Part shown: positions 1-64,000 of the stretch, one piece after another
Numbering within the stretch: the first letter of the stretch is position 1
Layout: every line of letters starts with the position of its first letter
From: Eledone cirrhosa
Lineage: Eukaryota
Length of the DNA stretch: 64,000 nt
Assembly: GCA_964016885.1 (NCBI GenBank)
Contig: OZ024743.1
Span: 334,366,001-334,430,000, forward strand
Direction: 5' to 3'
Translations under genes and position numbers: made by a program
The notes under the pieces: generated by a model
Databases searched by the model: none
What the model saw: the letters and a program-made list of their open reading frames with translations, nothing else
Told to the model about the DNA's origin: nothing

Positions 1-3000
1 CTCCTTCTCTATATCCCATTCTCTCACCCTCCTTCTCTATATCCCATTCTCTCATACTCCTTCTCTATATCCCATTCTCTCACTCTCCTTCTCTATATCC
101 CATTCTCTCATACTCCTTCTCCATATCCCATTATTTCACCCTCCTTCTCTATATCCCATTCTCTCACCCTCCTTCTCTCTATCCCATTCTCTCACCCTCC
201 TTCTCTATTCCATTCTCTCACACTCCTTCTCTAGATCCCATTCTCTCACCCTCCTTCTCTATATCCCATTCTTTCACCCTCCTTCTCTATATCCCATTCT
301 CTCACCCTCCTTCTCTATATGCCATTCTCTTACCCTCCTTCTCTATATGCCATTCTCTCACCCTCCTTCTCTGTATCCCATTCTCTCACCCTCCTTCTCT
401 ATTCCATTCTCTCACACTCCTTCTCTAGATCCCATTCTCTCACCCTCCTTCTCTATATCCCATTCTTTCACCCTCCTTCTCTATATCCCATTCTCTCACC
501 CTCCTTCTCTATATCCCATTCTTTCACCCTCCTTCTCTATATCCCATTCTCTCACCCTCCTTCTCTATATCCCATTCTCTCACCCTCCTTCTCTATTCCA
601 TTCTCTCACACTCCTTCTCTATATCCCATTCTCTCACCCTCCTTCTCTATATCCCATTCTTTCACCCTCCTTCTCTATATCCCATTCTCTCACTCCCCTT
701 CTCTATATCCCATTCTCTCATACTCCTTCTCTATATCCCATTCTTTCACCCTCCTTCTCTATATCCCATTCTTTCACCCTCCTTCTCTATATCCCATTCT
801 CTCACCCTCCTTCTCTCTATCCCATTCTCTCACCCTCCTTCTCTATCCCATTCTCTCACACTCCTTCTCTAGATCCCATTCTCTCACCCTCCTTCTCTAT
901 ATCCCATTCTTTCTCCCTCCTTTTCTATATCCCATTCTCTCACCCTCCTTCTCTATATCCCATTCTTTCACCCTCCTCCTCTATATCCCATTCTCTCACA
1001 CTCCATCTCTCTATTCCATTCTTTCACACTCCTTCTCTATATCCCATTCTCTCACACTCCTTCTCTATATCCCATTCTTTCACACACCGTCTCTATATCC
1101 CATTCTCTCTCCCTCCTTCTTTATATCCCATTCTCTCACACTCCTTCTTTATATCCCATTCTCTCACACTCCTTCTCTAGCCCATTCTCTCACACTCCTT
1201 CTCTATATCCCATTCTCTCACACTCCCTCTCTATCCCATTTTTCACCATCCTTCTCTATCCCATTCTCTCACACTCCTTCTCTATCCCATTCTTTCACCC
1301 TCCTTCTCTATCCCATTATCTGACACTCCTTCTCTAGCCCATTCTCTCACACTCCTTCTCTATATCCCATTCTCTCACACTCCTTCTCTATATCCCATTC
1401 TCTCACCCTCCTTCTCTATCCCATTCTCTCACATTCCTTTTCTATATCCCATTCTCTCACTCTCCTTCTCTATATCCCATTCTCTCACCCTCCTTCTCTA
1501 TCCCATTCTCTCACCCCCTTCTCTATATGCCATTCTCTTACCCTCCTTCTCTATATGCCATTCTCTCACCCTCCTTCTCTCTATCCCATTCTCTCACCCT
1601 CCTTCTCTATTCCATTCTCTCACACTCCTTCTCTAGATCCCATTCTCTCACCCTCCTTCTCTATATCCCTTTCTTTCACCCTCCTTCTCTATATCCCATT
1701 CTCTCACTCTCCTTCTCTATATCCCATTCTCTCATACTCCTTCTCTATATCCCATTCTTTCACCCTCCTTCTCTATATCCCATTCTCTCACCCTCCTTCT
1801 CTCTATCCCATTCTCTCACCCTCCTTCTCTATTCCATTCTCTCACACTCCTTCTCTAGATCCCATTCTCTCACCCTCCTTCTCTATATCCCTTTCTTTCA
1901 CCCTCCTTCTCTATATCCCATTCTCTCACCCTCCTTCTCTATATCCCATTCTCTCATACTCCTTCTCTATATCCCATTCTCTCACTCTCCTTCTCTATAT
2001 CCCATTCTCTCATACTCCTTCTCCATATCCCATTATTTCACCCTCCTTCTCTATATCCCATTCTCTCACCCTCCTTCTCTCTATCCCATTCTCTCACCCT
2101 CCTTCTCTATTCCATTCTCTCACACTCCTTCTCTAGATCCCATTCTCTCACCCTCCTTCTCTATATCCCATTCTTTCACCCTCCTTCTCTATATCCCATT
2201 CTCTCACCCTCCTTCTCTATATGCCATTCTCTTACCCTCCTTCTCTATATGCCATTCTCTCACCCTCCTTCTCTGTATCCCATTCTCTCACCCTCCTTCT
2301 CTATTCCATTCTCTCACACTCCTTCTCTAGATCCCATTCTCTCACCCTCCTTCTCTATATCCCATTCTTTCACCCTCCTTCTCTATATCCCATTCTCTCA
2401 CCCTCCTTCTCTATATCCCATTCTTTCACCCTCCTTCTCTATATCCCATTCTCTCACCCTCCTTCTCTATATCCCATTCTCTCACCCTCCTTCTCTATTC
2501 CATTCTCTCACACTCCTTCTCTATATCCCATTCTCTCACCCTCCTTCTCTATATCCCATTCTTTCACCCTCCTTCTCTATATCCCATTCTCTCACTCCCC
2601 TTCTCTATATCCCATTCTCTCATACTCCTTCTCTATATCCCATTCTTTCACCCTCCTTCTCTATATCCCATTCTTTCACCCTCCTTCTCTATATCCCATT
2701 CTCTCACCCTCCTTCTCTCTATCCCATTCTCTCACCCTCCTTCTCTATCCCATTCTCTCACACTCCTTCTCTAGATCCCATTCTCTCACCCTCCTTCTCT
2801 ATATCCCATTCTTTCTCCCTCCTTTTCTATATCCCATTCTCTCACCCTCCTTCTCTATATCCCATTCTTTCACCCTCCTCCTCTATATCCCATTCTCTCA
2901 CACTCCATCTCTCTATTCCATTCTTTCACACTCCTTCTCTATATCCCATTCTCTCACACTCCTTCTCTATATCCCATTCTTTCACACACCGTCTCTATAT

Positions 3001-4410
3001 CCCATTCTCTCTCCCTCCTTCTTTATATCCCATTCTCTCACACTCCTTCTTTATATCCCATTCTCTCACACTCCTTCTCTAGCCCATTCTCTCACACTCC
3101 TTCTCTATATCCCATTCTCTCACACTCCCTCTCTATCCCATTCTTTCACCATCCTTCTCTATCCCATTCTCTCACACTCCTTCTCTATCCCATTCTTTCA
3201 CCCTCCTTCTCTATCCCATTATCTGACACTCCTTCTCTAGCCCATTCTCTCACACTCCTTCTCTATATCCCATTCTCTCACACTCCTTCTCTATATCCCA
3301 TTCTCTCACCCTCCTTCTCTATCCCATTCTCTCACATTCCTTTTCTATATCCCATTCTCTCACTCTCCTTCTCTATATCCCATTCTCTCACCCTCCTTCT
3401 CTATCCCATTCTCTCACCCCCTTCTCTATATGCCATTCTCTTACCCTCCTTCTCTATATGCCATTCTCTCACCCTCCTTCTCTCTATCCCATTCTCTCAC
3501 CCTCCTTCTCTATTCCATTCTCTCACACTCCTTCTCTAGATCCCATTCTCTCACCCTCCTTCTCTATATCCCTTTCTTTCACCCTCCTTCTCTATATCCC
3601 ATTCTCTCACTCTCCTTCTCTATATCCCATTCTCTCATACTCCTTCTCTATATCCCATTCTTTCACCCTCCTTCTCTATATCCCATTCTCTCACCCTCCT
3701 TCTCTCTATCCCATTCTCTCACCCTCCTTCTCTATTCCATTCTCTCACACTCCTTCTCTAGATCCCATTCTCTCACCCTCCTTCTCTATATCCCATTCTT
3801 TCACCCTCCTTCTCTATATCCCATTCTCTCACCCTCCTTCTCTATATCCCATTCTTTCACCCTCCTTCTCTATATCCCATTCTCTCACCCTCCTTCTCTA
3901 TATCCCATTCTCTCATCCTCCTTCTCTATTCCATTCTCTCACACTCCTTCTCTATATCCCATTCTCTCACCCTCCTTCTCTATATCCAATTCTTTCACCC
4001 TCCTTCTGTATATCCCATTCTCTCACTCTCCTTCTCTATATCCCATTCTCTCATACTCCTTCTCTATATCCCATTCTTTCACCCTCCTTCTCTATATCCC
4101 ATTCTTTCACCCTCCTTCTCTATATCCCATTCTCTCACCCTCCTTCTCTCTATCCCATTCTCTCACCCTCCTTCTCTATTCCATTCTCTCACACTCCTTC
4201 TCTAGATCCCATTCTCTCACCCTCCTTCTCTATATCCCATTCTTTCTCCCTCCTTTTCTATATCCCATTCTCTCACCCTCCTTCTCTATATCCCATTCTT
4301 TCACCCTCCTTCTCTATATCCCATTCTCTCACTCTCCTTCTCTATATCCCATTCTCTCATACTCCTTCTCTATATCCCATTCTTTCAACCTCCTTCTTTA
4401 TCCCATTCAC
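1..4410. repeat. 28-bp pyrimidine-rich satellite array (CTCCTTCTCTATATCCCATTCTCTCACC)n with ~1902-bp higher-order repeat
   Basis: Monomer read directly, with 26-bp variants. Diagnostic variants recur at +1902 (cacacaccgtct at 1081 and 2983; near-identical ORF translations at 319/2221 and 347/2249). Array runs off the left edge. Confidence 0.97.
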
Positions 4411-4555
4411 TCTCTCTACCTATCCTTCTCTGGAAGACATCTGCTGTGTTCAGATTTGGAGAAATGATGGCTCCGCCAGGTTTCAACTGGCTTAGAAACT
4501 CCGACTCTCAAATTGAGGCCCCTACTACTCCACCAGGAGTTACGAGTCCATACAC
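4411..4555 (+). mobile_element. 3' part of the long composite SINE, contiguous with the satellite
   Basis: ctggaagacatctgctgtgttcaga...tggctccgccaggttt matches the 3' module of SINE copies near 32365, 52835 and 56350. Confidence 0.8.
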
Positions 4556-5044
4556 TACAATATGTTTTGGGTGTCTTACTTTTTTCTCTGAAGAAACATA
4601 AGGTACACATGATATATCTAGTATCACTTGCATTCCCGATGGAAGTTTTAAGAATACAAGTATATATTCTTTTCATTTATTTAATAATTTATATGTTTAC
4701 CAACTGTGTGTAGAGTATACAGGGAACGGAATTATGTTATTTAAACATTCATATGGTAATAAAAAGAATAAGAGCTGTTAAAATGGCGGATAAATTCCTC
4801 AGAGTCAACAGTCATACACCAAAACTATGTATTAAATAGCCTTACCAACCCCCAATTGGCCAAAAATCGTGATTAAGGCTACAGCCCTGACATAACCAAA
4901 ACCAAACAGAAATTGGTGGAGGTCAACCAGAGAGGGGTTACTCCAATGCAACAAAATTGAGAAGGCCCTGGATTGGATTGGATAAGATTAAAATTATAAG
5001 GACAAAACAAAAAAGATGATTGTGAATATAGATACGTTACTAGA

Positions 5045-5360
5045 AATGGCACTCCGTCGGTTACGACAACGAATGTTCCAGTTGATCAGGTCAACAGACT
5101 GCTCGTGAAATTTACTTGCAAGTAGCTGAGTTTTCCACAGACACGTGTACTTTTAAAGTAGTTCTCAGGGAGATTCGGCGTGACACAGAGTGTGACAAGG
5201 CTGCCTTTTGAATTACAGGTACGAATCATTTTTTGCCAGCTGAGTGGACTGGTACACCGTGAAATAAAGTATCTTGTTCAAGGACACAACAAGCCGCCGG
5301 CAATCGAACTCACGACCTTACCATTGTGAGCCTAGTACTCTAACCACAAAGCCACGCTCC
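5045..5360 (-). mobile_element. tRNA-derived SINE, family 2
   Basis: Reverse strand has a gtggttagag...gtgagttcgatt A/B-box-like head and a caagatactttatttcac...ccactcagctg core shared with 35510-35815, 51690-51810 and 62790-63070. Confidence 0.7.
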
Positions 5361-5546
5361 TTCAGAAAGTTTCTATTAACCGACCAACTCAGCATCGCTG
5401 CTCCAGTGAAGCTGGGTCCATATATAGGGATATTTTAACCGGTTTTCTAAGCTATTATTTATTACAATCGACTGTGTTTGAACTTATTTTCTGCGTTCCA
5501 GACTTTTACATATTCTACGAATATATATCTCCGCGTGTGAGCGCGC

Positions 5547-5626
<80 letters not shown>

Positions 5627-5815
5627 CTGTGTGTGTGAGTGCATGTGAGTGTGTATATATACATGTGTATTTACATATTCATAAATATGCATACATATGT
5701 ACATATTATATATAATTAAAGATATAAACAAGTAAAAGGATATAAAATATAATTTTGAGGGGCAATGCTAAAAATAATGGTAATTTAAGTGATATATCTA
5801 AAGAAATGATCAACA

Positions 5816-5851
<36 letters not shown>

Positions 5852-5891
5852 CATGCATATATATATGTATATATATATATATGCCTGTATG

Positions 5892-5945
<54 letters not shown>

Positions 5946-5990
5946 GTGACGAAACAAAAGTCAATTGCATGAACTCATAATCCTTTATTT

Positions 5991-6046
5991 ACTGATATAT
6001 ATATTTCGATGATAGCCATTGAATGGCTATGACCTCATCAGGCAGT
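5991..6046 (-). ncRNA. Type I hammerhead ribozyme motif
   Basis: Minus strand: ACUGC-CUGAUGA-GGUCAUAGCCAUUCAAUGGCUAUCAUC-GAAA-UAUAUA-UA-UCAGU. Same family as 21316, 59408 and 59675; one stem I mismatch. Confidence 0.75.
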
Positions 6047-6115
6047 TAGTCAGTTCTTTGATATGCCAGCTCTGTGTTTATGGTGTTGATGGTATCAGAG
6101 CCTTGGGACATATAC

Positions 6116-6166
<51 letters not shown>

Positions 6167-6547
6167 TTTACAACCACACTCACACACACATACCCCCCCC
6201 ACCCCCTCCATATATATATATATATATGTAAACTGGTCAAGGTAATAAACATTATGGCATTTTTGTTCATGATCATTAACTGGTTTATAAATATATAAAC
6301 GTATTCACCAATATTCACCAATGAATTAATGTGCCTTAATGTCTATTTAAAACTCTGTGGATTACTTAAAATGGATTAATTTATCATAATTAATGGCACA
6401 TATGGAGATCAACCGGATAATTCTGATAATCTATTCTATTGTCTACGCTGAGCACAACCTAACTGGTAAGTTGCTGCATCCTTTGTGTTCACACAAATAA
6501 CTGAGAGCTGCCTATAAAAAACTGATGTTGAAACTTATATCCCGCCC

Positions 6548-6663
<116 letters not shown>

Positions 6664-6664
6664 G

Positions 6665-8395
<1,731 letters not shown>

Positions 8396-8999
8396 TATAT
8401 GTATATATATATATGTCATCGAGAAAATTGACGAAAGACCATACCATTCCATTCCATTCCAACTTATATATTGAAAAAGGTACTATTAGTATAACAATTG
8501 TATGATATCTGATCGATAGCAGCCCGTCTGAGGAAGGGGCTCCGCGAGGTGGGGTGGCTGTTGCAGCGTGTGCCGCTAGCCATTGTCCACCGAAATGCCT
8601 TTGCCATTTTGTCCATGGGACGCAGCCGAAACAACACTCTGACTTAGGTGTAGAGTTTGTCACCCTCTCCCCTTCCGCCTTTCTCTCTACCTTTGTCTAG
8701 TAGTCCTTACTCTTCCCCTCCCTTTTCTCTCATTTACGCCATTTATAGTCCTTCCAATACTGTTTTATTTTTCTGTATGTTTAACCAAATAAAAATAAAC
8801 TTTCATCTATAATCCGAATATTTTAGGTTTCTAAACTTACTTGCTTCTTTAAAAAAAAATTCATTATTTCTATTAAATATAAAATTAAATATATAAATAA
8901 GTAAAATGATATAAAATATAATTTTGAGGGGCAATGCCAAAAAGAATGGTAATTTAAGTGATATATCTAAACAAATGACCAGCATCTACATAATAATTT

Positions 9000-9395
9000 A
9001 AGGGTCATTGGAGTAACATTACTTGATAGAGTGCGTAGATCGGAGATGAGAGAGTCACTCAAGGTAGTAACGCTACTTCTCCGAATTGAGAGATCACAGC
9101 TCCGATAATATGTGGTTAGAATGTCTCAGGAAAGAATTGATGGACAGATTTTAAGGGCAAAACCAACAGGCAGGAGACCCAGGGATAGATCCTGAGAAAG
9201 ATGGTTTGATAACATCTATGAGCTTGGCTGGTCATGCTTGGGTATCCAGCCGGAGCAATTGGAGACGGCTGCTTCTGACAGAACCAGCTGGAAGGAGTGT
9301 TTGAGGGCTCTTCCCCCATGACCCTTGCAGGAATGAGTGGGGGAAGAAGAAGAAGAAGAAGAAGAAGAAGAAGAAGAAGAAGAAGAAGAAGAAGA
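9000..9395 (+). mobile_element. RTE-type LINE 3' fragment with (GAA)n tail
   Basis: Degenerate GVTLLDRVR..LLRIERSQLR..AKPTGRRP coding remnant ending in (GAA)n. Homologous to 48020, 54750, 58165 and 10310. Confidence 0.8.
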
Positions 9396-10309
9396 ATATT
9401 AAAATAGTGAATGCCTTTGTCGTTCAATTATGAAAGAGGGACCCAGAGTTAGTTGGATATGGAGGAAACTCGTTCGGCCGTCACTTTCCCTTAACTTCTA
9501 TATATACTTTATTCTTTTTAACATTCAACATTTGTTTGTCTGTATTTCACTGATGAGCAACAAATACTTTATACAAGGGTAAGTGAACAGAGGATATAAC
9601 TAAAATAATAAAATAAAGAAATACAGGTGCACACTCAGGGAAATAATGCATTGAGAAAAGGGGACGATAAAAACGAAATTGATAGGTACTAAACAACTAA
9701 AAGTAATCTAGATAAACAAATAATAACAACTAATTAATTAGGTTTGAAAAATAATTATCTCATTACTAGAATACGTAAAGGAACGGAAAAAAATATATAT
9801 TGTCACACGCATGCGTAGAGATGCTTTCAAAGAGTTTGCAACAGAAAGGTTCTATTCTGACAGCATCTCACCTCTGAGTTGCACCGAGAATCTTCAGCGC
9901 ATGCGTGTTTCTCACCATGCTGAGAGAGGCGCTGACCATAAGCCTTACGCGAGAGGATCTGTAAGGAAAGGAAGATTTATTTTGTAACCAAGCAAGGACC
10001 TATTCCTCGATATCTTAGAGTAAATCCTATACTTTATATTCTTTAAATCATTTTATGTTTTATAATGCATCTATTTTAAAACATGTGAATGCCTCTCTCT
10101 GCAAGTTATATAAAATTTAAAATAATGCCATGATATTATGATAAAGCTTTTACTAATGTGAAATTTAAAATGTGTGTATCCAACATAAATAATCATAATA
10201 ATAGTCGATGATTATCAATAATAATAGTTGAGGAAATCGGGTAACGTATCTATGGAAACGGCAAAGGAACGCGTACAGAGATGTCTTCTTTAGTCACGTA
10301 TAACTCTTG

Positions 10310-10475
10310 ACCAGCCAAGCTCATGGATGTTATCAAACCATCTTGCTCAGGGTCTACCCATGGATCTCCTGCCTGTTGGTTTTGCCCTTAAAATCTGTCC
10401 ATCAATTTTTTCCCCGAGACATTCTAACCACATAGTACCGGAGCTGTGATCTCTCAATTCAGAGAAGTAGTGGTA
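10310..10475 (-). mobile_element. RTE-type LINE fragment
   Basis: Reverse complement of part of 9070-9235 (KIDGQILRAKPTGRR). Confidence 0.75.
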
Positions 10476-11288
10476 CTTAAAATCTTCTAAAAAGCTGCAG
10501 CTGGTGACCAATTTAACATAGAAAATGCAATTGTCTTTTGTGTTTATGAAAATGGAAAAGGATAGGAAAGGCAAGGGCTCTAGGGTCACAGATGAATGGG
10601 AGGTGGAGGGGGGAGTTTGATGGGCCAACGGTGCAACGGTGTTTGGGCTACGCCACGCAGACAAGACCGCAAAAGCATTCCCCCGTGGACGGTGGTAGTG
10701 GAAGCGGCCGGACAATTTTTGTTTGTCTTCCTTTCCTCTGCATTGTGGGTCGCAGTACCGGGGTTAGTAGCCGAAGCGACTAAGCTGGAGGCGGAAAACA
10801 CGTCAAAACATGTAGCGTCCCAGATAAGGGATTTACTTCCTTCGAATGGGAAGAGAGTAATTTTCTCTATTTAGGGTTATTTTACCCGATTTTTTCAACA
10901 ATTATTTATAGTTCTCTATTTTTATTATGAATATATGGTTATTTGCGCTGGAACGTCCACATTTCAAATTTTAAATTTTACCAACGCTTCCTAAGTCAAC
11001 CGCTTTGTTTGCTAGTGTATTTTCAAATAATAATAATCTTATCTATAATCATTAATATTTGTTTGATATTTGTTTCTAACAAACTTTGGTTAATCCCATT
11101 TAGATTATATCTAATGAAATTGTATTACATGAAAGACACGACATAAAGGAATAAGAATACATATTAGAATCTTTTCTCTCTCTCTCTCTCTCTCCCTCTC
11201 TCTCCCTCTCTCTCTCACTCTCTCGATATATATATATATATATATACATAAATGTGTGTGGATATATATATATATATATATATATATA

Positions 11289-12672
11289 CGAATAGGAAAA
11301 TGTGAAGTAGTTTCAGATATTAAAGTCCTTTAATGATAATGCTGTGATACATATTTCAATGACGACAGTGGCCAGACAGCTTCTTACATAATAAGGTTAT
11401 GCTTCCGAGGCAATCCAAATTGATTCGAGAGGGGGAATGGACAAAGCGTGTGTTCTTGAATCTTTCGCCCATTCCCCTGTGAGTCCCAATTCACCTCCAC
11501 CGGTCTGCGCAGGCGCAAGTCCGAAGGAAGTTGACATCCACTACCCCAAAGTTCTACGAAACTCGCCTAGGCAGGTCCCCCTCTCAAACAAACAATCATC
11601 CCATCCAGGTCTGTAATATGACACGGTTATAGTTTTCTGCTAGCCGCTCTGCCAGTGGCAGTTGGCCGAAACCTAGTGGGGGTGGGAGAGTATGAGTTTC
11701 AATAGGTTTCAATACTACCCCTAAATTATGCCTGGACAATAGAATTGACCATCACCCGCTAAGAGAATATATACTTATTTCTAGGTATTATGGTTTCACA
11801 GTGGAAATTATGATTGAAAATTAGAAATAAAAAAAAATTACAAGTTAAAATCTTGATTGAAGTAAGTAAAAAAATATGTACATATAATAACTAATAAATA
11901 GGGAGATGTTTAAATTATAGTAAGAAGTTTTGCAAGGGGGATCAGTATTACAGGTATATTATCCATATATTGAACGATAGTAGAACGGAGGGTAAATTAC
12001 AGTATGACACGTAGTAGGCAAATAAATAGTTAATATTTCTATCATATGAATCAAAACAAAAAATACAAAATATAAAATACAAAAAATACATAGATGCAGA
12101 ATAAGAGAGGGGATATATATGAGAAAAATATACGAGGCAGGTAGACTGTATGGAAATGAGGGTATAAGTGGCTAAAATGCGTGTCAGTTTTGTCCATGTA
12201 AAGTGCATATAAAAATTCGTTATCGGATGAAGTGAGGAGGCTTCCATTCAAGGCCTCTGTACAAATGCAATTTGCTGCAGGAAAATAAGGGGTTTATCGT
12301 TGTTTTTAGTTCCGCGTATTTCCCCTGTCGAAAGTTAGTTTATAATTTTATGTCCGTCCAGTAGCAGGGATTTCCAGTGTGTGTAATCAATCCCCATGGT
12401 AGAGGGAATTTCCAGGTGTAGCTGATGGCTGGTTTCTCTCTTCTCCACTATATCGGTTACACCATAGAGCGCTCAACGCTTTGGAGCTAAATTCTTAAGG
12501 TAAATATTGATGTAATTCAATTCAAGCACTCAACGTATTTTTTCCACATAGGAGCGACGGAGTATATTTCGAAACTACTTCACATTTTCTTATTCGAAAT
12601 ATACTCCGTCGCTCCTATGTGGAAAAAATACGTTGAGTGCTTGAATTGAATTACATAAATATTTACCTTAAG
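11289..12672. mobile_element. Non-coding fold-back Penelope-type element with terminal hairpin (12496-12572 / 12595-12671)
   Basis: Homologous over ~550 bp to the reverse of 38880-39448. Inverted ends cgaataggaaaatgtgaagtagtttc / gaaactacttcacattttcttattcg. (TA)n flanks. Confidence 0.7.
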
Positions 12673-12686
12673 TATATATACACATA

Positions 12687-12809
<123 letters not shown>

Positions 12810-13476
12810 TATGTATATATATGATATACGTCACTTCCGGTTCCATATAATGCGAATGAAATTCTAAAAAATATTTTATACTGCTTTGAATTGATTACAA
12901 AATATACTGAGACTATACTGAGATAAATAGAAACATTAACAGGATTAACGTTTTAGAAATAATTCCAATTCACATGCTTGTATATAAAGAAGATATGATT
13001 TAATGAATATAATACGCATATATCTATTTTCTATATCTAAAAATCGATTAATATTTAAGACAACAGATATTAATTTGAAATTATTGTTCTCCGACCGTTC
13101 TTCGCCGCTTCAAGAATCATACAATTTGAATAAAAGACAGCATACTATGGTAGCTTTGTACTATCATACTAATCTATTGCAAGTTGGTTAGAAAAATGTA
13201 TAATATTCGATTAGAGATTAGCAGAGTATATCAGTGATCTAAATGATTCAGATTTTATATGGCTACTATTTTAATCCGCTCAACTGGTTTAATATCTGAG
13301 TGACGTCAATGTCGTATAACCTATGAAATACATATAATATATATATGATATAATAAATGTAATCAGAGAATTTCGAATATTTATAATAATATTCAAATTA
13401 TGCAAACAGCCTCATTTTTAAAGCCATATCAGTAGAATGAGCCCCTCATTCCTGCTCTTATGTTGGCATGTAAACA

Positions 13477-13526
13477 GAACTGCAGACACTAATGTTTCTG
13501 GGTATCACCCTTCATCAGTACAGTTC
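13477..13526 (-). ncRNA. Type I hammerhead ribozyme motif (GUC site)
   Basis: Minus strand: GAACUGUA-CUGAUGA-A-GGGU-GAU-ACCC-A-GAAA-CAUUAGUG-UC-UGCAGUUC. All core nucleotides and three stems present. Confidence 0.88.
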
Positions 13527-13902
13527 ACTGTTTACCTGCCAACTGTCAGAGCTAGTGAAAATATACAGTGACTGATCGGCCTGATTTGCATATTAGCAGA
13601 CTGGCTAATCAGTCAGATCTGCATATGAGCAGATCCACTGATCAACCAGATTTGCATATCATCAGACAGGCCAGTCAGTTTCCTGTATACGAGCGATTAA
13701 TGTCCGGTTTTGCCATATTCAAATGAATAAAAAAAATTATCGCTCTACATGGGTGAATACAATAAATATAATCTAGGTTTTTCGAATATTAATAACAATA
13801 TTCGATTCGTTTGCAATTATGCAAACAGCCTCATTTTTAAAGCCATGTCAGTAGAATGAGCCCCTCATTTTTGCTCGCGTGTTGGCTTTTTTTATTCATA
13901 TA

Positions 13903-13938
<36 letters not shown>

Positions 13939-13939
13939 C

Positions 13940-14908
13940 TTTTTTCTTCTAACTTTGATTTTATACCTGGTTGTGTATGGTTGACGATATATTTAATCGA
14001 TTTCCACGTGCTATTAGAAATGCTGGGTAAATATTCTATAGTTGTTGATCGCGGATAGATAGCTGTCGTTTATTTATCTATTATTTCTTCATAGGTACCT
14101 TAATCTTATAGCCTTGTTTAATTGGTTTTTTGTGTGGTTGATTATGCTGATTGGGAGAGGAAATAATGCATATATTTTATCAAAAGATTCTATGGACATA
14201 TTTTAGTGTATATTGCTCTGATTGTTGATTATTTAATTAATTAATTCGTCATTGAGTCACATCGTGGATGGTTGCCAAAAACACATATATATATATCTAT
14301 GACTTTGTCTACTTTATGTAAATGTAAATCTTTATATTTGATAATCTCCTATACGGTTGAGATGCAATTTAGGCGGTATTGGGCTGCGCTTTCTAGCAAC
14401 CAGCCCACTCGCTGTAAGGCACCAATCACAATTTTTTCTGACTTGACCACTGCCACGTCACAGTTCTTAGCCATTTTGAATTGGTTTCTGGCGGGGATCA
14501 TTTAAGAAAAATCTTCGTCCAAATGAGTTTGTTTCCTGATGATTTCGAAACTCGGGGATTTATCCTTGATCGGATATTTCCCAAAAGCGAATGAAACCCG
14601 AGGGGTAGAAACATAAATTTGGTATGATTATATGCTTTTTTTCTTCTAACTTTGATTTTATACCTGGTTGTGTATGGTTGACGATATATTTAATCGATTT
14701 CCACGTGCTATTAGAATTTCTGGGTAAATATTCTATAGCTGTTGATCGCGGATAGATAGCTATCGTTTATTTATCTATTATTTCTTCATCGGTGCCTTTT
14801 AATCTTATAGCCTTGTTTAATTGGTTTGTGTGTGGTTGATTATGCTGATTGGGAGAGGAAATAATGCATATATTTTATCAAATGATTCTATGGACATATT
14901 TTAGTGTA
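13940..14908. repeat. ~270-bp direct repeat pair (13940-14208 and 14637-14908)
   Basis: Both copies begin ttttcttctaactttgatttt and end ggacatattttagtgta, with few differences. Confidence 0.9.
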
Positions 14909-15134
14909 ACGGGATAACAGGTTATTGTTATAGGCGGTCCACTTAGATGTAGTCCAGTTGGAGTACTCCGTGTAATGGATAGTATTAACGTGTGGCTTAG
15001 TTTGACTCAACAAGACGTTTCCATAGTGATGCTGTGAGTTCGCGGTGATTTCTATGTAGTTTATACTTGGAGTAATAATAATTCAAGAAAGAAGAGTGAC
15101 ATGGTTCGCTATACAATAAGGGCTTTATTCACAC

Positions 15135-15244
15135 TGCTGACAATTGTTTCTTTGATCTGGTAGGTCTAGAGTTCGCTACCCGCCTGATTTTGCGTCAATC
15201 GATCTCCAATACTTTGTTTATAACCAGTCGTTTTCATCAGAGCA
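15135..15244 (-). ncRNA. Hammerhead motif with long stem II insertion
   Basis: Minus strand: UGCU-CUGAUGA-[~83 nt]-GAAA-CAAUUG-UC-AGCA. Palindromic stem III and GUC site; base of stem II is imperfect. Confidence 0.6.
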
Positions 15245-15249
15245 TATAT

Positions 15250-16100
15250 AATATAAGGAAAGAAAATGAAATCGAAAATGCAACTGGAGTCTTTTTAAGA
15301 ATATTTATTTGTTTCATTTACCGGTTTCACAGTTCTTATGCTCTTCAGACGTAGAATTGAGATGGAGGGTCTGTGGTTTTTCTCGCATTTGGTTGGTGTT
15401 CGAATGTTACTTCTGTTTTATGTAGAAAAAGTGGCTCGAATTGTTGATTTAAAAAAAAAAATAATGACTGTCACGTGAATAAGTATAATAAATTTTGCGG
15501 CAGTTCGCGTTACAGAGTTCTTATTGTATTTGCCTTTAAAAAAATGTGGCTCAAATTGTTTTTTTGTTTTTTTTTATAAATGTAATTTGGTTGGTTGATG
15601 ACTGTCACGTGAATAAGTACATCAAATTTCGCGCCAGTTCGTGTTTGGGGGTTCTTTATTGCCATTTTCACAGTCAGATGATTTGTCATTGAGCGTTTTG
15701 TGCCAAACAAAAGATAATGGTCAAGAAATGGGAGGGGGAAAAATCGTTCTGGTTCAGTGAGTATGACTCATGTGCTGAGGTGTCAAAATTCAAACTTTCT
15801 ATTGAAATAAATTGAATGTTTGTGTCGATAGTTGCGGTCGCGGTGGCGGCAGAGTAGAAAATATAAATATATTTTTTTATTTGTGTGCGGATGTGTGTGT
15901 GTGTATGTGTATATATAAGTGTGTGTGTGTGTCTGCCTGTGTGTAGGAAAATGATTCCATTAGTAGAAATGGAGAATGATGTTATGTGTGTGTAATGTGT
16001 GTGTGGGGAAGGTGTGGTTAGCATGTTAAGGTTTTAAAATATTAACGTATGTTAAAGTATATTTAGCTCTGGTCTTTTATTTTCGAATATAGAAGAGGGT

Positions 16101-16182
<82 letters not shown>

Positions 16183-16625
16183 TGTGTTGAGGGTTAGCAC
16201 CTTATGGTGTATTTGCTGGTCTATATTTTTGAATAAACATATTTTCCTTATTTATTCGTATTTGGTGTGTTGTATTGTCGGTACAAAGATAAAGTGGGAA
16301 GACTTGGAATTTGGGCATCTGATTGTTTGCGCATAAGTCTAGATGTGCACTGAGTGGTATCTGTCTTGTGTTGGGTCTCGTAATTGTTGGCGATAAATTG
16401 TCATCCTGTTTCTGAAGGTGAGTTTAGTTTGTCCTATATAATCTTCATTACATTTAATGGCATAAATGACATTTGTTGATGAGTTAGTGAAGTGATTTTT
16501 TTACAACAAAATTTTGTCCTGATTGAGGTGAGTGCAAGTTCCGCAATTAGAGCGACCACACTTTTTGACAGTTGGTTTTGGGTTTGTGGTGGGTAATTTG
16601 GCATTGGTGAGAAATGTTTTTAGTG
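15250..16625 (-). mobile_element. Degenerate Penelope-like element: GIY-YIG remnant (16205-16625) plus 3' pseudo-LTR region
   Basis: Minus strand translates with frameshifts to KKCGRSNCGTC..NVIYAIKCNEDYIGQT..RMTIYRQQLRDP..KENMFIQKYRP. Hammerhead-like CUGAAGA..GAAACCGGUA at about 15316-15350. Confidence 0.8.
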
Positions 16626-16778
16626 GTAATTACAACTAAAGTACAAGTAATAATAAACTGAACTGAAACTCAACTGGGGCGTGTGTTGATTGGCAGTATG
16701 ACCCTCAAAGGTATAACAATAACTGTTTCAACACAATTTTACATCAAGACTCTTGCGAAATAAATACAAAAACATGTA

Positions 16779-16853
<75 letters not shown>

Positions 16854-16930
16854 TAAATTAATATTCATTCTATTAAGGCTAACTAGTGATCTTGATACTC
16901 GAGTTTTTCTCAGCTGTCAACCACATACGG

Positions 16931-17011
<81 letters not shown>

Positions 17012-17140
17012 TATGTATATACAATTGTATATATATATATATAAATGAAGTAATTCCGTCGGAAAAGTCCAGGAAAAAAGAGTGCTCTATGTAGGTAACA
17101 GAGCTTAATAGTTATGTAATAAACAACATAAGGCAATTAT

Positions 17141-17198
17141 TCCATTTACCAGTGGTTTCTTAAAAGCAAAGAATTTTGCTTTCAATCATCAGAATGAA
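17141..17198 (-). ncRNA. Type I hammerhead ribozyme motif
   Basis: UUCAUU-CUGAUGA-UUGAAAGCAAA-AUUC-UUUGCUUUUAA-GAAA-CCA-C-UGG-UA-AAUGGA. Confidence 0.85.
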
Positions 17199-17626
17199 AC
17201 AATCCTGGTCTGTTTATTCATATGGATTTTAAAAACAAAAATGCAATCTATATGAAAGTGAGGCTGGAGAAGGAAGAAGGAAAGGAAAAAAAAATAAAAA
17301 CAAAAACAAAAAAAAACAGAAAAAAAAACAAAAAACAAAAACAAAAAAATTGTAATAAAAACACACATGCAAATAGACACACACACACACACACACACAA
17401 ATGTATACATACACACATATATATATATACAAACACTCATACATACACACATACACATACATATGTGTATATATATACACACATACACATACGTATACAC
17501 ATACATACATACACACATAAATATCAACACATCCATACATACACATACATATATACAACCACACACACATATATACACACATATATATATAGAAATAGAA
17601 ATATATATATATATATATATATATAT

Positions 17627-21252
<3,626 letters not shown>

Positions 21253-21264
21253 TATATATATATA

Positions 21265-21425
21265 TAAAATAAAGTTAAATAAAAGTCAAATGATTAAAAT
21301 TTAGCTTCGTTTATTACTGCTATATATATTTCAGTGACAGCCATCTTTGGCTGTGACCTCTTCAGGCAGTTTGAATTAGTATGGTATAGACAAGGTGTTG
21401 GTATACAACCAACATAAACTCAAAA

Positions 21426-21428
<3 letters not shown>
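21265..21428. mobile_element. Miniature inverted Penelope-type insertion (same family as 59259-59780)
   Basis: 21265-21393 matches 59357-59486. About 21394-21428 is the reverse complement of 59259-59292. Confidence 0.85.
21316..21370 (-). ncRNA. Type I hammerhead ribozyme motif
   Basis: ACUGC-CUGAAGA-GGUCACAGCCA-AAGA-UGGCUGUCACU-GAAA-UAUAUA-UA-GCAGU. Confidence 0.85.
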
Positions 21429-21462
<34 letters not shown>

Positions 21463-21943
21463 GCATACATAAACACATACATAGCCATACACACATACAT
21501 ATACATACAAACATACATACACACAATCATACCTATATACACACGTACATACATACACATACATAAATGCATACATATGCATGTACAAAATTAGAAAAAT
21601 ATACACACCACTCTACATATTCACACACGCAAATAAATATAAGAAAAAAATATATAAAAAATAAAATAATAAAAACTATTATGAAGTTGACAGCGATACA
21701 GGCAACGAATAAATGAACAAACACGCGTGGTAAGCAATACACACAAATGCACGTACACATACATACGTAAAAATAAATAAATACACACACTCTCACACAT
21801 AAATATACATATGCAAATACATAAACACATACATACGCATACACAAATACATAAACACATACATACGCATACACAAATACATACACAAACACACACACAC
21901 ACACACACATATACATATATACACGCACATATACATACACACA

Positions 21944-21979
<36 letters not shown>

Positions 21980-22086
21980 CACACATACATATATACACAT
22001 ATATACATATACACACACATACATACATAGCTATACGATTATACACATACAAATACGTACATATCACAAACAGGCACAACCAAATA

Positions 22087-22227
<141 letters not shown>

Positions 22228-22237
22228 AAAACTCACT

Positions 22238-24218
22238 GATACTAATGATTGTTTTGACATAAAATCCCGTAAATATCCACCTAGAATTAAAGACATGGCC
22301 AACTTCGAATTAAACCTTGTTAATCTAATTAGTGATATCAAATTTCGTAAGTACAATAGTAACTTTCAAACTAAACTGTCTAACGATATTTCTAATTTTA
22401 GAAATTCTACAAACACCTTTGTTCTTTCTGATAAAACTAAAAATCTCTTTGAAGTTAATAGTACTTTGTATAACCAACTTTTAACTAATAGTATCACCAA
22501 CAAATATCAATTAACTAATAATAATACCTATAATACTATTAATAAAGAAGCTAAAGAACTAGCTAGCTCTTTAAAAATAGACAACCGGATTGAAAGCCTA
22601 GCTAAGCGTAAAGAGTATATATTACCCTTAAAGACCATAAATTGGACTTTACTAATCGACCTAGTTGTAGACTGATTAACCCGGCTAAATCCGAAGTTGG
22701 CCTTGCAAGTAAAAAAATCTTAAGAAAAATAATTCTCCAAATTAGAACTTAAACTGACCTATCACAGTGGCTAAATACTTCCTCTGTTATTTCTTGGTTT
22801 AATAATATACAAGGTAAAAATAAGTGTAGATTTACCCAATTTGATATTGTTGATTTTTACCCCTCTATTACTGTTTCCTTATTAACTAATGTCTTAGATT
22901 TTGCAAGACCCTTCATTAATATTTCTAAATTAGAAGAAGACATTATCTTTCATGCTAGAAAAAGTTTACTCTTTACTAATGAAAATATTTGGGTTAAAAA
23001 TTCAAACCCTGAAAACTCTTTTGATGTTGCAATGGGTTCATATGACAGTGCGGGTGTGTGTGACTTAGTAGGATTATTCCTTCTCCACACCCTCAAAGAG
23101 AAATTTCCTTCCCATAATATCGGTTTATACCGTGATGAAGTATTGGCAGTTTCTCATACCACCAACGGCCATAACCTTGATAAATTTCGTAAAGATTTAA
23201 TCAATACTTTTGCTAATCTTAACCTTAAAATCACTATAGATACGAACCTTACCAATGCTAACTTTCTTGATATTAATCTTGATCTACTTACCACCTCTTT
23301 TAAACCTTATCATAAACCTAATGAAAATCTTATGTATATACACAAAGAGTCTTGCCATCCCCCTATAGTTTTTAATAATCTTATTCCCAACATTAGCCGT
23401 AGGATTTCTACCTTATCTTCGTCTATAGACATTTTTAATAAAACCACCCCTTATTATAATAAAGCCCTTAAGAACAGCGGTTTTACAGAAAATATTTTCA
23501 TTTGCCTACCCCTAAAACTAACCACAATAACAGGACAAGGGAAATTATTTGGTTCACACCCCCCTTCTCTCTAACTGTCAAAACTAATGTAGGAAGGAAA
23601 TTCCTTGAACTCTTAGACAAACATTTTCCTCCTAATCATAGATATTATAAGATATTTAATAGGATCGTAGTTCACATCAGTTACTCTTGTTGCCCATCTA
23701 TGAAGTCTAAGATCACTAGTTTAAATCATACGAGAACAAATCCAGGATGCAGTTGCAGGAAGCCGGATGAATGCCCATTGCAGGGTAAATGTAACACCAA
23801 ATCTGTTGTTTATGAGACTAAAATAACACCGTTAATCAACAACCAGCCAGCCAGGAGTGAGCGATATGTCGGCATGACCCAGGACAGGTTTAAAACCGGG
23901 TTTTACTCACATGTCGCTTCTCTTAAGCACTCCGATAAACGAACAACAACGGCCCTCGCAAGTAAGGTGTGGGAATTCAAGGATAGTAACATCCTGTACT
24001 CTATCGATTGGTCTATCTTAGACCATTCGATGGAGTACCAAAGGGGCACAAAGAATTGTTCTTTGTGTACCAGAGAAAAATATAGGATTTTGCTAAACTT
24101 GAGAGCCACTTCTGCTTGCCTAAACTCAAAGACCGAGATCTCCAGATGTTGTCCTCATCTGAAATCACATCTGATCTGTAACTGGATTGACATTCCTATG
24201 ATAACTCAACCGCCTTGA
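22238..24218 (+). pseudogene. Penelope-like reverse transcriptase + GIY-YIG endonuclease, disrupted
   Basis: [46 protein letters not shown] (YRDD mutated), CSCRKPDECPLQGKC linker, VVYE..YVGMT..CSLC..CCPH. Frameshifts near 22620 and 23500; in-frame TAA at 22750. Confidence 0.93.
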
Positions 24219-24472
24219 ACTACTTCTCTGCTCTTTACTTCTGCTACGTTTTTTTTTACCTGCTGAATCCACGTTCTGTACTCTTTTATTCTTTTTCTCC
24301 CTTATCTCCCCTTATATTTAACCTTTTCCTATGTCATTCCCCCCTTCCTTTTCCCCCCATATATTTTTTTTGCCTTACCCTTCACATACCAAAATGTATG
24401 TGTATGTATGTGTATGTATATATATATATATATATATGTGTATATATATATATATGGATAGACCAGGTTTTT

Positions 24473-24530
24473 TTCATTCTGATGATTGAAGGCAACATTT
24501 TTTGCTTTTAAGAAACCACTGGTGAATGGA
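24473..24530 (+). ncRNA. Hammerhead motif, cleavage triplet mutated to GUG
   Basis: Same family as 25762 but reads GAAACCACUGGUG. NUG is not a canonical NUH site. Confidence 0.7.
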
Positions 24531-24623
24531 ATAATTGCCTTATGTTTTCTATTACATTACTATATATATGTATATGTATATTTTGGAGTTATATAAGGTT
24601 CATATGAATTATCTAAGATTGAG

Positions 24624-24713
<90 letters not shown>

Positions 24714-24818
24714 ATGTTTGTATTTGGTTGTGCGTGTTTGTGATATGTACGTATTTGTATGTGTATAATTGTATAGCTATGTATGTATGTGTGTGTATAT
24801 GTATATATGTGTATATAT

Positions 24819-24888
<70 letters not shown>

Positions 24889-25761
24889 ATGTATATGTGT
24901 GTGTAAATATGGATATGTGTGTGTGTGTGTGTTTGTGTATGTATTTGTGTATGTGTATGTATGTGTTTATGTATTTGTATATGTATATTTATGTGTGAGA
25001 GTGTGTGTATGTATTTATTTTTACGTATGTATATGTACGTGCATTTGTGTCTATTGCTTACCACGCGTGTTTGTTCATTTATTCGTTGCCTGTATCGCTG
25101 TCAGGTTCATAATAGTTTTTATTATTTTATTTTTTATATATATTTTTTGTTATATTTATTTGCGTGTGTGAATATGTAGAGGTGTGTGTATATTTTTCTA
25201 ATTTTGTACATGCATATGTATGCATTTATGTATGTGTATGTATGTACGTGTGTATATAGGTATGATTGTGTGTATGTATGTTTGTATGTATATGTATGTG
25301 TGTATGGCTATGTAAGTGTAAATGTATGCATATATATATATATATTTCTATTTCTCTATATATACGTGTGTATATATGTGTGTGTGGTTGTATATATATG
25401 TGTATGTATGGATGTGTTGATATTATGTGTGTATGTATGTATGTGTATATGTATGTGTGTATATATATACACATATGTATGTGTATATGTGTGTGTGTAT
25501 GTATGAGTGTATGTGTATATATATATATATATGTGTGTGTATGTATACATTTGTTTGTGTGTGTGTGTGTGTGTGTATTTGCATGTGTTTTTTTATTATT
25601 ATTATTATTTTTTTGTTTGTTTTTGTGTTTGTTTTTTTTGTTTTTATTTTGTTTTTGTTTTTATTTTATTTTTCCTTTCCTTCTTCCTTCTCCAGCCTCA
25701 CTTTCATATAGATTGCATTTTTGTTTTTAAAATCCCATATCAATAAACAGACCAGGATTTT

Positions 25762-25819
25762 TTCATTCTGATGATTGAAAGCAAAATTCTTTGCTTTTAA
25801 GAAACCACTGGTAAATGGC
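25762..25819 (+). ncRNA. Type I hammerhead ribozyme motif
   Basis: UUCAUU-CUGAUGA-11-bp stem II-GAAA-CCA-C-UGG-UA-AAUGG. Confidence 0.85.
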
Positions 25820-25869
25820 ATAATTGCCTTATATTGTTTATTACATAAATATATACATATATATATACA

Positions 25870-25931
<62 letters not shown>

Positions 25932-26230
25932 TAGGGAACAAAGTGTTGCATCATATATATATATGTAATTACATATTACATGTTTCACTGCCGATCAGCT
26001 CCAGGAACGATCGATTATGTTCGTTCCTGACTCTGCAATGGAAAGCTCCTCAGATATGTGTTCCTACATGTAGACTCACGTTCAAATGTTGGTGATCGGC
26101 AGTGAAACATGTGATTAAATATGTAGATGATGTAACACTGATTCTTTGTTTCCTAATTATTATTGATACTCTGCTCCCCAATAGCACCGAGTGCACCGAG
26201 TGTCTGTGTACGCAATCCAATTGCACCCTT
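25932..26230. mobile_element. Fold-back Penelope-type insertion (family of 36331-36740)
   Basis: Starts agggaacaaag like 36332. Partial inverted arm at 26092-26155, then a tail homologous to 36655-36740. Confidence 0.75.
25972..26058 (-). ncRNA. Hammerhead motif with extended stem II
   Basis: Minus strand: CAUAU-CUGAGGA-GCU..~60 nt..AGU-GAAA-CAUG-UA-AUAUG. Confidence 0.72.

Positions 26231-26299
<69 letters not shown>
26231..26299. repeat. (TAC)n microsatellite
   Basis: Direct reading. Confidence 0.95.
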
Positions 26300-26829
26300 A
26301 CACACACCCATATATATATATATATATAGAGTGAGCGATAAAGAATCAAGGAAAAAATATATAAATAAAGAAGGTAAGAGAGAAATAGTGTAGTTTATTT
26401 GAATGTGTGTGCAATGATATGCAACTTACCCGAAATTCAACGAATCAAAAAAACGAAACGAAATACTCTGACTTACACAATGTTAGTTAATAGTAAGCAT
26501 AACAATGCTTTCTAAAGAAAGAAAACTATAGGGAAAGGAAAATAATACATTTCTGATCAAAGGAATATTGTAAGTAATTATAGAAAAATATGCACCCTAA
26601 TGGCAACTACCATCAGGAGGCGGTCAGAATTTGGAAACGAGAGAAATAAGAAGAAAATTTTAATAGAACATTGTTGAAACATAAGAAAACAGTCAGAAGA
26701 AGCATTAATAAGAAGCAAGGAAGAAATGGCAGAAGCTGAATATAGAAATCTTTCAACATTCATGGTGTGACATGTAATCAAATCACGTACCGGCCTCTAT
26801 TGTTGTAGTGTGTTTGAAAAAAGCCACAC

Positions 26830-26900
<71 letters not shown>

Positions 26901-27000
26901 AATGAAGTAATTCCGTCGGAAAAGTCCAGGAAAAAAGAGTGCTCTATGTAAGCAACAGAGCTTAATTATTATTATGTAATAAACAACATAAGGCAATTAT

Positions 27001-27058
27001 TCCATTTACCAGTGGTTTCTTAAAAGCAAAAGGTTTTGCTTTCAATCCTCAGAACGAA
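27001..27058 (-). ncRNA. Type I hammerhead ribozyme motif
   Basis: UUCGUU-CUGAGGA-UUGAAAGCAAAA-CC-UUUUGCUUUUAA-GAAA-CCACUGG-UA-AAUGGA. Confidence 0.82.
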
Positions 27059-27359
27059 AAAATCCTGGTTTGTTTATTGAATTTGGATCTTAAAAACAAA
27101 AAAAGCAAGCTATATGAAAGTGAGGCTGGAGAAGGAAGAAGGAAAGGAAAAAATAAAAACAAAATAAGACTACCCATACAACCACACATACACGAAAACA
27201 CACACACACACACACACACGCGCATGTGTATGCGCGCACGCACGCACGCGTATACAAATATAAATATATTTCTCCCATACACATGTGTGTGCGTGCATGC
27301 GCGCATACGCGCAGGGTATGTTCTGTTGAAAGTGTCTCGTGAATTTATGGCTACAGTTT

Positions 27360-28469
27360 ATGGCCATGACCTTGATAAATTCCGTAAAGATTTAATTAAT
27401 ACTTTTGCTAATCTTAACCTTTAATCAATACTTTTGCTAATCAATACTTTTGCTAATCTTAACCTTAAAATTACTATAGATACGAACCTTACTAATGCTA
27501 ACTTTCTTGATATTAATCTTGATTTACTTACTGCCTCTTTTAAACCCTACCATAAACCTAACGAAAATCTTAGGTATATACACAAAGAGTCTTGCCATCC
27601 CCCTATAGATTTTAATAATCTTATTCCTAACATTAGCCGTAGGATTTCTACCTTATCTTCGTCTATAGACATTTTTAATAAAGCCGCCCCTTATTATAAT
27701 AAAGCCCTTAAGAACAGCGGTTTTACAGAAAAAATTTCTTATTTACCTACTCCCCCCCCCCCCCTAAAACTAACCACAATAACAGGAAAAGGAAGATTAT
27801 TTGGTTCACACCCCCTTCTCTCTAACTGTCAAAACTAATGTAGGAAGGAAATTCCTTGAACTATTAGACAAACATTTTCCTCCTAATCATAGATACTATA
27901 AGATATTTAATAGGAACGTAGTCAAGATCAGCTACTCTTGTTGCCCATCTATGAAGTCCAAAATCACCAGCTCAAACCGGACGAGAATAAATCCAGGATG
28001 CAGTTGCAGGAAGCCGGACGAATGCCCATTGCAGGGTAGATGTAACACTAAATCTGTCGTTTATGAGGCTACGATAACACCAGTAATCAACAACCAGCCA
28101 GCCAGGAGTGAGCGATATGTCGGTATGACCCAGGACAGGTTTAAAACCAGATTTTACTCACATGTCGCTTCTTTTAAGCACTCAGATAAACGAACATCAA
28201 CGGCCCTCGCAAGTAAGGTGTGGGAACTCAAGGATAGTAACATCCCGTACTCTATTGATTGGTCTATATTAGACCATTCGAGGGAGTACCAAATGGGCAC
28301 AAAGAATTGTTCTTTGTGTACCACAGAAAAGTATAGGATTTTGCTAAACTTGAGAGACACTTCCGCTTGCCTTAATTCAAAGATTGAGATCTTCAGATGC
28401 TGTCCTCATCTGAGACCGCACCTGATCTGTAACTGGATTGACACTCCTATGAGAAATCAACCGCCTTGA
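27360..28469 (+). pseudogene. Penelope-like RT C-terminus + GIY-YIG endonuclease, frameshifted
   Basis: NFLDINLDL..YIHKESCHPP, CSCRKPDECPLQGRC, VVYEATI..YVGMTQDRFKTRFYSH..CSLC..CCPH. Frameshifts in C-runs at about 27755 and 27812. Confidence 0.92.
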
Positions 28470-28676
28470 ACTCCTTCTCCCGCTCTTTACTTCTGCTACG
28501 GTTTTTATTTTACTGTTTCTACGTTCTGTACTCTTGTATACCTACATTTATTATATATTTTTTTCTCCCTTACCTCCCCTTATATTTTACCTTCTCCTAT
28601 GCGGCCCCCACATATATTCTTTTTGCCTTGCCCTCCACATACCTATGTGTTTGTGTGTGTATATTTGTGTGTATAC

Positions 28677-28716
<40 letters not shown>

Positions 28717-28861
28717 GTATATATATATAGATATGTGTGTGTATGTGTGTATGTATATATGTTTATACGTATGTGTGTGTGTGCCTGTGTGTATGTATTT
28801 ATATATGTATGTATTTGTGTGTGTGTGTATATATGTGTATGTGTGGATAAGCCAGGTTTCT

Positions 28862-28920
28862 CTCATCCTGAAGATTGTATGAAAAATTTTTTTGCTTTTA
28901 AGAAACCCTTGGTAAATGGA
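28862..28920 (+). ncRNA. Hammerhead motif, stem II degenerate
   Basis: CUGAAGA..GAAACCCUUGGUA-AAUGGA at the same position in the element as 24473. Confidence 0.6.
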
Positions 28921-29089
28921 ATAATTGCCTTATGTTGCTTTAATACTTTACTACTATATATACGTATATGTAAGGTCCTTATGGTTTATCTAAGATTGAG
29001 TTTTACATACACACACGCATATACGTGTGTGTATGCGTATGCATGTGTGTGGGCGTGGTTGTGTATGTGTGTATATGTGTATATGCATG

Positions 29090-29132
<43 letters not shown>

Positions 29133-29594
29133 GTGTGTGTATATATGTGTGTGTCTACATATGTGTGTGTGTGTGTGTGTGTGTGTGTTTGTATTCTGTT
29201 GTGCGTGTTTATGATATATACGTATTTGTATGTGTATAATTGTTTAGCTATGTATGTATATGTGTGTGTATGTGTACGTGTGTATATATATATGTGTGTG
29301 TGTACGTTTGTATTTATGTAATTATATGTGTGCTTATGTATGCATTTATGTGTGTGTGTGCATATATTTGTATACACATGTGTGTGTGTGTGTATAGATT
29401 GTACACTTGTGCGTGGTTATGCATGTATGCGTATGTATGCGGTTATGTATTTGTATTTGAAAAATGTTTTTTTTTTTTCTCATGTGTGAGAGTGTGTGAA
29501 TGCGTTGACTATTTCGTGCGTATGTATATGTGCTTTTGTGTGTGTGTATGTGTGTGTATATATGCATGTGTGTGTGTGTATGTGTGTGTGTGTA

Positions 29595-29631
<37 letters not shown>

Positions 29632-29654
29632 GTATGCGTGTGTGTGTGTAGATA

Positions 29655-29704
<50 letters not shown>

Positions 29705-30243
29705 TTTGTATGTTTGTTCTTAGAGGAACAAAGGCAGACAGATTTCTGTATTCAGATTGGAGTCAATCCTTATCATTGGCTTTCTCTTTAGCTTACAGGT
29801 GTCTGTATGATCAGTATGGGGTCAGTCATGGTAGATAGTTTTGGAGGAAGGGGAGATTCCTTAAAAGCTAAATTCTTAAAGGTTCTAGTATATTGACGAA
29901 GGTTTAGGGAATTCTGTGGACAATTTCTAAGTATAATCTATACAACCGTAGCCATAAATTCACGAGACACTTTCAACAGAACACACCCTGCGCGTATGCG
30001 CGCATGCACGCACACACATGTGTATGGGAGAAATATATTTATATTTGTATACGCGTGCGTGCGTGCGCGCATACACATGCGCGCGCGTGTGTGTGTGTGT
30101 GTGTTTTCGTGTATGTGTGGTTGTATGGGTAGTCTTATTTTGTTTTTATTTTTTCCTTTCGTTCTTCCTTCTCCAGCCTCACTTTCATATAGCTTGCTTT
30201 TTTTGTTTTTAAGATCCAAATTCAATAAACAAACCAGGATTTT

Positions 30244-30301
30244 TTCGTTCTGAGGATTGAAAGCAAAACCGTTTGCTTTTAAGAAACCACTGGTAAATGG
30301 A
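30244..30301 (+). ncRNA. Type I hammerhead ribozyme motif
   Basis: UUCGUU-CUGAGGA-stem II-GAAA-CCACUGG-UA-AAUGGA. Confidence 0.82.
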
Positions 30302-30333
30302 ATAATTGCCTTATGTTGTTTATTACATAATAA

Positions 30334-30372
<39 letters not shown>

Positions 30373-30374
30373 TG

Positions 30375-30416
<42 letters not shown>

Positions 30417-30418
<2 letters not shown>

Positions 30419-30608
30419 CGAAGGAATTGTGGTAAGGAACCAGATGGACCATAACGCACCAAAGCACTCAATACTTAGGGTAGTAGAGTGGGTAATAGGA
30501 ACAAGTAAGAGCCCTACGGCAGAGCTCAAGCCGTTTCGACGGCTATTTCTGGAGTCCAGAAATAGCCGTCGAAACGGCTTGAGCTCTGCCGTCGGGGTCT
30601 TACTTGTT

Positions 30609-30613
<5 letters not shown>
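30417..30613. mobile_element. Palindromic insertion (59-bp arms, centre 30554) with ~78-bp one-sided tail
   Basis: 30495-30553 / 30555-30613 are near-perfect reverse complements between (TA)n tracts. Arms carry the 3' half of a hammerhead. Confidence 0.8.
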
Positions 30614-30676
<63 letters not shown>

Positions 30677-31450
30677 GTTTTGCGAGGTTTTGGATATGAA
30701 ATCGTGTGTCGAAACAAATATTGTTATATTTGGGGAGGGTCATATTTGTGTAATATTGCCAGAATTAATAACAGAACACACTCACTGTTTGGTTGGTTTT
30801 CGCTTTTCGCTTCTGTGTCTTTTATATCGGTAATTTAATTTATTCGGTCCTCAATGCTGCCATTGACTGACCAACGGTCAAAAATACAGATACAATATAG
30901 ACACAAACATATATATAGTTTATCAAAGTTCTTTCGTTGCGCATCTGCAACATCGTCAGTGGTTCTATTGTTTCCTCCCGTTGCATCGTATGTCTACGCC
31001 ATCTTTATTTAGTCTGTTTATATATTTATTTATTTGTTTATTTTTTTGTCTTCTTTGTGCATGCGTTTGCGTGTGTGTATAATAGTGTTTTGTTTGATGT
31101 GTGTTCTTGTTTGGGTGACTGTGTATTGGTTAATGTATTCTATCTTTACTAGTGTGTGTTTATATGTGTTTGTTGTTATTGTGCTTGTGTATGTATTTAT
31201 TTATCTATTTATTTATTTAATTATTTGTATTTCTCTTAGGTCAGTATTGTTTGTTTGGGTGTTGTTGTTATTCCATTCATTCTTTCTGTTTAGTCTTGGC
31301 CTTCTAAGTTCTATTTCACTGGCCTCTCTGATTTGCCTATCTGCTGGGTCATTTCTATGTTTAGAAATTATTCTAATTTCTATGTTGTCTATTTTACCGT
31401 CGTGTTGTTGTCTGGCATGTTAGTATACGAACATGCCAGACAACAACACG

Positions 31451-31519
<69 letters not shown>

Positions 31520-31848
31520 CACAGCAAATATATAGAAATTGTAGAAAATATAATGAATTATTAACGGTTGATATCGACGAATATGTGAACGAGAAGTAAA
31601 TATATTTCACTCAGTGAGATATTTCCTTCTATGGTACAGTTATAATATGTATTTCTGAAAGAAATACACAATCTTATTAGCAAAATAAAAACACATCTTA
31701 TTTAGGGAGAAAGAAACATGCCAGAACAAATAAATAAAATAAGAACAAATAAAATAAAAGAAATAAATAAAAGAAAAGAAAAGAAAAATTGAAGGCAATA
31801 TATTGTCTGTTGACTCTGTCCCCACCACTTTCTCAGGAAGAAATGGAC

Positions 31849-31849
<1 letters not shown>

Positions 31850-31917
<68 letters not shown>

Positions 31918-32012
31918 CAATGATAATAATAATAATAATAATAATAATGATTTCATTTATTGGCCACAAGGGCCGACATATAGGGGACAACAATAATAAT
32001 AATAATAATAAT
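31850..32012. repeat. Interrupted (AAT)n microsatellite
   Basis: Direct reading. Confidence 0.9.
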
Positions 32013-32164
32013 AAGAAGAAGAAGAAGGAGAAAAAGTGTGTGAAGAAGAAGAAGGAAATATATTCGAAGAAGGTATGTTACGATATATCCTGCTTTCTCG
32101 GTTCAAACTACAAGATAGTTAATAAATAATATTAATATTTATATAATTGTAATACCCTAATATA

Positions 32165-32485
32165 GTAGCGAATTGGCGTTAGAAGGTCGGGTGGAATGTT
32201 TTGATTTATTCGTTTTGGATCTCTGCTCTGAGTATAAATCCCACCAAGGTCAACTTTGCCTTTCATTCATTCGAGGTCGATATAAAGTACCATTCTTGTA
32301 CTAGGGTAGATTCGTTTTCTATATCTCTTTTTCACTTCCATTCTCTCACTCTCTATCCTCCTTTGGAAGAAATCTGCTGTATTCAGACCGGGAGAGTAGA
32401 TGTGTTTTGCCAGTTTTAAAAAATGCCCTAGAAATGTATTTCAATACGACTCCAGTACAACTCTACCAAGAGTTACGTGTCCATA
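32165..32485 (+). mobile_element. SINE, long composite form (MetaSINE/MESC-like core)
   Basis: aggtcaactttgcctttcattcattcgaggtcgat..aagtacca core plus ggaagaaatctgctgtattcaga 3' module. Confidence 0.8.
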
Positions 32486-33315
32486 CATATCAAATATAAA
32501 ATAAACAATGATCCAATATATATACTACCATGGTATATATATTGAAACAGGCATAAAATATATATGAAAAATATTGCCTTTAATCAATATTTATCTATTT
32601 TGCGAGAAGTTATTTTTGCCTGCACAATATGGAAGAAATAAGCTTGTGTTGAGAACAGCTGCAGTAAACTTATACACTGGATGCAAGACAATGGATCTGG
32701 TATGTTCAAAACCTACATAGACGTCTCGAGACAAACGTGAGGTTCGTAAGTTTTTCGCTGTTCGGCTTCAGGCATATATACATATGCAGAATGGTTTCGA
32801 TGGCTAAAACCAAGGAAAAAATCGGCTAAAATAGAAATTTTCCTGAGTTACCCTTTAATACTCACATCTATGAATGAAGGTATATAAAGCACCACTGCTG
32901 TTCGTAGTGTAAAGAATCTCCTGTTTTTTGCTTTCCTACAGCCCTGGGTTGACACGTGTGAGTGAAATTGTGATGAGGGACACTGTTTAGAACCCTGTCG
33001 GATAGAGAGTACCTGTAATTCAGCCGGCCAGTCAATGTGTGTCGATAGATATTCCTGAGAATTACGTTAAGGGCCAGCTATTTACATGTCACGTCATTTT
33101 ACTGAGAAAACTGTTCCGTTGATCGCAGAACTGGAACACGCATTGTCGAAGCCCACAGAGGTCCTTGAATCCGAATACAATACACGCTACTAGAGAGTTG
33201 GTATATAGCTTTGAGAGTTGAATCTGTATGCCTTTATGCAACAACGATACTCAAGCTACACTGCTCTCAATTTCATACAAAAATCTTTACTATGTCTAAT
33301 GTGGAAAGTGATATC

Positions 33316-33653
33316 AGGCTAAACAATGCAAGGTAAATGGACGGCGATAAGATGAAGGTATCGAAAAAGTTAGTTACCAGGTAATCTTTATTTTCTTTAT
33401 TGTTGCTGTTGTTTGTTTTATTGTCCTAAAATTTCGGGACTTAAAATTCCCAGAGAAAAATGTTTCGGTCTTTTCTCTTTGGAATTGAATTTAGAATTAA
33501 ATTTTATAAATCACTTTCAAGCATTGTTTGTGAGAAATTTTATGACAAAAGAAACAACAGCAACAAAAAACAAAATAAACCAAAATAAAGATTAGCAGGT
33601 AACTAACTTTTTCATTACCTTCATCTCACCGTCCATTTTGCATTGTTTAGCCT
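33316..33653. mobile_element. MITE-like element with ~100-bp imperfect terminal inverted repeats
   Basis: aggctaaacaatgcaa..atggacgg..agatgaaggta..gaaaaagttagttacc versus ggtaactaactttttc..taccttcatct..ccgtccatt..ttgcattgtttagcct. Confidence 0.7.
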
Positions 33654-33724
33654 TATACATTTTTCCACATTATATATTATATGCTTCAAATAAACCACAA
33701 CATTTTATTATTTACTATATTTAA

Positions 33725-34180
33725 GGCGGTGGAATGGCAGTATCGGTACTGCTTTGCATCATAGAGTTACGGCCCTTTATGATCTGAGTTCAAATCCCGC
33801 CGAGGTTAACTTTGCCTTTCATCCTTACAGGGTCGATAAAATAAAGTACCAGTCACGCACTGGGGTTGATTTAATCGACTTTCTCCTTTCCTCAGATTGT
33901 TGGCCTTGTGCCTATATAAGAAACAATTATATACTATATTTGTTTTCTACAATGGCTCGAGGGTTGGTACAATCGCCGAGCGTCAGACAAAATATTTTTC
34001 AGTATTTATTGGACTCCATTACGTTCTGAGTTAAAATCTTGGCTAAATCAACTTTGTCTGTTACCCTTGCGGGGTCGATAAACTAAAGTAAAATACCAGT
34101 GTAGTACTTGAGTCTATATAATCAATTTTCTCCCTTTCCACTCCTCCAAAAATTACTGACCTTGTCCCTAAATTAGAAAC
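33725..34180 (+). mobile_element. Two tandem SINEs, short form (MetaSINE/MESC-like core)
   Basis: ggcggtggaatggcag head, gagttcaaatccc B-box, gttaactttgcctttcatcc..gggtcgataaaataaagtaccag core, ggccttgtgccta..agaaac tail. Confidence 0.85.
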
Positions 34181-34453
34181 CGATATCTTTGTATTCCTTT
34201 ATTTGAGTGACTAACGTCATTAATTGTACTGTGTAAAACGTGTCTTTACACCTCCCAAATAATTGTATAGATTGTACTACACAGACTGGACAATACTACT
34301 TAAAAAGATAAAGCATTGCACCGTAAAGTCTAATGTACCATGTCAACCTTCCTTTTATTAACATTTCTTTTTTGGTTTAATTTTCAAAAGAGGTGATGGT
34401 AGTTATATATATATATTATATATATATATATATATACACATGTATATATATAT

Positions 34454-34624
<171 letters not shown>

Positions 34625-34980
34625 TATATATATATTTCCCCAATTTGTCGATCAGCGTTATGTTCCATAATCATTTGTTTTAATTGGAAACTTAACAGAC
34701 GGCCGATCGTAATAAATTGCTTTCTAAATAGGACACTGCATTCTGCTTTGCAATAATTGTTGTGTTTTTTATTTAACAAAAAAAAAAAAAAAAAAAAAAA
34801 AAACTATTTTACATTGAAAATGGAGCTCACACGAGGGCGACTCACGCTTTATTCACAAACAAGTACTTTAACACACTTAAATATGTTTGTGTGTGTGAGT
34901 GTGTACATAGTCGGCATCATCATTATCATCCTTTAACGCCTGTTTTTCTCTCTCTATATATATATATATATTTATCCATG

Positions 34981-35037
<57 letters not shown>

Positions 35038-35156
35038 ATAATAATAAATTTGAAGACTAAAATCCAAAGAGGGCTCGATAAAGGATAAATATATATCAAA
35101 TATATAAGAACCGTAGAGCAAATATTTATTAAAATAACAGAATAAAGTTTAAGCAA

Positions 35157-35220
<64 letters not shown>

Positions 35221-35509
35221 GTACGTATATATGTACATATATCTATGTATGTATGATTATGTATACATACATATACGTACATGCATGCATACATATATAC
35301 ATACATAGATGCATGCACACACACAGACACATACATATATATACATACGCATGCAACCTTATCACTGGGAAGGCGGACGGTCAAAAATATACTCAAAATT
35401 AAAAGAAAGTTAGGAAGCGTTTATACATTGTTCTCATTATTTTAAATAATGAGAACATTAATACACCGTTAGTCAGAATAAAGGCGTATATGTAACTATA
35501 CATTATACA

Positions 35510-35815
35510 AACAAGGTGTAGTGGTTAGAGCATTGGGATTGCAATCGTAAGGGCGTGAGTTCGATTTTGAGCAAGACACTTTATTTCACATTACTCTAGT
35601 TTACTCAGCTGTAGAAATGAGTTGCGACGTCACTGGTGCCAAGCTGTATCGGCCATTGCCTTTCCCTTGGAACAACACCGGTGGAGAGGGGGAGACTGGC
35701 ATACATAGGCGACTACTGGTCTTCCATAAAAAACCTTGTCCAGGCTTGAGCCTCGGAGGGAAACTTTCTAGGTGCAAATCTGATGGTCATTTGTGACCGA
35801 AGGTTGTCTTTACTC
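35510..35815 (+). mobile_element. tRNA-derived SINE, family 2
   Basis: gtagtggttagagc..gtgagttcgatt..gagcaagacactttatttcac..actcagctg. Confidence 0.7.
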
Positions 35816-36221
35816 TTAATAAATATATTGTGTTGCTATAAATATTTAAGCTGCAAACATGTTGCAACTACTTTAGCAACCCCCGTAGGAGTAACGGATG
35901 CACATTTCCAGGAAGCATATAGCTTCTGGAATGTGTACATGGTCTCATAACTGGCGAGGGAGCCGGAGGAGCGCTGTATTGACATACGGCGTTTCTAGGG
36001 CATATTTTAGAAATGACTTCCACATGACAAAAACTGTTTCATTCGTAAAAATCATCAAGACTTTCCTAATGCTTTCTTACTGTTGAAACAGTTTTACTCT
36101 TGTAGAAGTCATTTCTATAATAAAATAAAGATGCCTGTACTCTAGTAACATATTGAATACTTTCTTTTCACTGTGGTCACCTCCCGATATAAACCGGGAA
36201 TCCACATATTATATATAAATA

Positions 36222-36322
36222 TACAGTGTGTACCCCAAAAATGTATACACACTTTGATTACCTGTACAGGCAATATTTATTAGAATGCTGTTGAAGTGTG
36301 TATACATGTTTTGGGACACCAT
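36222..36322. mobile_element. Tc1/mariner-type miniature element
   Basis: tacagtgtgtaccccaaaaatgtatacacactt / aagtgtgtatacatgttttgggacacc inverted ends in a TA context. Confidence 0.6.
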
Positions 36323-36330
36323 ATATATAT

Positions 36331-36740
36331 AAGGGAACAAAGAATCAATGTTGCATCATATACATATTTAATTACATATTACATATGTTTCACTGTCGAT
36401 CAGCTCGAGGAACGCTCTATTAATGATCGAACCTGACTCTTCTGGAATTGGAAGCTCCTCGGATATATTTTAACATGTAGACTCGCGTCTGAGACGTGAG
36501 TCTACATGTTAAAACATATCTGATGAGCTTCCGTTTCCAGAGTCAGGTTCTATCATTAATTGATCGCTCCTCGAGCTGATCGACAGTGAAACATATGTAA
36601 TATGTAAATAAATATGTATATGATGCAACATTGATTCTTTGTTCCCTTATATATTAATACTATTGATACTACTCTGGTTCCCAAGATCATCGAGTGGTCA
36701 TTCGGTATACCACCTACAGACGCAACTAATTTACACTTTA
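36331..36740. mobile_element. Palindromic Penelope-type insertion (arms 36331-36490 / 36492-36648) with ~90-bp tail
   Basis: Arms are imperfect reverse complements around 36491. Each has a hammerhead motif. TA-repeat flanks. Confidence 0.82.
36515..36604 (+). ncRNA. Hammerhead motif with extended stem II
   Basis: CAUAU-CUGAUGA-GCU..~55 nt..AGU-GAAA-CAUAUG-UA-AUAUG. Confidence 0.78.
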
Positions 36741-36776
36741 ATATATATATATAGGTATTAAGGTGCATATATATAT

Positions 36777-37439
36777 ATGAGGACATTCCGGACAAGAGAC
36801 CGAGAGACCATGTTGACACTATGGAGGATATTTGTCCTAAGCCGCTTGGACTATTGCTCCCTGCTGTGGTCAACCCATACTGTCAAACTAACCATGGAGC
36901 TTGAGACAATCCAGCGAAGCTACACCAAAAGGATTGCCACGATGAAGGAGATAAGCCACCGGGAGAGGCTAAAAGAACTGAAACTCTACTCCTTGGAAGG
37001 AAGGCGGGAGAGATACGCAGTGATATACATGTGGAAAATCCTGGAGGGACTAGCACCAAACTTTGGCATTGGGAGCTGGACCAACCCCCGAACAGGACGT
37101 CAATGTGTGTCTTCCACATCTAGAATAAGGAGCAGATATTGCAATAGACTGGGGTTCAAGGGCTCTCAACTCTGCAACAAGCTGCCGAGGGATCTGAGAG
37201 ATCTGCATGGTGTGGACGTGAATGTTTTCAAGAAACATCTCGAGACCTTGTTATCCAGGATCCCGGATGAGCCCACAGCAAGGCACGAGGGAAACCTAAG
37301 GGGGACAGCAACGATCTCTCTCTTACACCAGTGGCCAACCAATACAGGCTGTAGATAAAATGTGTAGCAACAAGGGCGGTGCCCCAGCTTGGCCTCAGTC
37401 GGATGGCTGGAACAGGTAAAAGAGTAAAAGAGTAAAAGA

Positions 37440-37441
<2 letters not shown>
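36777..37441 (+). mobile_element. CR1/L2-group LINE 3' fragment (post-RT region) with (GTAAAAGA)n tail
   Basis: RTFRTRD..VLSRLDYCSLLWS..LETIQRSYTKRI..ERLKELKLYSLEGRRER..KIL is typical of CR1-group ORF2 C-termini. Short tandem tail. Confidence 0.85.
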
Positions 37442-37521
<80 letters not shown>

Positions 37522-38066
37522 TAGCGAGAATCACATTTCGGCTATTGGAAATTAGCGAAAAACAACTTCCAGAATATGTGGCAAGCGCTCCATAGAAACT
37601 AGTGAACTAGAGCAACAAGATAGGTTAAAAGGCCAAACACACTGAGACGATGGTTAAACCATTATCCGCAAAGCCATAGAAACGACCAAGCTATTCGGGT
37701 CAAACAAATAATAAAATATGATTGAAAATTATACCCGGACCCATGGAAACGGTGGTAAAATCCAATATGGGGTTTCTGCAACTAAATGAGGTACTGTCTG
37801 CTCAAACAAATAAAGTTAAGCTTTTGGTATGATGATCGAACAAGGAAGTCACTTTTTCCACAGGCATTTACTTCTATGCAAAGCTAAGGAACAGACCGTT
37901 ATCTGAACGCACGTGGGGGGTTAGAAGGAAGACAACCCCTAGTCTTGGCGGACGAATTCAGTATGTGTGATTATTGCAAAATTGCAAAATATCACAAAAC
38001 GAATTAAGCTCTTAACAGAATAGTTTTTAAAATTAACATAAGCTATTAATCAGTCAATAGAATTAA

Positions 38067-38162
<96 letters not shown>

Positions 38163-38163
<1 letters not shown>

Positions 38164-39448
38164 TTAGGGTAAACATTGATGCAATTCAAATCAAGCACTC
38201 AACGTACTTATTCCACATAGGAGTGACGGAGTAAATATGGAATAAGGAAAAGCGAAGTAGTTTCAGATGTTCAAGTCCTTTAATAATAAATAATAATGCT
38301 GTGATATATATTTCAATGGCGAAAGTGGCCACACTGTTCTGTGTGCCAGTGTCGCGACATCGTGAGACAGCTTGTTACATAATAAGGTTATGTTTCCGAG
38401 GCAATCTAAATTGAATCGACAATAATATGGATCATTTTGCATATATGTACTCTGTGTGTTTTTGCATTCATTCATTCACTCATTCATTCATTCATTTATC
38501 CATTTATTCATTCATTGGTTCTTTTCTTTTGTGTACTTTATATATGTATTTGTTGGTTTTGTTCCATGTGATGGAAATTACGACTATGTACCCAATTGAC
38601 TACTACCCGTAATACTGTAATTTACCCTCAGTTCTACTGTATGGCACCATCGTTCAGTATGTAGATAGTGTAACTGTAACATTAGGACCCCTTTCAGAAC
38701 TTCTTACTTAAACATCTCTCTGCATATTATTTACTCACTTCAATCTATATTTTTTACTCACCTCAATCCGGATTCTCACTTGAAAAATCTTTAATTGTTT
38801 AATTTCTAATTGTTAATTTTTTAATTTATAATTTCTGATACTTGATTTAGGATTTTCGATTTTAAATTGTAATTTTTAGTTCTAATTTCACTTATAACTT
38901 CCAATATGAAACTATGATACATAGAATTAAATATATTCTCTTAGGGGTTGATGGTCAGTTATACTGTCCATGCTTGGTGAGAGGTAGTAAAGAGACCTGT
39001 AAATACTAACACTCTTCCATCTCCACTGGCTTTCGGCTGACTGCCACAGACGGTAGCAGTAAACTATGGGTAGCAGTAAACTATGGTGCAGGCTTGAACG
39101 GGTCATTGTTTGGCTGAGAGAGGGGACTGACTAAGCGAATTTCGTTTAAATCTGCGGTAGCTAATGGTCAACTTCCCCCTGGACCTGCGCCTGCGCAGAC
39201 CAGTGGGGGTGAATTGGTACTCACAGGGGAACGGATGAAGAACCCAAAAGCACATACTTCGTCCGTTCCCATGTCGATTCAATTTGGATTGCTTCGGAAA
39301 CATAACCTTATGTAACAAGCTGTCTGACGATGTCGCGACACTGGCACACAGAACAGTTCGGCCACTTTCGCCATTGAAATCTACATCACAGCAGCATTAT
39401 CATTAAAGGACTTGAACAGCTGAAACTACTTCGCTTTTTCTTATTCGA
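38163..39448. mobile_element. Non-coding fold-back Penelope-type element (family of 11289-12672)
   Basis: 38240-38420 is inverted against 39275-39447. Tail 38163-38238 is on one arm only. (TA)n and (CT)n flanks. Confidence 0.78.
39319..39392 (+). ncRNA. Type I hammerhead ribozyme motif
   Basis: GCUGU-CUGACGA-UGUCGCGA..UUCGCCAUU-GAAA-UCUACA-UC-ACAGC. The opposite arm has the palindromic UAUAUA stem III. Confidence 0.68.
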
Positions 39449-39449
39449 T

Positions 39450-39967
<518 letters not shown>

Positions 39968-40829
39968 GTGTGTCTGTGTGTGTGTGCATTTGTATTTGTG
40001 ATGGCCTATATGTAGTAAATGGTCAGTGAACTCAATACATATTCTAGAGTTTATCGATTTGTTAAAAGCTAAAGATGAAGTTTTCAGGAAATGGATAAAT
40101 CGTGTTGAAGAAATCCAAAGTAATCAATCTGCTACTTGTAAACTTGTTTTTCCTAAATATTTACATTGGAGGTGGAAATGTTGCTAATATTGAATGCCAC
40201 ATATTGCAACACGTTCTCCGGGGTCAAATCTTGTCAATTCGGTTACACATTTGTGTATCGCTGCCCGAAATGCAGAGAAAGAGGAGAAGGAGGAGTAGAT
40301 AACTATATATCGAGATTTGACTGGTTATTTCTTTTCGGGTGGAGTACATTTCGCTTGGGGAAGGACCTCCTCATAATGTGGAATGGTTGATTGCTGATGC
40401 AGCGGTTGTTGTTAACAGTTTCCCGTGACAAAGCATTCGCCATCTTGTTCGTGGGGTGCAGCTGAGATGTACTTCCCAGCCAAAAGGTTAGTGTTTATTT
40501 CCCTTCCCCCTTTTAAAAAAAAAAGTCTTATCTCCTCTTTTCCTTTTTCTGTTTTTTATCACCCTTCTTGTTTTTCTCTCACACATAAATCTATTGTTTC
40601 TTGTCACCTTCAGATGCAACTTGTACATCGCTGTCGTTCGTGTTTTAATCTCAAAATAGGTATTGATTATTTTATATAGGAGCATTGTCTTGGGGATTAG
40701 CTTGTGATGGGAAATCTGATTTTGTAATTTCCATGTGTTTTTCTAAAGGTATTAAAGATTTATGTGAAGAGAAATACCCACGTCTTAAAATGTTCTCTGT
40801 ATAAAACTAGCTTTCGTTAATGGCTACTG

Positions 40830-41025
40830 ATATAGAGACAAGGCCAGAAATTTTGGGGGAGAGGAAAGTCGATTGAATCGACCCCAGTGATACTTTATTT
40901 TATTTTATTTATACTTTATTTTATCGACGCCGTAAAGATGAAAGGCAATGCTAACTTTGGCGGGATTTGAATTTAGAATGTAAAGGGCCGTGACTCTATG
41001 CCGTGAAGCATGTTGACGGATGCTC
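40830..41025 (-). mobile_element. SINE, short form
   Basis: tttattttatcgac..gatgaaaggcaa..ggcgggatttgaa core in reverse. Confidence 0.75.
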
Positions 41026-41639
41026 TATAATAGAATAATTTTATATCTTGCCGTTTATTTTAATCGACATTGGTTTTATATTCACGAGTTTTCTTTTTAA
41101 TAATCGATCGACAATATCCCATACCTCGCTTTTTTGTGAGGTGGACCTCATCAAATAGGACCAAGGAAACAATATTTCCATTGGTCTTTCCATTGCTCAT
41201 ACCGTTTACCGGTCACAACTCCTGGTAGAAAGAGTAACATAGAATAAAGTGACTTGTTCAAGGACATAACGCATCGCCGGTCCGGGAATCGAATTCGCAA
41301 CCGTGAGGTTATAAATCCAATTCTCTAATCACTAAGCTAAAAGTCATCACCAATTATACGCATATGAATGTAAAAAATGGCGTTGTCTGTAGAGTAAGTT
41401 GTCGCACTAAGTGGCGTCCAGTGACGCAGTCTCCATAATCTAATAAGGAGGCTTACTTACGTAATGAAATGGAATGGACCTTCGTTGGTTTTTACGTTGA
41501 GTGTTTTCCTTGTTAGATCAACGGAATAGTCTGTTTGTTAAATTAACCTGCAAGCCGTTGAATACTCTTGAGCCACATGCATTCTTAACTTGCTTCTTAG
41601 TGAGATTTTGATTCATGAAACATAAGACCCATGTTAGAG

Positions 41640-42420
41640 AATTGATGGTCTCTTGCGTTAATGTGGAAATATCTAGAAGATTTATCATTCAAGATAGTCT
41701 TTAGTTTACGATTTGACATGAAAGACTTAATCAGTTTGAAAACCCGTCCAGAAATACCATAGACCCTCAACTTATGAAGACGTCAAGCATGCCAAACCCT
41801 GTTGAAAACCTTAAAAATATCTAAGGTAACAGCCCTTGCTTTCCGAGATAATGAGAAACAAAAGCCATACTGATTATCTGAAATAAGACTCAGTGAGGTA
41901 AGGTACTTAACCAATTCAGAATTGATTAAGCCTTCAAATATGTTGCTAAAAAGCAACAGAAAACTAATAGTGCGATGGTATCAAAGGAGCAGGTGGTTCT
42001 CCAGAGTTCTTAAAAACGTGAACAGCAGAAGAGGGTTGCCTACAAGATGCAAAGCAAGAATCAGCAAGGAAAATGTAAAGTTTAGATAGAAAAAGGAGCT
42101 AGTTGAAGAGAACATTTCTGCAAGACTATGACGGGAATACCACCAGGACCACATGCTTCATGGAGATCAAGATTTGAGATGGCATCAGAACCATGACGGG
42201 GGTGATATGCATATATCATAGTAGTCTGTTATTTCTAAGTAGAAAGTCAGGTAAAGATGAGTTAAGAGTAGAATTACCACATGTAGTCACAAGAACTAAA
42301 CTTTTTTGAAGCAACACTGTCTCTCATTCCGTCGGCAAACAAAGACTTGGTTTCGTTCATGACACGTTCACAGATGTTCCGAGCAATCACAAATAACATA
42401 TCACAAACGTTTGTTACAAC
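41640..42420 (-). mobile_element. Degenerate CR1-group LINE RT fragment
   Basis: Minus strand remnants: LDLHEACGPGGIP..LQKCS, RTISFL..SNIFEGLIN..LISDNQYGF, AVTLDI.KVFNRVWH..LHKLRVYGISG. Confidence 0.78.
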
Positions 42421-42456
42421 ATCCTAAGTATTTAAAGAATAGTAAATATTAATGTA

Positions 42457-42620
42457 TATGAGGGAGTGCTGAAAAGTTCCTGGCTTGATCGCTGCTAGAG
42501 GCCTGGTTGGAGACCCAACCTTCCGAGTTCTTTTTAGAGGGCTTAGAAAAACTGCAGGACCGCTGCAATGCGTATGTGAATCGAAGAGGGAAATATGTTG
42601 AATAAAATCATAATTGCAAA
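42457..42620 (+). mobile_element. Mariner-derived fragment
   Basis: tatgagggagtgctgaaaagttcctggc resembles a mariner TIR. tgtgaatcgaagagggaaatatgttgaataa resembles the transposase end (..GEYVE*). Confidence 0.55.
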
Positions 42621-42779
42621 AGGAGAAGACTATTGCCATTCGTCTTAACCATTCCGTGACGTCCTAAAACACTCCAGATGTGGTCATCCTTTCCCACACA
42701 TAAATTGAAATCTCGAAAAAGCAAGATCTTATCTGAGTCTGGAATCGATGTTATACACCCTCGTAAATCTATCCAGTAA

Positions 42780-43300
42780 TGAAAAGTCCTCTTGACAGAG
42801 GGCCTCTTAGGTGCATAATTCGATCACTAATGCCTTGTGGTGGTTCCAGTCGCTTTGTGTCCCCTACCCGGACAGCCAATCCTACTCCTCCATTTAGTTT
42901 CCCTTTCCAGAAGAACAGATAACTAGGACCTCTCTCTGATAAATGACCTTCTCCACTAAAACAGGTTTCAGATAGTGCAGGTATATCAATATTATACCTA
43001 CACAATTTTCTGCCAACAATAGCAATCCTGCGTTCTGGATTTGTCGATGGCTCCATGTCAAGAAGTGTTCTTATGTTCCATGTCACAACATTCAGTGCAA
43101 TTCTATTCTTTAGAAAATCACTATTCTTCTTGTTTTTCCTGCCGGTATAGTCAAACATCAGCTGCAGGTGGCTGACCAGCTTGATGGTGGAAGAGACAAT
43201 GTTTGGGTCACCTTTTCTAGACCTATCCTAGTTTTCTCCCTTGAAAGAGCTGCTCAGTCACAAAAGACTCCGCCTAAACCTATTCTGAAAACTGGCAATG
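42780..43300 (-). mobile_element. RTE/BovB-like LINE 5' fragment (APE endonuclease)
   Basis: VVTWNIRTLLD..PERRIAIV..RYNIDIPALSET..YLFFWKG..GVGLAV..ISDRIMHLR. Confidence 0.85.
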
Positions 43301-43637
43301 ACGTGAAAAAAGCCTCAAGTTGCCAGCGTTTAGATTAGCAACTGTATACCTCCAACTCTTTAAGTCTGAATACATCACCACAGGACTTTGAAGAGATATC
43401 TACACAAGAATATCAAAGCAGCATGTTGAATAAAACACCTCTCTAAGTACCAACAGCTAGACTCCAATGACAATCTGTAGCTGTATCAACTGCAGGTTTG
43501 TCAGAGTGTCTTTAAAAACAAACAAACAGAAACCCCTCATTTCACGCCCCCCCCCCCACAACTGTAAAGTGGTGTATGTGTATATAACGTTTCAAAGACA
43601 AATGTCTAATTCTTTTACAGAACGCTAGCTGATAACA

Positions 43638-43857
43638 TGGTGGTGAAAGTACGGATGGACGCTGTGCGAGATGAGGTTGGTGAAAGTACAGATGGAGGTA
43701 ATGCGAGATGGGGTTGTGGTAATAAAATGGTGGTGAAAGTACAGATGGAGGTAATGCGAGATGAGGTTGTGGTAATAAAATGGTGGTGAAAGTACAGATG
43801 GAGGTAATGCGAGATGGGGTTGTGGTAATAAAATGGTGGTGAAAGTACGGATGGAAG
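43638..43857. repeat. 53-bp minisatellite, about 4 copies
   Basis: tggtggtgaaagtacagatggaggtaatgcgagatggggttgtggtaataaaa starts at 43728, 43781 and 43834 (partial), with truncated units upstream. Confidence 0.9.
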
Positions 43858-44099
43858 TCATGCAAAATGAAGTTGTGGAAGAGGCACCAATTACAGAAGA
43901 AGAAATGGTTGGAGCAGCGTGTCTCAACGAAGATAATTTTAGAAAAATGTAAGGACGTGTGTTGCAAGTCATGAAGGAGGAATGTGGAGCGTTGTTGTAA
44001 GTGAAAATATAGGCCACCAACATTCTTAGTGGTGGTGAGTGTTGAAGTGGAAGAGGTGGCAACGTGATGTAAAAGGTCGAGGAAGACTAATTTGATAAA

Positions 44100-44480
44100 T
44101 CATGATTTCTAATATAGGCACAAGGCCAGTAAATAGAGGGCTTTATTTTATCCACCCTGGGAGGATGAAAAGCAAAGTTGATCTCGGCAGGATTTGAATG
44201 CAGGATGCAAAGTGGAGGAAGAAATAACGCTAAGCATTTCATCTGACGCTCTACTATATCTGTCAATCCAGCGCCCTTTTTTACCATAAATAATGGTTTC
44301 TGGTTTAGACACAAGACCAACAATGTTTCAGGAGGGGAATGTCAATTAAATCGACCCAAGTGTATTACTGGTACTTTATTTTATCGACCCCAGGATTTGA
44401 ACTCAGAATGTAAAGGGCTGTAAATATATACCACGAATCATTTCCTTCAACGCTCTATCGATACTGCCAATCTATCAGCC
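44100..44480 (-). mobile_element. Two tandem SINEs, short form
   Basis: Reverse core and tail motifs appear twice (ttctaatataggcacaaggcc; ctggtactttattttatcgacccc). Confidence 0.75.
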
Positions 44481-45477
44481 TTTGAAAAATAATAAATAAT
44501 AATCGCGTTCATAAAGTAACATTTGCTCTCTGCAGGTTTTTTTAGTTCTGCTTGTATTCAATCACAGTATTTTGTGTCTTGATGTTATCAATTCAGATTA
44601 TTCTCTTTCCATTTACTTTGCCTTCTATTTGCAGTTTCTTTTCTAATTACGCGTACAAAATATTTTATGTTTTCCGGCACCACTTAGCGTGGTATTAAAA
44701 AAAAAACCCTTGATTTTCTGTATCAATGATCTTACACCATGTAAGAAACACACAATAGATGCCGATATATGAAAAGGGAACTGACCTCCATCAGTTTTGA
44801 GGATGAGTGTTTCAATTATCCGATTAACAGAACAGTCTGTTCATGACATTTACTTGCAAGTGGATGAGTATTCCTATTCCATCGGCAAACTCACACAACG
44901 CAATTTTCAGAGTGTTTCAAGATGACTCATGTGTAAATTACAGGTACACTTCTCTAGACTGGCTTCCTTGAAACCAATTTCAATAACAAGGGCATTGATC
45001 GACTCGAGGCTTTCGTAAACGACACTTGCCCAAGATGCGAGGCTGTGGGGTTGAACCCGGAAACCTCATGATTGCAGTTATGCTGTATCCACAAATACAT
45101 GAAAATTGAGGTCACTGAGAGACAAACCTTAAAATCATTTGGCAATGAACGACTAATTTACCATCATGTGACGCTAAACTTCCTAGTTGTAGGCGTTGTA
45201 CTTTAGTTTTACACCTGGTAATTTGTATCGCAAGTAACGCTAAATGTTTGTCAATTTACATGGCATGTAATGGCCCCTAATTAGTAATTTGCATAGCATG
45301 TAAGATTATATACGTTAACGACTGGGAATATAATAAAACCATTACATTTTCAGTTGTATTACATTTACTGAAGTTATTAAATAATTTAGGTTCAAATTGA
45401 TACTCACTGCAATTGTTTATTATACAGCTACTGTACACCTAATAAGTCTTTCAAAATAACACTATTAAACATATTTG

Positions 45478-46330
45478 GGTGGTGGATTCAGTATCGGTAG
45501 AGGGTCCGTCGCCATGTTTTGCAGCAAGGAGTTACGGCCGTTTATGGTCTGAGTTCAAATCCCGCCAAGGTTAACTTTACCTTTCATCATTACGGGGTCG
45601 ATAAAATAAAGTACCAGTAATGTACTGGTAATTGCTGGTCTTGTGTAGAAACAATCATTAAACATATTAGCTTATTAAGTGTATGCAACAGATATCTAAG
45701 GTTGACCAACTGAGAGTAAAAGACTCCTCCCCTAGATAGTTCACCAGTCCATAGCTGGTACTCATTTTCAGCTGAGTATACTGGAGCTGAAGAGTACAAC
45801 CCAGCCCAGGAATGGTACCGAATGCCAGCAACTTGGGGAGAGGGGAAACTTTATTTTATCGACCCCGTGAGGATGAAAGGCAAAGCTAACCTCGACAGGC
45901 TTTGAACTCAGAACGCAAAGGGACGTAACTCTACGCCTGGAACCATGGTGTCCAACGCTCTACCGATACTACCAATCAATCGCCCTCAACATAATTAAAT
46001 GATATAATATAATATAATATAATATAATATAATATAATATAATATAATATAATATAATATAATATAATATAATTGTTTCTACTTTAGGCACAAGGCCAGT
46101 ATTAACCCAGTGCATTACTGGTACTTTATTTTATCGACCCCGTAAGGATGAAAGGCAAAGTCAACCTCGGCGGGATTTGAACTCAGATCGTAAAGGGCCG
46201 TAACTATGGTGGAAAGCATGGCGTCTGACCCTCTACCGATACTGCCAATCCACCAATTATAATATAATATAATTGTTTCTACTTTAGGCACAAGGCTAGC
46301 AATTACCCAGTGCATTACTGGTACTTTATA
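45478..46330. mobile_element. SINE cluster (45478-45655 +; 45825-45990, 46070-46255, 46268-46330 -) with (ATATA)n at 46003-46072
   Basis: Repeated MetaSINE/MESC-like core in both orientations. Confidence 0.8.
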
Positions 46331-46481
46331 TAATACTAGCAGAATGGCCCGGCATTGCTCGGGATTTGCTCTAGGGTTCTTATATATTTGATATATATTT
46401 ACCCCTATCGAGCCTCGTGAAATAAATACGTTTGTTTATATTTTGTTATTGTGTATGCAAAAATATCTGTACACGAATATA

Positions 46482-46526
<45 letters not shown>

Positions 46527-46659
46527 TTATTAAAATAACATTTTAATAAATAATATTTTAATAAATATTTGCTCTACGGTTCTTATATATTTGATATATA
46601 TTTATCCTTATCGAGCTCTCTTTGGATTTTAGTCTTCAAATTATTATTATTACTATATA

Positions 46660-46737
<78 letters not shown>

Positions 46738-46877
46738 CAGTACGGAATACCACGGCCTCGGGGTGGTGTCTACATTTTGTGCTTATAAGAAAAATTCGTC
46801 ACAGATTATCAAGTTTTTTTTCCGTGCGAAGAATATCAATACTTTATCGCGAAATAAATACTTTTGTTTATATTTTG

Positions 46878-47175
46878 AAGATCTGAACACAGCAGATATT
46901 TTTCCAGAGAAGGATAGTAAGTGGGAAACAGATACAGAGGAAGAGAGTATGATAGGGTATAATCCCATAACTTCCGATGGAGTCGCAGTGCCATACACCA
47001 TTTTTTAGTCATTTTAAACCTGGCGGAGCCCATCTCCTCACCAGGTCTGAACACTGCAGATCTTTTTCCCAGAGCAGGATAGAAAGTGAGAAAGAGATAT
47101 AGAGTAAGAATCGATTCCAGTATTAGATTGGTACTTTTTTTTATCGACATCGAATGGATGAATGGCAAAGTTGCC
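46878..47175 (-). mobile_element. Long composite SINE fragments next to the TM1 exon donor
   Basis: aaacctggcggagcccatctcc..ggtctgaacactgcaga module and atcgac..ggatgaatggcaaagtt core. Confidence 0.75.
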
Positions 47176-47202
47176 AGTAAAATAGTATAAAGAAGAGCTC
47201 AC

Positions 47203-47401
47203 CTTTCCAGTTCTTTTGTCTCTTGTCCTCCATATTATTACTATAATGTTTCCAAAAGATGCAGTTAATCCCAATATCCAGATGCTGACACGTAGGACAT
47301 AATTTGACATAAGATCTTCGCAGGACGAGAATTCATCAGGTTTCGGGTTACAGTCAGCGACTCCTTTTGCAAGGCAGCAGAACCGATATTCATCTGTGTA
47401 A
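47203..47401 (-). CDS. GRL101/RXFP-like (LGR type C) GPCR, hinge + TM1 exon
   Basis: ctctttcag|T TAC..AAG|gtgagc, 199 nt. YTDEYRFCCLAKGVADCNPKPDEFSSCEDLMSNYVLRVSIWILGLTASFGNIIVIIWRTRDKRTGK contains the FCC..C.P..DEFSSCEDLM hinge and a TM1 GN motif. Confidence 0.95.
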
Positions 47402-47648
47402 CTGAAAGAGATAAACGACACTACAATCAAAAGAACCGCATATATGCATGGTTTGTCTCGCAACAGAAACACAAACACTCCATCTCAATTTTACTTTTGA
47501 AAATCATAAGAACTGTGAAACCGGTAAAGTAAATAAAATATTCTTAAAAGACTCGAGTTGCATTTTCAATTTCTTTCCCTTAAACTTTCACCCGTGTAGG
47601 ACATCTCGTTTTTTTCTTTTCGTTTTTTTTTTAAAAACATCAATTTCT

Positions 47649-47729
<81 letters not shown>

Positions 47730-47767
47730 ACACACACACACACACACACGCGCACACACACACACGC

Positions 47768-47853
<86 letters not shown>

Positions 47854-48019
47854 TTCAGAATAAATTAAGATTACATTTCGGAAAATTAAAATTTATTCTA
47901 TAATTATATTACTATTTTTGTAAACAATATGTTCAGTTAATTTTGTTAAACAGCATTCGGTAATCAGAAGAAGGGTGGTAGGTGTAAAAGTTAAACTTGC
48001 TATCCTTAATTCGGTATTC

Positions 48020-48430
48020 GCTTGACCCAAAGAATACGATCGTGAATACAATCGGTCGAAATGGGGTTCGTCCGAAGGGTCTCAAAAGTAACGTTACTCA
48101 AATGAGTGTGTAACTCAGAGATCAGAGATTCTCTCAAAGTAGTACCGCTACTTCTCTGAATTGAGAGGTCACAGCTCCGATACAATGTCTCAGGAAAAAA
48201 AATCGTTGGACAGATTTTACGGGCAAAACCCACTGACAGGAGACCCAGGGGTAGACCCCGAACAAGATGGTTGGATAACACCTATGAGCTTGGCTGATCT
48301 CGCTTGGGGATCCAGCTGGATCAGTTGGAAGGAGTATTTGAGGATTTTACCTCCAGGACCCTTTCAGGAAGAAGAAGAAGAAGAAGAAGAAAAGAAAAAG
48401 AAGAAAAAGAAGAAAAAGAAGAAGAAGAAG
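48020..48430 (+). mobile_element. RTE-type LINE 3' fragment with (GAA)n tail
   Basis: Homologous to 9000-9395 and 54750-54985. Confidence 0.8.
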
Positions 48431-49255
48431 AGCAGGAAAAAGGAGACGAAGAGCATTTGTTGTTGTTTTCACCGTATGCATATTGGGGTGGACACCCCTC
48501 ATCATATCTGATTTTTTTGCCTAGCAGAATTTGCCTCAATTAATTATCATTCACTGACATTCTATTGTTGGGTGGAAATAAAAGATTACTTCACTTCATA
48601 AAAATAACGATTCAATGAATTAATGGACGAAATATAAGGATATACTGTATATAACAAAACCGAGACACTTTAAAAAGCTTTACAATCTAAAAAGATTAAA
48701 GACAAGACAAACATTATATAGCATTTATGTCGAGTGCATTTCAGTTGGTGGTTAAACTTGGAAAATAACAGGTACGAGGTGGGAAAATGTCAAAGTGATT
48801 CTCCCATTAATGAAAATTTATTAAATGAAAGAATATTACATATGTAACCATTAACTCTTCTTCTCTCTCTCTTTCACACACCCACACACATACATACACA
48901 CACACACATACATACACACACACACATACACACACAAAGATACACACACACACATACATACGCATACATACACACAAACACGCACACACACACACACATA
49001 AATCCAGGGCGCTGCAAAATTAGGTATACAGTAATGAAACCAAAAACAAACGAATTCTGGTATTAAATGAATTCTAGCAGTACTATTATATTACTGGTAT
49101 AATCCATACTGTATACCTACATTTGCAGCCTCCTTTATATATATATATCTTCTTCTTCGTCTCCTACATATTCCTGAGAGTGTCATGGGGGCAGGGTCCC
49201 CAAACACTCCTTCCAGCGGCTCCTGTTTCATACGTAGGAAATCATCAAGAAAATA

Positions 49256-49365
<110 letters not shown>

Positions 49366-49374
49366 GTATATATG

Positions 49375-49433
49375 GGCTTTCCTGATGATTTCCTTCGAAT
49401 GAAACATTTAACATTTTTAGTCCTGTAGAAGCC
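49375..49433 (+). ncRNA. Hammerhead-like motif
   Basis: GGCUUUC-CUGAUGA-UUUCCUUCGAAU-GAAA-CA..UG-UA-GAAGCC. Stems II and III are weak. Inverted partial copy at 49222-49260 across the (TA)n. Confidence 0.55.
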
Positions 49434-49535
49434 AGTTCTATGTTAAATCGTATGTACACTCTACTATGTATTGAGTACCTTATTTACTGTTGTTACCCTC
49501 GATTGATCCGGGACTCTCTCTCCCCTCGGCCACCC

Positions 49536-49583
<48 letters not shown>

Positions 49584-51899
49584 ATAGCTGTATTATTTCT
49601 GATATTTACATACAATTTGTTTGCTAAGTTTGGACAAATGCATAAACGTTAAGAAGCAAAAATATTAACTCGTATTAAATAATCGATTTATGCAATAAAT
49701 GTATATTTATATCATGCTTATACATACACACATCAGTTATAGATAGAAATAATCGAACTCTTCAATTGCTTTTCTTTTGCTGAGATACATGCAGACTGTT
49801 TAATATTAAATCCGTTGTCACTTCTCTTTTGATGACACCAACGTAATTGAGAATATAAGATTTTTCTTCATGGCGTTAAGGTTGTGGTAATACTATTGAT
49901 AATGGCATTTTTCTTTTATAGATTTGGTATTAGCTGCAACAAACATCCACCACAGAGTATATGCCGTTGATACTTGTCATGTCACATAGTCTAAGGTGAA
50001 TAGGCACCTTCTTAGTTGAAAGAAGAGTAGATGAGCCAACGAACCCTCTACACGATTGCTTGATCTGTCAGAAAGAGCAGCCAAATCCACCCAACTATGG
50101 GCTAAATAGCCTCACCAACCATCAATTGACCAAGCGTGGTGAATGCAGCTACACTCCTGACATGACCAAAACTAAACAGAAAGCAATGGAGGTCAATGAG
50201 AGAGGTGTTCCCCCAAAAGGTGTGAGAAGATCCTGGATTGGATTGGATATTACAAGAAGTGAGGCAATGGATCATGTAGTTTTAGAGCTATGCTTGAATA
50301 ACATTACAGGATAGTCTTCTTCCTCTTCTTCTTCTTCTTCTTGGCAGAGTTGTTCTGTTAGAGAAGAGGTCGCAGGTCGCGGCTAGCGATACGGCCACCA
50401 GATATGATGGTTAGTTGCGACATAAGCGGGCAGCTGCCGGACGTATAAGCCACCCCCGAACCAACAGCGGTAAACTAGGGGAGATGGAGCAATGGTTGAC
50501 ACCTCTAGTAATAGTCACGGTTTGAGTTCTATCAAGTCTTCTCTTGTTGAATGTATCAGCCAGGCTAATACATTCAATACACCCCGCTCCCGAAAAAACA
50601 AAAACAACAAAACAATTGACATAATTAAAATATTGCTTAATTAGAAAATTAATGAATTAATGAATTAAATGTTATAAATATCCGAAGAGGATAAAATATA
50701 ATACTTTTAATGTTCGTAAGTTAATTATGTATGGTAAGGTTGGGCTGAAGGTATAGGACCTATCACTCTTTCCTCTTCCCCTCTCTTTCTTCCATGGCCT
50801 CTCTTTCTTCCTCTCATTTATAGTTCTTTCCTCTACTTTCCTTTACTGTACAGACATCCTGCCCTTCTTTACCCATTCCCCACTCTATTCATTACTTAAT
50901 TTTGCTTTTATATTTTATTTGTCTCATAACTGTATAACTTCTTTTTGTAAAATATAGTTGACATAATTTGTATTGTATAATTGATTAAATAAAAAATTCG
51001 TTTATAATTATTTTGAACTACGATAATTTAGGTTAAAGTTCACGTAAATTTGAGCAAATTTGGAGAAATATTAGAAATTGTTACCCAAGAGAATAACTTG
51101 TATACATCTAATGCAACGTTACATTCTAAGTTAAGAAATAAAATACAACGTTTTTAATATAAAACAATGACAGACTGGGGTATAGAGTTTGTTGCTATCT
51201 TCGCCTCCTCCCTTCGGTGTTTAATTTCTTCTTTCATTTTTTTTCTTTATCTTTTCTTCTATTCTTTATTTCCTTATTGTTTTATCTAAATATTTCTGTT
51301 AATAAAGTTTCAATTTAATAATAACGAAATAAAAACAAAAATTCTAAAATATCTTCGAATCACTGAAATAGTTTTCAGAAACTTCCATTTGGATTAATAT
51401 AGGAAAATGAAGACATGACGAGCATGACCAATATGAAATGATAATTGTTAAATTAAAATCAATACATATTTTTGAGAAATATTTGAATAATTACCCGAAA
51501 TATAAATAACAAGAAAATCAATGATAAATAAATAAATATGTGAAATTCAGAAATGGTTAAGATAGAATAGGTATCAAAATCCCAGACCTCATTTGCTTGC
51601 CAATTGGGGTGGAACTCGTCAAATTAGACCAAGGAAACAATATCTCTATTTTTTCTTTCCCTTCATGATACTATCTACCGGTCGCAGAAAGAGCAACGTG
51701 AAATAAAGTGACTTGCTCAAGGACATAATAAACAGCCCGATTTGGGAGACAAACTGGCCACCTCACTATTGCGATTCTAATTTTCTAACCTCTAAGCCAC
51801 GCGCCTTCACTAATAAATAGAATAAATGTATAAGATCAATTAGTTATCCAGTCAGGAGGGTTCAGTCAAGTTATTGTTGAATACATGCATGGTCCCGTA

Positions 51900-54345
51900 A
51901 CAACTGAGGGAGTCGTAGGGGCACCATATTGTCATACGGCATTTCTAAGACAATGACAATCATAAACCTGGCGGAGCCCATCTCCTCTTCAGGTCTAAAT
52001 ACAGCAGATTTCTTCCAGAGAAGGACAGAGGGTGAGAGAATGGAAGTAAGAAAGAGATATATCAGAGCTAGACTGTTACTTTTTTTTATCGACCTTGGAT
52101 GGATGAAAGGAAAAGTTGACCTCGGCGGGATTTGAACTCAGAGAGCAGAGAGCCGAAAAGAATACCTTAAAGCATTCTATCCGATGTTCTAACTACTTTG
52201 CCACTTCACCGTCTATTTTGTTGAATGATCCGATATAAATTAATAGAACATTGAACAGAAAAATAACAAAATATATAATTGTTTCTACTTTTGGCACAAG
52301 GCCAGCAATTCACCAGTGCATTATTGGTATTTTATTTTATCGACCCCGTAAGGTCGAAAGGAAAAGTTAACCTCAGCGGGATTTTAACTCAGAATGGCAA
52401 GGACCATAACTCTATGCGTCAAAGCATGGCGTCCGACTCTACCGATACTGCCAATCCATATATAATGGGCAAGGTATAGCTGTTATGAAATTCAAATATC
52501 AACCCGTATTGTGTAAATGATGCAAGTACAGTAAAATGCATTGATGACGGTCCAAATCAATATAGTTTCTCTATCAAGGTAGTAGACACACAGTGTTAAA
52601 TGAGTAAAGATAGAATTAGGCAATTTATGTAGACACAAGGTGGCAAATCAGTGTCGTTAGAACTTCGGATAGAAAACTTTGCGGTATTCGTACTGGTTAT
52701 CTGAGTTCAAATCCTGCTAAGGTCATCTTTGCCCTTCATCCTTCAGCGGTTGATAAAAATGTACCAGTCCTGTACTGGTGTCGATTTTTCATCTATATCT
52801 CCGTCCCACCTCCCATTTCTCTCTTTATCCATTACTGGAAAAAAATCTGCTGTGTTCAGACATGGAGAGGGATGGGCTCCACCAGGTTTTAGAATTGCCC
52901 TCCCAAAGCCCTATGTCGCTACTCTGTCTCTACGAACCTATCAGGAGTTACGGATCTATCAGGAGTTACACATGGAAATATGCTTAATTAAATTAAAATT
53001 TAAATAAAATTTTGAGCAAGTTATGAAATGATTTGGACTATGGAAACCACAAATCAGAATCTCTCCTCATAATCCAATTTATGCTTTTGCGGTCTTGTCC
53101 GCGTGACGCAGCCCCAACACTGCCGCTCCCTAGGCCTAGAGTCCATCAGCCCCTCTTCCTTCTCCCATTCTTCTGTGACCTTAGAGCCCTTGCCCTTCCC
53201 TTAATTTTCAGTGTTTAAATATCTGTAGTGTTGTTATTTGAAATAGATTTGTTTACAATTTCTTTTTTATATTTATTAATATAACATATTTAGCTGATTT
53301 ATATTTAATGATAAATTAGCTGACATAATATCGTACATTTGGATAGATGTCTGGGTGATTTCAGAAAAAATGGAAGAAAAAAATACCTAGCTGGTATGTT
53401 TTAAATGCGTAGCAAAAACAAAACAAAAAAAATTACTTGATAGTGATAGTCATGGTTCGAAAGCTTTTATTATGTCAAATGTTTTCGAGGGCGATGGATT
53501 GGCAGTATCGGTAGAGGGTCGGACGCCATGCTTTGCAGCATAGAGTTACGGCTCTTTATGATCTGAGCTCAAATCCCGCCGAGGTTAACTTTGCCTTTCA
53601 TCCTTACGGGGTCGATAAAATAAAGTACCAGTCATGCACTGGGGTGGATTTAATCGACTTTCACCTTCCCCCAAATTACTGGCCTTGTACCTATATAAGA
53701 AACCATTATGTCAAGTGTTTTCTTGTTGAGTGTATTAGTCAGGCTAATGCATTCAAACAAAACCAAAAATATTGCTTAATTAGGGAATTCATAAATTAAT
53801 CAATTAAAATTTATAAATATCCGAAGAGAATAAAATATATTGTTCTAACGTTGATAAAGAAATTATGTAAGGTTTATGTTGGCTGAGAATATTGTTTAAT
53901 GTTCGAAATACGATGATTTAGGTTAAAGTTGATGTAAATTGGAAGAAATATTATAAATTGTTATTCAAGAGAATAAATCATATGTAGCAAAAATAAAAAA
54001 GAAGGATTAAGCAACACTTGCTTTGGTGAACTATCACCATGTCGGGCAGTTGCAGGTCCAGCGGAACCCCTATAGACCAATTTACTTTGGAATTTAAGTA
54101 CATTGCATTATGTATTATGCTTTCATGGCGGTGGATTGGCAGTATCGGTAGAGGGTCGGACGCCATGCTTTGCAGCATAGAGTTACGGTCCTTTATGATC
54201 TGAGTTCAAATCCACCGAGGTTCACTTTTCCTTTCATCCTTACAGGGTCGATAAAATAAAGTACCAGTCATGCACTGGAGTCGATTTAATCGACTTTCCC
54301 CTCCTCCAAAATTGCTGGCCTTGTACCTATATAAGAAACCATTAT
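51900..54345. mobile_element. Dispersed SINE copies (51900-52215 -, 52277-52460 -, 52640-52970 +, 53488-53710 +, 54127-54345 +)
   Basis: Conserved head/B-box, MetaSINE/MESC-like core and tail. The 51900 and 52640 copies are the long form. Confidence 0.8.
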
Positions 54346-54445
54346 GTATTTTCACGTTTTCATGTCAATGAACTAAGCAATACCTTGAACTATTACATTG
54401 AGCTTGTCAGTGAGGTTTCATTAAAATCAGTATTAGTTTACTCAC

Positions 54446-54517
54446 AGTGTCTGTAAATTAGATAATCCATTGAAAACATTCTCTCCAATTGTGATCAGCT
54501 TATTATTCGATATATCT
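54446..54517 (-). CDS. GRL101/RXFP-like GPCR, LRR exon
   Basis: ttattacag|72 nt|gtgagt. DISNNKLITIGENVFNGLSNLQTL; phase 2-2. Confidence 0.93.
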
Positions 54518-54749
54518 CTGTAATAAAGAAAACATATTTTAAGCAACCAACAGATCAATGTGAAACTTAAAACGTTTAGTATCAATTTCTAACATAAACG
54601 GTAACATATTGTAGTTGTTTCAATCAACTTCAGTATTTTATATTTATTTACCTTTTAGATACCGTATGAAGGATTAAAATCAAAGTAAACCTTGGCGGCA
54701 ATTGAAATTCTAGGCGTAAAATAGATTTATATTATTAGCACATCTTCAA

Positions 54750-54985
54750 TTCGATATTCGTGCCAACCCTTACCTATGGTCAAGAACCTTGGGTAATGAC
54801 CGAAAGAATACGATCGCGAATACAAGCAGCCGAAATGGGATTCCTCCGAAGGGTCTTTGGAGTAACGTTACTCGATAGAGAGCGTAGCTCGGAGATCAGA
54901 GTATCACGTCAGGTAGAGCCGCTACTTCTCCAAATTGAGAGATCACAGCTCCCGTATTACGGACATGTGGTTAGAATGTCTCAGA
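54750..54985 (+). mobile_element. RTE-type LINE fragment
   Basis: PTLTYGQEPWVMTERIRSRIQAAEMGFLRRVFGVTLLDR..IERSQL.YYGHVVRM. Confidence 0.85.
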
Positions 54986-56137
54986 ACAATAAGGTCCCGG
55001 TAATTTGGGTCTTGTTACCTAATATTTTTATGATATTTTGTTTATTTACTAAGTTTAGTTTATACACATTTTGAGGTCATATACAGGAGTTTAGATTACT
55101 GTCTAGCATAGATAATTTTCCTCGAGTATAGGATATGCCTATAAGAAACGCAACCTTCGACCTCCAGGACACATAGTGGATTTTCGAGACTTATTTTAAG
55201 GAAAAAAACAGCGTCTTCGACGTCGGGAAATACGGTAATTCAAAATTATTCCATTAGAGATCTAGAAGTCCTTAATGCATCGAATCAACGGAATCAGATT
55301 GAATGTATTGCCTTATTCTTTCTAGTTGTTTCCAAACTGTGTTCAAATTCCGCTAAAGTTAACTCTGCCTTTCATAATTTCGGAGTCGACAAATACGAAT
55401 GATACAGGACAACCTTATCACATTGTATTACACTGATACGGTTTAAGAATTGCGTTAAGATTAAATGTGTTTGTGAAATGCAATTCTGTTTTCACGGGAA
55501 TTTCACGAGTAAGAATTTATTTGGTTGGACAACCGAATCGTCAAGACTGTGGTAAAATCCATTTATATATATATATGAGAACAAAACTTTTATTAACTTG
55601 TATAGTATCTTCTAAAATGGTTTCTGTACAGCGGAAATGTAGTTTAAAAGATATATGATTAAGCTTTGGAACTAAATTAGTGACAAGACGTGCGTAAAGA
55701 CGAGGAGCTTTGATGGTTGAATACAAGTCAGCAATATATTACACTGTTAATAACATCGGCTCAATAGAAATGAAAGGCGAAGTCGATACCGGTAGAATAA
55801 TACATTGAATGCCGTAAAGCATTTGTCCAGTATTGCAATATTATTATTATTCTGTTACTGCCATTGCACAATCTTCACTGATGATAAATATCAAGTATTC
55901 ATCATCTCTGAGATTCTTTTGATCTCTATATACTGGGTCGAATAGAAAACCTGAATGTAATTTCTTCTATGTATCAAGTTAGTTATACTCCCGTTCATTA
56001 AATTTCCACACAGACACGCATGCAAACGCCCCCCCCCCACACACACACGTACACACTCACACACACACACATATATATAAATATATATATAAATATATCT
56101 ATCTATATCTATACGTATAACTATACATATATATGAA

Positions 56138-56516
56138 AGCAGTGAATTGGCAGAGTCGTTAGAACGTCGAATAGAATGCTTTGCCGTATTCGTTTCGGCT
56201 TTCTGCTTTATGAGTTCAAATCCCAATGAGGCCAACTTTGCCTTCATCCATTCAAGGTCGATACATAAAGAACCAGTCTAGTACTGGAGGCCGATTCTTC
56301 CTCTATATTTCTGTCTCAGTTCAATTCTCTCACTCTCTATCCTACGTTGGAAGAAATCTGTTGCATTCAGTCCTGGAGAGGGATGGGCTCCGCCAGGCTT
56401 AAAATGCCCTGAAACACGGTATGCAATTACGGCACCACTACGACTCCATCAGGTAATACGGGACCATACCATATATATATATATATACACAGAGGCATGT
56501 ATGAACCCCCCCCCCC

Positions 56517-56566
<50 letters not shown>

Positions 56567-56581
56567 GCATGAATGCACCCC

Positions 56582-56638
<57 letters not shown>

Positions 56639-57467
56639 CCCCTCTATCAAAGTCAATTAAATCCAAATTATTATTTACCTCACATGTTTTATTCCAGTGG
56701 GAGAAGTCAGCAAAGTTATAAGTAATAATTGTTTCTACTTTTGGCACAAGGCTAGCAATTATCCCAGTGTATTACTGGTACTTTATTTTATCGACCTCGT
56801 AAGGATGAAAGGCAAAGTTAACCTCGGCGGATTTGAATTCAGAACGCAAAGGGCCATAACTATGCTGCAAAACATGGTGTCTGACGCTCTACCGATACTG
56901 CCAAACCACCGCCCTTTATAAGTTATAAGTAATTGTTTATACTTTTGGCACAAAGCCAGCAATTTACCAGTGTATTACTGGTACCTTATTTTATCGACCC
57001 CGTAAGGATGAAAGGCAAAGTTAACCTTGGCAGGATTTGAACTCAGAATGGCAAGAGCCGTAACTCAATGCGTCAAAGCATGGCGTCCGACCCTCTACCG
57101 ATAATGTTTAAATATAGCAGGGAAAACGTTAAAATTATGGAAACCTACAATAGTAATTACAATTTATAATGATAAAATAGTTATGTTCAGTAACTAAAGA
57201 TATTTCACTATCTATAATATATCTTTAGAAAGGATAACCTACATTAAAATAGAACTAGATTTATACTAATGGGAAATATCAAATAATTGTTTCTACTTTA
57301 GGCACAAGGCCAGCAATCACCCAGTGCATTACTGGTACTTTATTTTATCGACCCCGTAAGGATGAAAGGCAAAGTCAACCTCGGCGGGATTTGAACTCAG
57401 ATCGTAAAGTGACGTAACTATGCTGGAAAGCATGGCGTCCGACTCTCTACCGATACTGCCAATCCAA
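56138..57467. mobile_element. SINE copies (56138-56470 + long form; 56727-56915, 56930-57102, 57285-57467 - short form)
   Basis: Same conserved core and tail. Confidence 0.82.
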
Positions 57468-58164
57468 AATAAATGTTTGGAGATTTAAAAATTGACCAAA
57501 TTATATCAGTACAGAATAGATAATCTAAATAAAAATAGAGCTGGGAATATAACTTAGGCGCAGTTATAATTATATGGTAAATAGAAGAGCAAAAGCTAAA
57601 CTTAGTTTAACATAATAGTAGGGTATAAATACACATTTTCTAAGTGTCAATAAAAACTATTTAAATAAGTGTCTAATGGGTATAATTAATTTGGGTCAAA
57701 GTGTTTGTAAAAGAAAGAATATAATATTCTCTGTAGCTAGGAAGGGATTATTTCATTTTTCGAATTGAGAAAGATAATTTCTGATGTAATTATTTTTGAA
57801 GCTTCAGATAGACAGATTTCAGTTAGTTCTGCTCCTTCGATTCGATAAAGTTTTTTCTAGGATTAATATCTCACCTAAGAGAGTATCTTATGTTATTGTT
57901 TTTTAAATACCATAATAATTTAGCACAAGAAGAACTGTCCTCCTCCTCCTCCTCCTCCTCCTCCTCCTGCTCCTCCTCCTCTTCTTCAGCATTAACATAT
58001 ATTTCTCAACAATATATCACGATCGATGGAAATATCTGCTGATACCTCAACTAAGAGCCACATTATTGGAATGTTGACAATTACATTCTCTTTCATTTAC
58101 CAGCTCTATAGAAAATAGAGGGATGAACTATATTTGTTTTTGTAGTTCTTGAATATCTATTTTT

Positions 58165-58392
58165 TTGGCGCATGGGCTCGTGGGGGCAGTGTCCTCAAAC
58201 TCACCCTCCAGCAGGTCCTGTCAGAAGCAACGTCTTCTATTGATCCCCAAGAGAGACCAACCAAGCTCATGAATGTTATCCAACCATCTTGCTCAGGGCC
58301 TACCCCTGGGTCTCTTGCCGGCTGGTTTTGCGCGAAAATCTGTCCAGTGATACTTTCCTGAGGCATTCTAACCACATGCCCATAATATCGGG
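58165..58392 (-). mobile_element. RTE-type LINE 3' fragment
   Basis: Reverse complement of the 9100-9325 segment. Confidence 0.78.
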
Positions 58393-59212
58393 GCTTAATT
58401 CTTAAAAAATTCGAATAAAAACTAAAAAATACGAATAAAAACTAAAGACTGTAATTTGTAATGTGGACATAGAGCTGCTTCGTCCTTTTCAAGAATCTCT
58501 TGCAAATGCGGTTTCATGTGATACAGGACGTTAAGAGTTAAGCTGTTTATTGAAAACATAGATTCTCAAGACCTCTACCTTATTATTTGATAGAAAAGAT
58601 AATATGAAGTTTCTCCCTGTCTTTAATCTCTTTGTGCCGACAACAGAGTTAGAAAAATAAAAGTATTCCTTCCTTCATTATTTACAGGAATATGTGTATG
58701 TACATGCACTGCATAAGTGTGCATACAAATGCAACTGCATGTGCATAGGCAACTGAGAACACTGACCTATTAATATTCAGTACGTGTAGCTGATAGCTTC
58801 TCTCTATTGAGACATTTTTATTGAGTTTCGCAGTCAGCTGTATTGTATTATAAGTTGTTATTAAGCAAGCACTCATTCAATTAGCAGGTGTCTGAAATCT
58901 CTTGAAACATCATATATCTAATGCAGCATTTATAAAGAAATTCACTCATGAGAATTCATAAGCCGTTGAATAAAAATAATTATCTGCTTAATTGCGACAG
59001 TGTTATATTATCAAAGCCATTAGGATACGTTCCGACGATGACAGAGAGAAGAAAGTAATGCCAATGGAGAGTTGATAATACATAGACTAGAAAAAGAAGA
59101 GAAAAAAAAGATATTGAATAAAACAATAGTATACTCAAGGCATTATGTACTTTGAAACGGAACTGTAGCAAAACACTTCTCGAATTTTTCGAAAACAAGG
59201 GACACGGTTATA

Positions 59213-59261
<49 letters not shown>

Positions 59262-59407
59262 TTTTGAGTTTATGTTGGTTGTATACCAACACCTCAGTAT
59301 GCAGGCTGGAGCACTCGACGAAGTGCGCAGGTTGGTTTGGTTACTCCGGAGTAGTGTAAAATAAAGTTAAATAAAAGTCAAATGATTAAAATTTAGCTTC
59401 GTTTATT

Positions 59408-59462
59408 ACTGCTATATATATTTCAGTGACAGCCATCTTTGGCTGTGACCTCTTCAGGCAGT
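59408..59462 (-). ncRNA. Type I hammerhead ribozyme motif (host-gene sense strand)
   Basis: Reverse complement of 59675-59729. Confidence 0.85.
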
Positions 59463-59674
59463 TTGAATTAGTATGGTATAGACAAGTACATATGTTGTTT
59501 AGGTGTATGATATTGTCAATACTCTGATATGCCCAGTTCCTTGCTGGGTTGTTAATTCACTGACTCCAGTTCCCCAGTGAATTAACAACCCAGCAAGGAA
59601 CTGGGCATATCAGAGTATTGACAATATCATACACCTAAACAACATATGTACTTGTCTATACCATACTAATTCAA

Positions 59675-59729
59675 ACTGCCTGAAGAGGTCACAGCCAAAG
59701 ATGGCTGTCACTGAAATATATATAGCAGT
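59675..59729 (+). ncRNA. Type I hammerhead ribozyme motif
   Basis: ACUGC-CUGAAGA-GGUCACAGCCA-AAGA-UGGCUGUCACU-GAAA-UAUAUA-UA-GCAGU. Confidence 0.85.
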
Positions 59730-59773
59730 AATAAACGAAGCTAAATTTTAATCATTTGACTTTTATTTAACTT

Positions 59774-59855
<82 letters not shown>

Positions 59856-60057
59856 AATTAGTATATCTACCAACATATGTATACAGATGCATACCTGGAA
59901 GCTTAGCTGAGAATAGACTCCCTGATGACGTAAGGCTTCTCTGTGGATACGCTCCGTAACCATATTTATCCCCTTACAGAAACTAATTAGTTTGAGTGAA
60001 ATTTTAGTAAATAAGTCAATTTTCATAACTTTCTTATTTACATCTTTCATATATATT

Positions 60058-60241
<184 letters not shown>

Positions 60242-60254
60242 TGTATATATATAG

Positions 60255-60338
60255 TTATGTAAACAACATAACAATTAAGCTCTGTTACCTACATAGAGCA
60301 CTCTTTTTTCCTGGACTTTTCCGACGGAATTACTTCAT
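60255..60338 (+). mobile_element. Solo 3' tail of the element 1/3 Penelope family inside (TA)n
   Basis: aagctctgttacctacatagagcactc..ttccgacggaattacttcat is the reverse complement of 17045-17106 and 26903-26965. Confidence 0.8.
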
Positions 60339-60393
60339 ATATATATATATTTATAAATATATATATATTTATATATATATACACATATACACA

Positions 60394-60429
<36 letters not shown>

Positions 60430-60432
60430 ATG

Positions 60433-60505
<73 letters not shown>

Positions 60506-60884
60506 ATATGCAAATACACACACCATATAACAACTACCAGAAATTATTGAGCGATAAGTATAAAAGTATTATTTAATGAAAGGAGATCAAACCTAATTGT
60601 TTGCTAAGAGGTTTTCAGTGATTCCTGACTAATGACATGTTTGAAGACAGTCGACGTAAAGGAAATTCTTTGTGTATTATATTATACTGTTTATGTTAAT
60701 CCCGTTAATAGCCTCTTTAATTCTTGCTTTTTAATGTATTTTCGTTGAAATGAGGTGGAGGATAAGAGTGACAGTCAGTACATTGGGACAAACAGTGCAC
60801 AAGATTTGTAGTTGTTAGCTAGAGAGTATTTATGTTCCCGAAAGTGGGGTTAGATCATTTTTCTTCGTATACTTATATATAGAT

Positions 60885-61620
60885 TAACTGGCAGAGTCGT
60901 TAGAACGTCGGATAGAGCACATTGTGGTATTCGTTCGAGCTATCTGCTCCACGAGTTCAAATCCATTTTCATCCATTCGAGGTTGATCAAAAAGTACCAG
61001 TCTTGTACTGGGGTTGATTCTTCCTCTATATCTCTTTCTCACTTCCTTTCTCTCACTTTCTATCCCTCCCTGGAAGAAATCAGACCCGGAGAGAAATGGG
61101 CTCCGCCTGGTTTAAACATCCATGGAAACGCCGTATGCTACGGTAGCACCCCTACGACTCCATCAGAAGTTACGGAACCAGTACTAGACTGGTACTTTTT
61201 ATCGACCTCGAATAGATTAAAGGCAAAGTTGACTTTGGCGGGATTTGAACTGAAAGAGCAAAAATCCGGAACAAATATTGCAAATGAATATATCCGCTGT
61301 TCTAACGACTCCATACATAACTTAAAACTTTTAACGCATTGCCTGAAGGCTAAGATATTAACAATTAGTTCATGGACGTGAGTTCAACCCACTGATAATA
61401 TTGGGTTTTCATTTTAGGCACAAGGTCAACCATTTTTGGGAGGGGAAAGTCGATTAAATCGACTCCAGTGTATTACTGGTACTTTATTTTATCGACCCCC
61501 TAAGGATGAAATACAAAGCTAACCTCAGCAGGGTTTAAACTCAGATCGTAAAGGGGTGTAACTCTATGGCATAAATCAAGCTGTCCTACGTTCCTCCGAT
61601 ACTGCCAATCCACCGCCATT
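60885..61620. mobile_element. SINE copies (60885-61180 + long form; 61180-61310 -; 61400-61620 -)
   Basis: Conserved core in both orientations. Confidence 0.78.
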
Positions 61621-61806
61621 AAATCCACTGACAATATTGCGTTTTATTTATGATTGAGGCCCTTTGATATGATGTAGGTTCAGCAAATGATTAATATTCT
61701 TCAGAACTATAGTCATACCTTTATATATCGTATAATTGTATCATAGGAGGAAATGGGTAGCCATAAAATACAGAATAGAGCGATATAAATGCTGGAATAT
61801 ACATAC

Positions 61807-61878
61807 AATGTTAACAGATTCTTAAGTCCATTAAACGCTCCATCTTGAATACTTGTTATTTGGTTAGCAGAAAGATTT
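61807..61878 (-). CDS. GRL101/RXFP-like GPCR, LRR exon
   Basis: tttttcag|72 nt|gtatgt. NLSANQITSIQDGAFNGLKNLLTL; phase 2-2. Confidence 0.93.
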
Positions 61879-62069
61879 CTGAAAAATGAGAGAAAAAATA
61901 TATATGAATTAGCTGTGAAGATTTGAATATCAATTACAATAAATATTCTAAACACGAGCTGGTAAATGTTTTGCTGATATAAAATTAACACCTTCAACTC
62001 CATAAATAACATATGGCTTCTGCACGAGGCCGAGGTGTTGACGAATTATCTGAGGATCAATATTTGTGA

Positions 62070-62390
62070 GGCGGTGAATTGGTGGAGTTGTTAGAACGTC
62101 GGATAGAATGCTTTGCGGTATTCGTTTCACTCTCTGGTCTCTAAGTTCAAACCCCACCGAGGTTAACTTTGCCTCGTCGATAACAAGAACGAGTCTAGTA
62201 CTGGGGTCAATTCTACCACTATATCTCTTTCTCACTTCCTCCTTCTCCCTCATTATCCTTCTCTGTAAGAACTCTGCTGTATTCAAACCTGGAAAAGAGA
62301 TGGAGTCAGCCAGGTTTTAAAATGTCTAAGAAACGCAGTGTGTTAATATGGCGCTCCTACAACTCCTTCATGTGGTATGGGACCACTGTC
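62070..62390 (+). mobile_element. SINE, long composite form
   Basis: ggcggtgaattgg head, gttcaaacccc, gaggttaactttgcc core and tctgctgtattcaaacctgg module. Confidence 0.78.
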
Positions 62391-62789
62391 TACCTACATT
62401 TGTGGAGGTAGGAGAGTCAATTTTCCTGCGAGTTGGATTGGCTGATCCAGTGCGTTTCTCTCTCCATCCTCGCCGGAACCAGGAGGTTGACTAACCCTTA
62501 AACAGTGAGTAGTAAACACACATACAGACAAAAACACACACACATACATACAGACAAACACAGACAAACACAGACAAACAGACACACATACAGACAAAAA
62601 CACACACACACACTCACTCATACTCTTAGAGTAAACAGCTATAAAATTAAATTACGCGCCGAGGTTCAAATGCAGTTTATGTAGGAGGAATATAATGTTT
62701 GCAAACATTTATAGTCTAAATTTCTTATAAAAAAAAATAAAAAAATGTCGAATGCTCTGTAGTGTGATCAGCAATGAGATTAACAGTCT

Positions 62790-63070
62790 AAAGTATGTCT
62801 CGCACACAGAGGCTCATCAGGCCAGGGCTTATCCCAGTTTCCGTGGCATGAAGCGACTGACAAATATAAGACCCCTCCTGGACAGGATACCAGTCTATGA
62901 CAGAATTAAACCCCCAGCTATTGCTGGTACTCATTTTCAGCTGAGTATAATGGACCAATGTGAAATGAAGTGTTTGGCTCGAGACTACGACACACAACCT
63001 AGTTCAGGAATTGAACGCACGATATTATGATGGTTAAGCCCAACACAATTACCACTAGGCCACGCGCCTC
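62790..63070 (-). mobile_element. tRNA-derived SINE, family 2-related
   Basis: ctggtactcattttcagctgagt..gtgaaatgaagtg..accactaggccacgcgcct in reverse. Confidence 0.65.
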
Positions 63071-63519
63071 ATCGGGTAATGCGACTACTTTCCTTAATTC
63101 GATAAATATACGGTTCGAATAATCAATGGAAATATGCGATTGATTGGATTCATGTAAGAAGAGGGGGAAGAAGTGGACAGAATGACACAAGGAGAGCAAA
63201 AGAAACATCTTTCTTGGACTTTCTCGGTTTCGTTCCTCTCTTTAACCCATCTTTCTTCTTCCCTTCCCCTTCATCCTTTGCTATATATTTTATATCTATT
63301 TCCCGGCTCCGTGAAGGTGTGCGGCTCTGTGGTTAGGGAATTTGGCTCAATTGGTATATGAATCTGATCAAAGTTTGTTCTCATATTTTGGTGTCCCACC
63401 TTCTTCACTTTGTGTTTACTCTTCAGGAAAATATATTAACTTTTCGCACCATGGAGTACTTTGTGACTGCCTCAAACAATTCAATTGGTACCTAATATTA
63501 TATATATATTATATTTAAT

Positions 63520-63630
63520 ATAGTGATGGCTTCTACAGGACTAGAACTGTTTCATTCGTACGAAGTACACTCCACTAATGTATTGAGTACCTTTTAACTG
63601 TGGGCACCATCTTTTAACACGGGATCTACA
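63520..63630. mobile_element. Miniature inverted Penelope-type insertion (family of 49375-49510)
   Basis: Inverted half-hammerhead arm ggcttctacaggactagaactgtttcattcg joined to tail tacactccactaatgtattgagtacc. Confidence 0.6.
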
Positions 63631-63663
63631 CACGCAAACACACAAACACACAAACACACACAC

Positions 63664-63764
<101 letters not shown>

Positions 63765-63830
63765 CGAAAAATGAAACATTGTTCGTCGGAATACAGGTTG
63801 CAAATCACTGAAATAGATCCAAATACTTAC

Positions 63831-63902
63831 AGAAATCGAAGTTTTCGTAATCCATTGAAAACGTTCTTTTCGATAAATGTCAAACGCTGTTTACTGAGAT
63901 CA
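63831..63902 (-). CDS. GRL101/RXFP-like GPCR, LRR exon
   Basis: tcttccag|72 nt|gtaagt. DLSKQRLTFIEKNVFNGLRKLRFL; phase 2-2. Confidence 0.92.
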
Positions 63903-64000
63903 CTGGAAGATAGAGAAGAAAGAGTCAGCTGCATCATGACAAATATTAGAACTCAAATAGATGAACAGGTGTCACCGCTCAACATTTTTTATTTCAATTT

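Follow-up and report, generated by a model that had tools for sequence, protein, structure and literature searches.

Multi-hammerhead Terminons were reportedly described by Arkhipova (2017), and Lunse (2017) is said to have described dimer cleavage of hammerheads from Penelope-like elements (PLEs). The function of PLE hammerheads is called unclear in the available part of a broad PLE survey (PMC8557442), where a size of <3 kb is typical of Hydra-clade PLEs without being a strict limit, and where the family Hydra-1_Obim has the stem III ACCA-A-UGGU, with the same layout in the published Hydra-clade motifs. In the part of its File S2 at hand, 25/25 Hydra families carry one sense hammerhead, none of them with G at the cleavage site. 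According to the accessible text of PMC11167929, hammerhead cleavage is dispensable for insertion in vitro and uncut RNA is the main substrate. The window analysed here, by which we mean the whole 64-kb stretch of DNA, was originally predicted to hold two copies of a Naiad-like element, each with a pair of same-strand hammerheads bracketing a microsatellite-like spacer. A genome-wide search (3.0 Gb) led us to the view that the downstream motif (H2) is the normal terminal one and that the upstream motif (H1) probably derives from a truncated end of the same element, inserted into TA repeats in the tail; most H1 copies are predicted not to cut.

Architecture of the two copies

The features of the window that concern the two copies are as follows.

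17041..17624 (-): copy 1, inverted 5'-truncated arm with part of the spacer, anchor a4, H2 and a ~70-bp tail (17041-17112)
21447..22179 (-): copy 1, remainder of the inverted arm (a2-a3 region), 90.6% to 24646-25345
22236..24218 (+): copy 1 ORF, 5'-truncated, with stops and frameshifts; RT then C-terminal endonuclease, CxCX5C linker, CxxC/CxH (Hydra clade by motifs)
24219..24390 (+): copy 1 U3, the unique pyrimidine-rich start of the 3' UTR
24457..24560 (+): copy 1 H1, probably derived from the element's own 3' end by 5' truncation, flanked by (TA)n
24473-24530 (+): H1 hammerhead of copy 1, core at 24479, G at the cleavage position 24524, GUG at 24522-24524
24561..25749 (+): copy 1 spacer, the microsatellite-rich 3' UTR between H1 and H2, found in H1-less copies too
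24572-24628, 24715-24785, 25030-25210, 25665-25748 (+): family anchors a1, a2, a3 and a4 of the copy 1 spacer
25762..25819 (+): copy 1 H2, terminal (pLTR) type I hammerhead, core at 25768, GUA at 25813
25820..25849 (+): copy 1 short 3' end, reaching (TA)n ~36 nt past the cleavage position
26901..27358 (-): copy 2 inverted arm with H2 and tail, 98.5% identity
27439..28645 (+): copy 2 (subfamily B, the youngest), 5'-truncated ORF and U3
28862..28920 (+): copy 2 H1 (subfamily B), core and GUA retained, stem III palindrome changed
29716..29990 (+): 275-bp unique block, fixed in the subfamily B spacer
30244..30301 (+): copy 2 H2, intact, GUA at 30295

Both copies share the usual layout of an inverted truncated arm with tail, followed by a truncated ORF with its 3' region and a short end, and the window thus described holds six hammerhead motifs: four plus-strand motifs, and two minus-strand ones within inverted arms. 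The copy 1 inverted arm is split, with another inserted element between 17041-17624 and 21447-22179. The same-strand pairs proposed at the outset were borne out, with CTGANGA cores at 24479, 25768, 28868 and 30250 and spacings of 1289 and 1382, as were the three shared anchors (24612/28989, 24748/29219 and 25683/30164), which proved to be family-wide. The view that the repeats are element cargo also held. The order ORF-UTR-H1-anchors-H2 recurs across the genome: both motifs were parsed in 67 of 99 3'-UTR-bearing copies (L001-L100 plus the window), at a median spacing of 1440 bp (range 373-3339), and the remaining copies with a UTR start either were interrupted, by the end of the locus, a deletion or a later insertion, or were without H1. 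These loci are best BLAST matches or exact-pattern matches, in which young copies are over-represented.

Elsewhere in the window, a different PLE lies at 19837-20910 (-), within the copy 1 inverted arm, with a GIY-YIG match (PF01541, E 9.5e-7), a 97% inverted repeat (17660-18097 / 20811-21252) and long microsatellite tracts. A short inverted pair with one arm extended further sits at 30420-30613, flanked by (TA)n tracts, while positions 1-4412 are ~160 copies of a 28-bp satellite and positions 32000-62400 hold numerous dispersed repeats of 100-350 bp at 70-90% identity. The ORF pieces at 36762-37358 and 42769-43227 we take to be LINE-like.

Host element

Judged by its motifs, the host of the paired hammerheads is a Hydra-clade Penelope-like element with a C-terminal endonuclease, and not the Naiad-like element first proposed, for which an N-terminal endonuclease and no canonical hammerhead would be expected. 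Translations read across several broken copies give a single ORF in which RT is followed by a C-terminal endonuclease-like region, with the RWK and DKT motifs (KRMRWKA and LSDKTKN in L024, L026 and L031), a CxCX5C linker (CSCRKPDEC) and the C-terminal CxxC (CSLC) and CxH (CPH). Insertion into (TA)n and a canonical-type hammerhead near the 3' end are further hallmarks of the Hydra clade that we find here. The assignment rests on motifs, because a Pfam search of the host ORF pieces returned no RT or GIY-YIG match and nothing informative. From its long UTR the unit reaches ~3.9 kb as a sum of parts, which exceeds the typical Hydra-clade length.

In four head-to-tail copies (L024, L028, L031 and L057) there follow, after H2, a tail of ~70 bp, a short 5' UTR and an ATG, and therefore H2 is the pLTR ribozyme. 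Insertions end in two ways, either at (TA)n ~36 nt past the cleavage position or after the tail, which is the PLE tail signature; by the rule that we applied there were 48 tail, 42 TA and 19 other 3' ends. Twenty loci first retrieved with H2 alone were mostly clipped ends of 100-150 bp, frequently as inverted pairs. One full-length copy (L028:3469-3860) has a single hammerhead, an H1/H2 hybrid from which the spacer is gone. A sister Hydra family, family C, was seen at L101-L120 with 82-85% in the ORF and 1528 first-look candidates.

Hammerhead structure

Each motif in the window is predicted to fold with a stem I of 5-6 bp, CUGANGA, a 10-bp stem II closed by U-A and not G-C, GAAA, and a 3-bp stem III. 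H2 has the CUGANGA, GAAA, NUH and three helices of a type I hammerhead. In the flagged H1 (24479) the cleavage triplet at 24522-24524 is GUG, and this motif is predicted to be uncleavable because GUG violates the NUH rule, which bars G at the cleavage position (PMC2238771). In the H1 of copy 2 (28862..28920) stem I has lost its first pair and stem II 2-3 of its pairs. Stem III (ACCA-C-UGGU) is a dimer-type palindrome, with a predicted energy of -8.2 kcal/mol for the duplex vs +0.4 for the monomer hairpin. The dimeric active site that had been suggested for the pair finds agreement in this predicted palindrome. The family C hammerhead retains the core and stem III, with several stem II pairs altered and 8/10 still pairing.

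An Rfam search of 25700-25845 found no hammerhead even at E values of up to 10, and a search of the whole window none among the matches listed (150 of 216), so that the ribozyme call rests on the core motif, the predicted fold and the likeness to published Hydra-clade motifs. The Rfam miRNA matches in the window were dinucleotide-repeat artefacts. A conserved ACCAG upstream of stem I (25750-25756) is complementary to the stem III CUGGU (25807-25812), making an alternative pairing possible, and its ACCA part occurs in family C too.

Conservation of H1 and H2

The two motifs differ sharply at the cleavage position (position 17), which was G in 38/43 H1 vs A in 53/53 parsed H2 (55 found) among the first 60 loci and the window, and over 140 loci H2 had A in 130/130 scored copies. 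The expected conservation of the pair did not hold up, as only H2 is conserved: it was intact-looking in 77/100 and 26/30 parsed copies (140 loci), H1 in 22/29 parsed copies that are neither G nor subfamily B, in 0/40 G copies (by definition) and in 0/26 subfamily B copies. Pairing in subfamily B was 0.76 (stem I) and 0.74 (stem II) for H1 vs 1.00 and 0.98 for its own H2, while in GUG copies the H1 core was kept about equally to the H2 core (34/40 vs 86/100). Genome-wide exact patterns of H1 followed by a1 numbered 22 for GUA (intact-type), 79 for GUG and 72 for the broken-helix B-type, each count a lower bound. Subfamily B, the family of the second window copy, has ~40 matches 96-99% identical to copy 2 and the shortest terminal branches on the tree. 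At core position N7, L043, L046-L048, L058 and L078 have G in H1 as well as in H2, with flanking H1-specific bases persisting; a T-to-G change in both motifs of one lineage is accounted for by a relic H1 only with conversion or parallel change.

Origin of H1

H1 is a probable ~105-bp 5'-truncated copy of H2 within a (TA)n tract. Its start lies a few bases before the conserved ACCAG and it ends at the short end, the same borders as the family's clipped insertions. Five ORF-anchored copies are without H1 and have in its place a segment X of ~750 bp, whose marker has 52 exact matches genome-wide (24 viewed). Among 118 a1 anchors, 76 followed U3-H1, 15 followed X without a hammerhead, 3 followed X-H1 and 1 followed a4-H, the other 23 being truncated or with other insertions. 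In L061 (two copies) and L067, X is accompanied by an H1 that hardly differs from H2 and occupies the (TA)n tract left empty in L042 and L057, and later copies without X have a deletion ending beside the (TA)n tract of H1. The empty site, the filled site, the truncated-insertion borders and the later states can therefore all be observed and counted, as the genome holds the full series of spacer without H1, H1 in that site, GUG-H1 and H1 with broken helices. Self-insertion recurs, with further family ends inside family UTRs at L046, L126 and L139; a scan for such ends flagged 4/84 UTRs, though L041 and L074 among them represent H1 variants.

Trees of the ORF end rooted on family C comprised 64/99 copies over 600 bp and 44/105 over 940 bp, the remainder being too short. 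In both, H1-less copies branched deepest, followed by GUA-H1, the GUG clade (96/92, starred) and subfamily B (100/99, starred), with a second G17 in L056 within the GUA group. The node joining H1-bearing copies was unstarred and moderate (83/74 and 89/72), the root hangs on one or two long outgroup branches and the bootstrap of the 44-copy tree was not fully settled. Family C has one hammerhead, a homologue of a4 and its own long microsatellite UTR in 4/5 loci, the fifth being interrupted. The ACACCA state upstream of H2 is common to family C and the H1-less copies, and H1 begins with a derived AGACCA. We take H1-less to be the ancestral direction because the outgroup family C is single-hammerhead and shares ACACCA with the H1-less copies. 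Subfamily recombinants were also present, namely U3-H1-X in L129, L130 and L138 and the spacer-less H1/H2 hybrid in L028.

The copy 1 spacer has a GC content of 25.5%, with purines and pyrimidines alternating at 74%, and is likely an older 3' UTR, plain cargo rather than a mobile RNA circle. Segment X holds the end of another TA-associated element, the same as at 30560-30613 of the window (score 52 vs a shuffle maximum of 22), and the subfamily B spacer gained its 275-bp block (29716-29990). This block is 75% similar to a stretch at L059:1086-1317 and is without an open frame. Anchor a4 (25665-25712), also conserved in family C, is a run of pyrimidines closed by CAG/TAG and looks like a splice acceptor lying just upstream of the pLTR hammerhead.

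We propose that, because the family targets (TA)n and its own long 3' UTR is (TA)n-rich, its own ends and other TA-targeting elements would land there, and that one clipped end may have inserted in the UTR of a master copy and become fixed in the master lineage. Reverse transcription would still begin just downstream of H2, with H1 and the spacer carried as cargo; these RT start sites we infer solely from DNA ends. H1 would then have drifted, or been pushed, to inactivity, the cleavable A giving way to G before the helices broke, with H2 keeping its structure. In favour of selection against H1, G17 appears twice on the tree and A is back only in the broken-helix lineage, but intact-H1 copies have reached 22 places or more, which speaks against such selection, as does the dispensability of cleavage in vitro (PMC11167929). 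The picture is complicated further by subfamily B, where in a swapped dimer the H2 core could still pair with the GUA strand of H1.

Alternative explanations

It could be argued that a self-inserted H1 was retained as an enzyme-only partner, such that in a domain-swapped dimer the H1 core cuts the H2 GUA while GUG-H1 itself stays uncut. We regard this as unlikely, although several observations speak for it: the palindromic stem III favours the duplex (as predicted), the core and helices of GUG-H1 are intact, G17 arises twice on the tree (in the main clade and in L056) and in 0/130 H2, and dimer cleavage is described in the available parts of PMC4209133 and PMC7229834. However, the H1-less subfamily (52 exact marker matches) and family C spread without H1, the H1 helices of the youngest subfamily are broken and stem II breaks are found already in the GUG copies L043, L078 and L080, so that this reading suits the GUG stage and not the H1-less copies or subfamily B. 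Moreover, copies in this young lineage lie ~1-3% from their nodes, and little decay is expected regardless. If it were true, a lone element could cut its own RNA once at the 3' end without a tandem copy, having obtained a dimer partner from a transposition accident. Least probable of all is that two hammerheads are ancestral and H1-less copies arose by deletion between (TA)n tracts. Such TA-tract deletions are common at these loci (L039, L049 and L077) and root support is moderate, but the depth of the H1-less copies in both trees, their sharing of ACACCA with family C against the derived AGACCA of H1, and the near-identity of H1 to H2 in intermediate copies all argue otherwise.

In the original prediction, cleavage at both motifs frees a UG/UA-rich RNA of ~1.2-1.4 kb, which circularises and is mobile by itself; this we now hold to be very improbable. 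It draws on the intact-looking H1 of 22/29 parsed non-G non-B copies, on the fact that a circularised unit would restore one whole hammerhead, and on the retrozyme circles established in the accessible part of PMC7229834; on paper, the subfamily B H2 core could also pair with the H1 GUA strand. A re-inserted circle is expected as a4-H-a1, and three genome-wide scans (gaps of 116-200 nt, both a1 variants, ~62% per-copy sensitivity derived from 106/132 and 69/90) gave 0, 0 and 1 a4-H2-a1 junctions; these scans detect re-inserted circles, and circles forming without re-insertion escape them. The single junction (L139, gap 162 nt), whose recovery in the third scan serves as a positive control, was considered as a rolling-circle dimer and rejected, as was L126, because in both the units are closer to other loci than to one another. 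In L139 an H1-less element is joined with a B-like end that differs from it by 10.8% (rank 112/131), a nested chimera, and L126, with units 5.2% apart and one of them 1% from another locus, reads as a nested insertion. Thus the ORF-less tandem arrays anticipated for the unit did not materialise in these scans, nor did tandem units with a complete hammerhead each, as in non-LTR retrozymes. No pile-up of 5' truncations at the H1 cleavage position was seen in a small sample; ORF-less pieces begin at scattered points, one of which, in a GUG copy, is 2 nt away from the cleavage position. The unit is far longer than retrozyme consensuses, reported at 51-972 bp, G17 is found in the flagged copy and in 79 pattern matches, where it breaks the NUH rule, and the spacer exists without H1, and with these the double excision of a mobile RNA finds no support in the flagged copy. 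Excision is possible only in the minority subfamily with two intact-looking motifs (22/173 pattern matches), and perhaps in B via swapped pairing. We therefore retain self-insertion of a clipped end as the origin of H1, in an element that behaves as an ordinary hammerhead-bearing PLE and not as a retrozyme.

Relation to known systems

The family offers matched natural variants on a near-identical backbone in which the internal ribozyme is absent, intact, uncleavable or misfolded (all predicted states), and these would allow direct tests of internal cleavage as a burden on transposition and of cis dimerisation between adjacent motifs. The family further suggests how a microsatellite-targeting element may enlarge its own 3' UTR by trapping insertions and then seed microsatellite-like DNA genome-wide. 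Two intact motifs around non-coding DNA would be a plausible starting point for a retrozyme, and here none seems to have arisen. In our literature search, whose scope included few subscription papers, no PLE was described with a second, self-inserted hammerhead in its 3' UTR, and the part of PMC13282606 at hand mentions neither Hydra nor ribozymes. The host is of a known kind, a Hydra-clade member by motifs.

Similar to the Hydra clade as presented in the available part of PMC8557442, with Hydra-1_Obim as the nearest named family, the element has the same RT and C-terminal endonuclease, RWK, DKT, CxCX5C, CxxC and CxH, the same (TA)n targets and a type I hammerhead with an ACCA-N-UGGU stem III, and its N-terminus is like that of Hydra-1_Obim, compared by eye only (MDLYELDYSIKNIPTPSN vs MDLHNIGYSFKNIPTPSN). 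It differs in its ~3.9 kb, with a 1.6-kb microsatellite-rich 3' UTR, against complete consensuses of 2.1-2.7 kb, and in the second same-strand hammerhead, which is absent from all 25 File S2 Hydra families. The Naiad clade, again from the available part of that paper, likewise targets (TA)n, forms insertions both inverted and in tandem and has a tail, but its endonuclease is N-terminal and it has no canonical hammerheads, unlike the element here. The two alternative 3' ends downstream of the hammerhead are also the tail signature of Poseidon PAc (Frangieh et al. 2024, PMC11167929, accessible text), in comparison with which RT start sites are read here from DNA ends only. A further described hammerhead system has the same type I motif with long stem II and palindromic stem III (predicted dimer) and many truncated solo copies and inverted pairs, but its same-strand pairs flank the ORF ~3 kb apart, whereas here the extra motif lies within one 3' UTR and is degenerating. 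Finally, metazoan non-LTR retrozymes (PMC7229834; 10.64898/2026.07.22.740005; available parts) have the same type I direct-repeat hammerheads around non-coding low-GC DNA, in short ORF-less tandem units with a hammerhead in each; unlike these, the unit here is 1.2-1.4 kb long, ORF-linked and not arrayed, with its first motif mostly disabled.
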